NCBI GenBank assembly: GCA_027320085.1
Contig: DAHVLZ010000009.1
Coordinates: 320,001 to 384,000 of the forward strand
Direction: 5' to 3'
Origin: Pseudomonadota bacterium
GTDB taxonomy: Bacteria; Pseudomonadota; Gammaproteobacteria; JAKAQQ01
Length of the DNA stretch: 64,000 nucleotides
The translations under genes were made by a program, and so were the position numbers. Within the stretch, counting starts at the first letter, position 1; the number at the start of each line of letters is the position of its first letter. A model generated the notes under the pieces. That model was given only the letters and a program-made list of their open reading frames with translations. It searched no databases and was not told the origin of the DNA. This document shows positions 1 through 64,000 of this stretch, piece by piece.

Positions 1-792
1 CGGAACGAGTTGAAGGGGCTCCAAAACGGGTGCGAAAATCTGTTCCCAATGGGTGGTAGGGGAATCGGGTGCAGTCGAGAGGACGACTCCATCAATCAGG
101 TCGGCAGTCCACCACATCGCAAACCCAAAGACCCATCCGGTCTGTTCGAACCGCCAATCCACTCGGCACCGTCTTCGGCTCCGGTAGCGGGTACCAAAAT
201 CAATCCGATCCCAGACGCGCGCAGGTGGGATTCCTGCGAAGTCAGCCGACTGAAAGGTTCGAACATAGAGGTTCTGGCGGCTCAAATGGCTGAGGGGCGT
301 CAAGTCCAGATCCATACCGTCGGCCCTCCAGGGGTCGAGTTCAGCCCAAAAACGGGCGCTCCCGACCGGCCGGATATACAGGGTCAGCGCATTCGGTATA
401 CGGATTCCGCCCGGTACCAGAAACCGTCGCGCATCCCACAAAACCTCTCCGATTCCTTCCTCAAGCCCTAAATTGCCCAAGGTCTCGGAAACTACGAGAT
501 CAACCGGCTCCGGGTCCAGAATCGACCTCGAATCCTCAGCGAAAACCTCGATCCGTGAAAGGCGGTTGCGACGCACAAGGAATTCCGAGAGTTTCGCCAG
601 CGGAATTTCCCGCTCATAAAGTGTGGTCGAACGCGCCCCCAAGGCATCAGACATGAATCCCAGCCATCCGGTTCCGGAACCCAGGTCCGCCACGCGGGTT
701 ACACCCGGCTGGATTGCCATTTTCAGGGCCTGGCAGAACGCCTCATTTCGGACACGGTCAGCCGCTAGGCGGCGATGGTAGTCGATCAGCAT
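1..792 (-). CDS. PRMT-like (protein arginine methyltransferase fold) SAM-dependent methyltransferase, 3' end outside window
   Basis: Hand translation from ATG at 792 is open to base 1: MLIDYHRRLAADRVRNEAF...VADLGSGTG (SAM motif I)...VDLVVSETLGNLGLEEG (double-E loop)...ARRFLVPGG...FGFAMWW...LSTAPDSPTTHWEQ (THW loop). Not in the ORF track. Confidence 0.85.
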   Translation of the reverse strand, partial: MLIDYHRRLAADRVRNEAFCQALKMAIQPGVTRVADLGSGTGWLGFMSDALGARSTTLYEREIPLAKLSEFLVRRNRLSRIEVFAEDSRSILDPEPVDLVVSETLGNLGLEEGIGEVLWDARRFLVPGGIRIPNALTLYIRPVGSARFWAELDPWRADGMDLDLTPLSHLSRQNLYVRTFQSADFAGIPPARVWDRIDFGTRYRSRRRCRVDWRFEQTGWVFGFAMWWTADLIDGVVLSTAPDSPTTHWEQIFAPVLEPLQLVP

Positions 793-823
793 GAAACGGG
801 TTCCCCAAGAGCGAGGGGCTTGC

Positions 824-851
824 TTGACAAGAGATTCCGCATCATTATGAT
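824..851 (+). promoter_or_regulatory. putative sigma70 promoter
   Basis: TTGACA (824-829), 16 nt spacer, TATGAT (846-851). Confidence 0.45.
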
Positions 852-1440
852 AAAAAGCGGTCAGGAGTGCTCACCCACGCGTAAACGGACCTGGCAGATT
901 GCAGGCGCGATAATCCTCTCCGGAGGATTAGGTTCCTCGGCGGGTTGTGCCGTGAGTCCATTTCGCGCCTTTCACCCCGAGATTCAATCTGCACGGGTCC
1001 GGGCAAGCCCTATCTGGATCTATCAGGTTACCCTGCCGGGTGTGCTTCGGAACCCCGAGCACCAGCTGGTTGTCCCTGTCGACGTAACCTTCATCAATAC
1101 CAGCCGGGAGCCGATCAACAAAATCCAGTTCGTATATCTCACCTACGACAGTCTCGGGATACTTCGTCGCGATCGCCAGAACAATCTGCCCTTGGCGCTT
1201 GTGTTGCGTGTCCCGGGCCCCTTCGAACCGGGGCATGCCTACGAAGTAGATACCCAGCCCGAAGGACTACCGGGTCTCGGTACCTCATGCATTCGGCTGG
1301 TTTCACTATCGATCCACTGGCCAGATCGTGCCGTCAGAATCCACGGCAAGGCCTTGACCCAAGACCTTGCCCCCATACTGAGGAAGCATTGCGCAGACCT
1401 CGGACCCGCCATTTTTGTCCGTTCACAGGGCGGACGCTAG
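847..1440 (+). CDS. hypothetical lipoprotein (start uncertain)
   Basis: Basic N-terminus, hydrophobic stretch and lipobox-like SAG-C; fills the gap between neighbours; no family recognised. Confidence 0.55.
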   Translation: MIKSGQECSPTRKRTWQIAGAIILSGGLGSSAGCAVSPFRAFHPEIQSARVRASPIWIYQVTLPGVLRNPEHQLVVPVDVTFINTSREPINKIQFVYLTYDSLGILRRDRQNNLPLALVLRVPGPFEPGHAYEVDTQPEGLPGLGTSCIRLVSLSIHWPDRAVRIHGKALTQDLAPILRKHCADLGPAIFVRSQGGR

Positions 1441-1458
1441 GAAACCGTGGCAAACTGA

Positions 1459-2007
1459 TCAGCCGGCCGTCTTTTGATCAAAATCCTTTAGAATCAATAG
1501 CGTGAGATCATAGTGAGGCTCCGCATAGACGGTCCCCTCAGCCGTATCGAAAATGATGGCAAAACGATGGGCTTGGGCATATTTTTTGATCAGGACCAAA
1601 AGACGGGTACGAATGGGGTTCAACAGCGCCACACGCTTGGCCTCGATACGCGAGTGTGTTTTCTCGTAGAGATTCCGGAGCGCCAGCTCACCCCGCTGGT
1701 AGGCAGCAATGTTCTTCTTCTGCTGTGCCTTCGTTTCGTGCGGAAGGTTCTTGCGCAGGAGTGTCTCTTCGAGGTGAAGTCGGTCCTGTGCCCGCTTGAA
1801 AGCCGCCGCTTGGCTTTTCACGTAGCTTTTAAGCTCATGTGAGGCCGCTTGGCCCTCGGTAGAGTGAGAAACGATGTAGAGAAGGTTGATGACACCGATC
1901 TTCTCGGATTGGGCTTTGGCAGGATGCAAGGCGGACACCCCCATCCCTAAGCCAGCGATCAAGGCAACAATGACGGTGGTCTGACGCACGGTACGCATGG
2001 ACTTCAA
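1459..2007 (-). CDS. OmpH/Skp family periplasmic chaperone
   Basis: Signal peptide, KIGVINL N-terminal strand, long helical body, C-terminal IIFD...VYAEPHYDLT. Confidence 0.85.
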   Translation of the reverse strand: MKSMRTVRQTTVIVALIAGLGMGVSALHPAKAQSEKIGVINLLYIVSHSTEGQAASHELKSYVKSQAAAFKRAQDRLHLEETLLRKNLPHETKAQQKKNIAAYQRGELALRNLYEKTHSRIEAKRVALLNPIRTRLLVLIKKYAQAHRFAIIFDTAEGTVYAEPHYDLTLLILKDFDQKTAG

Positions 2008-2215
2008 TACTCCAGCTGTCGCGGGATATCGTGGATTTTAAGGACTGCGATCTTGGGCCCCCCGGGAAACCAAATGGTTCCACAGGCCTACCCAACATGG
2101 GCTAGTCTACCAGACTGGCGGCAAAACCGGTCTTCGAGCTAGATCGTACCTAGGCTCCATATGACAGGACGGGCTAAAATGGCCTTGCCTTGGTACCCCA
2201 TAACCTAGCCTGGAC

Positions 2216-2995
2216 ATGTCAATCACTTTGGCCAGTTGGAACGTCAATTCGGTTCGTGCCCGCTTGGAACAAATCAAAGACTGGGTGCATCTGCGTCCGG
2301 TCGACATTTTGGCGCTACAAGAAACCAAGGTAGTCGATGCAGATTTCCCCCGTGAGATTCTAGGATCTTTCGGCTACACCGACATCCTCTCCTCGGGCCA
2401 ACCCTCCTACAATGGGGTCGCACTCCTGAGCCGGCGCCCCCTGATTGGCCCCCTTGAGACCGTGCTGGATCCCCTTCCTCTGGACTGCCGTTACCTCTCC
2501 GCTGAGATCCCTGAGAGTTTTTATCTCATCGACATTTACGCACCGAATGGCGAATCGCTGCAGTCGTCAAAGTTTTCCCACAAGCTCACCTGGTACGAAC
2601 GACTGATCGCTCATCTCGAACACCTGCTCCCCCAACATCCCAAAATTGCCTTGGTCGGAGATTTCAATGTCGCACCCACCGACCTCGATGTCCATGACCC
2701 TGAGGCTTGGCAGGATTCGGTCTTGACCGACAACCGGGCAAGAGACGCCCTCCGAGCTCTCGAGCGTCTGGGTTTCCAGGATGCCTTCCGCCTTCTCTAC
2801 CCGACGGAATCGGTTTTCTCTTGGTGGGATTATCGGGGGGCAGCCCTAAGGCGCAACGAAGGTCTCCGGATTGACCTCATTCTATTGTCAAAAGCTCTCG
2901 TCCCCCATCTTCGAGCGGCGGGAATCGATACAGATATTCGACGTCATGCCCGACCCTCTGATCATGTACCGGTCTGGGCTGAATTCAAACCATGA
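2216..2995 (+). CDS. xth: exodeoxyribonuclease III
   Basis: SWNVNS, LQETK, YNGVA, GDFN, SWWDYR, RIDLIL, SDHVPV motifs. Confidence 0.95.
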   Translation: MSITLASWNVNSVRARLEQIKDWVHLRPVDILALQETKVVDADFPREILGSFGYTDILSSGQPSYNGVALLSRRPLIGPLETVLDPLPLDCRYLSAEIPESFYLIDIYAPNGESLQSSKFSHKLTWYERLIAHLEHLLPQHPKIALVGDFNVAPTDLDVHDPEAWQDSVLTDNRARDALRALERLGFQDAFRLLYPTESVFSWWDYRGAALRRNEGLRIDLILLSKALVPHLRAAGIDTDIRRHARPSDHVPVWAEFKP

Positions 2996-3369
2996 ATACC
3001 CCACGGACTTGGCCGACCGAAATCCGCCTAGATCATAAGCGGACATGCCTGTCGGTCCGGTTCGGTGACGGGCACTCCTTCAGGTTCCCCTGTGATTACC
3101 TGCGTGTCTTCAGCCCCTCAGCGGAAACAGGAGCAGCCATTGGCCGAGACCCCCAGCTTTGGGTCCGGGTTCCCGCGACCCTGCGCATCCGTTCGATTGA
3201 GCCAGTAGGCCGTTATGCGGTTCGCATCGTCTTCGAGGATGGCCATGACAGCGGGATCTATGCTTACGATTTTCTACGCGAGCTTGGCGAAACCCAAGTC
3301 GAACGCTGGTCCCGTTACCTGTACTATCTTGAATCGGTGCAAACCTCTTCGCGTGAGGGTTCAACATGA
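2992..3369 (+). CDS. DUF971 / gamma-butyrobetaine hydroxylase N-terminal-like protein
   Basis: YLRVFSPSAE, IEPVGRYAV, FEDGHDSGIY; typical position upstream of ubiE. Confidence 0.88.
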   Translation: MNTPRTWPTEIRLDHKRTCLSVRFGDGHSFRFPCDYLRVFSPSAETGAAIGRDPQLWVRVPATLRIRSIEPVGRYAVRIVFEDGHDSGIYAYDFLRELGETQVERWSRYLYYLESVQTSSREGST

Positions 3370-4118
3370 ACTCAGGCGATCCCTCGACCCATTTTGGATT
3401 TGAAACAGTCACCCCAGAAGAAAAGACCCGCCGGGTGCGGCAGGTCTTTGAATCCGTGGCCCCCCGCTATGATGTCATGAACGATCTCATGTCCATCGGC
3501 CTGCACCGGGTCTGGAAATCGTTTCTCGGGGCCATAAGTCCGAGCTATCCAGCTCCACGGATCCTGGACTTGGCATCCGGAACAGGCGACCTCGTGCGAG
3601 TTTTGCGTCATCGCTATGGACCTAGCGTGGAGCTTATTGCCTCCGACATCAATCCTTTCATGCTGGCTCAAGGCCAGGAACGGAAGCATGCTTCCACCCG
3701 ATCCCTAGCCAGCCTCTATGTGCAAGCCGATGCCGAGCAGCTACCATTCCCCTCAGGCTACTTCGACCTCGTTACGCTGGCTTTTGGCCTTCGCAACATG
3801 ACTCATCCCGATAAGGCGCTCACCGAAATCCATCGCGTTCTCAGGGTCGGCGGGGTGACCCTCATTCTTGAATTTTCCCACCCGCGGGGCCGGGTTTTCC
3901 AGCGACTCTACGACACGTACTCCTTCGAGATCTTGCCACGTCTGGGCCGCTGGATCGCCCAAGACGAAGCCAGTTATCGTTATCTTGCTGAATCCATTCG
4001 CCGCCATCCGGACCAGGAGACTCTAAAACTCATGATGCAGGAATCCGGACTGGCCCGTGTGGAGTACTTCAACCTGTGTCGTGGAATTGTGGCACTGCAT
4101 CGGGGCTACCATCTGTGA
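3366..4118 (+). CDS. ubiE: ubiquinone/menaquinone C-methyltransferase
   Basis: THFGF, VFESVAPRYDVMNDLMS, LDLASGTGD, FGLRN, YRYLAESIRRHPDQ. Confidence 0.96.
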   Translation: MNSGDPSTHFGFETVTPEEKTRRVRQVFESVAPRYDVMNDLMSIGLHRVWKSFLGAISPSYPAPRILDLASGTGDLVRVLRHRYGPSVELIASDINPFMLAQGQERKHASTRSLASLYVQADAEQLPFPSGYFDLVTLAFGLRNMTHPDKALTEIHRVLRVGGVTLILEFSHPRGRVFQRLYDTYSFEILPRLGRWIAQDEASYRYLAESIRRHPDQETLKLMMQESGLARVEYFNLCRGIVALHRGYHL

Positions 4119-4714
4119 ATTTTCTCCTGCGAACCTCTCGCCCTCTCGAGTTTTTGATCGACCGGCTCCTCGATCCTGTTTTTGCCGGGACCGATCTCCA
4201 GCACCGGCTTGCCGGTCGTAGCCTGATTGTCGAAATCACGGATCTCGGCTGCTCGTTCTCACTCGCTTTCCACCATCTCGGAGTTCGTCTCAGCCCCGGG
4301 TCTGGGGAACAGAGCGATCTCGTCTTACGGGGTACGCTGGGCGAGTTCATAGGACAATTACAGGGACTCTCGGAACCCACACTCCAGTTTGAAGGCGATC
4401 TCGGATTTGCCCGTATGCTTGGAGAGTTAGCCCAGCAGCTGCCACGGAAGCGCGACTTTTGGCTTAAGGCCATTCTGGGTGACCATCTGGGTCGCTGGCT
4501 GTCTCGTACCCTGGAGGACGGTGCACCATTCTTCCAAAAAAATGCAGCACAATTTGCGGGTTTCACACGAATCGGTCTCGAACGGATCGGATTTGGGGTC
4601 AACCTGACACACTTCTCATCCTGGCAGTCGACACTCAAGGAACTCGCGATGCAACTGGACACACTTGAAAACCTTGTCCGGGCCAGACAGTGGGAAGGGT
4701 ACCCTCCCCCATGA
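4115..4714 (+). CDS. ubiJ: SCP2-domain ubiquinone biosynthesis accessory factor UbiJ (divergent)
   Basis: Lies between ubiE and ubiB; SCP2-like DLVLRG...LQFEGD; GTG overlaps the ubiE stop. Confidence 0.7.
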   Translation: MNFLLRTSRPLEFLIDRLLDPVFAGTDLQHRLAGRSLIVEITDLGCSFSLAFHHLGVRLSPGSGEQSDLVLRGTLGEFIGQLQGLSEPTLQFEGDLGFARMLGELAQQLPRKRDFWLKAILGDHLGRWLSRTLEDGAPFFQKNAAQFAGFTRIGLERIGFGVNLTHFSSWQSTLKELAMQLDTLENLVRARQWEGYPPP

Positions 4715-6336
4715 GTCCCAGAAACTGGCTAAGACTCATCTGGATCCAATGGATCCTCGTTAAGCATGGGCTGGACGACCTTTTGTTCGAGTGGACACCG
4801 CTGCGCCATGTCCGCCCTCTGCGACGGCTTCTACCTTGGCATTGGAAGCTCCGCAAGACACCACTGGCTATCCGGCTCCGATTGGCCCTTGAGGAACTCG
4901 GCCCACTCTATGTGAAGTTCGGTCAGCTTCTCTCCACTCGCCGCGACCTTCTACCTCGTGATTTCATTGACGAGCTCACGAAACTACAAGACCAAGTTCC
5001 ACCTTTCCCCGGCATACTGGCTCGAAATGCCATTGAAACCGCCTGGAAGGAACCCCTCGATCGCCACCTTGCCGCTTTCGACGAAACTCCTCTTGCGTCC
5101 GCTTCGATTGCACAAGTTCATGCTGCCCGTCTCCACAATGGCCGTGATGTCGTCATCAAAATAATCCGCCCTGGTATTGACCGACTCATCAAGCGGGATC
5201 TTATCCTGCTCGACCACCTGGCTTTCTGGATCGAGCGTTATTGGGGACCTGGCGTTCATCTTCATCCGCGTGCCATCGTCGCCAAGTTTGCGCAGACGCT
5301 GCACGATGAACTCAACCTGCTTCAGGAAGCCGGACATGCAAGCCAGCTCAGGCGCAATTTCCAAAACAGCCCCTTTCTCGCGATCCCCGAGGTTATATGG
5401 GAACTTACCCGCGAGCGGATCATGGTCATGGAACGGATCTACGGGATACCTATCCATGACTTTGCCTTGCTCCGGGCGCACGGGGTAGATTTCCGGGAGC
5501 TGGCACAACGGGGAGTCTCCATCTTCTTTACCCAAGTCTTTCGTGATAATTTTTTTCACGCCGACATGCATCCTGGAAACCTCTTCGTCGATGTCCGGGA
5601 TCCGCGCCATCCCTGCTACCAGGCAGTGGATTTCGGCATCATGGGTACACTGACTGAGGAAGACCGTCACTACCTCGCAGCCAACTTCCTGGCTTTTTTC
5701 AATCGTGACTATCGCCAAGTTGCCCGTCTTCACTTGCTCTCCGGCTGGGTTCCTCCCCAAACACCTCTGGACGAACTGGAGGCCGCAATCCGGAGTGTCT
5801 GCGAGCCAATCTTCAACCGCCCGCTCAAGGAGATTTCACTGGGCCAACTGTTGATCCGGCTATTCCAGACTGCCCGCCGTTTCAATGTTGACCTCAAGCC
5901 CGAACTCGTTCTCCTTCAGAAAACCCTGATTGCCGTAGAAGGGCTTGGCCGGCAGCTCGATCCGGATCTCGACCTCTGGAAGTCAGCCAAGCCGTTGCTG
6001 GAACGCTGGATGCGTCAACAGGTGAGCCCCTTCAATCTTCTGCGTCATGGAATCGAGAACTGGCCGGCTCTTTCGTGGGGCTTGCAAGCTTGGCTCGACG
6101 AGGCAACCCACCGGATGGCCCGGCATGGTTCTACGGATGCGCCGCAGCCAGTGGAACCAGCGGGGAAAAACCAGAGTTCCTCGCATTCATTCCCCATCCG
6201 TCTCGCCATCGCCGGACTAGTTTTGGCATCAGGAATCGCCTGGGTCGCACTCGAGCTGCCGCCGAAATTTCTAGGGCCTGCATTGCTGGTGCTATCCGGG
6301 GTTTTGCTGGCCTTTCTCTGGTGGCACCCACACTGA
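4711..6336 (+). CDS. ubiB: ubiquinone biosynthesis kinase-like protein
   Basis: LGPLYVKFGQLLSTRRD, PLASASIAQVH, FFHADMHPGN, DFGI; C-terminal TM segments. Confidence 0.96.
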   Translation: MSPRNWLRLIWIQWILVKHGLDDLLFEWTPLRHVRPLRRLLPWHWKLRKTPLAIRLRLALEELGPLYVKFGQLLSTRRDLLPRDFIDELTKLQDQVPPFPGILARNAIETAWKEPLDRHLAAFDETPLASASIAQVHAARLHNGRDVVIKIIRPGIDRLIKRDLILLDHLAFWIERYWGPGVHLHPRAIVAKFAQTLHDELNLLQEAGHASQLRRNFQNSPFLAIPEVIWELTRERIMVMERIYGIPIHDFALLRAHGVDFRELAQRGVSIFFTQVFRDNFFHADMHPGNLFVDVRDPRHPCYQAVDFGIMGTLTEEDRHYLAANFLAFFNRDYRQVARLHLLSGWVPPQTPLDELEAAIRSVCEPIFNRPLKEISLGQLLIRLFQTARRFNVDLKPELVLLQKTLIAVEGLGRQLDPDLDLWKSAKPLLERWMRQQVSPFNLLRHGIENWPALSWGLQAWLDEATHRMARHGSTDAPQPVEPAGKNQSSSHSFPIRLAIAGLVLASGIAWVALELPPKFLGPALLVLSGVLLAFLWWHPH

Positions 6337-6345
6337 ATGAAAAGC

Positions 6346-7512
6346 TTATAATCGCTCGCTTTCATCGCACTGGATCCAACCCGCCCACGATGGGGCCTTC
6401 CCCTTCGTGCACATCATGACCCGAAACAGTTCACCAGCTTCCTCTGGATTGGTCAATCGCAACATGTCCTGAATCCATGTCCAGTGCTCTTGCTCGGCGG
6501 GATTTTCCTCCCAGCCTTGGGCTGCCAGTACAAAGGGGGCCAGCCGGGCAAAACCGTCCAAGTCCCAGCCTGCACCTTCGAATGCCTCTGCCAATGCTGT
6601 GAAATCCACCATTGCGGTGATGTCTTGCACTCCAGGCGCGTAGAGAGGATCCGCATAGGTTCGGTGCTGCAGATAGCAGGCGAGTGTGCCGTGGTATCGC
6701 TCTGGATGGTAATAAAGACGTCGGGGGTATCCGTAGTCAATCACGATTGCGCAACCCTCACGGCAGTTTTTGAGTAACGCCCTGAGACGTGTGTCGAGCG
6801 AGAGATTCCATTCCGTTCGGTAAGGAACTGGGAAAGGTCCATATTGGGATTCCAGATTTTCGAGCATGTGCTGGGTTCCGGGCCTCACCGGTAGTGCTTG
6901 CCACGAGAGGGTCTGGCCCCTGACTTTGACTCCCCATTCAAACCACCCGGATGCTGCTTTTTCCACTAGGGCAACCGGCCAGGCATCAATGATTTCGTTT
7001 AGGATCACCAGACCAGACCACTCCTCCGCAGGAAGCTGAACCTGCCACTCAGGTGTCCGGACACCGGAATGTTGGTCTCGGGACCAGAGTGCTGCCTGTC
7101 TTTTCGTTTGGGTTGGGCTAGGTTCAATCAATAGATGCTGATCAGGCACACATTCCAAACGTAACAATTCGTGAGACATGGCGTGTGATAATCGACCGGT
7201 GCCTGGCCCAACCTCAATGAGCGTCGGGGGCAGACCCGCATGGATCAGGTCGGCTGCAACTGATGCCAGTGTCCGTGCGAAGAGTGTTGTCGATTCGGGC
7301 AGGGTCACAAAATCACCAGCTGAACCGATCGTTTCTGAAGCTGTCCGGTAATATCCGAAGCGGGTATCGTAGAGGACGAAGTCCATATAACGATCGAAAT
7401 AGATCGCCCCCTGCACTGTCTCCATTTGCCGAAGGGCTTGCCGTGTCTCGGCGCATCGGTGGGCCTGTGGCTCAGTGAGTTCGGGCAGGGGGATCGCAAT
7501 TTCGGTTTTCAT
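6346..7512 (-). CDS. MidA/NDUFAF7 family SAM-dependent methyltransferase
   Basis: FDRYMDFVLY...GYY...GDFVT, EVGPGTG, NEIIDA, IDYG, GTLACY, PGVQDITAMVDF. Confidence 0.9.
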   Translation of the reverse strand: MKTEIAIPLPELTEPQAHRCAETRQALRQMETVQGAIYFDRYMDFVLYDTRFGYYRTASETIGSAGDFVTLPESTTLFARTLASVAADLIHAGLPPTLIEVGPGTGRLSHAMSHELLRLECVPDQHLLIEPSPTQTKRQAALWSRDQHSGVRTPEWQVQLPAEEWSGLVILNEIIDAWPVALVEKAASGWFEWGVKVRGQTLSWQALPVRPGTQHMLENLESQYGPFPVPYRTEWNLSLDTRLRALLKNCREGCAIVIDYGYPRRLYYHPERYHGTLACYLQHRTYADPLYAPGVQDITAMVDFTALAEAFEGAGWDLDGFARLAPFVLAAQGWEENPAEQEHWTWIQDMLRLTNPEEAGELFRVMMCTKGKAPSWAGWIQCDESERL

Positions 7513-7625
7513 TGGAGAAAATACTACCCAGATCCAGGGCGTCGTGCAAAAAATGCTTGCGGACGGGTTGCGGTAACTTAATGGCCGTTTCGGTTTTATG
7601 TCAGGATGCGTTATGCTAGCGTCCA

Positions 7626-8408
7626 ATGGTTAGCATCTGGCGTATGTCGCCCGTCGTCCCTGTACCTGTTCAGACTGAAGGCCAGGTTGCCCTGATCACT
7701 GGAGCAGGGCGTCGGATTGGTGCTGCCATCGCTCGAACTCTCCACAGTGCAGAGGTGCGCATCATCCTGCATTACCACCACTCTGAAACCGAGGCACGGG
7801 AACTCGCCGACCAATTGAATAAGATCCGTCCAGACTCAGCACGAACACTAAAGGCCAATCTTCTTGAGACTGCTGAACTGAGTGACATGGCCGCGACCGC
7901 TTTGTCGTTCTGGTCTCGTCTTGACATATTGATCAATAACGCCTCCAGCTTTTATCCAACTCCACTGGCATCTCTGTCCGAGGAGGCCTGGGATGATCTA
8001 ATGGGAACCAATCTCAAGGCCCCACTCTTCCTGATCCGTGCAACGGCGGATGCCCTGAAGGCACAGCACGGATCCATTGTCAATCTAGTTGATATCCACG
8101 CTCGTAAACCACTCCGCGGCCATCTCATCTACGGAGCGGCCAAAGCTGGCCTCGAAATGCTGACACGTGCCCTTGCACGTGAGCTTGCACCCGAGGTACG
8201 AGTCAATGCAGTGGCTCCGGGTACCATCTTGTGGCAGGAAAGCGGCGTCCCGGAATCCGTGCAACGTAAAATCCTCACCCGCGTGCCACTCAAGCGTATG
8301 GGATCGGTGGATGATATCGCAAAAGCGGTGCTATTCCTTGTCCGGGACGCACCCTATGTGACCGGCGCAGTGATTCCTGTTGACGGAGGACGGAGCATCG
8401 GCAGTTGA
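7626..8408 (+). CDS. folM: pteridine reductase (FolM/PTR1-type SDR); start may be 7644
   Basis: TGAGRRIG, NNASSF, YGAAK, VNAVAPG, VDGGRS. Confidence 0.85.
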   Translation: MVSIWRMSPVVPVPVQTEGQVALITGAGRRIGAAIARTLHSAEVRIILHYHHSETEARELADQLNKIRPDSARTLKANLLETAELSDMAATALSFWSRLDILINNASSFYPTPLASLSEEAWDDLMGTNLKAPLFLIRATADALKAQHGSIVNLVDIHARKPLRGHLIYGAAKAGLEMLTRALARELAPEVRVNAVAPGTILWQESGVPESVQRKILTRVPLKRMGSVDDIAKAVLFLVRDAPYVTGAVIPVDGGRSIGS

Positions 8409-8768
8409 TTCGGGATCGGCCTCGCGTTCGATGATGACCCCAACCCGATCCGCACCACGAACTGCACCGGGCTTTTCGAGTACCACCTGTACGGCCTGTA
8501 CCGGATATTCGGTGAGGACGAGAGCCGCCACGGCTTCCGCCACGGTTTCTATCAGGGCAAAGGAGCGATTGTGGATCATTGCCTGGATGCGCTCGGCAAC
8601 GGAGCGATAGTCAACCGTCTCTTCGATCCTCCCACTCCGAGCTGAAACTGAGAGTTTGATTGTCATCTCAAGATGGAGAACGAGTCGTTGGCGCAGGGGT
8701 TTTTCGTAGGCATGGATACCAATCTGGGTTTCCAGGCAAAGCCCGTGGATAAATACTCGGTCAGGCAT
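8331..8768 (-). CDS. folB: dihydroneopterin aldolase
   Basis: DRVFIHGL...IGIHAYE, TVDY, LIETVAE, KPGAVRGADRVGVIIER. Confidence 0.92.
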   Translation of the reverse strand: MPDRVFIHGLCLETQIGIHAYEKPLRQRLVLHLEMTIKLSVSARSGRIEETVDYRSVAERIQAMIHNRSFALIETVAEAVAALVLTEYPVQAVQVVLEKPGAVRGADRVGVIIEREADPESTADAPSSVNRNHCAGHIGCVPDKE

Positions 8769-9807
8769 GGATCTGCCTCACCCCAAGGCATCGACGGGGT
8801 GGCCTGACAGACTCGAGCGGCCAGCGTGTCCGGACGTGCTCGTCGGTTGTTGTTTGTTCGCCAGCCAGCCATCGGAGCCAAGCGACATGAGCAACCATGG
8901 CTGCATTATCGGTGCAGAACTCAAGGGGAGGGAAATACACACGGACCCCGGTGCCTTGGGAGCGCCGGTCAAGTGAGCTGCGGAGCCGTTGGTTGGCACT
9001 GACTCCTCCCGCGACGACCAACTTTGATGCACCGGTCTTCTCGAGAGCCCGCCAAGATTTTTCGACCAAAACCTCGGTAATGGCGGTCTCGAAGGCTGCG
9101 GCGAGGTCAGCACGATCCTGACTGGTCGGATCCTCAATTTGGCGGAGTGCGTAAAGGACCGCCGTCTTGAGACCGCTAAAACTCATCTCGCAGCCAGGTT
9201 GGGAGAGCATCGGGCGTGGTAACCGGAAACGAGTGAGGCATCCCGTCTCGGCTAATCTGGCCAGCGCAGGCCCTCCAGGGTAGGGCAGTCCAAGCAATTG
9301 GGCAACCTTGTCGAACGCTTCCCCTGCCGCATCATCACGGGTTGCCCCGAGAAGCGCATAGCGACCCAATCCATCCACCTGGACAAGCTCCGTATGACCT
9401 CCCGAAACCAGAAGTGCTACAAACGGCGGCTCGGGTGGATCTGATCCAAGCCCGGCGGAGAAGAGGTGGGCTTCGAGATGATGAATACCAATCAGGGGGA
9501 TCCCCAAGGCAAACGCCAAACCACGGCCGAAGGCCTGACCTACATGCAGGGCGCCCGGGAGTCCAGGACCTTGGGTGACTGCCAGAGCCGAGAGATCACC
9601 CGTGGATAAGCCCGTCTGTTCGAGCAGGCTCTCCACGAGGGGCAAGAGGTATCGGCCGTGGTCCCTGGAAGCCAACTCCGGAACCACTCCACCATAACGG
9701 GCGTGAACGGCCACTTGGCTGTGCACGAGGTGACCTTTGAGCCCATCACTGCCATAAAGCGCAACAGCGGTTTCGTCGCAGGACGTTTCTAGGGCTAGAA
9801 GGTACAC
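8761..9807 (-). CDS. tsaD: tRNA threonylcarbamoyltransferase
   Basis: LETSCDET, GGVVPELASRDH, HHLEAH, LLVSGGHT, DDAAGEAFDK, CTDNAAM; GTG start at 9807 inferred. Confidence 0.96.
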   Translation of the reverse strand: MYLLALETSCDETAVALYGSDGLKGHLVHSQVAVHARYGGVVPELASRDHGRYLLPLVESLLEQTGLSTGDLSALAVTQGPGLPGALHVGQAFGRGLAFALGIPLIGIHHLEAHLFSAGLGSDPPEPPFVALLVSGGHTELVQVDGLGRYALLGATRDDAAGEAFDKVAQLLGLPYPGGPALARLAETGCLTRFRLPRPMLSQPGCEMSFSGLKTAVLYALRQIEDPTSQDRADLAAAFETAITEVLVEKSWRALEKTGASKLVVAGGVSANQRLRSSLDRRSQGTGVRVYFPPLEFCTDNAAMVAHVAWLRWLAGEQTTTDEHVRTRWPLESVRPPRRCLGVRQIHA

Positions 9808-9814
9808 GGGGGTC

Positions 9815-9843
9815 TTGGCTTCGTGGATATTCTCGGGTAAAAT
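9815..9843 (+). promoter_or_regulatory. putative sigma70 promoter of rpsU-dnaG operon
   Basis: TTGGCT-17nt-TAAAAT upstream of rpsU. Confidence 0.5.
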
Positions 9844-9891
9844 ACCACGTTCACCTTGAGACAGTGCCAACGAGGAGAAACCCCAAACCCC

Positions 9892-10107
9892 ATGCCGACC
9901 ATCCGCGTCAAAGAAAACGAGCATTTCGACGCCGCTCTGCGGCGTTTCAAACGAGCCTGTGAAAAGGCCGGAATTCTCTCAGAACTCCGGCGGCGGGAGT
10001 TTTACGAGAAACCAACCCAAGAACGCAAGCGGCGTCGTGCGGCTGCCGTCAAGCGTTACATCAAGAAAAATGCCCGCGATAGTGTTCGGGCCCTTCGCGC
10101 ACACTAA
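9892..10107 (+). CDS. rpsU: 30S ribosomal protein S21
   Basis: [41 protein letters not shown]. Confidence 0.97.
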
Positions 10108-10115
10108 ATCCAGGC

Positions 10116-10562
10116 ATGCCCATCACGTCTCAGCTGACCGACGATATCAAAAAGGCGCTGAAGTCTCGGGATACCATCCGCCTCGATACACTTCGCTATG
10201 CCTTGGCAGCCATCCGCCGTCGCGAGGTCGACGAACGGAGGAGCCTAGAGGATGCCGAAGTGATCCAAGTCCTGACCAAGCTTGTCCATCAGCATGAAGA
10301 ATCGGCGGCGGCTTTTCGCAAGGCCGGCCGTGAACGGGAAACTCAGGCCGCAGAAGAGGAAATCCGGGTGGTCTCTACCTACCTCCCTCCCCGGCTGGAG
10401 GGAGCCGAACTTCTGGCCGTGATTGACCGAGTCATCACTGAAACCCATGCGCAAAAGCCCCAAGACATCGGCCGCGTGATGGGCCGGCTCAAAGTGGAGC
10501 TTGCCGGCCGAGCAGATCTGGCCCAGGTCAGTGCCAAGGTCAAAGCCCGGCTGACTGGCTAG
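10116..10562 (+). CDS. GatB/YqeY domain protein
   Basis: IKKALKS...EVD...YLP...DIGRVMG...GRAD; typical rpsU-dnaG position. Confidence 0.9.
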   Translation: MPITSQLTDDIKKALKSRDTIRLDTLRYALAAIRRREVDERRSLEDAEVIQVLTKLVHQHEESAAAFRKAGRERETQAAEEEIRVVSTYLPPRLEGAELLAVIDRVITETHAQKPQDIGRVMGRLKVELAGRADLAQVSAKVKARLTG

Positions 10563-10587
10563 CCTTCTCCAACATCGACTTCAGGGA

Positions 10588-12309
10588 ATGAATCCGGGAC
10601 GCATCCCTCAAGCTTTCATTGATGATCTGCTGGCGCGGATTGATCTCGTTGCACTTGTGGGTGAACGGGTTACGCTCAAGAAAACCGGCCGTGATTTCAC
10701 GGGCCGCTGTCCGTTCCACGAGGAACGGACGCCGTCCTTCACAGTCAGCCCGGGAAAGCAGTTTTATCACTGCTTTGGTTGTGGTGCACATGGAAGTGCG
10801 ATCGGATTCCTTATGGCCTATGACCGCTCAAGTTTTCCGGAAGCAGTCGAGGCGCTCGCTGCCCGCCTAGGCCTCGAAATACCAGATCGCAATGCGGCGG
10901 ATACGGATCCCCACCGTTCGGCTGCACTATCTTTGACCGAAGAGGTAGCCCGCGAGTATGAAGCCGCACTTGCCACCTCAGGTAACGCCCGTCGCTATCT
11001 CAACGAGCGCGGAGTTCGCCCGGAAACAGCCCGGCGGTTCCGCCTAGGATACGCCCCCCCGGGTTCCTCACTTTTCAATCGCTGGAAAACCGACGTCGAG
11101 CGGACCCGCCTTCTCAAACTCCTTGGCCTGATATCCGAGCGTGGAGACCGGTTCCGCAACCGGCTCATGTTCCCGATCCGGAACTTGCGCGGTGAAGTCA
11201 TTGGCTTCGGAGGCCGCACACTGGGCGAAGAAACCCCGAAGTACCTGAACACGCCGGAATCCCTCCTTTTCCACAAAGGGCGGGAACTTTACGGATGGTA
11301 TGAAGCCCGTCAAAAACCAGACCGCCCCGACCGGCTGATTCTGGTCGAGGGATATCTGGATGCCATAACCTTGTCGCAGGCTGGTTTTCCTGAAACAGTG
11401 GCTACTCTGGGGACTTCGCTCACAACCGACCAACTGCAAAAAATGGTTCGCCATACTCCGGAAATCGTCTTCTGCTTTGACGGGGACACCGCGGGTCGGC
11501 GTGCCTCGTACCGGACCCTCGAACTCGTCCTACCCCTGGCCCGTGCTGGACGTCGTTTCAGGTTTGTCGGGCTTCCGGCGAACCAGGATCCCGACAGTTT
11601 TATCCGGGAGGCGGGTACGGATGGGTTCCATGTGCGTCTTGAACGGGGGCACCAACTGTCGGAATCGGTGCGATATGCGCTCGAGAAGCGCTTCGCGGGG
11701 AGTGGAGTTGAAACTCGTGCCAGTTTGGCGGCAGAAACCCAGCGGCTTCTTCTGCTAATCGAAGATCCTGTCTATCGTGAACTGTTACGGGAAGAACTTG
11801 CCCGTTACTTCAAACTGGATCAAGTACTTCCTCGGCCAGCTGCGAAAGTGCGGTCGGAGAGCAAGCCCCAGAAACCGGACTCACGGGTCCCAGTTGGACG
11901 TGGTGGGATTGTGCGACAGCTGTTCCTGCATCTCTTGCACCAACCCGACCTCATTGCCCTACTGCCTGCTGAGGCTGAACTTGACGAAATAGACCTGCCC
12001 GGTCTTGAACACGTGAAAAACCTCCAAACGGCCTCTAAAAGTCACGAAAATCTCACGACTGGCCGGTTGCTTGAAATTTTCCGGGACAGCCCAACCGGTA
12101 CCCTCATAGAAAGGCTTTTGGGGCAAGGCCCTCTCCTTGATGCCGAGGCCAATCGGACCGAAACACTGGGACTGATCGCCAGGATCCGGGCACAAGCCAC
12201 AACCCAGAAGCGCTTGAAGGCCCTCCTCGACCTGTCACGGACGAGAACACTCTCAAGCGAAGAAAAAAAGGAAATTCAGTTACTTGAGTCGAATCTGAAG
12301 GTTTCCTAG
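10588..12309 (+). CDS. dnaG: DNA primase
   Basis: CPFHEERTPSF...YHCFGC zinc finger, FGGR, KYLNTPE, VEGYLD, FDGD TOPRIM. Confidence 0.97.
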   Translation: MNPGRIPQAFIDDLLARIDLVALVGERVTLKKTGRDFTGRCPFHEERTPSFTVSPGKQFYHCFGCGAHGSAIGFLMAYDRSSFPEAVEALAARLGLEIPDRNAADTDPHRSAALSLTEEVAREYEAALATSGNARRYLNERGVRPETARRFRLGYAPPGSSLFNRWKTDVERTRLLKLLGLISERGDRFRNRLMFPIRNLRGEVIGFGGRTLGEETPKYLNTPESLLFHKGRELYGWYEARQKPDRPDRLILVEGYLDAITLSQAGFPETVATLGTSLTTDQLQKMVRHTPEIVFCFDGDTAGRRASYRTLELVLPLARAGRRFRFVGLPANQDPDSFIREAGTDGFHVRLERGHQLSESVRYALEKRFAGSGVETRASLAAETQRLLLLIEDPVYRELLREELARYFKLDQVLPRPAAKVRSESKPQKPDSRVPVGRGGIVRQLFLHLLHQPDLIALLPAEAELDEIDLPGLEHVKNLQTASKSHENLTTGRLLEIFRDSPTGTLIERLLGQGPLLDAEANRTETLGLIARIRAQATTQKRLKALLDLSRTRTLSSEEKKEIQLLESNLKVS

Positions 12310-12425
12310 CCGTTATTTTGATTGGGCGTGGGGCCGTGGGTCAGTCGAACCGGATGGATGGGTTATAATTAGCAGTTCCACCCGGCCTCCGGGTTAGCCA
12401 TCTCAACCTTCAGGTATCCCCGCCC

Positions 12426-14297
12426 ATGAGTGAGAGTGAAGACCGGAATATCCAACTCCGCCAGCTCATCGCCAAAGGCAAGGAGCAGGGCTATCTGACC
12501 TACAGCGAGGTCAACGATTTCCTTCCCCGGGATATTGTCGACGCTGAACAACTCGATGAAATTATTTCGGTTATCAATGATATGGGAATCATGGTCCATG
12601 ATTCCCCCCCTGACGCAGCTCTTGAACTCCTTCTCCTATCTGACCATCAGGTCAACGAGGACGACGAGGCCATGGAAGAGGCGGCAGCCGCGTTGGCATC
12701 GGTCGATTCAGCGTATGGCCGAACCACTGATCCCGTTCGCATGTACATGCGTGAGATGGGCCAAGTCGATCTCCTGACCCGCGAAGGGGAGATCGGGATT
12801 GCGAAACGCATTGAGGAAGGCCTGAACCAGAAATACGCGGCCCTCGCTAAATTTCCCGGGGCCATCAGCCGCTTCATCGAGGAATACCGGCAAGTCGAGG
12901 CAAACCAGATCAAACTCGGAGAGCTGATCCAGGGGTTCCGGGATCCCGTGAGTGGGGCCCCCCTGTCCGACGATCATGCGGAACCCATTCCGCTTATGGA
13001 GATCGGTATTGAACCTGCCGGTCCCAGTGATGAGACGGATGAGGAAGACCTGGATCCGGGTGTCTCAGAAGATGACCTTCCGGTCCTCGGCCCCAACCCC
13101 GAGCTTGCAGCCGAAATGGTCCGCCGAATCGAGAAGGCCCACCTCCGATCCTCGCGCGCCCTGGCCAAAAAGCGCGACGAACGCTCGCTGCGGACACTCG
13201 CCCAAACCGCACTCGAACTACAGCGTTTGCGACTCACTCCCAGAACCATGGATATTTTGACACGCAGTCTCAGGGAAACCATCAATACAATCCGTCAAAT
13301 TGAACGGGAGATCATGCGGTTTTGTGTCGACCAGGCAGGAATGCCCAAGCGGGATTTTATAAAGACATTCCCGCAGCGCGAAACCGCGCTCAACTGGATC
13401 GATCCCCACATTCGCGCCAAGCGTAAATGGTCGACGGCACTGCGAGTGGTCCGCCCGGAAGTCCACAAACTGCAAGAACAGCTGATCACACTGGAAGAGA
13501 CCTATCACCTCAAGATTGCTGATATCAAGGAGATTTATCGGCAGATGATGATGGGAGAAACCAAAGCCAGACGGGCCAAAAAGGAAATGGTAGAGGCCAA
13601 CCTGCGCCTCGTGATTTCAATCGCAAAGAAGTACACGAACCGAGGACTCCAGTTCTTGGATCTGATCCAGGAAGGCAATATCGGACTGATGAAGGCTGTC
13701 GACAAATTCGAGTATCGACGCGGGTATAAATTCTCGACCTACGCGACTTGGTGGATCCGTCAGGCCATCACACGGTCCATCGCGGACCAGGCCCGGACCA
13801 TCCGTATCCCAGTTCACATGATTGAGACGATCAACAAACTCAACCGGATATCCCGTCAGTTACTTCAGGAAAAAGGTCGCGAACCTACTCCGGAAGAATT
13901 GGCCAAACGTATGGATATGCCGGAGGACAAGGTTCGAAAAGTGATGCGAATTGCCAAGGAACCAATCTCCATGGAAACCCCGGTAAGTGACGACGAGGAC
14001 TCCCACCTGGGGGATTTCATTGAGGATGTCAATATGCCTGCTCCGATCGAACAGGCAACAACGGACAGTCTCCGCAACACGACCCACTCCGTGCTGGCGA
14101 CCCTCACACCGCGCGAAGCCAAGGTACTCAGGATGCGCTTCGGAATTGATATGAATACCGACCATACACTTGAGGAAGTGGGGCGGCAGTTCGACGTCAC
14201 ACGCGAGCGGATCCGGCAGATTGAAGCCAAGGCTCTCAGGAAACTCAGGCACCCCTCTCGGGCATCGCGCCTGAAAAGCTTCATCGAAGAGTTTTGA
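12426..14297 (+). CDS. rpoD: RNA polymerase primary sigma factor sigma70
   Basis: [61 protein letters not shown]. Confidence 0.98.
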
Positions 14298-14317
14298 GGC
14301 TGACCTGACCGATTCAG

Positions 14318-15004
14318 TTGCCCAGAGCGTGCCTAACGAACCCTGATCAGTGGACGGGAATCCTCTTCCCCGAGCCGGGTGTTGCCCGGCCTGGCTCTCT
14401 TGCTATACGGGAGGGGGCCGTCCTCTTCCCAGGTATGGCGGTCAAACCCAGCGACCTCCTGATGGAAGCGATTCTTGCGATCCTGGCACAAGCTCCGTTC
14501 CGTTGCATGAAGACCCCGGGGGGGCGGCGCATGTCGGTTGCCATGAGCAACTGCGGAACAACCGGGTGGATCAGCGACCGAAGGGGCTACCGGTATACAG
14601 ACCGAGATCCCCTGACGGGCAAGGCATGGCCACCTCTACCGGATAGCTTCCGAGATCTGGCAGACGCGGCCGCTCATCGTGCTGGTTTCCAGGGCTTTTG
14701 CCCCGATGTCTGTCTCATTAATGGCTACAAACCAGGGAGCAGCCTTTCTCTCCATCAGGATCGTGATGAGAAGGATGGATCCGCACCGATCGTTTCAGTC
14801 TCACTCGGACTGCCCGCGTCCTTCCTCTTCGGAGGTCTACAAAGAAATGATCCGGTGATGCGCATTCCCCTCTACCATGGGGATGTTTTGGTTTGGGGAG
14901 GTCCCTTTCGGTATGCATTTCACGGCATCGCACGACTGGCTTCTGGTCACCATCCCCTGACCGGCCCCATGCGCATCAACCTGACCTTCCGAAAGGCACT
15001 CTGA
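14318..15004 (+). CDS. alkB: Fe(II)/2-oxoglutarate DNA alkylation repair dioxygenase (start uncertain)
   Basis: TPGGRRMSVAMSNCG, WISDRRGYRY, HQDRDE, FHGI, RINLTFR. Confidence 0.93.
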   Translation: MPRACLTNPDQWTGILFPEPGVARPGSLAIREGAVLFPGMAVKPSDLLMEAILAILAQAPFRCMKTPGGRRMSVAMSNCGTTGWISDRRGYRYTDRDPLTGKAWPPLPDSFRDLADAAAHRAGFQGFCPDVCLINGYKPGSSLSLHQDRDEKDGSAPIVSVSLGLPASFLFGGLQRNDPVMRIPLYHGDVLVWGGPFRYAFHGIARLASGHHPLTGPMRINLTFRKAL

Positions 15005-15079
15005 CGGCGAGCCGGAACACCACTTCGAATGATCTCCCGGAAGGGTGGGGTCTGCCCCGGGTTCAGTTGTATCTCCAAA

Positions 15080-16261
15080 CTAAAACATGAAACCGGTTTC
15101 AAAAAGGACCCGGGCCTGATTCGTACTGTCTCCGTGAGGGCCAAAAATGTTGCCCGATACCCCATCAAGAACGTTCACAAAGGAAAATTCGGCTCGGGCA
15201 AAAAACCCCCTATCCTGCCAAGTGGGCGTGAGAGTCAGGGACCAAGCCCTGCTCCCAGGACCATACAGGAGATTCGCGGCTCCATCGCGGACATTCCCGG
15301 TGCTGGCGATGTATTCGACACGGGCGGCCAAAGAAAAACAGGGAGCAATCCGGTTGCTCGCAAGCAAGGCAATACCCCGGGTTGCGGTTCCCCGGCTGAC
15401 ACCGATCGATAGATTCCTTGGGACAAACGTGTACTGGAAATAAGGCTGGATAACCCATGATCTCGAGCTATACGTATAGACCACGCTATAGAGGTCGCTA
15501 TTGTTCTGATCCAACGGAGTCGCCGGACTGGAATAAACCGTCTGTCCGACATGACCCATCGCGACAAAACTCAGGCTACTCGCCGGATTGATGGTGTAGG
15601 AAAGCTCGCCCGAGATCCAATTGTATCGGTTCGAATAAAACCCATCGCCCCATTGTAGCGACGCGGCAAAGGATCCCACACTATAGTTGAGCTGGACTCC
15701 GCGTTCGATCGCGTTCTCTTGGTTCCAGAGCAGGCCGCGCTCAATATTCATGTTTTCAAAAGTAAAGGTGTATTCGGCGCCAATCAACGTCGGCAGCTTC
15801 CCGGCTTGAATCGAGAAATTCCGAGAAGGAACGATCTTCAGGAAGGCCTGTGGAAGAGCGCCGTAATACTCGCTGACCGTATTTCCAGTGGAGAGGGAGG
15901 GTGTCCCAAGTGTAGGTAAATTGTACGCGCCCGCCTGAAGGAAGAACTGGACCCAGCCATGAGTCTTCTGGATAAAAATCTGAGCGTTACTGATATCGGC
16001 ACGAAATGACCGATCCCCCCGAACCGTATGGTTCTGCCATACCCCGAAACCGCTCATGACGCCCGTGATATCGAGCTGACCAAGCGGACCCGCACGAAAA
16101 TGGATTGGGGCCAGTGAAGTCAAGGGACCACTCATCGGTGGCATAGGCAACGGGCTTGCCTGGGAGTAACGCGGAAGCCAAAGCAGGTTGCCAATTAGCA
16201 AAACGGGCAGGAGCTTGTACCAACCGGAGCAACGCTTGAGCCTGCTGATGGGTGTAGCCAT
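15080..16261 (-). CDS. outer-membrane beta-barrel protein (putative porin) at end of kdp operon
   Basis: Signal peptide ending SQA-S, alternating amphipathic strands, GKLPTLIGAE, C-terminal Phe; begins 8 nt after the kdpC stop. Confidence 0.75.
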   Translation of the reverse strand: MATPISRLKRCSGWYKLLPVLLIGNLLWLPRYSQASPLPMPPMSGPLTSLAPIHFRAGPLGQLDITGVMSGFGVWQNHTVRGDRSFRADISNAQIFIQKTHGWVQFFLQAGAYNLPTLGTPSLSTGNTVSEYYGALPQAFLKIVPSRNFSIQAGKLPTLIGAEYTFTFENMNIERGLLWNQENAIERGVQLNYSVGSFAASLQWGDGFYSNRYNWISGELSYTINPASSLSFVAMGHVGQTVYSSPATPLDQNNSDLYSVVYTYSSRSWVIQPYFQYTFVPRNLSIGVSRGTATRGIALLASNRIAPCFSLAARVEYIASTGNVRDGAANLLYGPGSRAWSLTLTPTWQDRGFFARAEFSFVNVLDGVSGNIFGPHGDSTNQARVLFETGFMF

Positions 16262-16269
16262 GGATTCCC

Positions 16270-16968
16270 TTAGGGCAACCCGGACATCTGGGGATCCTCT
16301 TGTCGGATTTTTAGTGAACCGGCCCTTGATGATGGTTGAGGGCCCGGCGCTTTCGCTTCGCCCAATAGGGCAGCTGCCACGCTGTGGTGTACCTTGCAAT
16401 AAATACGGTACAGGGCCAAGTTGAGCCGAATCACGTTCACGACCGGCTCACCGGCAATCCCACCCAAAGAGTCGACCAGAGAACTACGGATCAGCCGTCG
16501 CAGGACATTTGGGGAGACTCCACCCGTACGCGCAACACGGGGTAACTGATAGAGCGCCGCTGCAAGGCTGATATCTGGATCGAGCCCACTCCCTGAAGAA
16601 GTCACAAGATCGACGGGAATCGGCCCCTGAACCCCGGGATCTGCCTTCCGCAGCCGCCTGATACGATCTTTGACGTGGCTTACGAGCTCGGGGTTATCCG
16701 GACCTAGATTGGAGGCGCCCGAAGCTGCCGCGTTGTCAGGAAAGGATGGAGTTGCAGAAGGTCGCCCCCAGAAATAGCGCCGCCCGCGAAAATGTTGACC
16801 GATCAGTGCGGAACCCACAACCTGCCCATGGATTTTGATCAGCGAGCCGTTCGCCTGGTGGGGGAATACGGTTTGACCGATTCCGGTCATGGTCAATGGG
16901 TAGATGCACCCGGTCAGCACGGAAAGGGCAAGGAAAAGTAGCATGGAGGACTTGAAGTCTTTTAGCAT
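16270..16968 (-). CDS. kdpC: K+-transporting ATPase subunit C
   Basis: QANGSL, LIGQHF, YFWGRPSA, SGASNLGP, DLVTSSGSGLDPDIS, VNVIRLNLAL. Confidence 0.95.
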   Translation of the reverse strand: MLKDFKSSMLLFLALSVLTGCIYPLTMTGIGQTVFPHQANGSLIKIHGQVVGSALIGQHFRGRRYFWGRPSATPSFPDNAAASGASNLGPDNPELVSHVKDRIRRLRKADPGVQGPIPVDLVTSSGSGLDPDISLAAALYQLPRVARTGGVSPNVLRRLIRSSLVDSLGGIAGEPVVNVIRLNLALYRIYCKVHHSVAAALLGEAKAPGPQPSSRAGSLKIRQEDPQMSGLP

Positions 16969-16983
16969 GGATGGTCACCCTTC

Positions 16984-19050
16984 TTAGAGGAGTGTCAAAA
17001 GCACATCAATCAGCTTGATGCCGATAAATGGGGCAATGATTCCCCCAAGACCGTAGATCCAGACGTTGCGCCGGAGAATACGCTGGGCAGAGTCCGCCTT
17101 GAATTTAATTCCCTTGAGCGCCAGGGGGATCAGCAGAGGGATGATGAGGGCATTGAAAATCACTGCAGCCAATATTGCGCGCTGGGGAGAACTCAGGTCC
17201 ATGATGTTGAGTGCTTCCAATTGGGGGTAAGTAGATACAAACGCAGCAGGGATAATGGCAAAGTATTTCGCCACATCATTTGCCACACTAAAGGTGGTAA
17301 GGGCACCCCGGGTCATCAGCAGCTGCTTGCCGATCTGGACGATTTCAAGTAGCTTCGTCGGGTTTGAGTCTAAATCCACCATATTGGCAGCTTCGCGAGC
17401 AGCCTGAGTTCCGCTGGCCATACATAACCCGACATCGGCTTGGGCCAGCGCTGGCGCGTCATTGGTCCCATCGCCTGTCATGGCCAGCATATAGCCCTCT
17501 CCCTGGTACTTCCGAATGCAGGACAGCTTGGTCTCCGGCTTGGCCTCGGCAAGAAAGTCATCCACACCGGCTTCTGCGGCAATGGAGGCGGCCGTCAGGG
17601 GATTATCTCCGGTAATCATGATTGTACGGATTCCCATTTCACGCAACTCGGCAAAGCGCGCCTTGATGTCGCCCTTGACGATATCCTTAAGTTCAACAAC
17701 GCCCAAGGTTCGTTGGTCCTCACAAACCACAAGCGGGGTAGCTCCACGGCCTGCAATTCGCTCTATCGTGGCAGCAAGGTCATCCGGCCAAGAGCCGCCT
17801 TGCAAGCTCACCCACTGTCTCATCGAGTCAGGCGCCCCCTTGCGCAACCTGATCTCTCCCCAGTCCATCCCGCTCATGCGGGTTTCGGCGCTGAATGCAA
17901 TCTGCTTTGCATCGTCAGGTATTGGATCCTCACGATCAGCTAATCTTCTTTGTGCCAGAGCCACGATGCTTTTCCCCTCTGGAGTCTCATCTGCCACTGA
18001 AGCTCGCCGAGCCGCAGTGGCCAGCTGCTCTTCGGTGACGCCCACAACGGGGTAGAACGCGGTGGCCTCTCGATTGCCGAAAGTAATCGTTCCGGTTTTG
18101 TCGAGCAGTAGTACATCGACGTCTCCGGCTGCTTCGATCGAACGACCAGATGTGGCGACGACATTAGCCCGTAGCAGACGCATGATGCCGGCAATCCCGA
18201 TCGCTGGAAGTAAAGCACCGATGGTCGTTGGGATCAAGCAAACCAGGAGGGCAACCAGAACCGTAATACTGATCACATGGCCTGAATGGGCAGCATAGTG
18301 AACGCTATACCAAGAGAAAGGGTAGAGGCTCAGGGTCACTACAAGGAATACGAGGGTCAAAACAGCCAGAAGGATGCTTAGGGCTATTTCGTTGGGCGTC
18401 TTGCGGCGCGAGGCCCCCTCCACCATCGCAATCATTCTGTCCAGGAAGGAATTTCCAGCCTCACCAGTCACCCGGACGATCAGCCAATCGGAAATCACAC
18501 GAGTGCCACCGGTCACGGCACTGTGATCTCCCCCACCTTCACGGATCACAGGGGCACTCTCACCGGTGATTGCACTTTCGTCCACGGCAGCGACACCGAG
18601 CAAAGCCTCTCCATCGGCCGGGAGAATGTCACCTGCCTCGACCAGGATGAAGTCCCCCCTTTTAAGACTGGCCCCTGCAACTTCTCGACAAGCGGCCCCG
18701 AAGACCGGCTGGGCGAGCTTCTTGGCCCGTACTTCCTGTCGGGTCTGTCTCAGGCTGTTGGCCTGTGCCTGACCCTGACGTTCTGCCAAAGCTTCGGCAA
18801 AATTGGCAAACAAAAGGGTCAGCCACAACCAGAGATCGATGACGCCAGTGAACAGAGTTCCGGTGGAATGTCCCATGAGATCATGGACAAAAAGTGCCAA
18901 AAGCAGCCACGAACCGATGTAAACGACGAACATCACTGGGTTGTGCCACTGCTTCCATGGCGTCAGCATGCGTACGCTATCTCCCAAGGCTCCCCGGATC
19001 TGCTGTTCCCAGCCCAGTCGTGGAGCCTGATGTGTTCGCATTGAATTCAT
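16984..19050 (-). CDS. kdpB: K+-transporting P-type ATPase subunit B
   Basis: [38 protein letters not shown]. Confidence 0.98.
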
Positions 19051-19059
19051 CGACCAACC

Positions 19060-20817
19060 TCATCGAATCAGGAAGTGAGACGCTATCGGTGCCAATTGTT
19101 CTGCAATAGGTCCCAGTGCCAGGGCGGGAAAGAAATTAAGTGCACCGAACAAGAGAATCACACCCACCAACAAGCTGACGAAAATGGGAGTGTGCGTCAC
19201 GAGGGTACCAGCACCCACCGGTACCTTCTGTTTTCTGGCCAAGGAGCCGGCCATCGCCAACAAGGGGAGATAGGACCAATAGCGACCGACCAACATGCAA
19301 AAAGCGGTGAGCAGATTGTAAAACCGCGTATCGCTGCTGAGGCCTCCAAAGGCGCTGCCATTATTGTTGGCTGGGCTGGTGATCGCGTACAGTATCTCAC
19401 TGAACCCGTGTGCACCTGGGTTGAACACTCCGGCACGTCCTGCCGATGAAGTGACGGCAATTGCAGTTCCAACCAGAACCAAAAGTGGCATGACCAGAAT
19501 CGACAAAGAGGCCATTTTTGTTTCGAAAGACTCGATTTTCTTACCGAGAAATTCCGGCGTCCGCCCCACCATCAGTCCGCCTAGGAAAACGGCGAAGATC
19601 ATGAAGGCCAACATGGTCGCTAGGCCTGTTCCCACACCACCAAAAACCGTTTCACCCATTTGCATAAAGAAAAGATTGATTCCGCCAGACAATGGCATCA
19701 GTGAGTCATAGGCGGAATTGGCTGCCCCAGTTGACGTTGCGGTTGCAAGGCTGGCAAAGAGAGCAGAGCCACCAGCTCCAAAGCGATCTTCCACGCCCTC
19801 CAAATTCCCTCCCCCCGCCAAGGCCGGCCGATTCGACTGCGCAACATGGAGTGCAGCCAGTCGGGGATTGCCCGCGAGTTCGAAATGCTCACTGGCCAAA
19901 GTCAGCGGAACGAATAATACCAACATGGCCGCGAGAATGGCCCACGCGGTGCGTCGCGACTGAGCCATGTAACCGAACAGAAAAACCAATGCCGTTGGAA
20001 TCAGAATCACTGCTACCATCTGTAGCAAATTAGTGAGTGCGGTTGGGTTCTCGAAGGGATGGGCAGCATTGGCGTTAAAGAACCCACCTCCATTATTACC
20101 AAGCACCATGATCGCCTCCTGTGAGGCCACCGGGCCCAGCGCGATTACTTGGCGAAAAATCTTCCTTCCATTCCAGTCGAAGGGATTAATCAAGTGGGCA
20201 TGGATATAAGGCGCCAGTGTCTGGACAACACCCTGCTCCATGAAAATGAGTCCTAACAAGACAGATAACGGCATGAGCACATAGAGTACCGTGCGGGTCA
20301 GATCTACCCAGAAGTTCCCTAAACAATCCGTTTTCTCACGGACCAGACCCCGAATGATGGGCAGAACCAAGGTGATCCCCACTGCCGCCGAGAGAAAGTT
20401 CTGGACAGTCAAACCCATCATTTGAGCGAGGTACCCTAAAGTCGATTCACCGGCATAATCCTGCCAGTTGGTGTTGGTCAAAAAGCTGACAGCGGTATTG
20501 AAAGCTGATCCTGCCGGCACTCCCGGGAAGTGCTCAGGATTCAAAGGAAGAGAGCCCTGCAACAGAAGCAAACCGTACAGGAAAAGTCCGCCCAACAAGT
20601 TGAACAGTAGGAGGGTAATGGCGTAACGTTTCCAGTCCATTTCCTCTGTTGGGCAAATCCTGGACACCTTGTAAAGTGCGCTTTCAACCGGACCCAGTAT
20701 CTTCCTAGCCCAAAACTGCTCGCCGGAATAGGCCCGGTGCATGTAATGCGCGAGTGGCACGGCCAACGTGATTGCGATGACCAGTACCGTTACGGTCAAC
20801 ACTATGGACTGCATCAT
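19060..20817 (-). CDS. kdpA: K+-transporting ATPase subunit A
   Basis: SFLTNTNWQ, GNNGGGFFNAN, GRTPEFLGKKIE, NNNGSAF, FFPALALGPIAE. Confidence 0.98.
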   Translation of the reverse strand: MMQSIVLTVTVLVIAITLAVPLAHYMHRAYSGEQFWARKILGPVESALYKVSRICPTEEMDWKRYAITLLLFNLLGGLFLYGLLLLQGSLPLNPEHFPGVPAGSAFNTAVSFLTNTNWQDYAGESTLGYLAQMMGLTVQNFLSAAVGITLVLPIIRGLVREKTDCLGNFWVDLTRTVLYVLMPLSVLLGLIFMEQGVVQTLAPYIHAHLINPFDWNGRKIFRQVIALGPVASQEAIMVLGNNGGGFFNANAAHPFENPTALTNLLQMVAVILIPTALVFLFGYMAQSRRTAWAILAAMLVLFVPLTLASEHFELAGNPRLAALHVAQSNRPALAGGGNLEGVEDRFGAGGSALFASLATATSTGAANSAYDSLMPLSGGINLFFMQMGETVFGGVGTGLATMLAFMIFAVFLGGLMVGRTPEFLGKKIESFETKMASLSILVMPLLVLVGTAIAVTSSAGRAGVFNPGAHGFSEILYAITSPANNNGSAFGGLSSDTRFYNLLTAFCMLVGRYWSYLPLLAMAGSLARKQKVPVGAGTLVTHTPIFVSLLVGVILLFGALNFFPALALGPIAEQLAPIASHFLIR

Positions 20818-20906
20818 AAAAAGCGTTCCGGATCAATCAGAAAAACCAGAAGATAAATACAGAGCCCAATACCGATGACTAAACTGATCCCGGCAAAAAG
20901 CTTCAT
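20814..20906 (-). CDS. kdpF: K+-transporting ATPase subunit F (30 aa)
   Basis: Hand translation MKLFAGISLVIGIGLCIYLLVFLIDPERFL*; YL...PERF signature; stop overlaps the kdpA start (ATGA). Confidence 0.88.
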   Translation of the reverse strand: MKLFAGISLVIGIGLCIYLLVFLIDPERFL

Positions 20907-20995
20907 TTTCTTCTCCTCAATCGATCCAGCATTTGGACCATGACGATGGACAAGGGGAAAAATCCCAGCAGGACGAGCGTATAGATGACATTCAT
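20903..20995 (-). CDS. 30-aa single-TM microprotein upstream of kdpF
   Basis: MNVIYTLVLLGFFPLSIVMVQMLDRLRRRK*; stop overlaps the kdpF start (ATGA). Confidence 0.65.
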   Translation of the reverse strand: MNVIYTLVLLGFFPLSIVMVQMLDRLRRRK

Positions 20996-21176
20996 GTTTA
21001 TTACGGATGAGCCTTGCGAGCCCCTGCTCCCCACATTAGATGGATAGGTGCGCGTTGATGTAGCGGATAACGTGTCCGACTCAAAACTAGAACTGACACA
21101 AATATCCTCCCATGCCATACAGGCGCCAATATAAACCCGTGATTTCAATATCGGATGCAAAAAAGAGGTGGCGCGG

Positions 21177-21193
21177 CGTAAAAATTCCGTAAA
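21177..21193 (-). promoter_or_regulatory. putative KdpE binding site
   Basis: TTTACG-GAATT-TTTACG direct repeat with 11-bp period upstream of the kdp operon, resembling the T-rich E. coli KdpE site. Confidence 0.55.
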
Positions 21194-21484
21194 GACGGAA
21201 GGTTGAATGGTCCAGGTCGTGTTTGTGATCCAACTGAAGGCCACAGGACCATGTGCGACACTGTGATTATTTGGTGCTTTTGTCGCCGATAGGCTTACCA
21301 ACCAAAACTCGAGAATCATGGACCCATGTGATCCAACGCTCTCCCCCCATCGTGCTTATCTTCGCCCCGATAGATTGTTTCTATAATTTTGGTTCAGAAC
21401 AAACCGGGCACGCGTTTGGATGGTGGGGCAACCCAAACAGGGTACTGCAGTCCTTGCACAACGCAACTCGGCAAGGCACTGAAT

Positions 21485-23335
21485 CTACTCGACCGTAACC
21501 GACTTGGCGAGGTTGCGTGGCTGATCGACATCATGTTTACGTAGAACAGCCACATGGTAAGCCAGCAACTGCAGAGGTAACGTATAGGCAATAGGAGATG
21601 AAAACTCGCCCGGAACCTCGGGAAGACGAAGTACGTGGACATTTTCCCCCACTGGAAGTTCCAGTCCGGGATCCACCAACAGGAACAGGTGACCATTGCG
21701 CGCGCGGATGACCTCGAGATTGGACCTGAGCTTATCCGTGAGAAAGTTGTCCGGCACAAGACCGATGACCGCCATCCTTGAATCGATCAAAGCCAGCGGG
21801 CCGTGCTTCAGTTCACCCGCAGGATAGCTCTCTGCCTGGATATAGGCGATTTCCTTGAGCTTGAGTGCCCCTTCCCGAGCAATTGGATCATGGACGCCAC
21901 GGGCGACATATAAGGCATGATCGTATCTGGTCAGCAACCGAGCCCATTCATTTACTACGGGATCCAACTCAAGCAGCTTTTCCAGAAGGACGGGGAGATG
22001 CCTCAACTCCTTCACAGCCCGTCTTTCCATCTCCTCCTCTAAAAGACCCTTTGACTTGGCGAGCCCCAGACTCAGCCAAAAAAGCAATGTGAGCTGGGTC
22101 ACAAACGCCTTGGTAGAGGCCACCCCGATTTCGGGGCCTGCCCGGGTCAAGAGACCGAGTTCGGCTTCACGCATCATGGCACTTTCAGCAACATTACAGA
22201 GTGCCAAGCGGCCGGCGTATGGGAGTGTCTTGGCCCGACGGAAAGCCGCTAGCGTATCTGCCGTCTCGCCAGATTGCGAAATCCCAACGAGTAGAGTGTG
22301 TTCCTGCAAACAGAGGGGGCGATACCGGTATTCGCTCGCAATCTCAACGGAAACCGGCACCTGAGCCAGTTTCTCGATCCAGTGACGGGCCACGAGCCCG
22401 GCATGATAACTGGAGCCGCACGCAACAATATGAACGGCCTTTACTTTCGGCAGAATTTCACGGGTCTGGTAGCCTAGGGCAGATTCCAGAACATGTTCGC
22501 CGGAGATCCTCTGTTCCAGAGTCTCCGTGACCGCACGTGGCTGCTCGTGAATTTCCTTCAACATGAAATGGCGAAAAGTTCCCCGTTCGGCAGCATCTGC
22601 CGATAATGAGACTCGCGTTGGATGGCGTTCGACCGGGATTCCAGCTCCAGACCAAATGCGACAAGGCGGCTGGCCACCCTTGGGGACACGCAACTCGGAG
22701 ACCTCGTGGTCTTCGAGAAAAAGAAAATCCTGAGTCAGAGGCAAAAGGGCAGTCACGTCAGAAGCAACGAAGGTTGCCCCTTCCCCGAACCCAATGACCA
22801 TGGGGCAACCCATCCGCAATGTGACCAGCACGTCAGGGGACTGTTCATCCAGAACTAAAAGTGCATACGCTCCCGTCAGGCGACGCTGGACTTCAATCAT
22901 GGTGGACCGAAGATCCGGATGTTCCTGCCGGATGGCGTGGATGAGGTGGACCACCGTCTCGGTATCGGTATCTGATTCGAAGTGGTATCCTCGGGATTTG
23001 AGCTGGTGTTTCAGAGACTCGTGATTTTCGATAATGCCGTTATGGACGAGTGCGATTCCCTCTGAACGGTGAGGATGGGCATTGGCCTCCGAGGGTGCCC
23101 CATGAGTGGCCCAACGCGTATGGGCAATCCCAACAGAACCGGAGCAAGGATGCTGACTGATCTCATCTGCCAGAAGGGCGACCTTACCCTGTCGGCGACG
23201 CCGGGCAAGCTGGTGCTTCCCATCGAGCACAGCGAGACCGGCTGAGTCGTAGCCTCGGTATTCCAATCGTTTCAATCCCTCCAGAAGAACCGGAACGACA
23301 TCATCCGTGGAAATAGCTCCGATAATCCCGCACAT
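21485..23335 (-). CDS. glmS: glutamine--fructose-6-phosphate aminotransferase
   Basis: MCGIIG, LEYRGYDSAG, HTRWATHG, SQSGETADT, ELKHGP, PRNLAKSVTVE. Confidence 0.98.
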   Translation of the reverse strand: MCGIIGAISTDDVVPVLLEGLKRLEYRGYDSAGLAVLDGKHQLARRRRQGKVALLADEISQHPCSGSVGIAHTRWATHGAPSEANAHPHRSEGIALVHNGIIENHESLKHQLKSRGYHFESDTDTETVVHLIHAIRQEHPDLRSTMIEVQRRLTGAYALLVLDEQSPDVLVTLRMGCPMVIGFGEGATFVASDVTALLPLTQDFLFLEDHEVSELRVPKGGQPPCRIWSGAGIPVERHPTRVSLSADAAERGTFRHFMLKEIHEQPRAVTETLEQRISGEHVLESALGYQTREILPKVKAVHIVACGSSYHAGLVARHWIEKLAQVPVSVEIASEYRYRPLCLQEHTLLVGISQSGETADTLAAFRRAKTLPYAGRLALCNVAESAMMREAELGLLTRAGPEIGVASTKAFVTQLTLLFWLSLGLAKSKGLLEEEMERRAVKELRHLPVLLEKLLELDPVVNEWARLLTRYDHALYVARGVHDPIAREGALKLKEIAYIQAESYPAGELKHGPLALIDSRMAVIGLVPDNFLTDKLRSNLEVIRARNGHLFLLVDPGLELPVGENVHVLRLPEVPGEFSSPIAYTLPLQLLAYHVAVLRKHDVDQPRNLAKSVTVE

Positions 23336-23337
23336 AA

Positions 23338-24720
23338 CTAGGATTTCTTCCCCGGCCGTTTCCAGTGAGGAATACTCTTCTGATCGTTACGGGACAGTGT
23401 CAGCTGGTCAGGAGGCGTATCTCTGACGACGGTCGTCCCAGCAGCAATGAAGGAACGCTGCCTGAGCGTTACTGGTGCAATCAACTGGCTATCACAGCCG
23501 ACGAAAACACCATCTTCAATGACCGTTGTGTGCTTTTCTGTTCCATCGTAGTTGACGGTGATAACCCCCGCCCCCAGATTGACATCATCCCCGATCTCGG
23601 CATCTCCGATGTAGGCTAAATGGTTTGCCTTGCTGTGATCACCGAGTCGGCTGTTTTTGACTTCGACGAAGTTACCGATCCGGGCATGATGGAGTAGGCG
23701 GGTTGACGGACGGATACGTGCAAATGGTCCGATACGGACATGGCTCCCGGTTTCAACTCCCTCAAGGACACAATGGGACAACACCTCTGTGCCCTCTCCC
23801 AGGCTCACATCACGCAGAATCGAATAGGGACCAATTCGCACTCCTTGACCCAGCTGGATCCGGCCTTCAAGGATCACACCGACATCGATCTCGACATCAG
23901 AGGCGGCCTCGACCGACCCACGCAGATCAAATCGTGCGGGATCCCGGATGCGCACGCCCTGACGCATCAGCACCCCAGCCAGCCGGGTCTGCAGAGTCCG
24001 TTCTGCTGTCGCGAGATCCGATGCTGAATTCACTCCCTGTGCCATCTCTGGACGGCCGAGCAGACGAGTATGAACCGGTATCCCGGCGAGGAGTGCTTCT
24101 TCAACCATATCCGTCAAATAAAACTCTCCCTGGGCATTTCGTCTCCCAATCCGCGGTAACAGCTGTGTCAAAAGCTGTCCCGAACACGCAAGTATCCCGG
24201 TGTTAACCTCACGGATTGCGCGCGTCGTATCATCGGAAAGATCAGCTTCTTCGACAACACAACGGATCCGACCCTGTGCATCGCGGACTATCCGTCCATA
24301 CCCACCCGGATCTGCTCTTTCCGTTGTCAGGAGTGCCAAGGCGGGCTGTTCCACGGCTTCGAGCAGAAGCTTGAGATCACCCGCTTCGAGAAGAGGTACG
24401 TCTCCGTAGAGTACAAGCACGCTGGGGTCACCAGTCACGTCTGCTACGGCCAGTCCCAGTGCATGTGCAGTACCGAGCGGTTCCGGCTGGTCCACAAACC
24501 GGATTCCGCTTTCTCCGAAGCGAGAACGGATTGCTGCCCCCCCCACACCCGTCACAACCCGGATCTCATCCGGATTGAGTGACCGAGCGGTCTCGAGGAC
24601 CCAATCCAAGAGCGGGCGTCCTGCCAGTTCATGAAGCACCTTAGGACGAGACGAGCGCATCCGCGTCCCAGCTCCCGCGGCCAAGACCACGACTAAAAGC
24701 CTATGTGATGTGGCCTTCAC
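23338..24720 (-). CDS. glmU: bifunctional UDP-GlcNAc pyrophosphorylase/acetyltransferase
   Basis: LAAGAGTRMRS..PKVLH, GYGRIVR, EFYLTD, hexapeptide repeats, GNFVEVK. Confidence 0.97.
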   Translation of the reverse strand: MKATSHRLLVVVLAAGAGTRMRSSRPKVLHELAGRPLLDWVLETARSLNPDEIRVVTGVGGAAIRSRFGESGIRFVDQPEPLGTAHALGLAVADVTGDPSVLVLYGDVPLLEAGDLKLLLEAVEQPALALLTTERADPGGYGRIVRDAQGRIRCVVEEADLSDDTTRAIREVNTGILACSGQLLTQLLPRIGRRNAQGEFYLTDMVEEALLAGIPVHTRLLGRPEMAQGVNSASDLATAERTLQTRLAGVLMRQGVRIRDPARFDLRGSVEAASDVEIDVGVILEGRIQLGQGVRIGPYSILRDVSLGEGTEVLSHCVLEGVETGSHVRIGPFARIRPSTRLLHHARIGNFVEVKNSRLGDHSKANHLAYIGDAEIGDDVNLGAGVITVNYDGTEKHTTVIEDGVFVGCDSQLIAPVTLRQRSFIAAGTTVVRDTPPDQLTLSRNDQKSIPHWKRPGKKS

Positions 24721-24769
24721 GGCCGTGGGCAGGCTTTCTTGGGAAACCCAGATCGCCCCAAATCTCCGT

Positions 24770-25195
24770 TCACCGCAGCTGTCCCCGCTTCCTCAGGCGA
24801 TCAAGGACCCTCAGCCTTTCGGTCATTTCGGCCAGTTCGGCTTCAGCACGCGCCACATCGACAGACTCAGCACTTGAGGCGAGAAAGGTCTCAGCTGCCA
24901 GCTTAGCTTCGCGTGTCTTGGCTTCATCAATCTCGGATGTGCGTATGAAACTGTTCGCCAGAACCATAACCTGATGGGGCTGGACCTCGAGCAGACCGCC
25001 GGACACAAACAGTGAGAGAGTTTCCGTTGGAGTCTGGATCCGCAACTCGCCAGCCTTGAGGCGAGTCAATAGGGGCGCATGACGTGGAGCGATACCGACC
25101 TCGCCGAGCTCTGCCGGAGCAAAGACCATCTCGGCCTCCCCAGAGTAAATCGGGGATTCGAGGCTGACGACATCCACCTGCATCACCATACCCAT
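24770..25195 (-). CDS. atpC: ATP synthase epsilon subunit
   Basis: GEVGIAPRHAPLLT, VSGGLLEVQP; operon position. Confidence 0.95.
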   Translation of the reverse strand: MGMVMQVDVVSLESPIYSGEAEMVFAPAELGEVGIAPRHAPLLTRLKAGELRIQTPTETLSLFVSGGLLEVQPHQVMVLANSFIRTSEIDEAKTREAKLAAETFLASSAESVDVARAEAELAEMTERLRVLDRLRKRGQLR

Positions 25196-25201
25196 ACGAG
25201 T

Positions 25202-26587
<1,386 letters not shown>

Positions 26588-26602
26588 TCACGGATGAAGT
26601 CA

Positions 26603-27466
26603 CTAGACAGCGGCAGCCCCACCAACAATTTCGGCAATTTCACGGGTAATAGCCGCCTGACGGGCCTTGTTGTAGGCCAGTTTCAAGGTTTCAATTAGGG
26701 TACTTGCATTTTCCGAAGCGTTCTTCATGGCGACCATGCGGGCTGCCTGCTCAGAGGCAATGTTCTCGAGAAGCCCTTGGTAGGTCTCCGCCTCAAGATA
26801 GCGGGTTAGCCATGTGTCAATGAGATCGATGCTGTCCGGCTCGTACAGGTAGTCCCAATGGTCGGCCAGACCGGGGTCCCGCTGGACGGGTATCGGCAGG
26901 AGAGTCACCAAGTGAGGCTTTTGGATCATTGTGTTCTGGAAGTAATTGAAAGCCAGAACTAGACGGTCGATATGACCCTGTCGGTAATCCTCGAGCAGTA
27001 CGCGTAAAGGTCCGATCACATTTTCCGGAGAAGGGCGGTCGCCCAGATGCGTGACCGACGCTACGAGTGTTGCATCCAAGCGCCTGAGGCCAGTCAATGC
27101 CTTTTGTCCGATTGCCGCAAAGCGGATGGAAATGTCCTGCTTATTAAAGATTCGGACCTCGTTCCAGACCGTGCGGATCAGGTTGATGTTGAGTCCACCA
27201 CACAGGCCACGGTCGGTCCCGATCACAAGAAAACCCACTCCACGTACCGCAGTCCTCGGCAGCAGGAAAGGATGGGGGAACTCGGGGCGGAGAACGGCCA
27301 GGTGACTGGTCACCTGGCGGATCCGATCAAGATAGGGACGACTGGCCTGCATCCGTGCTTGAACCCGCCGGATCTTGCTCGCAGCCACCATCTCCATCGC
27401 CCGCGTGATCTTGCGGGTACTTTCGATGCTTCGAATTTGCGTCCTGATTTCTTTGGTGCCGGCCAT
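26603..27466 (-). CDS. atpG: ATP synthase gamma subunit
   Basis: KITRAMEMVAASK, DRGLCGG, YNKARQAAITREI. Confidence 0.98.
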   Translation of the reverse strand: MAGTKEIRTQIRSIESTRKITRAMEMVAASKIRRVQARMQASRPYLDRIRQVTSHLAVLRPEFPHPFLLPRTAVRGVGFLVIGTDRGLCGGLNINLIRTVWNEVRIFNKQDISIRFAAIGQKALTGLRRLDATLVASVTHLGDRPSPENVIGPLRVLLEDYRQGHIDRLVLAFNYFQNTMIQKPHLVTLLPIPVQRDPGLADHWDYLYEPDSIDLIDTWLTRYLEAETYQGLLENIASEQAARMVAMKNASENASTLIETLKLAYNKARQAAITREIAEIVGGAAAV

Positions 27467-27469
27467 CTG

Positions 27470-29023
27470 TCAGCGTCCAGTTTCCTTCCGAAAACGGTTT
27501 ATGGTCTGGCGGAGACCGGAGGCCACCTTGTCGTTATAATCCCCCGTCTCATTGATCAGGGTGAAAAGTGCCGGCTCCTGTTCACGGAAAAAATCATGCA
27601 GACCACCTTCAAAGGCGCCAACCTCGGCAACGGGGATGCCATCGAGATCTCCCTCATTGACAGCAAACAGTGAAATAGCCATCTCGGCAATGGACAGGGG
27701 ACTGTATTGCTTTTGCTTCATGAGCTCTGTGACCCGCTGGCCCCGTTCCAACTGGCGCCGTGTGATTTCGTCGAGTTCTGATGCAAATTGCGAAAAGGCC
27801 GCCAGTTCCCGGTATTGGGCCAAAGCAAAACGGACTCCACCGCCCAACTTCTTGATGATTTTTGTCTGTGCGGCACCACCAACACGGGAAACGGAGAGCC
27901 CGGCATTGATTGCGGGGCGGATACCCGCGTTGAATAAATCATTCTCAAGATAAATCTGGCCATCGGTGATGGAGATGACATTGGTCGGAATGAATGCCGA
28001 AACATCTCCGGCCTGGGTCTCAATGATAGGCAGTGCCGTCAGCGACCCGGTCCGGCCCTTAACTCGCCCTCCGGTCCGCTGCTCCACTTCACGGACATTG
28101 AGGCGTGAGGCCCGTTCAAGCAGCCGGGAATGCAGATAAAACACGTCGCCGGGATAGGCTTCACGGCCGGGTGGACGTTTTAGCAGCAAGGAAATCTGCC
28201 GGTAAGCCCAAGCGTGTTTAGTAAGGTCATCGTAGATGATGAGCGCATCCTGACCCTGGTCGCGGAAATACTCGCCCATGGTGCAGCCCGCATAGGGCGC
28301 GATGAACTGCAGTGCAGCCGATTCTGCCGCTGTGGCAGCAACCACGATGGTCCGCTTGAGGACATCGTGCTCCTCCAGCTTGCGGACGACTTGTGAAACG
28401 CTTGAGGCTTTCTGTCCGATTGCCACATATACACAGAAAAGATCCGTGTGGCGCTGGTTGATGATTGTATCGAGGGCCAACGCCGTTTTCCCGGTCTGGC
28501 GGTCACCGATAATCAACTCGCGCTGTCCGCGACCGATTGGTACCATCGCGTCAATCGCTTTGAGCCCCGTTTGGACTGGCTGGGATACCGATTGACGGGC
28601 AATGACGCCCGGTGCGACTTTCTCGATCGGGGCACGGTGAACTTCGGGGAGTGGAGGCCCCCCATCCAAGGCCCGACCCAGCGGATCCACAACACGGCCG
28701 AGAAGCTCTGGACCCACTGGAACCTCGAGGATCCGACCAGTCGCCCGAACCTCTTGTCCTTCGGTCAGTTGTTCGTAGTTACCGAGAACCACTGCACCGA
28801 CAGCATCGCGTTCCAAATTGAGTGCAAGGCCCGTCCCACCATCGGGGAATTCGAGCATCTCGCCGTAGCGGACCCCGCTGAGCCCGTAAATCCTAACGAT
28901 CCCATCGGCAACGCTAACGACTGTGCCGACCTCCCGTTCATCGATACCGGCCTCGAAACGCTGGATACGTTCTCGGAGGAGGGAACTGATTTCGGCGGGG
29001 CTAAGTTGGACAGAATCACTCAT
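27470..29023 (-). CDS. atpA: ATP synthase alpha subunit
   Basis: [29 protein letters not shown]. Confidence 0.99.
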
Positions 29024-29042
29024 GTAATCAACCTCTGGAATA

Positions 29043-29579
29043 CTAGGCTGGACAGGTCAAAGCCCGGGAAAGCAGGTCCAGGCGTCCACGGACCGTTCCG
29101 TCCCAGACACGATCTCCGATCCGGATCTGGCCCCCCCCGATAAGCACTGGATCAACACGGAAAATCAAGTGGACTCGCCGGCCCAACTTCTTTGTTAACC
29201 CAACCTTCCACTCCGTCTGAGACGCTTCGTCGATCACCAGTGCCGTCGTGACCTGACATTCAGTTTCAGATGCGGCCGCCCGCCTCATTTCGGAGTAAAG
29301 CGAGGCGATATCGCTGACTTCATTCCAGCGTTGATGCACGATCAGAAGCTTCAGGAAATTACGCTCGGAAATTTCAAGTCGCCGGGCCAGGGTCAAGTCC
29401 AGCACTTCAAGTCGGTCTTCCGCGCTCGCGCGAGGATGCGATAACACCCACACGATGTCAGGCCGTTCCAGAGCAGTCGCCAGATCGACCAAAAGATGCT
29501 CCCAATGCTCAAGCCGGTTTTCCGAGCCCGCGACTTCAAAAATCGCCCGTGCATAGGGTCGCGCAACCGTTCGACTCAT
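29043..29579 (-). CDS. atpH: ATP synthase delta subunit
   Basis: [17 protein letters not shown]...GDRVWDGTV. Confidence 0.95.
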
Positions 29580-30049
29580 TGCAGGCGCTCCCCAGCCGCC
29601 CTCAGGAGTGCCGCGTGGCGTCCGGGATCGATTTCCCGCTCTAGAATCTTCTGGGCGATTTCAATGGACAGCTCAGCCAGCTGGTTTTTGAGCCGCTCCT
29701 TTGCACGCCCCACTTCGAGTTCCAGCTCCTGATGCCCCTGCTCCAAAATTTGTTTTGCCTGATCTTGGGCACTCTTTTGAGCTTGTTCTACGAGTTGGCT
29801 GGCTCTGTGCTGGGCCGTTTCAACGACCGTCGACGCTTCCTGACGCGCTTCGCGCAAGATGGAAACCGCCTTGTCCTGTGCCTTTTCCAAGTCCCGGACA
29901 GCCCGTTCCGCCGAAGCAAGACCATCCGCGATTTTCTTCTCACGCTCGGCCATAGCCTGGCTCAGCGGTGGCCAGATATAGCGCATCGTGATCCAGACAA
30001 AAAGGGCGAAAGCCAGGACTTCAGATGCGAAAGTGAGGTCTAGGTTCAT
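29576..30049 (-). CDS. atpF: ATP synthase b subunit
   Basis: FVWITMRYIWPPL...IADGL followed by coiled coil. Confidence 0.96.
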   Translation of the reverse strand: MNLDLTFASEVLAFALFVWITMRYIWPPLSQAMAEREKKIADGLASAERAVRDLEKAQDKAVSILREARQEASTVVETAQHRASQLVEQAQKSAQDQAKQILEQGHQELELEVGRAKERLKNQLAELSIEIAQKILEREIDPGRHAALLRAAGERLQ

Positions 30050-30089
30050 GGTATTCCTCCCGTGGGTAGCCCGCCGAGTGACAACCCGT

Positions 30090-30395
<306 letters not shown>

Positions 30396-30414
30396 TTAAA
30401 AACGGGTTTCGATT

Positions 30415-31570
<1,156 letters not shown>

Positions 31571-31673
31571 GCCCCTCCCCCACCTGAGTCGCAGGAGACC
31601 CTCCCTCTGCCCTTTTGGGGGCCCCGAGAAGGCACAATTATCAGCCTATTTTAGGGCAACGCCCCCAATCCGA

Positions 31674-32567
31674 TCAAGTCCTGCGGCGGTATCCCAGCCG
31701 GCTCAGCAAGGCTTCGAAATCATCCAATCCCTTGAAATGGATGAGTAGACGGCCGGTTCTCCCCTGAGCGCCCGATGTCTCGACTTCGACGCGCCGGCCT
31801 AAGTGCTCGGTTAGTTCCCGCTCTAACCTCAGACGGTCAGCGTCGCGGGATTTTTCCTTGGTGGCCTTTGACCCACCCGCCCCCGCCTCACGCGCTGATC
31901 CTTGGAGGCGTCTCAAATAGCGCTCCGTCTGCCGCACATTCAGCGCATTCTCGGAGATGTAGCGCGCAGCTTCATCCTGTGCGGAACCCGTAATTGAAAG
32001 CAATGCCCTGGCGTGGCCCATCTCGAGTCGACCTGATTGCAGCAGCTCACGTGCAACCGAACGCAGGTCGAGAAGCCGCAGGAGATTGGTGACCCCCGTA
32101 CGTGAGCGCCCCACTGTTTCCGCAACCTGCTCGTGGGTCATGTGAAACTCAGTCACCAACTGCTTCAGGGCGAGTGCTTCTTCCAGCGGATGGAGATCAG
32201 TTCGCTGGAGATTTTCAATCAGGGCCACCTGCAGAGCCGCTGCATCATCCAATGTCCGAACAATCACCGGGACCTCAAGCTGGCCCGCAATCTGCGCCGC
32301 ACGCCAACGTCTCTCCCCGGCAATGATCTCATAGCGGTTAGGCTCGGCCAATCGCCGCACAAGGATCGGCTGCAAGATTCCCTGTGTGCGAATCGACTGT
32401 GCCAGTTCGAGCAACTGCTCACGGGGGATATCACGACGTGGCTGGTAGCGACCGGGCGTGAGGTACTCGACCGGTAGCGACTCCAAGCCTTCTGGCACAG
32501 AGGACTCTTCCTGCTGCCCAAGGATCGCCGACAAGGACCGGTTCAGTGGGCGGCGCTTCATGGACAT
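31674..32567 (-). CDS. parB: chromosome partitioning protein ParB
   Basis: QPRR, GILQPILVR, IIAGERRWRAA, IENLQR, HTH, GHARALL. Confidence 0.97.
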   Translation of the reverse strand: MSMKRRPLNRSLSAILGQQEESSVPEGLESLPVEYLTPGRYQPRRDIPREQLLELAQSIRTQGILQPILVRRLAEPNRYEIIAGERRWRAAQIAGQLEVPVIVRTLDDAAALQVALIENLQRTDLHPLEEALALKQLVTEFHMTHEQVAETVGRSRTGVTNLLRLLDLRSVARELLQSGRLEMGHARALLSITGSAQDEAARYISENALNVRQTERYLRRLQGSAREAGAGGSKATKEKSRDADRLRLERELTEHLGRRVEVETSGAQGRTGRLLIHFKGLDDFEALLSRLGYRRRT

Positions 32568-32571
32568 AGAT

Positions 32572-33384
32572 CTATCTCCCACGCTCGGTACTGGGCATTC
32601 TATCAGCGCCCTGCCCAACGGGGAATCGTTCCAACTGTTCACTCGCAAGAGCAAGATAGGCCATTGCCCCTCGGGAGGCAGCATCATAAACCTGGATGGG
32701 AACACCATGACTAGGTGCTTCTGCGAGACGAACATTGCGAGGAATAACGGTCCGGTACACCTGGTTCCCAAAATGGACGATCAGTTGGGAGGACACTTCG
32801 TGATGGAGACTGCTCCGAGCATCAAACATGGTTCTCAGCAGCCCTTCGATCTTGAGGTGTGGATTGAGGGACTGCTGCACTGATCGGATAGTCTCGAGTA
32901 GCGAGGACAACCCTTCAAGAGCGTAATATTCGCACTGGATCGGAATGAGTACTCCGCTCGATGCGACCAGAGCGTTGACTGTCAGGATATTCAGCGAGGG
33001 AGGACAGTCGATCAGGATATCGTCGAACGGGCCCGCACTCTGGATCAGGTTTTTCAGGCGATTTTCGCCGGCTCCGGAACGGGTCAAAGCCACCTCGGTG
33101 GCCGTCAGGTCGGCATGAGCCGGCAATAACCTGAAACTTCCGGGTGGTACCGGTACTTCCACCAAGGCTTCGGACAGTTTTATTCGGCCCCCGAGAACGG
33201 CATCAGTGCCTGCCTTCAAGCGCCGTTTATCGATTCCGAGACCGGTCGTGGCATTAGCTTGAGGGTCCAGGTCCACCAAAAGAACGTGTCGACGGTATGC
33301 CGCAAGGGCGGCTGCCAAATTGATCGCTGTTGTGGTCTTGCCAACCCCGCCTTTTTGGTTGGCAATGGCCAGTACCCGACTCAT
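32572..33384 (-). CDS. parA: chromosome partitioning ATPase ParA/Soj
   Basis: [48 protein letters not shown]. Confidence 0.97.
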
Positions 33385-33418
33385 GGTCCGGTCCCCCAGA
33401 ACGGTCTACCGATCTGGA

Positions 33419-34102
33419 TCACTCTACCATGGACGGGTCGATGGGTCGGGGGATTGAGCCCAACCCATCCGGCCTGAGACGCAGGTCGAAAACGTGACGG
33501 TGGGTATCGGAGCCGTCCATCCAAACTCGCCAGACGCTAGCCACATACCATCTTGAATCCGAGGCGAGCCATTCGGTGGGCGGCCACTCCCCTTTCATTG
33601 CCAGCCATTGATCCTCCCGCTCACACCAAGGTGCTGTCACGTTCAAAAAATAGCTGAGTGGGCCGAGGGCACGACTCGTGAATGTGGCCGATCCAATCCG
33701 AGGTTTACAGATCACTCGTTCTGCCCGCTGGTTCCGAATTTCGAGATTATCAATGCTGAGCTTGCGTTTGACATGATCCAGAAATAGGGCTTTTTTTCGG
33801 TTGGATTCGATCAGGCAAAAAGGACGCTCTGGATCGGCAAGCGCTAGCACCAAACCAGGGAATCCGGCTCCACTTCCGATGTCGATTCCCATCTGTCCCC
33901 GGATGACTGATCGCAGGGCCAAACTATCGTAGACATGTCGTGGCCAGAGTCGGGATCCCTCTTGGGTACCCACCAAGTTGTAGCTCCGATTCCACTGTAA
34001 AAGAAGCGCCACATAGGATTCCAGCCGATTCCGGATTTCGTGTGGGATCTCCGCCGATGAGAAATCGAGCTGCTGGTATGGGGGCAGTTTCACTACATTC
34101 AT
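33419..34102 (-). CDS. rsmG: 16S rRNA m7G527 methyltransferase (GidB)
   Basis: WNRSYNL, HVYDSL, DIGSGAGFPG, SRA, AMKG. Confidence 0.93.
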   Translation of the reverse strand: MNVVKLPPYQQLDFSSAEIPHEIRNRLESYVALLLQWNRSYNLVGTQEGSRLWPRHVYDSLALRSVIRGQMGIDIGSGAGFPGLVLALADPERPFCLIESNRKKALFLDHVKRKLSIDNLEIRNQRAERVICKPRIGSATFTSRALGPLSYFLNVTAPWCEREDQWLAMKGEWPPTEWLASDSRWYVASVWRVWMDGSDTHRHVFDLRLRPDGLGSIPRPIDPSMVE

Positions 34103-34120
34103 CGAAACTGTGCCATCGGT

Positions 34121-36538
34121 TTAGCTGGCGCCTTTCACTTGTAGGCTTTTTTCCAAGTCAAGCACACGCAGCGTGGTGGACACCAGCGTATCCGGGTTGA
34201 GGCTGACTGAGTCAATCCCCAATTGGATCAGGAAATCGGCCATCTCCGGGTAATCTGACGGAGCCTGGCCGCACAGACCGGAGTGAATTCCATTGCGACG
34301 GCAACCCAAGACAGCCTGCCGGATCATTTCCATAACGGCTGGATCCCGTTCATCGTACTCAAAAGCCACCATCGCGGAATCACGGTCCACTCCGAGCGTC
34401 AACTGGGTTAGATCGTTGCTTCCAATCGAGAACCCGTCAAAGCGCTTGGCAAATTCATCGATCAAAATCACGTTGCTTGGAACCTCACACATCGCGTAGA
34501 GGCGGAGGCCCCGCTGCCCGCGGGCTAGCCCGAGATCAGCCATTCGGGCGAGAATCCGGTCCGCCTCTTCAAGGCGCCGAACGAAGGGGATCATGAGAAC
34601 CACGTTTTCAAAGCCCCAATCTTCTCGGACCCGGCGCATGGCCGCACATTCCAGAGCGAAGCCTTCCCGATAGGAGGGATGGTCATAGCGGGAAGCCCCC
34701 CGGAAACCCAGCATGGGATTTTCTTCGACGGGTTCGAAACTGCGTCCACCCAGCAACGAGGCGTACTCGTTGGACTTAAAATCCGACATGCGGACCACGA
34801 CCGGCTTAGGCCAGAAGGCGGCAGCGATGGTCCCGATCCCCTGAGCCAGCCGTTCCACAAAAAAATCCTCGGGGCGATCATATCCCCGAACCAGTAGCGT
34901 TAAGGCCGCTCGATCCCGTGCATCAGTTACCCGATCGGGGTGAAGCAGGGCCAGAGGGTGTGCCCGGATGCTGCTGCTGATGATGAACTCCATTCGAGCC
35001 AATCCGACCCCGTCGTTGGGGAGAAAACTCGTCTGGAAGGCAATGTCCGGATTACCCAAGTTGACCATGATCCGGGTCTTCGGGCGCGGAACCGCCTGGA
35101 GATCGGTGCGTCTGACCTCAAAGGGCAGGATACCGTCATAAACCACCCCGTCATCCCCTTCTGCACACGAGACGGTAACCGCCGTGCGATCGCGGAGCTG
35201 GGTAGTGGCTTCCCCGGTGCCGACGATCGCTGGAATGCCGAGTTCCCGAGCGATGATCGCTGCATGGCAGGTGCGCCCACCTTGATCCGTCACGATGGCA
35301 GCAGCCCGTTTCATGACCGGTTCCCAGTCCGGGGTTGTGATCTCGGAAACCAGGATGTCTCCTGTCTGAAAACTGGCAAGGGCCTCTACCGATCGGATGA
35401 TTCGAGGCGAGCCTGTGGCGATCCGGTTCCCCACCGCTCGTCCGCGGACGAGCGGGGTTCCGGTTTTTTCCATGTGAAACTCTTCAAGGATTTGCCGGGG
35501 CTTGCGCGATACCACCGTTTCAGGCCGTGCCTGAACCAAGTAGAGATGGCCATCAAGCCCGTCTTTGGCCCATTCAATATCCATCGGGCGGTCCTCTCCC
35601 GCTCTGCGACTATAGTGGGTCTCAACCTTCAATGCATACTCAGTCAGAACGAAAATCTCATCGTCTGTGAGGCAGAAACGCTCCCGTTCTGACTCCGTCG
35701 TCTCCTGGATCCGGGTTCCTGAGGGTTCGGATGAACCCGCATAGACCATCTTGATCTGCTTGCTCCCGCGACGGCCGCGAAGTACGGCCTGGTGTCCCTG
35801 TTTGAAAGTGGGTTTGAAGACATAAAACTCATCCGGCTCCACTTGGCCCTGAACCAGAGTTTCGCCGAGACCCCAAGTGGCCGTGATAAAAACCACGTCC
35901 CGGAACCCGCTTTCCGTATCGAGCGTAAAAAGGACTCCACTCGAGGCTAGATCTGACCGCACCATTTTCATGACCCCAATGGAAAGGGCCACGTCGAATT
36001 GTCCATAGCCCTGTCGGGCGCGGTAGTGGATCGCCCGATCGGTAAACAGGCTCGCAAAGCAGTGCCGACAGGATTCGCGTAAGGCGACCTCGCCCTGAAT
36101 ATTGAGGTAAGTTTCCTGTTGCCCCGCAAAGCTTGCCTGCGGCAGATCCTCTGCCGTAGCCGAGGATCGGACGGCCACAGACAGTTCAGGGCCATACTCT
36201 TCTCCGAGGCGCCCATATGCCTCCAGGATCTCCCGTTCCACGGCAACTGGCAGACCTGCCGCATAAAGGATTTCCCGGGCCTGGGCTCCACGCTCTGCCA
36301 GTTCGTTTACCTGATCCGTGTTGAGCCCTGATAAGACGCGTTCCAGTTCCTGGCGCGTGTTGCCCTGATCGAGAACCGCCTGATAGGCATCGGCGGTGAT
36401 GGCAAAACCGTTCGGAACACGGATACCCTGTGGTCTAAGTTCCCGATAGAGCTCTCCCAGCGACGCATTTTTGCCACCCACCAGGGGCAGATCTTTCAAT
36501 CCAATCTCTTCAAAAAAACGGACATATTGCATGCTCAT
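34121..36538 (-). CDS. ppsA: phosphoenolpyruvate synthase
   Basis: VGGKNASLGE, VRSSATAED, GGRTCHAAI phospho-His, GFSIGSNDLTQL. Confidence 0.97.
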   Translation of the reverse strand: MSMQYVRFFEEIGLKDLPLVGGKNASLGELYRELRPQGIRVPNGFAITADAYQAVLDQGNTRQELERVLSGLNTDQVNELAERGAQAREILYAAGLPVAVEREILEAYGRLGEEYGPELSVAVRSSATAEDLPQASFAGQQETYLNIQGEVALRESCRHCFASLFTDRAIHYRARQGYGQFDVALSIGVMKMVRSDLASSGVLFTLDTESGFRDVVFITATWGLGETLVQGQVEPDEFYVFKPTFKQGHQAVLRGRRGSKQIKMVYAGSSEPSGTRIQETTESERERFCLTDDEIFVLTEYALKVETHYSRRAGEDRPMDIEWAKDGLDGHLYLVQARPETVVSRKPRQILEEFHMEKTGTPLVRGRAVGNRIATGSPRIIRSVEALASFQTGDILVSEITTPDWEPVMKRAAAIVTDQGGRTCHAAIIARELGIPAIVGTGEATTQLRDRTAVTVSCAEGDDGVVYDGILPFEVRRTDLQAVPRPKTRIMVNLGNPDIAFQTSFLPNDGVGLARMEFIISSSIRAHPLALLHPDRVTDARDRAALTLLVRGYDRPEDFFVERLAQGIGTIAAAFWPKPVVVRMSDFKSNEYASLLGGRSFEPVEENPMLGFRGASRYDHPSYREGFALECAAMRRVREDWGFENVVLMIPFVRRLEEADRILARMADLGLARGQRGLRLYAMCEVPSNVILIDEFAKRFDGFSIGSNDLTQLTLGVDRDSAMVAFEYDERDPAVMEMIRQAVLGCRRNGIHSGLCGQAPSDYPEMADFLIQLGIDSVSLNPDTLVSTTLRVLDLEKSLQVKGAS

Positions 36539-36603
36539 GGCTCCCGTTGTGGTCCGACTGGACAATCGCCATACCCTAATCTGACATTGACCAACTCACA
36601 CCT

Positions 36604-38373
36604 CTAAAAGTTGACAATATCGCCGATGACGATTGAGCTCGCAGGAACTCCGGGGGCATGCACGGTCGGAAAGGCAACGGTCAGATAGTAAACCTGCCCA
36701 TAAGCACTGCGGAGATCGCCAATCCGAATCCCGCCCCCGATATCCTGATAGGTCCGGCTCCAATGTGATGGCGAGAGTTCGTCAATCCGAGCCCAATCGG
36801 CGTAAACCACGAAACCAAGAACAAACGTGTGAAAAAGCTCAATCGGGGTCACGATCCGATCCTCGATCGTTCCCGACCAGAGACGTGTTCCTAGCCGGAA
36901 AAAATTGGGATATCCCCGAAGACCCTGGATGCCGCCAATGTAAAGCAGATTGTCAGGCACCGGATTGACCTCGAACTGATAGCCCCCGTGGAATACCAGA
37001 GTCTGGTCTGGGAGCATCTGGTTATAGTAGGTGCCCTGAACCTCGCCAGTTTCATTCTGCCAAGCATTTGCCTGCCGACGAGCCTCCCAGCTGGCGGAAG
37101 CCAGAAACAGATCATGCCCAAAAACCCGGGTTCCCGTATCGACCGAAAAATCCAAGGTCGAGGATGACCCGAGACTACCGAGCCAAATAGGATCATAAGA
37201 CCAACTGGCATTGATGGTCCAGCCTAGGTTATAGTCCTCGACACGGTCGATCAGCCGAATGTTCTCAAAACTCCGATACCGGTCCTGGAAAAGCTGCCAA
37301 CCCACGGTCGGCCCATTTTCCGTACGGTCGACCAGCGCGAGGGGAAGCGCGCTATAGCCGGGTGTCAGACTGGATGCCCCATAGCTTTCCGAACGCCTGC
37401 TCCATCCGACGAAGAAGCGTTCTCCCGTATCATGGGAAAAACTCAGCAAGCGCCCATAGTCGACACTGAAATCATTGATGCGGCTGGGTATGCTTTCAGC
37501 GAGTGTGCCGTTTTCAAACAGATCCAGGTTTTCCTGCTGGGAGGATCCGGTAAAGGTCAGCGCCCACGGTTCGCGGTCGCGGTAGAAAGGTCGTCCCACC
37601 GTCAGTTCCTTGAGAAACCCGTCTGAAAAATGGTCATATTGGGCAAGACCCGTCCATCGAGTTCCCATGATGGCTGGATCCTCATAGGTGAAGAGGGTCC
37701 CGCTTCGCTCAAAGGTTTTCTCCCAGCCCACTAAAAGTACCTTGCCGAGTCCGAGGAAGTCCGTGTCCTTGACTTTATAGTGGTACTCGCTTTGTCCTCC
37801 CACATGAGTGAATTGGAAGTTCGCCTTGAGCGTCCAGGCATCCTTTTCGATGACCAGAACATTGACCACATGTCCGTGGCAGCCATCTGGTTCGATGATC
37901 ACGATACGAACAAAGGGAAGTGCGCGAAGGTTACGCTCGGTCTCGTAGAGGGTACGGGCATTCACGGGCTCTCCGGACCTGAAGAGCAACTCGTTACGGA
38001 CCACAGCCGGGAGTGTCTTGATGTGAATGAAATCGGCAAGCCGGGCATACCACGTGTTCTCACCCGGGCGAGTGGTATTGAACACGTTGACGACCCGGAT
38101 CCGGATCCGGCCAACCCGGTAATGCTGGCGCGTAAACCAAGCCCACTGGTCGGCACCGTACCAAGTTCCAGCAACAGGCGACAGCCCATGCGGCAACAGT
38201 GCAAGACAACTGCGAGGTTCCTGTGCATCAAGCCCCGGCAGAGAGTGGGCGTAGACGACGGGCAGTAACAGCATCCCAACCAGCCACCAGAAGGGAGTTC
38301 GGGATATCCGCCGATCCCTACTGAAAGCTCTGTTTCGCAGCACGCACCTCAAAATTGAACTTCGCCTCCTCAA
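36604..38373 (-). CDS. Omp85 (BamA/TamA superfamily)-like outer membrane protein with a POTRA-like domain (start uncertain)
   Basis: Signal peptide, ELLFRSGE...ETERNLR POTRA-like segment, DFLGLG barrel start, GLRGY loop-6 motif, C-terminal Phe. Confidence 0.7.
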   Translation of the reverse strand: MRRRSSILRCVLRNRAFSRDRRISRTPFWWLVGMLLLPVVYAHSLPGLDAQEPRSCLALLPHGLSPVAGTWYGADQWAWFTRQHYRVGRIRIRVVNVFNTTRPGENTWYARLADFIHIKTLPAVVRNELLFRSGEPVNARTLYETERNLRALPFVRIVIIEPDGCHGHVVNVLVIEKDAWTLKANFQFTHVGGQSEYHYKVKDTDFLGLGKVLLVGWEKTFERSGTLFTYEDPAIMGTRWTGLAQYDHFSDGFLKELTVGRPFYRDREPWALTFTGSSQQENLDLFENGTLAESIPSRINDFSVDYGRLLSFSHDTGERFFVGWSRRSESYGASSLTPGYSALPLALVDRTENGPTVGWQLFQDRYRSFENIRLIDRVEDYNLGWTINASWSYDPIWLGSLGSSSTLDFSVDTGTRVFGHDLFLASASWEARRQANAWQNETGEVQGTYYNQMLPDQTLVFHGGYQFEVNPVPDNLLYIGGIQGLRGYPNFFRLGTRLWSGTIEDRIVTPIELFHTFVLGFVVYADWARIDELSPSHWSRTYQDIGGGIRIGDLRSAYGQVYYLTVAFPTVHAPGVPASSIVIGDIVNF

Positions 38374-38507
38374 AAGGGATCAGACCACTGGTCTGGACGT
38401 GGCACAAAGCCTTTTCTGTAAACCAGTATCCATACCAGAGGCCGGTTGCCACTTTGCTTTCCCGGCTGACTGCGTCCTTCCTGGTCCCCGTACAAGAACT
38501 TGAAGGT

Positions 38508-38975
38508 TCAGGGATGTGTGTGGCCGCCGAGACAGGGGCCGATTCGAATGCCCGTAACGCGAACTCGGTAGCTCATCTCAATAGGTGTCTTCATCCGGGT
38601 ATGAACCCACTCTTGTAACCGTGTTTTCTGATAAACCATTCGACCCTGGCTGATCAAATTCACGCTTGCGGAATGACATTCCATGGTCCAAGTCAGGGTA
38701 TTGCCAACCATCTGGTGTTGCGTCACGCGGCACATGGATTTCTTGTAACCCGCGGGCGGCAAGGACTCCGGCTGCCGTGACAGACAGGTGGTCTGGGTTT
38801 CCTGCCTCGCAGCCGATCTGGTTCCCGAGGTCACGACCAGCAGGCGCCACTGGCCGGGCACAAAATCGTGACTGACGGGCCTGGCAGAAACCGGCCCGGC
38901 TGTTAGCAAAAACAGAAGCAGACCTGCAGTCCGGTTCATGACCCCTTCCCAGCCGGATTTCCTCGGGTACGTCAT
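38508..38975 (-). CDS. DUF3617-like secreted protein
   Basis: Signal peptide, PGQW, four Cys (TTCL, MCR, MECH, IGPC); GAGGAG SD before ATG 38975. Confidence 0.7.
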   Translation of the reverse strand: MTYPRKSGWEGVMNRTAGLLLFLLTAGPVSARPVSHDFVPGQWRLLVVTSGTRSAARQETQTTCLSRQPESLPPAGYKKSMCRVTQHQMVGNTLTWTMECHSASVNLISQGRMVYQKTRLQEWVHTRMKTPIEMSYRVRVTGIRIGPCLGGHTHP

Positions 38976-39139
38976 CTGAAAATCTCCTCTTGGATCTCGC
39001 CCGATGATGCGGTGTGGTGTGCCCGGCTTTCCCGTGCAACCTCGCTCATTGGGGAATCCGGGGCAACGCATCTGGACTTGGCGCATCTCCAAGATGCTCC
39101 ATTGTACTGGAGAAAGATGGCATCCCGAGTCCATCGCGA

Positions 39140-40324
39140 TCAAGTCACATGAAAAGGCAGCTCACTGGTCAGGACACGCATATCCCGGCGTTTCCAGAGC
39201 TCCCAATCTTCCTGCCCAGACACTGGTCCGAGCCGGTAGTGGGCGAAAATCTCCTCGAACAAAATATTGATCCCGTCCAAGACGCGTGAAGCGAGCGGAC
39301 TGACGATCTCCCCCCAAATCTCCTCAGGGTTCCGGGGCGGACGCTCATGCGTGCAATCCGGTACTGGCTCAAAATGCTCAAAGTCCATTGCACCCTCAAG
39401 CAAGCGGGGGCAGAAGAGCAGCACCACACCGGGTGGGATCCGATCGGTCCCTAGACGGCATTCATGGCACGTGATCCGTCCCTGGATCCACCGCGGGGGT
39501 AACAGCCGCCAGCATTCCGCAAGCGCGTACCGGATCCATCCCGGAACCATTTGTTCGCTAGGGAAACGGGAAACCGCACCATGTCCCCCCTGTTCAACGA
39601 AAACAAGCAAGGCAGCAAGGATCGCCAGCTCCAGCTCAGGTCCCGCCTGGCTAAGCCAATATAATTCGACGGACCGGCGCCCAGGTACCGCCTCCCTCCG
39701 GGCAACCTCACCGTCATGCCGACCTAAAATAGGTTGTGGAAGAACCGGGGACCAACCCGGTTTCCACTTCCGAGAAATCACCCCACGGTGATCGGGATCG
39801 CCCAGAAAAGCCCGCCGACGGACCCGGGTGAGGGTTTCTTCAGCCACACGGCGATCCTCCTCCGCCAAGGGATCCGGGAGGAGCCCCAAATCCTCAAGAA
39901 GCAAATTGGCCATGATCCGGGCCTCGCGGGGCAGGGACAGAAGTGCCCCGGCATGCCAGTGGTTCTTGCATTGTTGTTGCCATTGATCCCGCAAAAGACC
40001 GGTGGCGCGAAACTGGAGCGGGGCAGTCCGTATTTCGGGAATGCCTGGACCACGACCGGGAAACGGGTCTACCGGCCCGCTTTCTCTGGGCCAAGGCACG
40101 AGGACATCAATTGATGGATGCAGGAGCTCCTTGATTTCCTCTGGTTTTGTCACGCACAGGTAAAGCCGGCCCCGGTGCTTCAAAAGAGACTGACCATGGG
40201 CATTGCCTTGGCACCGTTCACGGAGAAAACAGCCTAGGGCGGGATCCCAGAGCAGGATCCCACGGGAGACCCGGTCAAGACTACGGGCAAGGTCGGCGGG
40301 CAGAGGCTCAGGTTCCAGTTTCAT
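39140..40324 (-). CDS. degenerate cytochrome P450-like protein lacking the axial Cys motif
   Basis: VTKPEEIKELL, I-helix-like AGPE, K-helix LAECWRLLPPRWIQGR...RIPPG, EHFEP; no FxxGxxxCxG. Confidence 0.55.
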   Translation of the reverse strand: MKLEPEPLPADLARSLDRVSRGILLWDPALGCFLRERCQGNAHGQSLLKHRGRLYLCVTKPEEIKELLHPSIDVLVPWPRESGPVDPFPGRGPGIPEIRTAPLQFRATGLLRDQWQQQCKNHWHAGALLSLPREARIMANLLLEDLGLLPDPLAEEDRRVAEETLTRVRRRAFLGDPDHRGVISRKWKPGWSPVLPQPILGRHDGEVARREAVPGRRSVELYWLSQAGPELELAILAALLVFVEQGGHGAVSRFPSEQMVPGWIRYALAECWRLLPPRWIQGRITCHECRLGTDRIPPGVVLLFCPRLLEGAMDFEHFEPVPDCTHERPPRNPEEIWGEIVSPLASRVLDGINILFEEIFAHYRLGPVSGQEDWELWKRRDMRVLTSELPFHVT

Positions 40325-40373
40325 ACTACAACCTGAAGCGGTGCCGCCAACCGCATTCCAAACCAATCCCAGC

Positions 40374-41825
40374 TCAACTCGAAGTGAGCAGATCCATGAG
40401 GTCGGAGACCGGCCGACCGGCCTGTTCCTGCCAGGGAGTATCCAAAAAGGCGGTGATCGCATCTGCCCGAGCCGGCGCCAGCTGGGCCAATCCCTCCCTG
40501 AATTTTCGGAGTAGCCGCGGACGCGCCTCTTCCCGTCTTTCACGGTGGCCAAGCGGAACCTCGACTACCACCCGCTCGGTTGGGGGGCCCTCACGAAAGT
40601 GGACCTGAATGGCATTTCCAATGTAACGCTTCGCCGGATCATAGTAGTGGCGTGTAAAGTCCGGATTTTCGACGACCCGCATCTTGGAACGGAGCCTGTC
40701 GATCCACGGGTCGGCTGCTGGGCCCTCTTCATAGTCTTGGGCCACCAACCGTCCCCTCAAAAGCGCGCTGGCTACGATGTACTGGAGACAGTGATCCCGA
40801 TCGGCCGGATTTCGGAGCGGCCCGGTCTTGTCGATGATGCGGATGGCCGCACTCTGGGTTTCGATTACGATTTCAGCGATCTCATCCAGACGATCATGAA
40901 CGGAAGGGTGCAGTCGCACGGCTGCCTCGGCTGCAGTCTGTCCGTGGAATTCCGCTGGAAAGTCTACCTTGTAAAGGATGTTCTCCATGACATAACTGCC
41001 AAGGGGCCGATTGAGCTGAAGTGGTGTGTCCCCCATGACGACCGTATTGAACCCCCAGCGGGGAGCGGAGAGAATCCGAGGATAGCCCATCTCACCACGC
41101 AAACTCAACAGCGCCAGTTCGATACTGCGACGGGAGGCATCCGCTGCCGCCCAGGATTTCCGTGACCCGGTATTGGGATGATGCCGGTAAGCCCGGAGCG
41201 ACCCTCCATCGGCAAACGCCTGGGTGAGCGCATTTTCAATGGTCGGGCGCGAACCGCCGAGAAGCCGGGTCACAAGTCCTGCTGAAGCGACTCGAACATA
41301 GACCACGTGGTCAACCCCTACTGCATTGAGCGAGTTGGTAAGGGCTAGAATGCCCTGGATCTCGTAGGCCTCGATCATCGACGACAAAAGGTCCCGGACC
41401 GTCACGACGACCGGATTTTCCCTCCGGCAGAGGTAATCGGACACGGGCAGGAGTGCCCCAAGATTGTCTGAAGGATGTGCCCACTCAGCCGCAAGCCAAG
41501 TGTCGTTGTAGTCCAGCCAGCGGATCAGGGCCCCGGTATCGAACACCGCCTTCATGAGGTCGAGCTTGAGGCTGGAACCCGGGACGCGGGCGCCCGGGCC
41601 AGGACTGACTGTACCCGGAATCCATGGACCGAGAAGCTTCGTGCAGTCCGGATGGTCGAGGGCCATGAAGGCAACCCCGATAGAATCCCGAAGGCTCAAC
41701 CAAGCCGTTTCGTAGGCTAGCGGCGGATGGACCGGGGGGGAGGCAACATACCCGGCTAATTCGGCAATGAGTGGATCCGTCTCCAGAATGGAAGAATCGG
41801 TTCCCTGGTTTCGTTTGGGACTCAC
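40374..41825 (-). CDS. prpD: 2-methylcitrate dehydratase
   Basis: RWLDYNDTWLAAEWAHPSDN, NTGSRKSWAA, FPAEFH, NPADRDHC. Confidence 0.96.
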   Translation of the reverse strand: MSPKRNQGTDSSILETDPLIAELAGYVASPPVHPPLAYETAWLSLRDSIGVAFMALDHPDCTKLLGPWIPGTVSPGPGARVPGSSLKLDLMKAVFDTGALIRWLDYNDTWLAAEWAHPSDNLGALLPVSDYLCRRENPVVVTVRDLLSSMIEAYEIQGILALTNSLNAVGVDHVVYVRVASAGLVTRLLGGSRPTIENALTQAFADGGSLRAYRHHPNTGSRKSWAAADASRRSIELALLSLRGEMGYPRILSAPRWGFNTVVMGDTPLQLNRPLGSYVMENILYKVDFPAEFHGQTAAEAAVRLHPSVHDRLDEIAEIVIETQSAAIRIIDKTGPLRNPADRDHCLQYIVASALLRGRLVAQDYEEGPAADPWIDRLRSKMRVVENPDFTRHYYDPAKRYIGNAIQVHFREGPPTERVVVEVPLGHRERREEARPRLLRKFREGLAQLAPARADAITAFLDTPWQEQAGRPVSDLMDLLTSS

Positions 41826-41828
41826 GGA

Positions 41829-42950
41829 TTATCGTTCCCGAAGGGCAGGCCACGGTCGGGGTTCAGGGCCGATGTAACCCGCGTCCGGGCGAATCAGTCG
41901 GTTGTTGGCCCTCTGCTCGAATACATGCGCCGACCATCCGCTCGTTCTGGAACAGACAAACAGTGGAGTGAAGAGCGGTGTGGGAATTCCCATGAAATGG
42001 TAGGCTGAGGCGCTGTAGAAATCCAGATTGGGAAAGAGTTTCTTCTCCTCCCACATCACCTGCTCGATCGCCTCCGAGACCGCAAAATAGTGTCGGTCGG
42101 GATGATGTTCTGAAAGCTGGCGCGACCATTCTTTGATGATGGCATTGCGGGGATCGTGGTCCCGGTAGACGCGGTGCCCGAAGCCCATGATTTTTTCCTT
42201 GGCCTCAAGTGCGCGGTGGGTTCCCTGACGGGCCGAGTCGGGCGTCTCGTAGCGCGAGATCATCTCCATGGCCGCTTCGTTGGCTCCGCCGTGGAGCGGT
42301 CCGCGCAGTGTTCCGATTGCACCCGTCAGGCAGGAATGGAAATCGGACAGCGTGCCGGCACAGACCCGTGCGGTGAACGTCGATGCATTGAACTCGTGTT
42401 CCGCATAAAGAATGAGGGACACATCAAGGGCCCGGCACGTGAGCGCCTCCGGCTCCCGACCGTGCAACAGGGTCAGAAAATGGGAGGCAACCGATGCGCC
42501 ACCTTTCCCCGTATCAATCCGCTTCCCGGACCGGTGGTAGTGATGCCAGTAAAGGAGGATGGAAGGGAAAAGTGAGAGCAGGCGGATCGCGGCAGGTACT
42601 GCTTCGCTGAAATCGGTTTCAGGCTCAAGACAGCCCAAGAAGGAACAACCGGTCCGGAGTACATCCATGGGATGGGCAGACGCGGGCAACCACTCTAAGA
42701 GGCGAGCCAGCGGTTCGGGCAGGTCCCGGGCAGACTCCAGGGCTCGGACAAAACCGGCAAGCGCCTCGCGGTTCGGCGCACATCCATAAAGGAGTAGGTA
42801 GGCTACTTCTTCGAAGCTGGCGTCCCGAGCCAGCGACTCGATCGGATAGCCGCGGTAAGTGAGCCCGACTCCTTCCTTTCCAACCGTGGAGATTGACGTT
42901 TCGCCGGCGATGACGCCAGCCAGTCCACCGGTTTTTTTGCTCTCAGTCAT
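41829..42950 (-). CDS. prpC: 2-methylcitrate synthase
   Basis: [42 protein letters not shown]; between prpB and prpD. Confidence 0.95.
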
Positions 42951-43855
42951 CGGGGCTTCTCCTCGGAAAATGATGCAGGTATCGGTTGCGCACCAAAAAG
43001 CTGATCGAGCTTCCGTTCGTATTCCCAATACGCGAGCACCTGGTAAAGGGCATCACGGGTCTGGAGCCGGTCCATGATCGACTTCTGGCTCCCGATCTGG
43101 CGGATCGTTGCGTAGGTTTCCTGTGCAGCCAATCCCATTGCACGGAATGCGGTCAAGGGATAGAGCACAAGACGGACCCCTGCCGCGCGGAATTCATCAC
43201 GATCAAAAATCGGTGTCCGTCCAAACTCGGTGGCATTGGCAAGCACTGGAACAGAAACTGCCCGTGCTAGAGCTGCATAGGATTCGAGGTCGGTCAGCGC
43301 CTCTGCAAAAATGGAGTCCGCCCCCACCTCGACATAGGCCTGAGCCCGCTGGATTACCCCTTCCAGCCCTTCACTCGCGAACGCATCCGTTCGGGCCATG
43401 ACAACCTGATCCGGATCGGTTCGCGCATCGACCGTGGCCCGGATTCGATCCTGCATCTCGGTGACACTGACAAGCTGTTTGCCCGGGCGATGCCCACATC
43501 GCTTCGCTGATATCTGATCTTCGATGTGAAAAGCAGCAACGCCCACCCGGGTCAACTCGTGGACCATGCGGGCAATGTTGAGGGCGGTGCCAAACCCCGT
43601 ATCGACGTCCACCAAGAGCGGAAGTGATGTCACGTCGGTAATACGTCGGGCCTCCTCCACCACCTCGCTAAGCGTGGTCAGCGCCAGGTCTGGCAGTCCA
43701 AAGGCTGCGTTGGCCACACCCGCACCTGACAGGTAGAGAGCACGGAAACCCGCTTCTCCGGCCAGCCGGGCACAGTAGGCGTTGATCACTCCGACCACCT
43801 GCAACGGACACTCCGTGTCCCAGGCAGCTCGGAACCGTTGTCCCGGGGTCATCAC
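42947..43855 (-). CDS. prpB: 2-methylisocitrate lyase
   Basis: [20 protein letters not shown]...[14 protein letters not shown]. Confidence 0.96.
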
Positions 43856-43896
43856 TCATCTCCAGTGTACGACCGTGTATTTTACACTGTGACCGG

Positions 43897-44931
43897 TCAA
43901 AGTTCCGAGTGGATGCGAACTACGATTCGTCCGAAATGCGGGGGATACTTCGGGGACGCAAAGAAAGTGGGTAGTTCATCAAAAGCCAGTTGATGAGGAG
44001 CCATTCGCGCAAGCGCCCGAGGTCGCCAGGCGTTGGCCAGACGAGTCCAGAGGTCTCGCCGGACAGCCGGTTCTACCTGAGTCGAGTTGATCCCGATCAA
44101 ACGCACGCCACGCAGGATAAATGGGAAAACAGAGGTTTCAAGTCGTGGGGATGCGGCCATACCAATGGCAGCAATCACTGCCTGAGGCCGTGCAGAGCGG
44201 ATCATCCAGGAAAGGACCGATCCACCCAGATTGTCGACACCTGCTGCCCATTGTCCACGGAGCATCGGTCGAGGGTTCAGATCAGCCCCAATTTCAGTAG
44301 AGTCGAGCACTTCGCGAGCACCAAGATCCAGAAGCTCGCGTTGCCAGGAACCCTGACGGGTTAGCGCAGTGACCGTATATCCCTGTCCAGCTAATAAATC
44401 CACCATGAAACAGCCGACCCCACCATTCGCCCCACTCACGACCACTGATCCGGATTCGGGTCCAACCCTCCCCTCCCGGATTGCCTGGTAAGCCAAGGCT
44501 GCCGTGAATCCCGCAGTCCCAATCTGCATTGCCTCAAGTGGGGTAAACAGAGGATCCAGTCTGACCAGTTGTTCGGGATCGAGCCGTGTGTACTCGGCAT
44601 ATCCACCGTCGCGCGTCTCGCCTAACCCACCTCCGACAGCAGCCACCTGACAGCCCACCGGAAAGACGGGATCCCCGGAATCAATGACCTCCCCCGAGAG
44701 ATCAATCCCCCCGACCAACTGGCTCCTCCTCAGAATTTGGCCCCTCCCGGTCGCTGCCAGAAGATCTTTGTAGTTGATGCCCGAGTAGTGAACACGGATT
44801 CCAATGGATCCCGGATCCAATGTCTCCCATGAAATTCGCTCCTGACAGACCTCGATACCCCCTGCTTCCTGGCGAAAGCGAAGTACACGAAAGGGTTTGT
44901 CCGGGATGCTCACGGTTGGCGCGAGATCCAA
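43897..44931 (-). CDS. YhdH/AcuI family acrylyl-CoA reductase-like oxidoreductase
   Basis: YSGINYKD, GIDLSG, IGTAGFTAAL, GANGGVG, PFILRGVRLIGINS. Confidence 0.85.
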   Translation of the reverse strand: MDLAPTVSIPDKPFRVLRFRQEAGGIEVCQERISWETLDPGSIGIRVHYSGINYKDLLAATGRGQILRRSQLVGGIDLSGEVIDSGDPVFPVGCQVAAVGGGLGETRDGGYAEYTRLDPEQLVRLDPLFTPLEAMQIGTAGFTAALAYQAIREGRVGPESGSVVVSGANGGVGCFMVDLLAGQGYTVTALTRQGSWQRELLDLGAREVLDSTEIGADLNPRPMLRGQWAAGVDNLGGSVLSWMIRSARPQAVIAAIGMAASPRLETSVFPFILRGVRLIGINSTQVEPAVRRDLWTRLANAWRPRALARMAPHQLAFDELPTFFASPKYPPHFGRIVVRIHSEL

Positions 44932-45863
44932 TGATCAAGGCCCATGGCATTCAGACGGATATCGAAAGGAAGCAGCTGTTCGTAGACAGTGATCGCATCG
45001 GCAACTCCATGTTCCTTCAGGCGGTTAACCGTATGCAGTTGGAGCGCACTAAAAATAGCTTCATGTCTCTCTGGCGCATCGCGATACTTTTTCGCCGTTT
45101 CTTCATAAAAATCGATCTCTACACGAAGGGTTTGGGCCAGTGCCTCAAGAAAGCGGTCGACCCGACTGTAATGCGCAAGGAATATCCTCTGTGGACTGAC
45201 CGTCATAATGCGGTTCAGCGTTACGCGTGCCTCTAACGGATCAAACTGCGTTGGTGTCGTGGTGGGGAAAACAAAAGAACCTTTTTTTGTCTCGAGTTCC
45301 CGATAAGCGATGCCAAAACAATCGCCCGCAAAAACCCCCTGGCTTTGTGGGTCGTAAAGACAGAAATGGTGCCGTGCATGTCCCTCGGTATGCCAGATTT
45401 CAAGCCGTGTATCGCCGAGAATCATCCATTCCCCATCCTCCACGCTCTGGATCCGCTCTTCCGGGATTGGAACAAGATGCCCGAAAAGTTGGGCGAATGC
45501 ATCGTTTCCATAAACCGCTCGCGTGGCGGTCTCCAACCGTCCCGGATCGATCATGTGAGGCACCCCACGCGGATGTAGAACGGCCCGAGCGTTTGGGAGC
45601 ATCCTCATCAACTCTCCAGCCCCACCCGCGTGATCGAGATGAACATGGGTAATGAACAGATAGCGAACCTGCGAGGCACTCAGACCGAAATGATCTAGTG
45701 CACCCAGCAGACGGGGAACCGCTGAGTTGGCGCCTACATCGACGAATGCAGCCTCACCCTTCCGGACAAGCAGGTGGCTGGCCATCGCCCCGGGGCGGAA
45801 ATATCCCGAGTCAATGGCATGGATGCCATCTCTGTACGATTCGATCTCTGGAGGTCCACTCAT
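44910..45863 (-). CDS. MBL-fold metallo-hydrolase
   Basis: THVHLDHAGG, GHARHH, FAGD, LAHY. Confidence 0.9.
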   Translation of the reverse strand: MSGPPEIESYRDGIHAIDSGYFRPGAMASHLLVRKGEAAFVDVGANSAVPRLLGALDHFGLSASQVRYLFITHVHLDHAGGAGELMRMLPNARAVLHPRGVPHMIDPGRLETATRAVYGNDAFAQLFGHLVPIPEERIQSVEDGEWMILGDTRLEIWHTEGHARHHFCLYDPQSQGVFAGDCFGIAYRELETKKGSFVFPTTTPTQFDPLEARVTLNRIMTVSPQRIFLAHYSRVDRFLEALAQTLRVEIDFYEETAKKYRDAPERHEAIFSALQLHTVNRLKEHGVADAITVYEQLLPFDIRLNAMGLDHWISRQP

Positions 45864-46369
45864 GACTGCAATCCATTGAACAACTGACCCGCAGGCGGAA
45901 GTGCAAGAAGAAGTTCGGTTTCGAGAGTGGCAGGTTCCACCTCTGATGGAAACCGGGCTATCAGACGACCCTGTGGACCCACGAGGAATTTCTCGAAGTT
46001 CCACCGGACATCACCAGGGAAACCCTGCTGGGTATCGAGGAGCCAGGCAAACAGAGCATGACGGCCAGTCCCATTGACTTCTAACTTGCGGGTTAACGGG
46101 AACGTGACGTGATAACGATCCCGGCAGAAAGTAAGAATCTCCGGCTCTGCGCCCGGTTCCTGGCCACCAAACTGATTGCAGGGGATGCCGAGAAGGCAAA
46201 AACCACGCTCGTGATGGCGGAGATAAAGAGCCTCAAGGCCTTGGTACTGCGGCGTATAACCACAACGGCTCGCCACGTTGACCACAAGTACGGTTTTCCC
46301 ACGGTAGTCTCCAAAACGGATCGTTCTTCCGTCAATTCCCTCGATTTCAATATCGTAAAACCGACTCAT
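45860..46369 (-). CDS. glutathione peroxidase family protein (Cys type)
   Basis: [25 protein letters not shown]. Confidence 0.95.
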
Positions 46370-48339
46370 GAAACTTTCTCACTCGATTCCGGTTGCTGAA
46401 GCATCGGGAGTATCTGATGGTCCGGCACTTCGCTCCGCCGCAGATAAACTAAAAGCAAAGCAAGCGCGGCAGGTGTCATCCCATCAATCGCGGAAGCCTC
46501 CTGCAGGGTTTTTGGGCGAGCGAGACGGAGTTTCGTGGCCAACTCCCGGGATAGACCAGGTACTCGATCAAAATCGAAATGGTGTGGGAATTGCCGTTTG
46601 AGCTCCCGTTCAAGACGTTGGCGCTCGAGCCGCTGGCGGTCGAGATACCCCGCATAACGCAGCTCGATCTCGATACCGAGACCGATCCGTGGGTCATCAA
46701 GTCCAGGTCCGAGACCGGGAAACGTCATAAGTCGTGCGTAATTGAGTTCCGGCCGACGGAGGAGATCAAGCGCCGAAGTGGATTCCTCCAGACGAATCCC
46801 GAAGTCTGACGCCACTTGCTGAACTTCTGGATCTAGGGGATTGATCGCCCAGCACGCCAATCGCTCCTGTTCGGCGGTTGCCTGTCGGGCTCTCTCCTCG
46901 AAAATCCGCCATTGGATGTCGCTAATCAAACCAAGGGTACGCGCGACCGGCGTCAGACGCTGGTCCGCATTGTCACTCCGCAGAAAAAGCCGGTATTCGG
47001 CACGGCTTGTGAACATTCGATAGGGTTCCCGTGTCCCCCGCACCGTCAGATCGTCAATCAAGACTCCGATGTAACTATTCTCCCGTTGTGGATACCAAAG
47101 ATCCCGGCCGGATGCCCGGAGCGCCGCATTGATCCCGGCCACAAGCCCTTGTGCTGCTGCTTCCTCGTAACCTGTCGTTCCATTGATCTGTCCGGCAAAG
47201 AACAGGCTGGTCAATTGACGGGTCTCGAGCGTGTGGTAGAGGTTCCGGGGATCAAAATAATCGTACTCGATGGCATATCCAGGCCGGGTCAGGTGGGCTT
47301 GCTCAAGTCCAGGAATGGTTCGTACAAAGGCCTGCTGTACATCAAAAGGCAGACTGGTCGAGATGCCGTTGGGATACAGTTCGGGCGTGTCCAGCCCTTC
47401 GGGTTCAAGAAAGATCTGGTGGCGGGTCCGATCGACAAAGCGGGTCACCTTGTCCTCGATCGACGGACAGTAACGGGGGCCGATTCCCTCGATCGCGCCG
47501 CTAAACATTGGTGACCGACCGAGGTTATCTCGAATGATCTCGTGTGTTTCCTCGTTGGTATATGTAATGTGGCAGACGACTTGGTGCAGTGTATCGGGAG
47601 GGGCGGATGTAAAAGAAAAGTATGGGGGGGGAGATTCCCCCTCCTGACGTTCAAGGCGGGAAAAATCGACCGTGCGACCATCAATACGAGGTGGCGTACC
47701 AGTCTTCAGCCGACCAACGGGCAAGGAAAGTTCGCGCAATCGTGTGGCCAAACGGTTGGACGGAGGGTCCCCGAAACGTCCACCGCTCAACTGTGCCTCA
47801 CCGACATGAATGCGTCCACCCAAAAAGGTGCCGACGGTCAGGACAATTGACGGGGCGAAAAAACAACAGTCAAACTCAGTTCGTACCCCTAACACCCGAT
47901 CCCGTTCCATGAGGAGATCAGCGACTGACTGCTGGGCTATCCAAAGCCCCGGGGTCGTCTCGAGTCTTCGGCGAATGGCTTGCCTGTAAAGCACCCGATC
48001 ACATTGGGCACGGACCGCGCGGACGGCGTATCCCTTACTCGCATTGAGTGTCCGCCAATGGATACCGGCTTGGTCTGCAGCCCATCCCATGATTCCACCC
48101 ATGGCATCGATTTCCCGGACAAGGTGCCCCTTGCCGATCCCGCCCACTGCCGGATTACAGCTCATCTGTCCCAAGGTTTCGATGTTCTGCGTCAAAAGAA
48201 GGGTCAGGGCACCCATCCGAGCTGCAGCATGGGCAGCCTCTGTTCCGGCATGCCCACCCCCTATGACAATGACGTCGTAGTGCACCTCGGCACTCGCTCT
48301 GGATTGATACATAGATCCACCCTCTGCTCTATTTATCAT
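46366..48339 (-). CDS. mnmG: tRNA U34 carboxymethylaminomethyl modification enzyme (GidA); start may be 48312
   Basis: [50 protein letters not shown]. Confidence 0.98.
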
Positions 48340-48531
48340 ATCGTGTCTCTCAACCCGGGATCAGGGCATGCCCCCTGATCTACGGCGCCTTTGATCATCG
48401 TCTGTAACCGTCGAGACTATACCGAGACTATACTTGTTTGACAGCAGACCCAATTACCCGGATGCCATTAAAATTACCCTGACACAACCCATTACAAACC
48501 GGTCTCAGCACTGCAACCGGAGGAGGTATCC

Positions 48532-49008
48532 ATGTCTACACGAACGAGAGTGCTTGCCATCACTCTTCCCATCGTGACCCTTATTCTCCTGGGGATTCCT
48601 TGGAGTACGGCTCGAATCACACCCGTGGACCCCCCGCACACTCCCCCTCGGGTTCTGCCGTGGGCGCCGGTTCCCATGCTGATGCCCATTGTCTGGCATA
48701 GTGCGGTCGAACTGCGTCTGACCCTCCCACAGGAAAACAGCCTCTTGAAGTGGCGGGATGATCAGCTGCGCACATGGGCCACCTATCGCCACCAGTTCAT
48801 ACAAGACAACCTAGCCCTCAGAAAGGCCTTACTGGATGGCAAGCCGGAAAACGCCCTGAATACTCTCGTGGCCGCCGTGCACAAAGATCAAACCCGAATG
48901 CTTGATACCGGGATCGACCAGGTGGAATACCTGCACCGGCTCCTCACCCCAAAGCAGTGGAAACGACTGATTGCGCTCTACCGGCTCCGGAAGATGCGAG
49001 GAGGGTAG
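48532..49008 (+). CDS. Spy/CpxP-like periplasmic protein (LTxxQ)
   Basis: Signal peptide, LRLTLPQ and LLTPKQ motifs, helical; GGAGGAGG SD. Confidence 0.7.
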   Translation: MSTRTRVLAITLPIVTLILLGIPWSTARITPVDPPHTPPRVLPWAPVPMLMPIVWHSAVELRLTLPQENSLLKWRDDQLRTWATYRHQFIQDNLALRKALLDGKPENALNTLVAAVHKDQTRMLDTGIDQVEYLHRLLTPKQWKRLIALYRLRKMRGG

Positions 49009-49134
49009 CACCGACGATTCATCCATCGGTAAACGGCTAGAAATCCTTAGCGGAGAAAATAGCCGTAGGCTACTCACCCTATTCACAACTGCGGGCTCCA
49101 GAATCCTTCTGGTGGAAGGATTTCCCGGACCCAT

Positions 49135-50478
49135 TCACTTGCCGATACAGAAAGTGGAAAAGATCGCCCCCAAGAGCGCTTCGGTTTCCGGTGGATCAAG
49201 AATTTGCCCTAGCGCTACTTGTGCCCGTCGAACCCCCTCGGCCATGAGCTCGAAAGGCTCATTGCGTTCTAGAGCAATTCGTGCCATGCGGATTTCCTGC
49301 CGGCACAGCGACAACGCATCCAGATGACGAGGACGGGCGAGCAGGAGATCCGTTGACCCGTCAGTTGCCGAGCGAACCTCGTCCAAGATGGCGGTTTGGA
49401 GTTCAGCAACCCCCTCCCCAGTTTCAGCGGACAGTGCAAAGGACTGGGCATCCTCGCGTCCTGGTTTCCGTCCGCTCCGGTCGATCTGATTGTGGATTCT
49501 CCAGATCGGACGGTATCCCACCCATTGTCGCTGCCGGCTATCGTCCTCCGGATGCCAACCCACGGTATCGTCGATTACGTGGAGCACAAGATGGGCCCGT
49601 TCCACAGCATTCAAGGCTCGGCGAATCCCTTCTTGTTCGATTGGATCCCGAGATTCCCGAAAGCCAGCCGAATCAATAATATGCAGGCGCATCCCTTCCC
49701 ATATGCAATCGGCCTCAAGGAGATCCCGTGTTGTTCCAGGCAGTGGGGTGACGATGGCCTTCGACTCACCGACAAAACGATTGAACAAAGTGGATTTTCC
49801 AGCGTTGACGGGCCCAGCCAGAACAACGGTCCAACCCTGTCTCAGAGTCATTCCTGCCTCTCCGCGATTAATAAGCCGACCCAGATCTCCTTCGAGAGCC
49901 TCAAGGACAGAAGCGGTAGCAGAGGATGATGAAGGCACCACCTCTTCTCCGAAATCGATCTGGGCCTCGGCTTGGACCCGAAGAGCCTGGATCCGCTCCC
50001 CGAGACAGCGGACCTCCTGTGAGAAAACACCAGAAAGCGATTTGAGCGCGGCACGGGCAGCAGCTCGACTTTCAGCATTGATAAGATCCGCGACAGCTTC
50101 AGCTTGAGCAAGGTCCAAGCGACCATTCAGAAACGCACGCTCGGAAAATTCACCCGGCCGGGCCAATCGAGCTCCCTGCTCGCAGAACACCTGAATCAAA
50201 GCTTCGACCGTAACCGGACTTCCATGACCCTGGAACTCGACCAGGTCCTCTCCCGTGTACGAGTGAGGCCGTACGAAACGGATGACCAAGCCGGAATCGA
50301 TCTCGCAGTTCTGCGTATCGCGGAACATTCGAACCCGGGCCATCTGGGGAGGAGGGAGTGAACCCGCAACCCGTTCGGCCAAGACGAATGACCCCTCGCC
50401 GCTCAACCGCACAATGCTCACGGCGCCAATTCCTGCTGGTGTGGCCCCGGCAACTATAATGTCGCGCCTTATGGTCAT
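49135..50478 (-). CDS. mnmE: tRNA modification GTPase (TrmE)
   Basis: SYTGED, GEFSERAFLNG, GPVNAGKS, GTTRD, IFSTFCIGK. Confidence 0.97.
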   Translation of the reverse strand: MTIRRDIIVAGATPAGIGAVSIVRLSGEGSFVLAERVAGSLPPPQMARVRMFRDTQNCEIDSGLVIRFVRPHSYTGEDLVEFQGHGSPVTVEALIQVFCEQGARLARPGEFSERAFLNGRLDLAQAEAVADLINAESRAAARAALKSLSGVFSQEVRCLGERIQALRVQAEAQIDFGEEVVPSSSSATASVLEALEGDLGRLINRGEAGMTLRQGWTVVLAGPVNAGKSTLFNRFVGESKAIVTPLPGTTRDLLEADCIWEGMRLHIIDSAGFRESRDPIEQEGIRRALNAVERAHLVLHVIDDTVGWHPEDDSRQRQWVGYRPIWRIHNQIDRSGRKPGREDAQSFALSAETGEGVAELQTAILDEVRSATDGSTDLLLARPRHLDALSLCRQEIRMARIALERNEPFELMAEGVRRAQVALGQILDPPETEALLGAIFSTFCIGK

Positions 50479-50485
50479 CGACTGA

Positions 50486-52156
50486 TCAGCGGTGGGCTTT
50501 TGCTGCCTCGCGCATCACAACCCGATTGATGTGCCATTGCTGACCAATCCCGAACAGTCCGCTCACAACCCAGTAAAGGACGAGACCACTCGGCATCACA
50601 CTGGCCAAGAGTGTTGTGACAAGCGGCAAAAACACCATGAGAATACGCCTCTGGTTCTTGTCCATTGTCGCCGCTTGTGGCATGACCCGCTGCTGGACCA
50701 GCATGGTCAGTCCATAAAAAACCGGCATGATGTACAGCGGGTCTGGGGCCGACAGATCGCGGATCCAGAACATGAATGGCGCATGCCGGAGCTCAACACT
50801 CGCAAGCAGAACCCAATAGAGCGCAATGTAAATGGGAAATTGAACCACCATAGGCAAACAGCCTGAAACTGGATTTATTTTTTCTTTCTTGAAAAGCTCG
50901 AGAGTCGCCCGGTAGCTTTGCTCACGGTCGTCCTTAAAGCGTTCCTGGATGGCCTTGATACGAGGCTGCACGGCTTGAATCCGTGCCATAGAGCGACCAC
51001 CCTTATGCTGAAGCGGGAAGAAAAGCAGCTTGATCAACAATACAAGCAGGATGATCGCGATCCCCCAGTTGCCAACCCACTGCTGGATCCATGACAAGAT
51101 GAGGTAGAGCGGTTGCGATAAAACAGCAAGAAAACCATAGTCCACCGTCTGGGCTAATCCCGGGGCAATGGCTCCCAGATGCCTCTGCCGCTTGGGTCCA
51201 ACATAAAGCTCGACCCGTCCACGAACTTGCTGGCCTGGCAGGATGCGATTCCCAGGCCCAAGAGCGCCTAGCCAGTAATGCGTCTTGGAAAGAGAGCGGG
51301 CATAGTAGTGCCAAGGGGTTTTCGCGGGCGGGATCAGAGCAGCCAGAAAATAATGGTTGGTATAGGCAATCCAGCCGCCAGCCCGAAGCATCGTGAACGT
51401 TTTTTTCTGAATCCGGGAATGGGAAAGTTCGTGGTAAGCCTTTCCGTTGTAGTACGCGGCACCCCGATAGATAAAGTTCTGCGGCAAGAAGTGTCCCAGA
51501 AATGAAACGTGGACGGTGGGGCGGGCGTGTTCCAAGCCCATGAGTGGCGCACCCGACCAAGGTGAACTGGAAAGGTTAACTACTGTGCTCTCCACACGGA
51601 TGCGATAGCTCCGGGGATAAAAAAACCAACGTTCCTCAATTCGGATCCCATGATCTGTCCAGACCAGAGGAACCATAAGCGTACGAGAACCAGATCTCAA
51701 AACGTAGCGTCGATGGGCGCTTTTAAACTCTCCGGTCAGCCCGGGAGCATCTGAACCCTTGAGCCCGACCCAGGTAACCATGCCCATCAGGCGTCTTTTA
51801 CCATGATCATCAAACCAGTCCACCGGTGGACTGTTCGCCGCCAGAGTCTTGGGGTAATGCACCAGTTCGAGGTGACGGAGCCGGCCTCCCGCGAGATCTA
51901 GGCGTATTCGGTAGAGGTCAGTCTGGATACGAACAATCCCACCCGGGTGCCTGTGGACAACTACCGGGATCGCTCGGGGAGCTTCGGTAACTGACGACAC
52001 CCTTGGCAAAACAGAAGTATGGGAAGACTGGGCAGCTATATGGGTGGAAGCAACTGTCACGGCGGGAGGTCTTGAAAACTCAAGCTCCCATGCGTTCCAC
52101 ATCAGGTAAACCACGGCCGCAAGACTCAGCCAAAGCAGGAGACGACGGTTATCCAC
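50486..52156 (-). CDS. yidC: membrane protein insertase
   Basis: YVGPK, VDYG, GNWGIAII, NPVSGCLP, WIRDLSAPDP, GLVLYW. Confidence 0.96.
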   Translation of the reverse strand: MDNRRLLLWLSLAAVVYLMWNAWELEFSRPPAVTVASTHIAAQSSHTSVLPRVSSVTEAPRAIPVVVHRHPGGIVRIQTDLYRIRLDLAGGRLRHLELVHYPKTLAANSPPVDWFDDHGKRRLMGMVTWVGLKGSDAPGLTGEFKSAHRRYVLRSGSRTLMVPLVWTDHGIRIEERWFFYPRSYRIRVESTVVNLSSSPWSGAPLMGLEHARPTVHVSFLGHFLPQNFIYRGAAYYNGKAYHELSHSRIQKKTFTMLRAGGWIAYTNHYFLAALIPPAKTPWHYYARSLSKTHYWLGALGPGNRILPGQQVRGRVELYVGPKRQRHLGAIAPGLAQTVDYGFLAVLSQPLYLILSWIQQWVGNWGIAIILLVLLIKLLFFPLQHKGGRSMARIQAVQPRIKAIQERFKDDREQSYRATLELFKKEKINPVSGCLPMVVQFPIYIALYWVLLASVELRHAPFMFWIRDLSAPDPLYIMPVFYGLTMLVQQRVMPQAATMDKNQRRILMVFLPLVTTLLASVMPSGLVLYWVVSGLFGIGQQWHINRVVMREAAKAHR

Positions 52157-52415
52157 GGTTAGGGATTCCTCTCAGCCGGCCCGGCGGAACCGGATCTTCA
52201 CCACCTTCCGACCAGGGATTGCACCGTGCGAGGCGCCATAGGATGAGTACCATCCCCCGAAAGAGGCCATGCTCCCGGAGAACACCTTCGGCATAAGCAG
52301 AGCAGGTAGGCTCGAAGCAGCATTGCCCGCCCCAGACCGGACTTCCCCAGCGCTGGTAAAAATGGATCAGCGTGATCAGGACTGAGGAGATCCCGTGGAT
52401 TCTACTTTTCGCCAT
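52149..52415 (-). CDS. yidD: membrane protein insertion efficiency factor
   Basis: YQRWGSP...CCFEPTCSAY...RLARCNPW..GGEDPVP. Confidence 0.92.
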   Translation of the reverse strand: MAKSRIHGISSVLITLIHFYQRWGSPVWGGQCCFEPTCSAYAEGVLREHGLFRGMVLILWRLARCNPWSEGGEDPVPPGRLRGIPNRG

Positions 52416-52735
52416 AGTTTCTTGACATCTTCATATAGTGCCTGCCGTTCTGCGCCCCGACCACCAGACTTGGCTACGAGCACGATATCGAGTTGACAAC
52501 GGTCTAGCTCCTTGAGGAGTCGAAAGGTCTGCCGGGCTTGGCGCTTGATGAGATTTCTGCGGACTGCAAGCCCAGCAGATTTTCTAGAGATTGCAAGACC
52601 CAAACGCGAGCCTGGACCTGAGCCTGGCAACACGAAAGCCACGAAAAACTGGCTATGGACTTTCGTTCCGTTCTCGAAAACCCGTTCAAATTCCTCGGGC
52701 CGGGTCAGTCGATTCCCGCAATTTTTCGACCCCAA
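52376..52735 (-). CDS. rnpA: ribonuclease P protein component
   Basis: RL...EFERVF, RLGLAISRK, AVRRNLIKR. Confidence 0.93.
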   Translation of the reverse strand: MGSKNCGNRLTRPEEFERVFENGTKVHSQFFVAFVLPGSGPGSRLGLAISRKSAGLAVRRNLIKRQARQTFRLLKELDRCQLDIVLVAKSGGRGAERQALYEDVKKLWRKVESTGSPQS

Positions 52736-52753
52736 GGAACTGGGCCAGCCTCG

Positions 52754-52888
52754 TCAGGGAATCAGGCGATGTCGTCCTTTCCTTCGACGTGACTGGAGCA
52801 CGGCACGACCCTGACGGGTAGCCATGCGGGCACGAAAACCATGAGTCCGCTTACGGTGGAGATTGCTCGGTTGAAAGGTGCGTTTCAT
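52754..52888 (-). CDS. rpmH: 50S ribosomal protein L34
   Basis: [22 protein letters not shown]...RRRKGR. Confidence 0.98.
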
Positions 52889-52966
52889 GCCCTTGGCCCC
52901 ATCATCCTCATTGTTCGAGCATCCAGAAACGCCCGAACACCCAAAAAATTGGAAAAGAAAGTAGGC

Positions 52967-52995
52967 ATTGTACGGATCTGCGCGCCGGAACTCAA
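52967..52995 (-). promoter_or_regulatory. putative sigma70 promoter of rpmH operon
   Basis: TTGAGT-17nt-TACAAT on the minus strand. Confidence 0.55.
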
Positions 52996-53064
52996 GCCCT
53001 ACAGGGAATGCCCCACTCAACCCAACGGAAGTCCAAGCATTCCCGGGAAATGGTTCGCCTCAAG

Positions 53065-53093
53065 TTGGCAACCTTCTTTCCTGTTGCTAGACT
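53065..53093 (+). promoter_or_regulatory. putative sigma70 promoter of dnaA
   Basis: TTGGCA-17nt-TAGACT with extended TG; weak DnaA-box-like CGATCCACA at 53112-53120 downstream. Confidence 0.5.
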
Positions 53094-53142
53094 TGACGAA
53101 TAGGTCTTCGTCGATCCACAAAACCGCTGAGCCCGATTCCGC

Positions 53143-54468
53143 ATGACTTCCGGAATATGGAACCACTGTCTGGATGCGCTCAAGAATGAGCTTTGTCATG
53201 AGGATTTCTCTCGCTGGATCTCCCCTCTGCAGTGTCACGAGTCTGGGGGTGAACTTCATCTCTTCGCTCCGAATGTCATTGTTGCAGATTGGGTCCACGA
53301 CAACTGTTTGGACCGGATCCAAGCCTTGGTCCTTGAACTGAGCGGACCCCATTCCCCGAGAGTTCAGATTCTCATTGGAAAGTCTTCTCCTGAAACACAT
53401 AACCACGGTAGCAGTAAAGCTGCGATCCGCCCTCGCGAGGAAATGATAGGAAGCCCTTGGAACCGGGATTACATCTTTGAAAACTTCGTTGAGGGGAAAT
53501 GCAACCAGATCGCTAGGGCGGCAGCTCTACAGGTCGCCGAACATCCTGGAACAGCCTACAATCCACTTTTGATCTATGGAGGGGTGGGGCTCGGGAAAAC
53601 CCACCTCATGCAGGCTGTCGGGCACCGCATGAACACACAAACAGGCCGGAATCGCGTGGCCTACGTCCACTCGGAACGTTTTGTCGCAGATATGGTTGGA
53701 GCCCTCCGCCACAACACGATGAGTGAGTTTAAGAAACGGTATCGATCCCTCGATGCCCTTTTCATTGATGACATCCAGTTTTTTGCCGGAAAGGACCGTT
53801 CACAAGAGGAATTCTTCCATACCCTAAACAACCTGATCGATGGCCATCACCAGGTCATCATCAGCTGTGACCGTTATCCCAAGGAAGTCGAGGGTCTTGA
53901 AGAACGACTCAAGTCACGTTTCAGCTGGGGACTAACCGTCGAAATCGAGCCCCCGGAACTAGAGACTAGCGTGGCTATCCTGTCCCGGAAAGCGGAGCGT
54001 TTGGGAGTTGATTTACCCCATGAAGTCGCTTTCTTTATAGCCCAGCTCATTCGCTCTAATGTCCGTGAACTCGAGGGGGCCCTCCATCGGATTATGGCCT
54101 ATGCGCAGTTTACTGGACAGAAGGTCACGGTAGCCTTGAGCAAGGAGGCACTCCGTGATCTGATCTCCCTCCAGCAGCGTCAGGTTAGCTTGGAAAACAT
54201 CCAGCGGACCGTAGCGGCCTATTTCCGGATCCGAACGTCCGACTTAGAATCGAAAAGCCGGAAGCGTTCCGTTGTCCGGCCCCGCCAGATTGCAATGAGT
54301 CTAGCCAAGGACCTGACTGATCACAGTCTCCCCGAAATCGGGCATGCCTTTGGCGGTCGGGACCACACGACCGTCCTCCACGCGTGTTCAAAAATAAGCG
54401 AACTTAAGAAAACTGATCCCCGCTTGAGCGATGATTACGAAAATCTCATTAGAACCTTGACAGGGTAA
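53143..54468 (+). CDS. dnaA: chromosomal replication initiator
   Basis: [44 protein letters not shown]. Confidence 0.99.
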
Positions 54469-54661
54469 AAACAGTGCATAACTCCTGCAGGACATCTCCT
54501 CTCTGTTTAATGGGTATCTTCCTACACAGTTTATCCACAACAGATACCCATCTTCGCAGGAGCCACATTTCCCTACTCAATCAGTCCCCAAATCACTGGA
54601 CAAAATACTTGTCCACTCGTACTACTAACACCACTGAGTTAAAACTGAAGAGTAATTATTT
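54469..54661. other. probable oriC (dnaA-dnaN intergenic region)
   Basis: Perfect DnaA box TTATCCACA 54531-54539; degenerate boxes 54473-54481 and 54609-54617; trinucleotide ACT run and AT-rich tail before dnaN. Confidence 0.65.
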
Positions 54662-55774
54662 ATGAGCATCACCATCAACCGTGAAAAAATCCTTGGCCCT
54701 ATCACTGCCGTACTGGGAGTGGTCGAACGCAAACAGACCATGCCGATTCTTTCCAATATATTGATAAATATAGATAAAAATAATCTTTCTGTGACATCTT
54801 CTGACCTTGAAGTCGAACTCATTGCCACAGAAAATTTGGAAAACAACGGTGATCTACACATTACGGTTCCTGGACGGAAGTTCGCTGACATCGTTCGTTC
54901 CCTTCCCACAAATCAGGAAATTCACCTGGAGATTGATGCAGACCGGTTGAAGCTCAAAGCGGGTCGCGCTCGTTTCACCGTTCTCACCCAACCTGCGGAA
55001 GATTTCCCGCTTATTGAGAAACCCCAGTCGCCATTTTTTATTGAAGTTCACCAAGATAGTTTGCGTGAGTTGATCCGGAAAACCTATTTCGCAATGGCCC
55101 AGAACGATGTCCGCTACTATCTCAATGGTCTGAGGTTCGAGTATTCCAATCAGACCCTCCGAGCGGTTGCGACGGATGGGCATCGCTTATCTGTCGGTAC
55201 AATCACGTTAAATTCACGATCTGGGACTAATAATGGGGGAGAGAAAGCGGCAATCGTACCTAGAAAGGGAATTCTCGAACTCGAGCGCCTCATGGGAAAC
55301 GGCGAACAAGCACTACGCATGGCCTTCGCACCAAACCACCTTTGTGTGCAATGTGGAAATCTTTCCCTCACGACGAAATTGATCGAAGGCCGTTATCCGG
55401 ACTACTCGAGTGTGATTCCTAAGGAGAGCCGGCATCATGTCGTGGTTGACCGTAACCGCATGAAGGAAGCACTATCGCGTGCTGCGATCTTGGCGAATGA
55501 AAAGATCCGCGGGGTTCGTCTGGGCTTTGAACCGAAAACGCTACGTATGATCGGGCACAATGCCGAACAGGAAGAAGCCGAGGATGTGGTCGAAACAAAC
55601 TATGAGGGAGAGGCTTTTGAAGTCGGATTCAACGTCTCTTATCTTCTTGATGTTCTGAACGCAGTGACGGAATCCGAGATTGAAATCCTCATCAATGATC
55701 CGAACAGTAGTTGCCGGATTGATCCGAAAGGCAACACCAACTTTCAGTACGTGATTATGCCGATGCGACTGTAA
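54662..55774 (+). CDS. dnaN: DNA polymerase III beta clamp
   Basis: TMPILSN, DVRYYLNG, VATDGHRL, IEGRYPDY, GFNVSYLLDVL, VIMPMRL. Confidence 0.98.
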   Translation: MSITINREKILGPITAVLGVVERKQTMPILSNILINIDKNNLSVTSSDLEVELIATENLENNGDLHITVPGRKFADIVRSLPTNQEIHLEIDADRLKLKAGRARFTVLTQPAEDFPLIEKPQSPFFIEVHQDSLRELIRKTYFAMAQNDVRYYLNGLRFEYSNQTLRAVATDGHRLSVGTITLNSRSGTNNGGEKAAIVPRKGILELERLMGNGEQALRMAFAPNHLCVQCGNLSLTTKLIEGRYPDYSSVIPKESRHHVVVDRNRMKEALSRAAILANEKIRGVRLGFEPKTLRMIGHNAEQEEAEDVVETNYEGEAFEVGFNVSYLLDVLNAVTESEIEILINDPNSSCRIDPKGNTNFQYVIMPMRL

Positions 55775-56842
55775 ATGTCGATTGGTGCACTCAGACTACA
55801 GTGTTTCCGGTGTTTTGATCGAGAGGATATCGCTCTGGATGGATCGTCTATCCTCAAGGGATCCAACGGATCCGGTAAGACTTCCCTGCTTGAGGCTATA
55901 TACCTTATAGCCCGAGGCCGCTCCTTCAGGACTTCCCGGCTTTCCAATCTGATCCGGGCCGGTGACAGGGCCTTTGGAGTTGAGTTAAACATCCTCATTC
56001 ATTCGCAATCTTGGGCTGTTAAAGCTATTTTTGAAGACGGACTCAAAACGTTTATCAACGATCGCGATTCAACAGCCCGAGAAGTGGGACGCCTTTTCCC
56101 ACTGACGCTGATGGATTCAGATGTCACACAAATCGTTCTCGGGGGGCCCGAACGACGCCGTCGTTTGCTTGATTGGCTGATGTTCCACGTGGAACCTGAA
56201 ACCTGGAAGACTTGGAAGCTCTACCGGCGGGCTCTCCTTCAATGGCAGTGGGCGCTACGCTCCGGAATGAGCGCTGATGTCTGGTTTGGACGGATGATGG
56301 AGCTTGCCCCCGTGATTGAAGGATCCAGAATGCAGCTTTTGGCCGGCTGTCTTCCGTTTTGGGAGCAGGCGGCCTCTGTACTCTTTCCGGGGCAGACTTT
56401 CATATTCGACTACAACAATGGCAAGGATGCAGTTGCTCGGACTCGTATGGGTGAGAGATCTCATGAGATTTTGCCGGAGGGACCAACGTCTGTTTCCATG
56501 GGTCCTGGTCTACAGAGGGCAGATGTTGAAATCCGATCGGGACAAAAGCCTATTCGTCAGTTTTTTTCACGTGGACAGGCCAAGCTACTGGCACTGGCGC
56601 TAGTCTGGGGGGGGTGCCGATTTTTGTCGCAGAAGCTTGAAACCTGCCCAGTCCTTCTTTTGGACGATTTTTCATCCGAGCTGGATGAGGATGCTCAGCT
56701 TCGACTTTTAGGGTTGATGAAGGGGAAGGGGATACAGGTCATCATGACCTCATCAAGTCTTTCGCCAGTACCCATGGAAAAATGGCCACACGGCTTGTTC
56801 CACGTGGAACAGGGGCATGTCCGGCCGGTGTGCCCATGTTAG
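55775..56842 (+). CDS. recF: DNA replication/repair protein RecF
   Basis: GSNGSGKTSLLEAI, GRSFR, GGPERRRRLLDW, SRGQ, LLLDD. Confidence 0.93.
   Translation: MSIGALRLQCFRCFDREDIALDGSSILKGSNGSGKTSLLEAIYLIARGRSFRTSRLSNLIRAGDRAFGVELNILIHSQSWAVKAIFEDGLKTFINDRDSTAREVGRLFPLTLMDSDVTQIVLGGPERRRRLLDWLMFHVEPETWKTWKLYRRALLQWQWALRSGMSADVWFGRMMELAPVIEGSRMQLLAGCLPFWEQAASVLFPGQTFIFDYNNGKDAVARTRMGERSHEILPEGPTSVSMGPGLQRADVEIRSGQKPIRQFFSRGQAKLLALALVWGGCRFLSQKLETCPVLLLDDFSSELDEDAQLRLLGLMKGKGIQVIMTSSSLSPVPMEKWPHGLFHVEQGHVRPVCPC
56181..56196. other. parS site within recF
   Basis: TGTTCCACGTGGAACC (15/16 match to the palindrome). Confidence 0.8.
56796..56811. other. parS site within recF 3' end
   Basis: Perfect palindrome TGTTCCACGTGGAACA. 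Confidence 0.88.
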
Positions 56843-59272
<2,430 letters not shown>

Positions 59273-59337
59273 CAGGATAGATGTGCACTGCTCCGCTCAA
59301 TTAATCGAGCTAGGCAGGTCGTGTATTTGCTACACCC

Positions 59338-60099
59338 TCAGGAGCGAATCCGAGTTAGTTCACCTTCGATCCATTCGCTCACCTGCCGGTTGAGTTCCTC
59401 CGGAGAAAGTCCCCGAGCGTCGATTGGCGGTCCGATATGGACTTGGATGGTGCCCGGGCGTTTGAGCAGACTCCTTCTAGGCCAGAAGTCACCTGCGTTG
59501 TGGGCAATCGGAATTACGAATTGTCCACTCTCGTTTGCTAGAAGAGCCCCGCTTACTCCATAGCGGCGGCGTTCGCTTGGAGCGAGTCGGGTCCCTTCAG
59601 GGAAAAAGTTGAGTGTTCGGCCATGTTTCAGCTGGCGCAGGCCTTTCCGTAGGACTTGTTTCACGGCACGGCTTCCGGCACTTCGGTTGATGGCAATGGG
59701 TTTCAGGGCAGCGATCGCCCAGCCGATGATCGGGATCCAGAGTAGTTCACGCTTGAGTACCCAGGTAGGTTGCGTGGGCAGAAGGAAAGAAAGTAGAGTC
59801 TCCCACATGGATTCGTGACGCCAGAACAGGATCCCGCCGGTCTGCGGAAGATATGAGAGGCCTGTGATCTGGTAGTTCAGCCCACAAACCCAGGAAAGGG
59901 CTTTGAGTTCTACGGAGGCGCAGGCACGACCAATGGCGAATCGGAACCGCTCAAAGAGGGGAAGGCCAAGAGTCAACGCCATGGGAACAGCAAAGACGGT
60001 GATGCTGAACCCCATGAATAGGGTAAAGAGGACTGAGCGAGTAATCAGGGAGATACGCAATGAAGGCCCGTTTGCTTGACGGGAGTGGGATTCAATCAC
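59338..60099 (-). CDS. plsC: 1-acyl-sn-glycerol-3-phosphate acyltransferase (PlsC family)
   Basis: HESMWE, KRELLWIP, FPEGTR, PIAHNAG. Confidence 0.85.
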   Translation of the reverse strand: MIESHSRQANGPSLRISLITRSVLFTLFMGFSITVFAVPMALTLGLPLFERFRFAIGRACASVELKALSWVCGLNYQITGLSYLPQTGGILFWRHESMWETLLSFLLPTQPTWVLKRELLWIPIIGWAIAALKPIAINRSAGSRAVKQVLRKGLRQLKHGRTLNFFPEGTRLAPSERRRYGVSGALLANESGQFVIPIAHNAGDFWPRRSLLKRPGTIQVHIGPPIDARGLSPEELNRQVSEWIEGELTRIRS

Positions 60100-60677
60100 C
60101 CGGTGTTCTCCATAAAGGAATGGACAAAGGCAGCTAGGTCAGCATGGATTTCTGTTGGGTGGTTAAGCGGGCGAGCTTCGAGATCCCTCTTTGTCTGTTG
60201 CCCCTGTCCGGTTAGTACGAGAACAGGGTGGGCGCCGACTGCAATGGCAGCCTCGAGGTCACGCCGGGTATCGCCCACTGCCGTGATTTCTCTCAGAGGA
60301 ACCTTGAACTGCTTTGAGAATTCATGGAACAAGGCGGTGTTCGGCTTGCGACACGCACAACCTTCCCAAGGGGCGTGGGGGCAGTGGTAGATGGCTTCGA
60401 GATGACCGCCCTCTCTTTCGATCCATTTTCTCATACGCTCGTGGATTGCCACGAGAGTACGGTCGCTCATGAGTCCACGTCCGATGGCGGATTGGTTTGT
60501 GATGACGGCCACTCGATGTCCGTGCCGGGTCAGTTCAGAGATTGCATCGAGGCTGCCAGGAATCGGCTGCCAAGCATCCGGGCTCAAGATATACTCCGGA
60601 GAGTCAAAGTTAATGACTCCGTCCCGGTCAAGGACGAACCATCGGCTTGTTTTTCTGTTTGCAGGGCGACGAGTCAC
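60096..60677 (-). CDS. gmhB: D-glycero-D-manno-heptose 1,7-bisphosphate phosphatase
   Basis: LDRDGVIN, TNQS, CPH...CACRKP, VGD. Confidence 0.92.
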   Translation of the reverse strand: MTRRPANRKTSRWFVLDRDGVINFDSPEYILSPDAWQPIPGSLDAISELTRHGHRVAVITNQSAIGRGLMSDRTLVAIHERMRKWIEREGGHLEAIYHCPHAPWEGCACRKPNTALFHEFSKQFKVPLREITAVGDTRRDLEAAIAVGAHPVLVLTGQGQQTKRDLEARPLNHPTEIHADLAAFVHSFMENTG

Positions 60678-62827
60678 GGAGCGGGTGGTGGCTGGAGACG
60701 GCTGAAATCAGCTACGGTGTTCAGAAGTCGATTAGCGCGCTTGAGCAGATCGAGACGCTTCTTTCTGAGCTTCGGGTTGGGCGAGAGAACCAGCACTTCA
60801 TCAAAAAAACGGGCTAAAGGGTCCCGTAGGGTACACAGTTGAACCAGAATCTCGTGATAGTGGTGAGCGGTTGCTGCCTCAGCAACGATAGGCTCAAGCG
60901 CACTGATCCGATTGATGAGAGAGACTTCGGCCGCCTCGCCAGAGGCAGTGGGTTCCCGATCATTCACTGCCGTGTCCATTTCGTCATGATGATTGAGCAG
61001 GTGAGTGACTCGCTTAGCGATCTGGATAAGAGTGGTGAGATCGGACTGATCCTTGAGCCGGTTCAGTGCATCAAGTCGAAGCCTGGTTGCGCCAATGGTT
61101 GTGGATTGGGTCGCGAGAACTGCCTCGAAATGATCGGGCCGACCACCCCCATCGAGGTAGAGTCCACGGAAGCGTTCCATGATGAAGGCGTACAGTTCCC
61201 TGGTCTGAATCTCCGGATTTCCAAGCTCTCCGGGGTAAGTCTCAAGGGCGGAATGGAAAAGGGAGGTCAGGGCCGTATCCAGTAGGAATCGACTTGTGCC
61301 GGGTGAGCACTCAGCCCGATCTTCTGCAGGATCCATGAGACGGACAAGCCCCAGTGCGGCCCGCCGAAGGGCATAAGGATCACGTTGGCCAGTCGGCTTT
61401 TCCCCGATCAGGAAATAACCGGCCAAAAGGTCGATGCGAAGCGCAATGGACAAGAGACGGCCGAAAGCGGTCCGGGGCAGTTTGCTGTTGGCAGTCCCCG
61501 GGAGGTAAGCCTCGGACAAGGCTTGACAGAGGGCGGGTGAGTACCCGTGTGCTGACGCATAAGCCGCCCCAGCGATTCCAGCCAGTCCAGGAAACTCTCC
61601 GACAAGATGGGAGGTGAGATCAGCCAAGACGAGAGATCCAGCTTCTTGTGCCAGTTCGGTATCGATTCCAAAATCTCCAGCCCAGCGCGATAGCCATTTC
61701 ATGAGTCGTTCGCGGCGATGGCCAAGGTGACCTAATTTCTTTGCAAAAATAATTTCCTCGAGGGCAGGCAGACGCTCTATGGGAGCCCGCTTTAGATCCT
61801 CTTGGTAGAAAAAATGCGCGTCCGAGAGTCGAGGAAAAACTACCCTTTCCTCTCCACGACCAACCCGTTGGGGATCAATGCTTTCGAGGTTTACGACCGC
61901 AACAAAGCCGGGTTTCCAGTGTCCCGCGGCGTCGGAGAGCGGGAAGACGCGTTGCTGCCCAAGGAGTACCTCGGCCAGAACCGCCTCGGGGAGAGCTAGG
62001 AAGCGTTCCGGGAAAGAGCCCGTCAGCGCGCTTGGCCATTCCACCATATTGGCTACCTCTGTCAAGGTCGCCTCATCCCGTACAGGTTGCCAGTCCGGGT
62101 GCCATGCATGTGCCGCCGTTTTGATGAGCGTCCAAATCCGTTCGCGGAGACCCGGATCATCCGAACCTTGGAGGAATACGTGTCCGGATGCGACTACATC
62201 CTCGTAATCCTCGCTTCTCGTGACTGGTAACGGATCGGGATGATATACCGGATGTCCATGGGTCAGAGGCGCGGCATCGAGTCCATAGACCCGACCGGGA
62301 ACAGGAAAGTTGCCATGGAGGAAGAGAATAGATTGAATGGGCCGGACAAAGGGTGGAGCGCGAGAGGTCCAACGCATCTCGCGATCCTTTGGCAGACCTG
62401 TGAGGATCTTTTCAACCAGTGGAGCCAAAACCTCCGCGAGGCGGATATCTGGCCGCTCCTTACGAAAAACTAAATAGCCTTCCTCATGACCGAGCTCCTC
62501 CCAGCCGACCCCTTGTTTTCGAGCAAATCCCAGTGCTGCGGCTGTGGGCTGTCCCTTCACATCGAAAGCCCGCTCGAGGCTGGGACCTCGGTGTACTACC
62601 GTCTGCCCAGGACTAGTCTCCCGAACCCGGGAGATGCGCACTGCCAAACGACGGGGTGTATACCACGACTTGAGACCGGCATCTGGTTCGATGCACTCAT
62701 ATTCTCTGAGGGCGGAAAACAGTCGGAAGGCAAACTCCCGAGACAAGTGTGCGACGAGTCGCGCTGGCAACTCTAAGGTTCCCACCTCGATCAGGAGATC
62801 TTGAGGATCGGAGGGATGTTTGCTCAT
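60674..62827 (-). CDS. glyS: glycine--tRNA ligase beta subunit
   Basis: [43 protein letters not shown]. Confidence 0.95.
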
Positions 62828-63684
62828 TCGGACCGGGTTCGGTAGTCTTGGGCAACAGCCTGCGCCAGCTTGCGGATCCTCAGGACATACCGCTGGCGTT
62901 CTCCAACCGAGATGGCACGTCGCGCGTCAAGCAGGTTGAAGAGGTGAGAAGCTTCGATAACACGCTCGTACGCCGGCCGTGGCAAACCGGTCGAGAGTAG
63001 ATGTTGGACCTCTATCTCGATTTTCTGGAAACGGTGTGCCAGCTCAGACGGATCTACCTGCTCGAAGTTGTAACGAGACATCTCGATCTCGTTATCGCGG
63101 AAGAGATCGCCATAACGGAAGGTTCGGCCCTCGGCCCCAGTCCCCCAGGGAAGACCGTACATTTCGTCAGACTGAGACAGCGACATCAGGAGACGTTCGA
63201 GCCCATAAGTGATTTCCCCCATCACGGGCTCGCAGGTAAAGCCGCCAACCTGCTGGAAATAGGTAAACTGTGCCACTTCCATGCCGTTCAGCCAGACTTC
63301 CCAGCCAAGCCCCCAGGCGCCCAGAGTGGGAGACTCCCAATTGTCCTCGACAAAGCGAACCTCGTCCACATGTCGGTCTATGCCAATCGCTTCCAAGGAC
63401 GCCAGGAATTGGTCTTGGAAATGGTCAGGTACCGGCTTCTGGACCACTTGGTATTGGAAGTAATGCTGCCCCCGGTTGGGATTTTCACCGTAGCGTCCAT
63501 CTTGAGGACGGCGGCAAGGCTGGAGGAAGGCTGCTGCCCAAGGTTTAGAGTCGAGCGCTCTTAAAAAGGTGGCTGGGTGGAAAGTGGCAGCTCCCATCGG
63601 AAGGTCGAGGGGGGGAAGCCAGAGGCAGCCCTCAGCGGTCCAGAACCGGTTGAGGGTAAAAACAACGTTTTGGAAGTCAGTCAT
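62824..63684 (-). CDS. glyQ: glycine--tRNA ligase alpha subunit
   Basis: [47 protein letters not shown]. Confidence 0.97.
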
Positions 63685-63740
63685 GAACCGGTCCGAGCCC
63701 AGGCGGTGCAAAGTATACCCTGATCCAGTCTGGTCTCTCC

Positions 63741-63757
63741 TGCACCGATCCGGTGCG
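63741..63757. promoter_or_regulatory. NtrC binding site
   Basis: TGCACC-GATCC-GGTGCG matches TGCACC-N5-GGTGCA; upstream of a sigma54 promoter. Confidence 0.7.
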
Positions 63758-63819
63758 GACTTCGGAGGTTCAGGTCGTAGAACCCGAGTCCGAAGCGCTT
63801 CAGCTCATGGAGAACGCAC

Positions 63820-63835
63820 TGGCACGGAATTTGCA
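63820..63835 (+). promoter_or_regulatory. sigma54 (-24/-12) promoter of glnA
   Basis: TGGCACG-GAAT-TTGCA, consensus match. Confidence 0.88.
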
Positions 63836-63873
63836 TAGACAGAGAAAACCCCCAATGCCCGAGGAACCCTGAT

Positions 63874-64000
63874 ATGCAATCCCATGAGGTCCTAGATTGG
63901 CTGGCTCAAAAACAGGTGCGTTATGTTGACCTTCGCTTTACGGATACCCGTGGGAAGGAACAACACGTCACTCTGCCGATTACTGTTGTCAGCGAGTCGC
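63874..64000 (+). CDS. glnA: glutamine synthetase type I, 5' fragment
   Basis: [35 protein letters not shown]...; GAGG SD; runs off the window. Confidence 0.93.

Follow-up and report, generated by a model that had tools for sequence, protein, structure and literature searches.

A PRMT-family methyltransferase gene beside an amino-acid permease gene in a bacterial genome

A minus-strand gene at the start of the window, by which we mean the whole stretch of 64,000 nucleotides analysed here (positions 320001–384000 of its source contig), encodes a complete protein with the fold of the protein arginine methyltransferases (PRMTs) and an intact catalytic signature. It is a further member of a known bacterial family; the evidence below supports the PRMT interpretation, and an arginine-methylating activity would be expected from the sequence. 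The explanation that we consider best, to which we give a probability of roughly 0.55, is that the product is a dimeric SAM-dependent guanidino-N-methyltransferase acting on protein arginine.

The gene and its family signature

Within the window, the reading frame occupies positions 1–792 of the minus strand and is listed as an ORF of 264 codons that begins with ATG at position 792 and is open at the window edge. Translation reproduced this frame as the initial annotation had described it, with each of the motifs quoted there in its place. The genome contig supplies a further 67 codons beyond the edge, with neither a stop codon nor a frameshift, so that the early truncation that the annotation had allowed for did not materialize; the full-length gene comprises 331 codons (contig DAHVLZ010000009.1, 319797–320792, minus strand), of which 204 bases lie outside the window. 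The ATG at 792 is the earliest start codon following the upstream stop, has the sequence GGGGAA 8 bases ahead of it, and gives the same start residue as that of the relatives in an alignment of 50 sequences, to which all conservation counts given here refer.

The translated protein carries the landmarks of the PRMT family in order, and all coordinates that follow are window positions on the minus strand unless given as residues. The N-terminal helix (748–777) contains H6-x2-L9-x2-D12-x2-R15, within YHRRLAADRVRNEAF (residues 5–19), and is the counterpart of the PRMT H..M..D..R helix; when a family profile was compared with the PDB, H6 to R15 aligned to ‘HEEMIADRVR’ of PRMT6. It is followed by the SAM-binding motif I, VADLGSGTG (residues 34–42; 667–693), and by E60 (613–615), the acidic residue after strand 2 (post-I). 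The double-E loop, E103-TLGNLGLE-E112, with eight residues between the two glutamates (457–486), lies in VDLVVSETLGNLGLEE (residues 97–112; 457–504), while ARRFLVPGG and GFAMWW occupy residues 121–129 and 223–228 respectively. Towards the window edge, LSTAPDSPTTHWEQ (residues 238–251) includes the THW loop of the beta-barrel domain, T247-H248-W249 (46–54). The AlphaFold2 model and the homodimer prediction described below place a dimerization arm at approximately residues 144–175 (268–363), with helices at 147–151 and 165–171.

All the signature residues are intact: the GxGxG motif, E60, the E103/E112 pair, the D12...H248 pair and THW. D12, R15, G38, G40 and G42 were invariant among the 50 relatives, and E60, E103, E112, T247, H248 and W249 were each at least 90% conserved. 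Between species of the genus, dN/dS for the gene was 0.16–0.18; the gene is under purifying selection. The last ∼30 residues form a disordered tail which, by alignment and model, is present only in this genus.

Family searches gave a consistent assignment. Two Pfam models recognized the full protein above their cut-offs, PRMT_C with 32.4 bits against 27 and PRMT5_C with 38 bits against 30.3; the 264-residue fragment encoded within the window was enough to pass the first of these (28.7 bits). A scan of NCBIfam yielded no matching model. A phmmer search of the PDB with the same fragment gave 70 matches, all 60 of those listed being PRMTs with CARM1 at the top (6.7e-15); a profile built from 14 close relatives gave 75 matches, of which the 60 listed were again PRMTs without exception. 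Among the matches listed for this profile, PRMT6 led at 1.1e-38, with profile positions 4–304 aligned, and the type I enzymes ranked higher than PRMT7 (4.9e-29) and PRMT5 (2.6e-23). Because of E-values such as these, for CARM1 with the fragment and for PRMT6 with the profile, the likeness to the PRMT family is far above chance. HMMER alignments laid E103 and E112 residue by residue onto the SE..G......E loop of CARM1 and PRMT6, and T247-H248-W249 onto the ‘THW’ of both enzymes; on the basis of this alignment to solved PRMTs, the two glutamates would be placed in the active site.

Predicted structure and comparison with known enzymes

An AlphaFold2 model computed from a 50-row alignment had a pLDDT of 91.9 and a pTM of 0.88, with low confidence only at residues 301–331. 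Strands run through residues 125–300 of this model, a feature of the C-terminal beta-barrel domain. In a Foldseek comparison with the PDB the best match was CARM1 (8uqh_C; E 5.8e-26, TM 0.80), with PRMT6 and PRMT2 also at the top. VIA-align, run against 48,161 representative chains, placed PRMTs in all of the first 15 positions (Z 31.9 to 24.2, 281–300 residues); the best was PRMT2 (9qca_A; Z 31.9, rmsd 2.5, 300 residues aligned), and PRMT2, CARM1, PRMT3 and PRMT6 all lay at Z 30–32 over ∼300 residues. The next structure after the PRMTs was the ribosomal protein L11 methyltransferase PrmA (3grz_B), at which the score dropped sharply to Z 14.8 over the 121 residues of the Rossmann core. The initial annotation had assigned the protein to the PRMTs rather than to PrmA and had proposed that a predicted structure be inspected for the PRMT beta-barrel; the barrel is present in the model, and the Pfam scores, the listed PDB matches and the 15 leading structures all agree with that assignment.

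A homodimer was predicted with a score of 0.69, where three controls reached 0.01 at best; of 30 proteins solved as one-chain pairs, 20 attain that mark, as does 1 of 23 solved with a single chain. Contacts agreed between runs to at least 93%, the pLDDT of the partner was at least 90, and the predicted interface sets arm residues 151–174 of one copy on residues 1–11, 41–50 and 64–76 of the other. What is predicted is a PRMT-like head-to-tail homodimer, with the arm of each copy on the Rossmann domain of its partner; the score may stem from likeness to solved PRMT dimers alone.

Comparison with the eukaryotic type I PRMTs (PRMT6, PRMT2, CARM1/PRMT4, PRMT3 and PRMT1/8) revealed the same two-domain fold from end to end, with an rmsd of 2.5–3.0 over 296–300 residues, and a residue-by-residue match in motif I, the double-E loop, the THW loop and the H..D..R helix. 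The dimerization arm is common to both, the bacterial homodimer being a prediction. Nevertheless, identity is only ∼20–23%, and the bacterial protein, unlike its eukaryotic counterparts, has no accessory domain and lacks the N-terminal lid helix with its YFxxY motif. In the eukaryotic type I enzymes this motif lies in the lid helix that precedes the H..M..D..R helix; the protein studied here begins MLIDYH, with only five residues ahead of the conserved histidine, as is also the case in close relatives, and its structural alignments begin at residue 153 of CARM1 and residue 56 of PRMT6. Without the lid helix, the enzyme amounts to a minimal core. The positions of L9 and I114 are those of two methionines in PRMT1 that we take to shape type I product specificity, that is, asymmetric dimethylation. 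Both are hydrophobic here and neither is methionine; in the alignments, the former is methionine or leucine in relatives and the latter is invariant.

A core of ∼300 residues that has the full catalytic apparatus and a confident model should be convenient for testing the chemistry of bacterial PRMTs, including the choice between protein and free arginine, and the family as a whole offers a chance to study an ancestral PRMT core without eukaryotic add-ons.

Distribution, neighbourhood and the permease

The gene is not rare, and belongs to a large known bacterial family. Bacterial relatives of similar length fall into at least 410 clusters at E ≤ 1e-3, and those listed, 119 in number, measure 288–332 residues and share 41–86% identity over 82–100% of the length of the source protein. 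In a representative library, a threshold of 1e-3 gave 5741 matches and one of 1e-30 gave 86. Members of this family, of ∼310 residues, are single-domain proteins with the same motifs; the C-terminal tail belongs to the source genus and is not general. In our sample of relatives the gene was kept in all nine other genomes of the host bacterial family (hereafter f1); of the 31 other families of the class in that sample, a single one had a match, and that a weak one (4.5e-5). In a phylum-wide set of 401 genomes, 38, the source genome included, matched the family profile at 1e-20. The source is an uncultured mine-drainage bacterium with a genome of only 2.1 Mb, and a search of that genome found a single PRMT-like gene. 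A query of genome contigs with the single protein recovered only two loci, and the metagenome loci referred to below were collected with the profile of the 14-row alignment.

The initial annotation had described a stand-alone enzyme, a view with which we concur: at E ≤ 1e-10 no fused or longer relative of 581–2000 residues was found, a finding that weighs lightly. A fusion to Rnk_N and GreA/GreB C-terminal domains, both of which bind RNA polymerase, occurs in one distant relative. The naming of relatives is uneven. IMG names members, close relatives included, ‘protein arginine N-methyltransferase 1’, while four relatives bear the NCBI name ‘50S ribosomal protein L11 methyltransferase’ (MCU0970794.1, MFA5530164.1, MCK9530717.1 and MGE0079949.1), precisely the mislabelling that had been foreseen. 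In a genome without a recognizable PrmA, such a label would falsely imply that PrmA is present. Our literature search found no biochemical study of any member of the ∼310-residue family and no report characterizing a bacterial writer of PRMT type. Arginine methylation in bacterial proteins is itself on record, for example at R112 of Salmonella PhoP, where the account in PMC8546571 attributes it to CheR.

On the window side, the gene is accompanied by a lipoprotein-like ORF and by genes for Skp/OmpH, exonuclease III, a DUF971-type protein, UbiE and UbiB. On the other side its stop codon overlaps, as ATGA, the start of a gene for a 455-residue protein that matches AA_permease_2 at 188 bits and belongs to the LAT/SLC7 family. 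The best PDB relatives of this permease are xCT, LAT1, BasC, b0,+AT and y+LAT, several of which transport arginine; the model TIGR00911 gave 211 bits, below its cut-off. The permease gene adjoins the PRMT-like gene in all eight f1 genomes whose assembly extends downstream of it, two others (G003 and G008) having been left out of this count because the PRMT-like gene runs off the contig end. In two genera, g1 and g3, the two genes are co-directional. In the third, g2, the permease gene is inverted and the pair is convergent, though still adjacent, and the pairing has been retained at loci where 15 of 16 other neighbouring genes were not found; since the genes converge, they are not co-transcribed in g2.

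The pairing is confined to f1. The PRMT-like genes of f1 grouped together in all 200 bootstrap trees, where g2 has a long branch; one sequence (P0130) was assigned to the group by hand from its likeness to g2 sequences. As these genes are a single clade, the pairing with the permease arose once. In other families of the phylum, none of the 29 loci, surveyed within flanks of 1.5 kb, has a permease beside the PRMT-like gene, and neither does L003, a locus outside f1. Among 80 metagenome loci the pairing was found at one, L051, whose PRMT-like gene is 60% identical and therefore f1-like. Four-base overlaps are frequent in the source genome, where a crude ORF call counted them in 138 of 938 co-directional neighbour pairs, among them unrelated pairs such as UDG/PhzF.

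A wider survey of neighbours began with 84 loci of the subfamily and set aside 13 at which the match was not covered by a complete ORF, leaving 71. An upstream neighbour was present at 60 of these and a downstream neighbour at 58, and the 71 loci have no conserved partner in common. The largest clusters of neighbours were a convergent RidA/YjgF-like gene (16 loci), an unnamed protein of 324 residues (11), an SDR (11) and an alpha/beta hydrolase (10). A defence-system context was considered and set aside: PADLOC returned only a generic Rossmann-domain match, to the ‘mad2’ methylase model (31 bits, residues 16–130). No RNA runs containing the PRMT-like gene and the permease gene were listed, the four runs that were being DNA runs from a single mine-drainage study, and a scan of the region for promoters and terminators gave counts close to those of shuffled controls.

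Substrate, product and alternative readings

The main rival to methylation of protein arginine is methylation of free L-arginine, or of a related free guanidino compound, with the LAT/SLC7-type permease importing the substrate or exporting the methylarginine. The overlap of the two genes and their lasting adjacency, which persists in all assessable f1 genomes and even in the rearranged g2 loci, hint at a free amino-acid substrate, as does the kinship of the permease with LAT/SLC7 transporters. There is also a bacterial precedent: SznE/StzE is described in PMC11705231 and PMC12637814 as a SAM-dependent arginine guanidino-N-methyltransferase of streptozotocin biosynthesis, with free L-arginine as its substrate. 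Compared by description, the source enzyme could work in the same way if its substrate were free arginine; SznE, however, sits in a biosynthetic gene cluster and the source gene does not, and no biosynthetic genes that would use N-methylarginine lay within 10 kb on either side of it. Against the rival, the permease link is limited to one lineage and has a single origin, overlaps of four bases are common in the source genome, and the g2 genes converge. Nor does an ArgZ/DDAH-like gene accompany PRMT-like genes outside f1. Contig C7 of the source genome encodes a hydrolase of CtlX type (338.8 bits; cut-off 334) and, beside it, an ArgZ/DDAH-like protein that stays below both of its cut-offs (363 bits against 450 and 249 against 300), and PF19420, which covers proteins of both types, has matches in all nine other f1 genomes; yet in the phylum sample the seven other genomes with an ArgZ/DDAH-like gene (G419 being unpublished) and the 37 other genomes with a PRMT-like gene had none in common. 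Because of this want of co-occurrence, a link to methylarginine recycling was dropped as evidence. Given the lineage-specific pairing together with the SznE/StzE precedent, free arginine stays a real rival, which we rate as possible but tentative. A more specific form of it, which we consider doubtful, has the permease, as an exchanger of the eukaryote-like LAT/SLC7 kind, and the PRMT-like enzyme make up a two-gene module of this mine-drainage lineage that would turn free arginine into N-methylarginine for export, or would import and modify a guanidino compound. If true, this would be a way for bacteria to obtain free methylarginine, as a signal or antimetabolite, without relying on protein turnover.

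Three further readings are less probable still. According to a comparative analysis (PMC3417536), the closest bacterial sisters of the eukaryotic PRMTs are peptide methylases of secondary-metabolite operons, and the enzyme might accordingly tailor a peptide or another secondary metabolite, like the PRMT-like domains of antibiotic operons. This is unlikely, because the source neighbours are the permease and the ordinary set of genes on the window side listed above, the commonest neighbours elsewhere are RidA/YjgF-like, SDR and alpha/beta hydrolase genes, no NRPS, PKS or oxygenase appeared among the 11 neighbour-cluster representatives scanned from the 71 loci, no fused form was found in the size range searched, and the genome is small. 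A mis-recognized lysine methyltransferase of ribosomal protein L11, standing in for a missing PrmA, would account for the names of the four NCBI records and for the lack of a PrmA above cut-off in the source genome (best 29 bits, against 183) and at E ≤ 1e-20 in the other genomes of g1 (0 of 3) and in those of g3 (0 of 3). PrmA does share a class I Rossmann SAM-binding core with the source protein, but it is this core alone over which solved PrmA aligns, the N-terminal L11-binding domain of PrmA being left unmatched, and PrmA lacks the beta-barrel, THW loop and double-E loop, all three of which are PRMT features that the source protein has. The PrmA models moreover scored far below their cut-offs on it (PF06325, 13.3 bits against 22; NF001785, 13 bits against 188). 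Two of three g2 genomes hold a PRMT-like and a PrmA-like gene together, and of the 9 among 31 other families without a PrmA match, 8 are also without a PRMT-like match. From this coexistence and these joint absences it follows that the two genes do not alternate; we therefore reject replacement of PrmA by the PRMT-like gene and hold the L11 reading to be very improbable. The missing lid helix could, alternatively, point to a catalytically dead, ‘prozyme’-like scaffold, dead PRMT homologues being described from trypanosomes (bioRxiv 10.1101/776112). The conservation of the SAM-binding and catalytic signature residues across the 50 relatives argues otherwise, and with one PRMT-like gene in the source genome there is no active partner for a scaffold to activate; we regard this as the least credible of the readings considered.

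Methylation of protein arginine is the reading that we prefer. A gene that stands alone, in varied and ordinary contexts and in many taxa, fits a general protein-modifying enzyme. Its retention in all nine other f1 genomes and the fusion of a distant relative to RNA-polymerase-binding domains also favour a protein target. The 331-residue protein, which has a Rossmann SAM-binding domain and a PRMT beta-barrel with its dimerization arm, would be a cytoplasmic enzyme. E103 and E112 would hold the guanidinium group of an arginine side-chain next to the SAM methyl group, which would then be moved to a terminal guanidino nitrogen. The product would be monomethyl-arginine, perhaps also asymmetric dimethyl-arginine, as might be expected since the enzyme’s closest relatives of known structure are of type I. 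The likeliest substrates would be arginine residues in one or a few cytoplasmic proteins. A crude six-frame scan of the genome for RGG-rich candidates returned mostly spurious ORFs of high GC content and no usable candidate; what was left over comprised the tail of SSB and an exported protein with a tail of FRGGPGQ repeats.

Neighbours of the PRMT-like gene

The stop codon of the gene encoding P0002, the PRMT (protein arginine methyltransferase)-like protein, overlaps the start of a minus-strand gene for a 455-amino-acid permease of the LAT/SLC7 amino-acid type (L014:8134-9501, on contig C1 of the source genome, G000, just before the window start), whose closest relatives in the PDB are xCT, LAT1, BasC, b0,+AT and y+LAT. 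This gene pair was present in all eight assessable genomes of f1, the bacterial family of G000. Outside f1 it was seen only at L051, one of 80 loci from metagenomes; the PRMT-like gene there is 60% identical and can therefore be regarded as f1-like.

On the other side, a divergent open reading frame of 221 amino acids was called on the plus strand (window 775-1440), and its first ATG overlaps the start of the PRMT-like gene by 18 bases. An internal methionine is followed by a segment ending LSSAGC, which resembles a lipoprotein signal; the true start is therefore probably near window 847. The frame had no match in Pfam or NCBIfam; counterparts of 46–85% identity occur in the f1 genera g1 and g3, and none was found in the f1 genus g2. 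Further along the plus strand, the genes for exonuclease III, a 125-amino-acid GBBH-like_N (DUF971) protein and UbiE (window 2216-4118) form a chain in which each overlaps the next by 4 bases. The compact G000 genome has many overlaps of this kind, in 138 of 938 co-directional pairs.

PrmA and guanidino-group-modifying enzymes

No protein of G000 scored above the cut-off for PrmA, the ribosomal protein L11 methyltransferase (top score 29 bits, as against 183). At 1e-20, PrmA matches were absent from g1 and g3 and present in 22 of the 31 other families sampled in the class.

Model scores revealed two adjoining genes for enzymes that modify guanidino groups on contig C7 (L131:156-2409). The first encodes a citrulline hydrolase of the CtlX type, which scored 338.8 bits (cut-off 334). 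The product of the second scored 363 bits against the arginine dihydrolase ArgZ (cut-off 450) and 249 bits against the mycobacterial dimethylargininase (cut-off 300), and on these scores is related to both. Matches to PF19420, the Pfam family covering both enzymes, were found in all nine other f1 genomes, but few occur in the class as a whole; beyond f1, no co-occurrence with PRMT-like genes was found.

A protein with RGG-like repeats and a PRMT-like fusion protein

A minus-strand frame of 308 amino acids on contig C30 (L137:3196-4122; G000:C30:97195-98121) has a signal-like stretch at its N-terminus, is rich in aromatic residues and proline in its middle part and ends in a tail in which FRGGPGQ is repeated five times, similar to eukaryotic RGG boxes. 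The product is probably exported, and is thus an unlikely substrate of the PRMT-like enzyme.

A distant PRMT-like protein from a Myxococcales metagenome-assembled genome (P0246, 434 amino acids, NCBI GMV42695.1; E 4e-29 to P0002) carries Rnk_N and GreA/GreB C-terminal domains fused at its C-terminus. This domain fusion suggests that RNA polymerase is the place to which some bacterial PRMT-like enzymes are directed.
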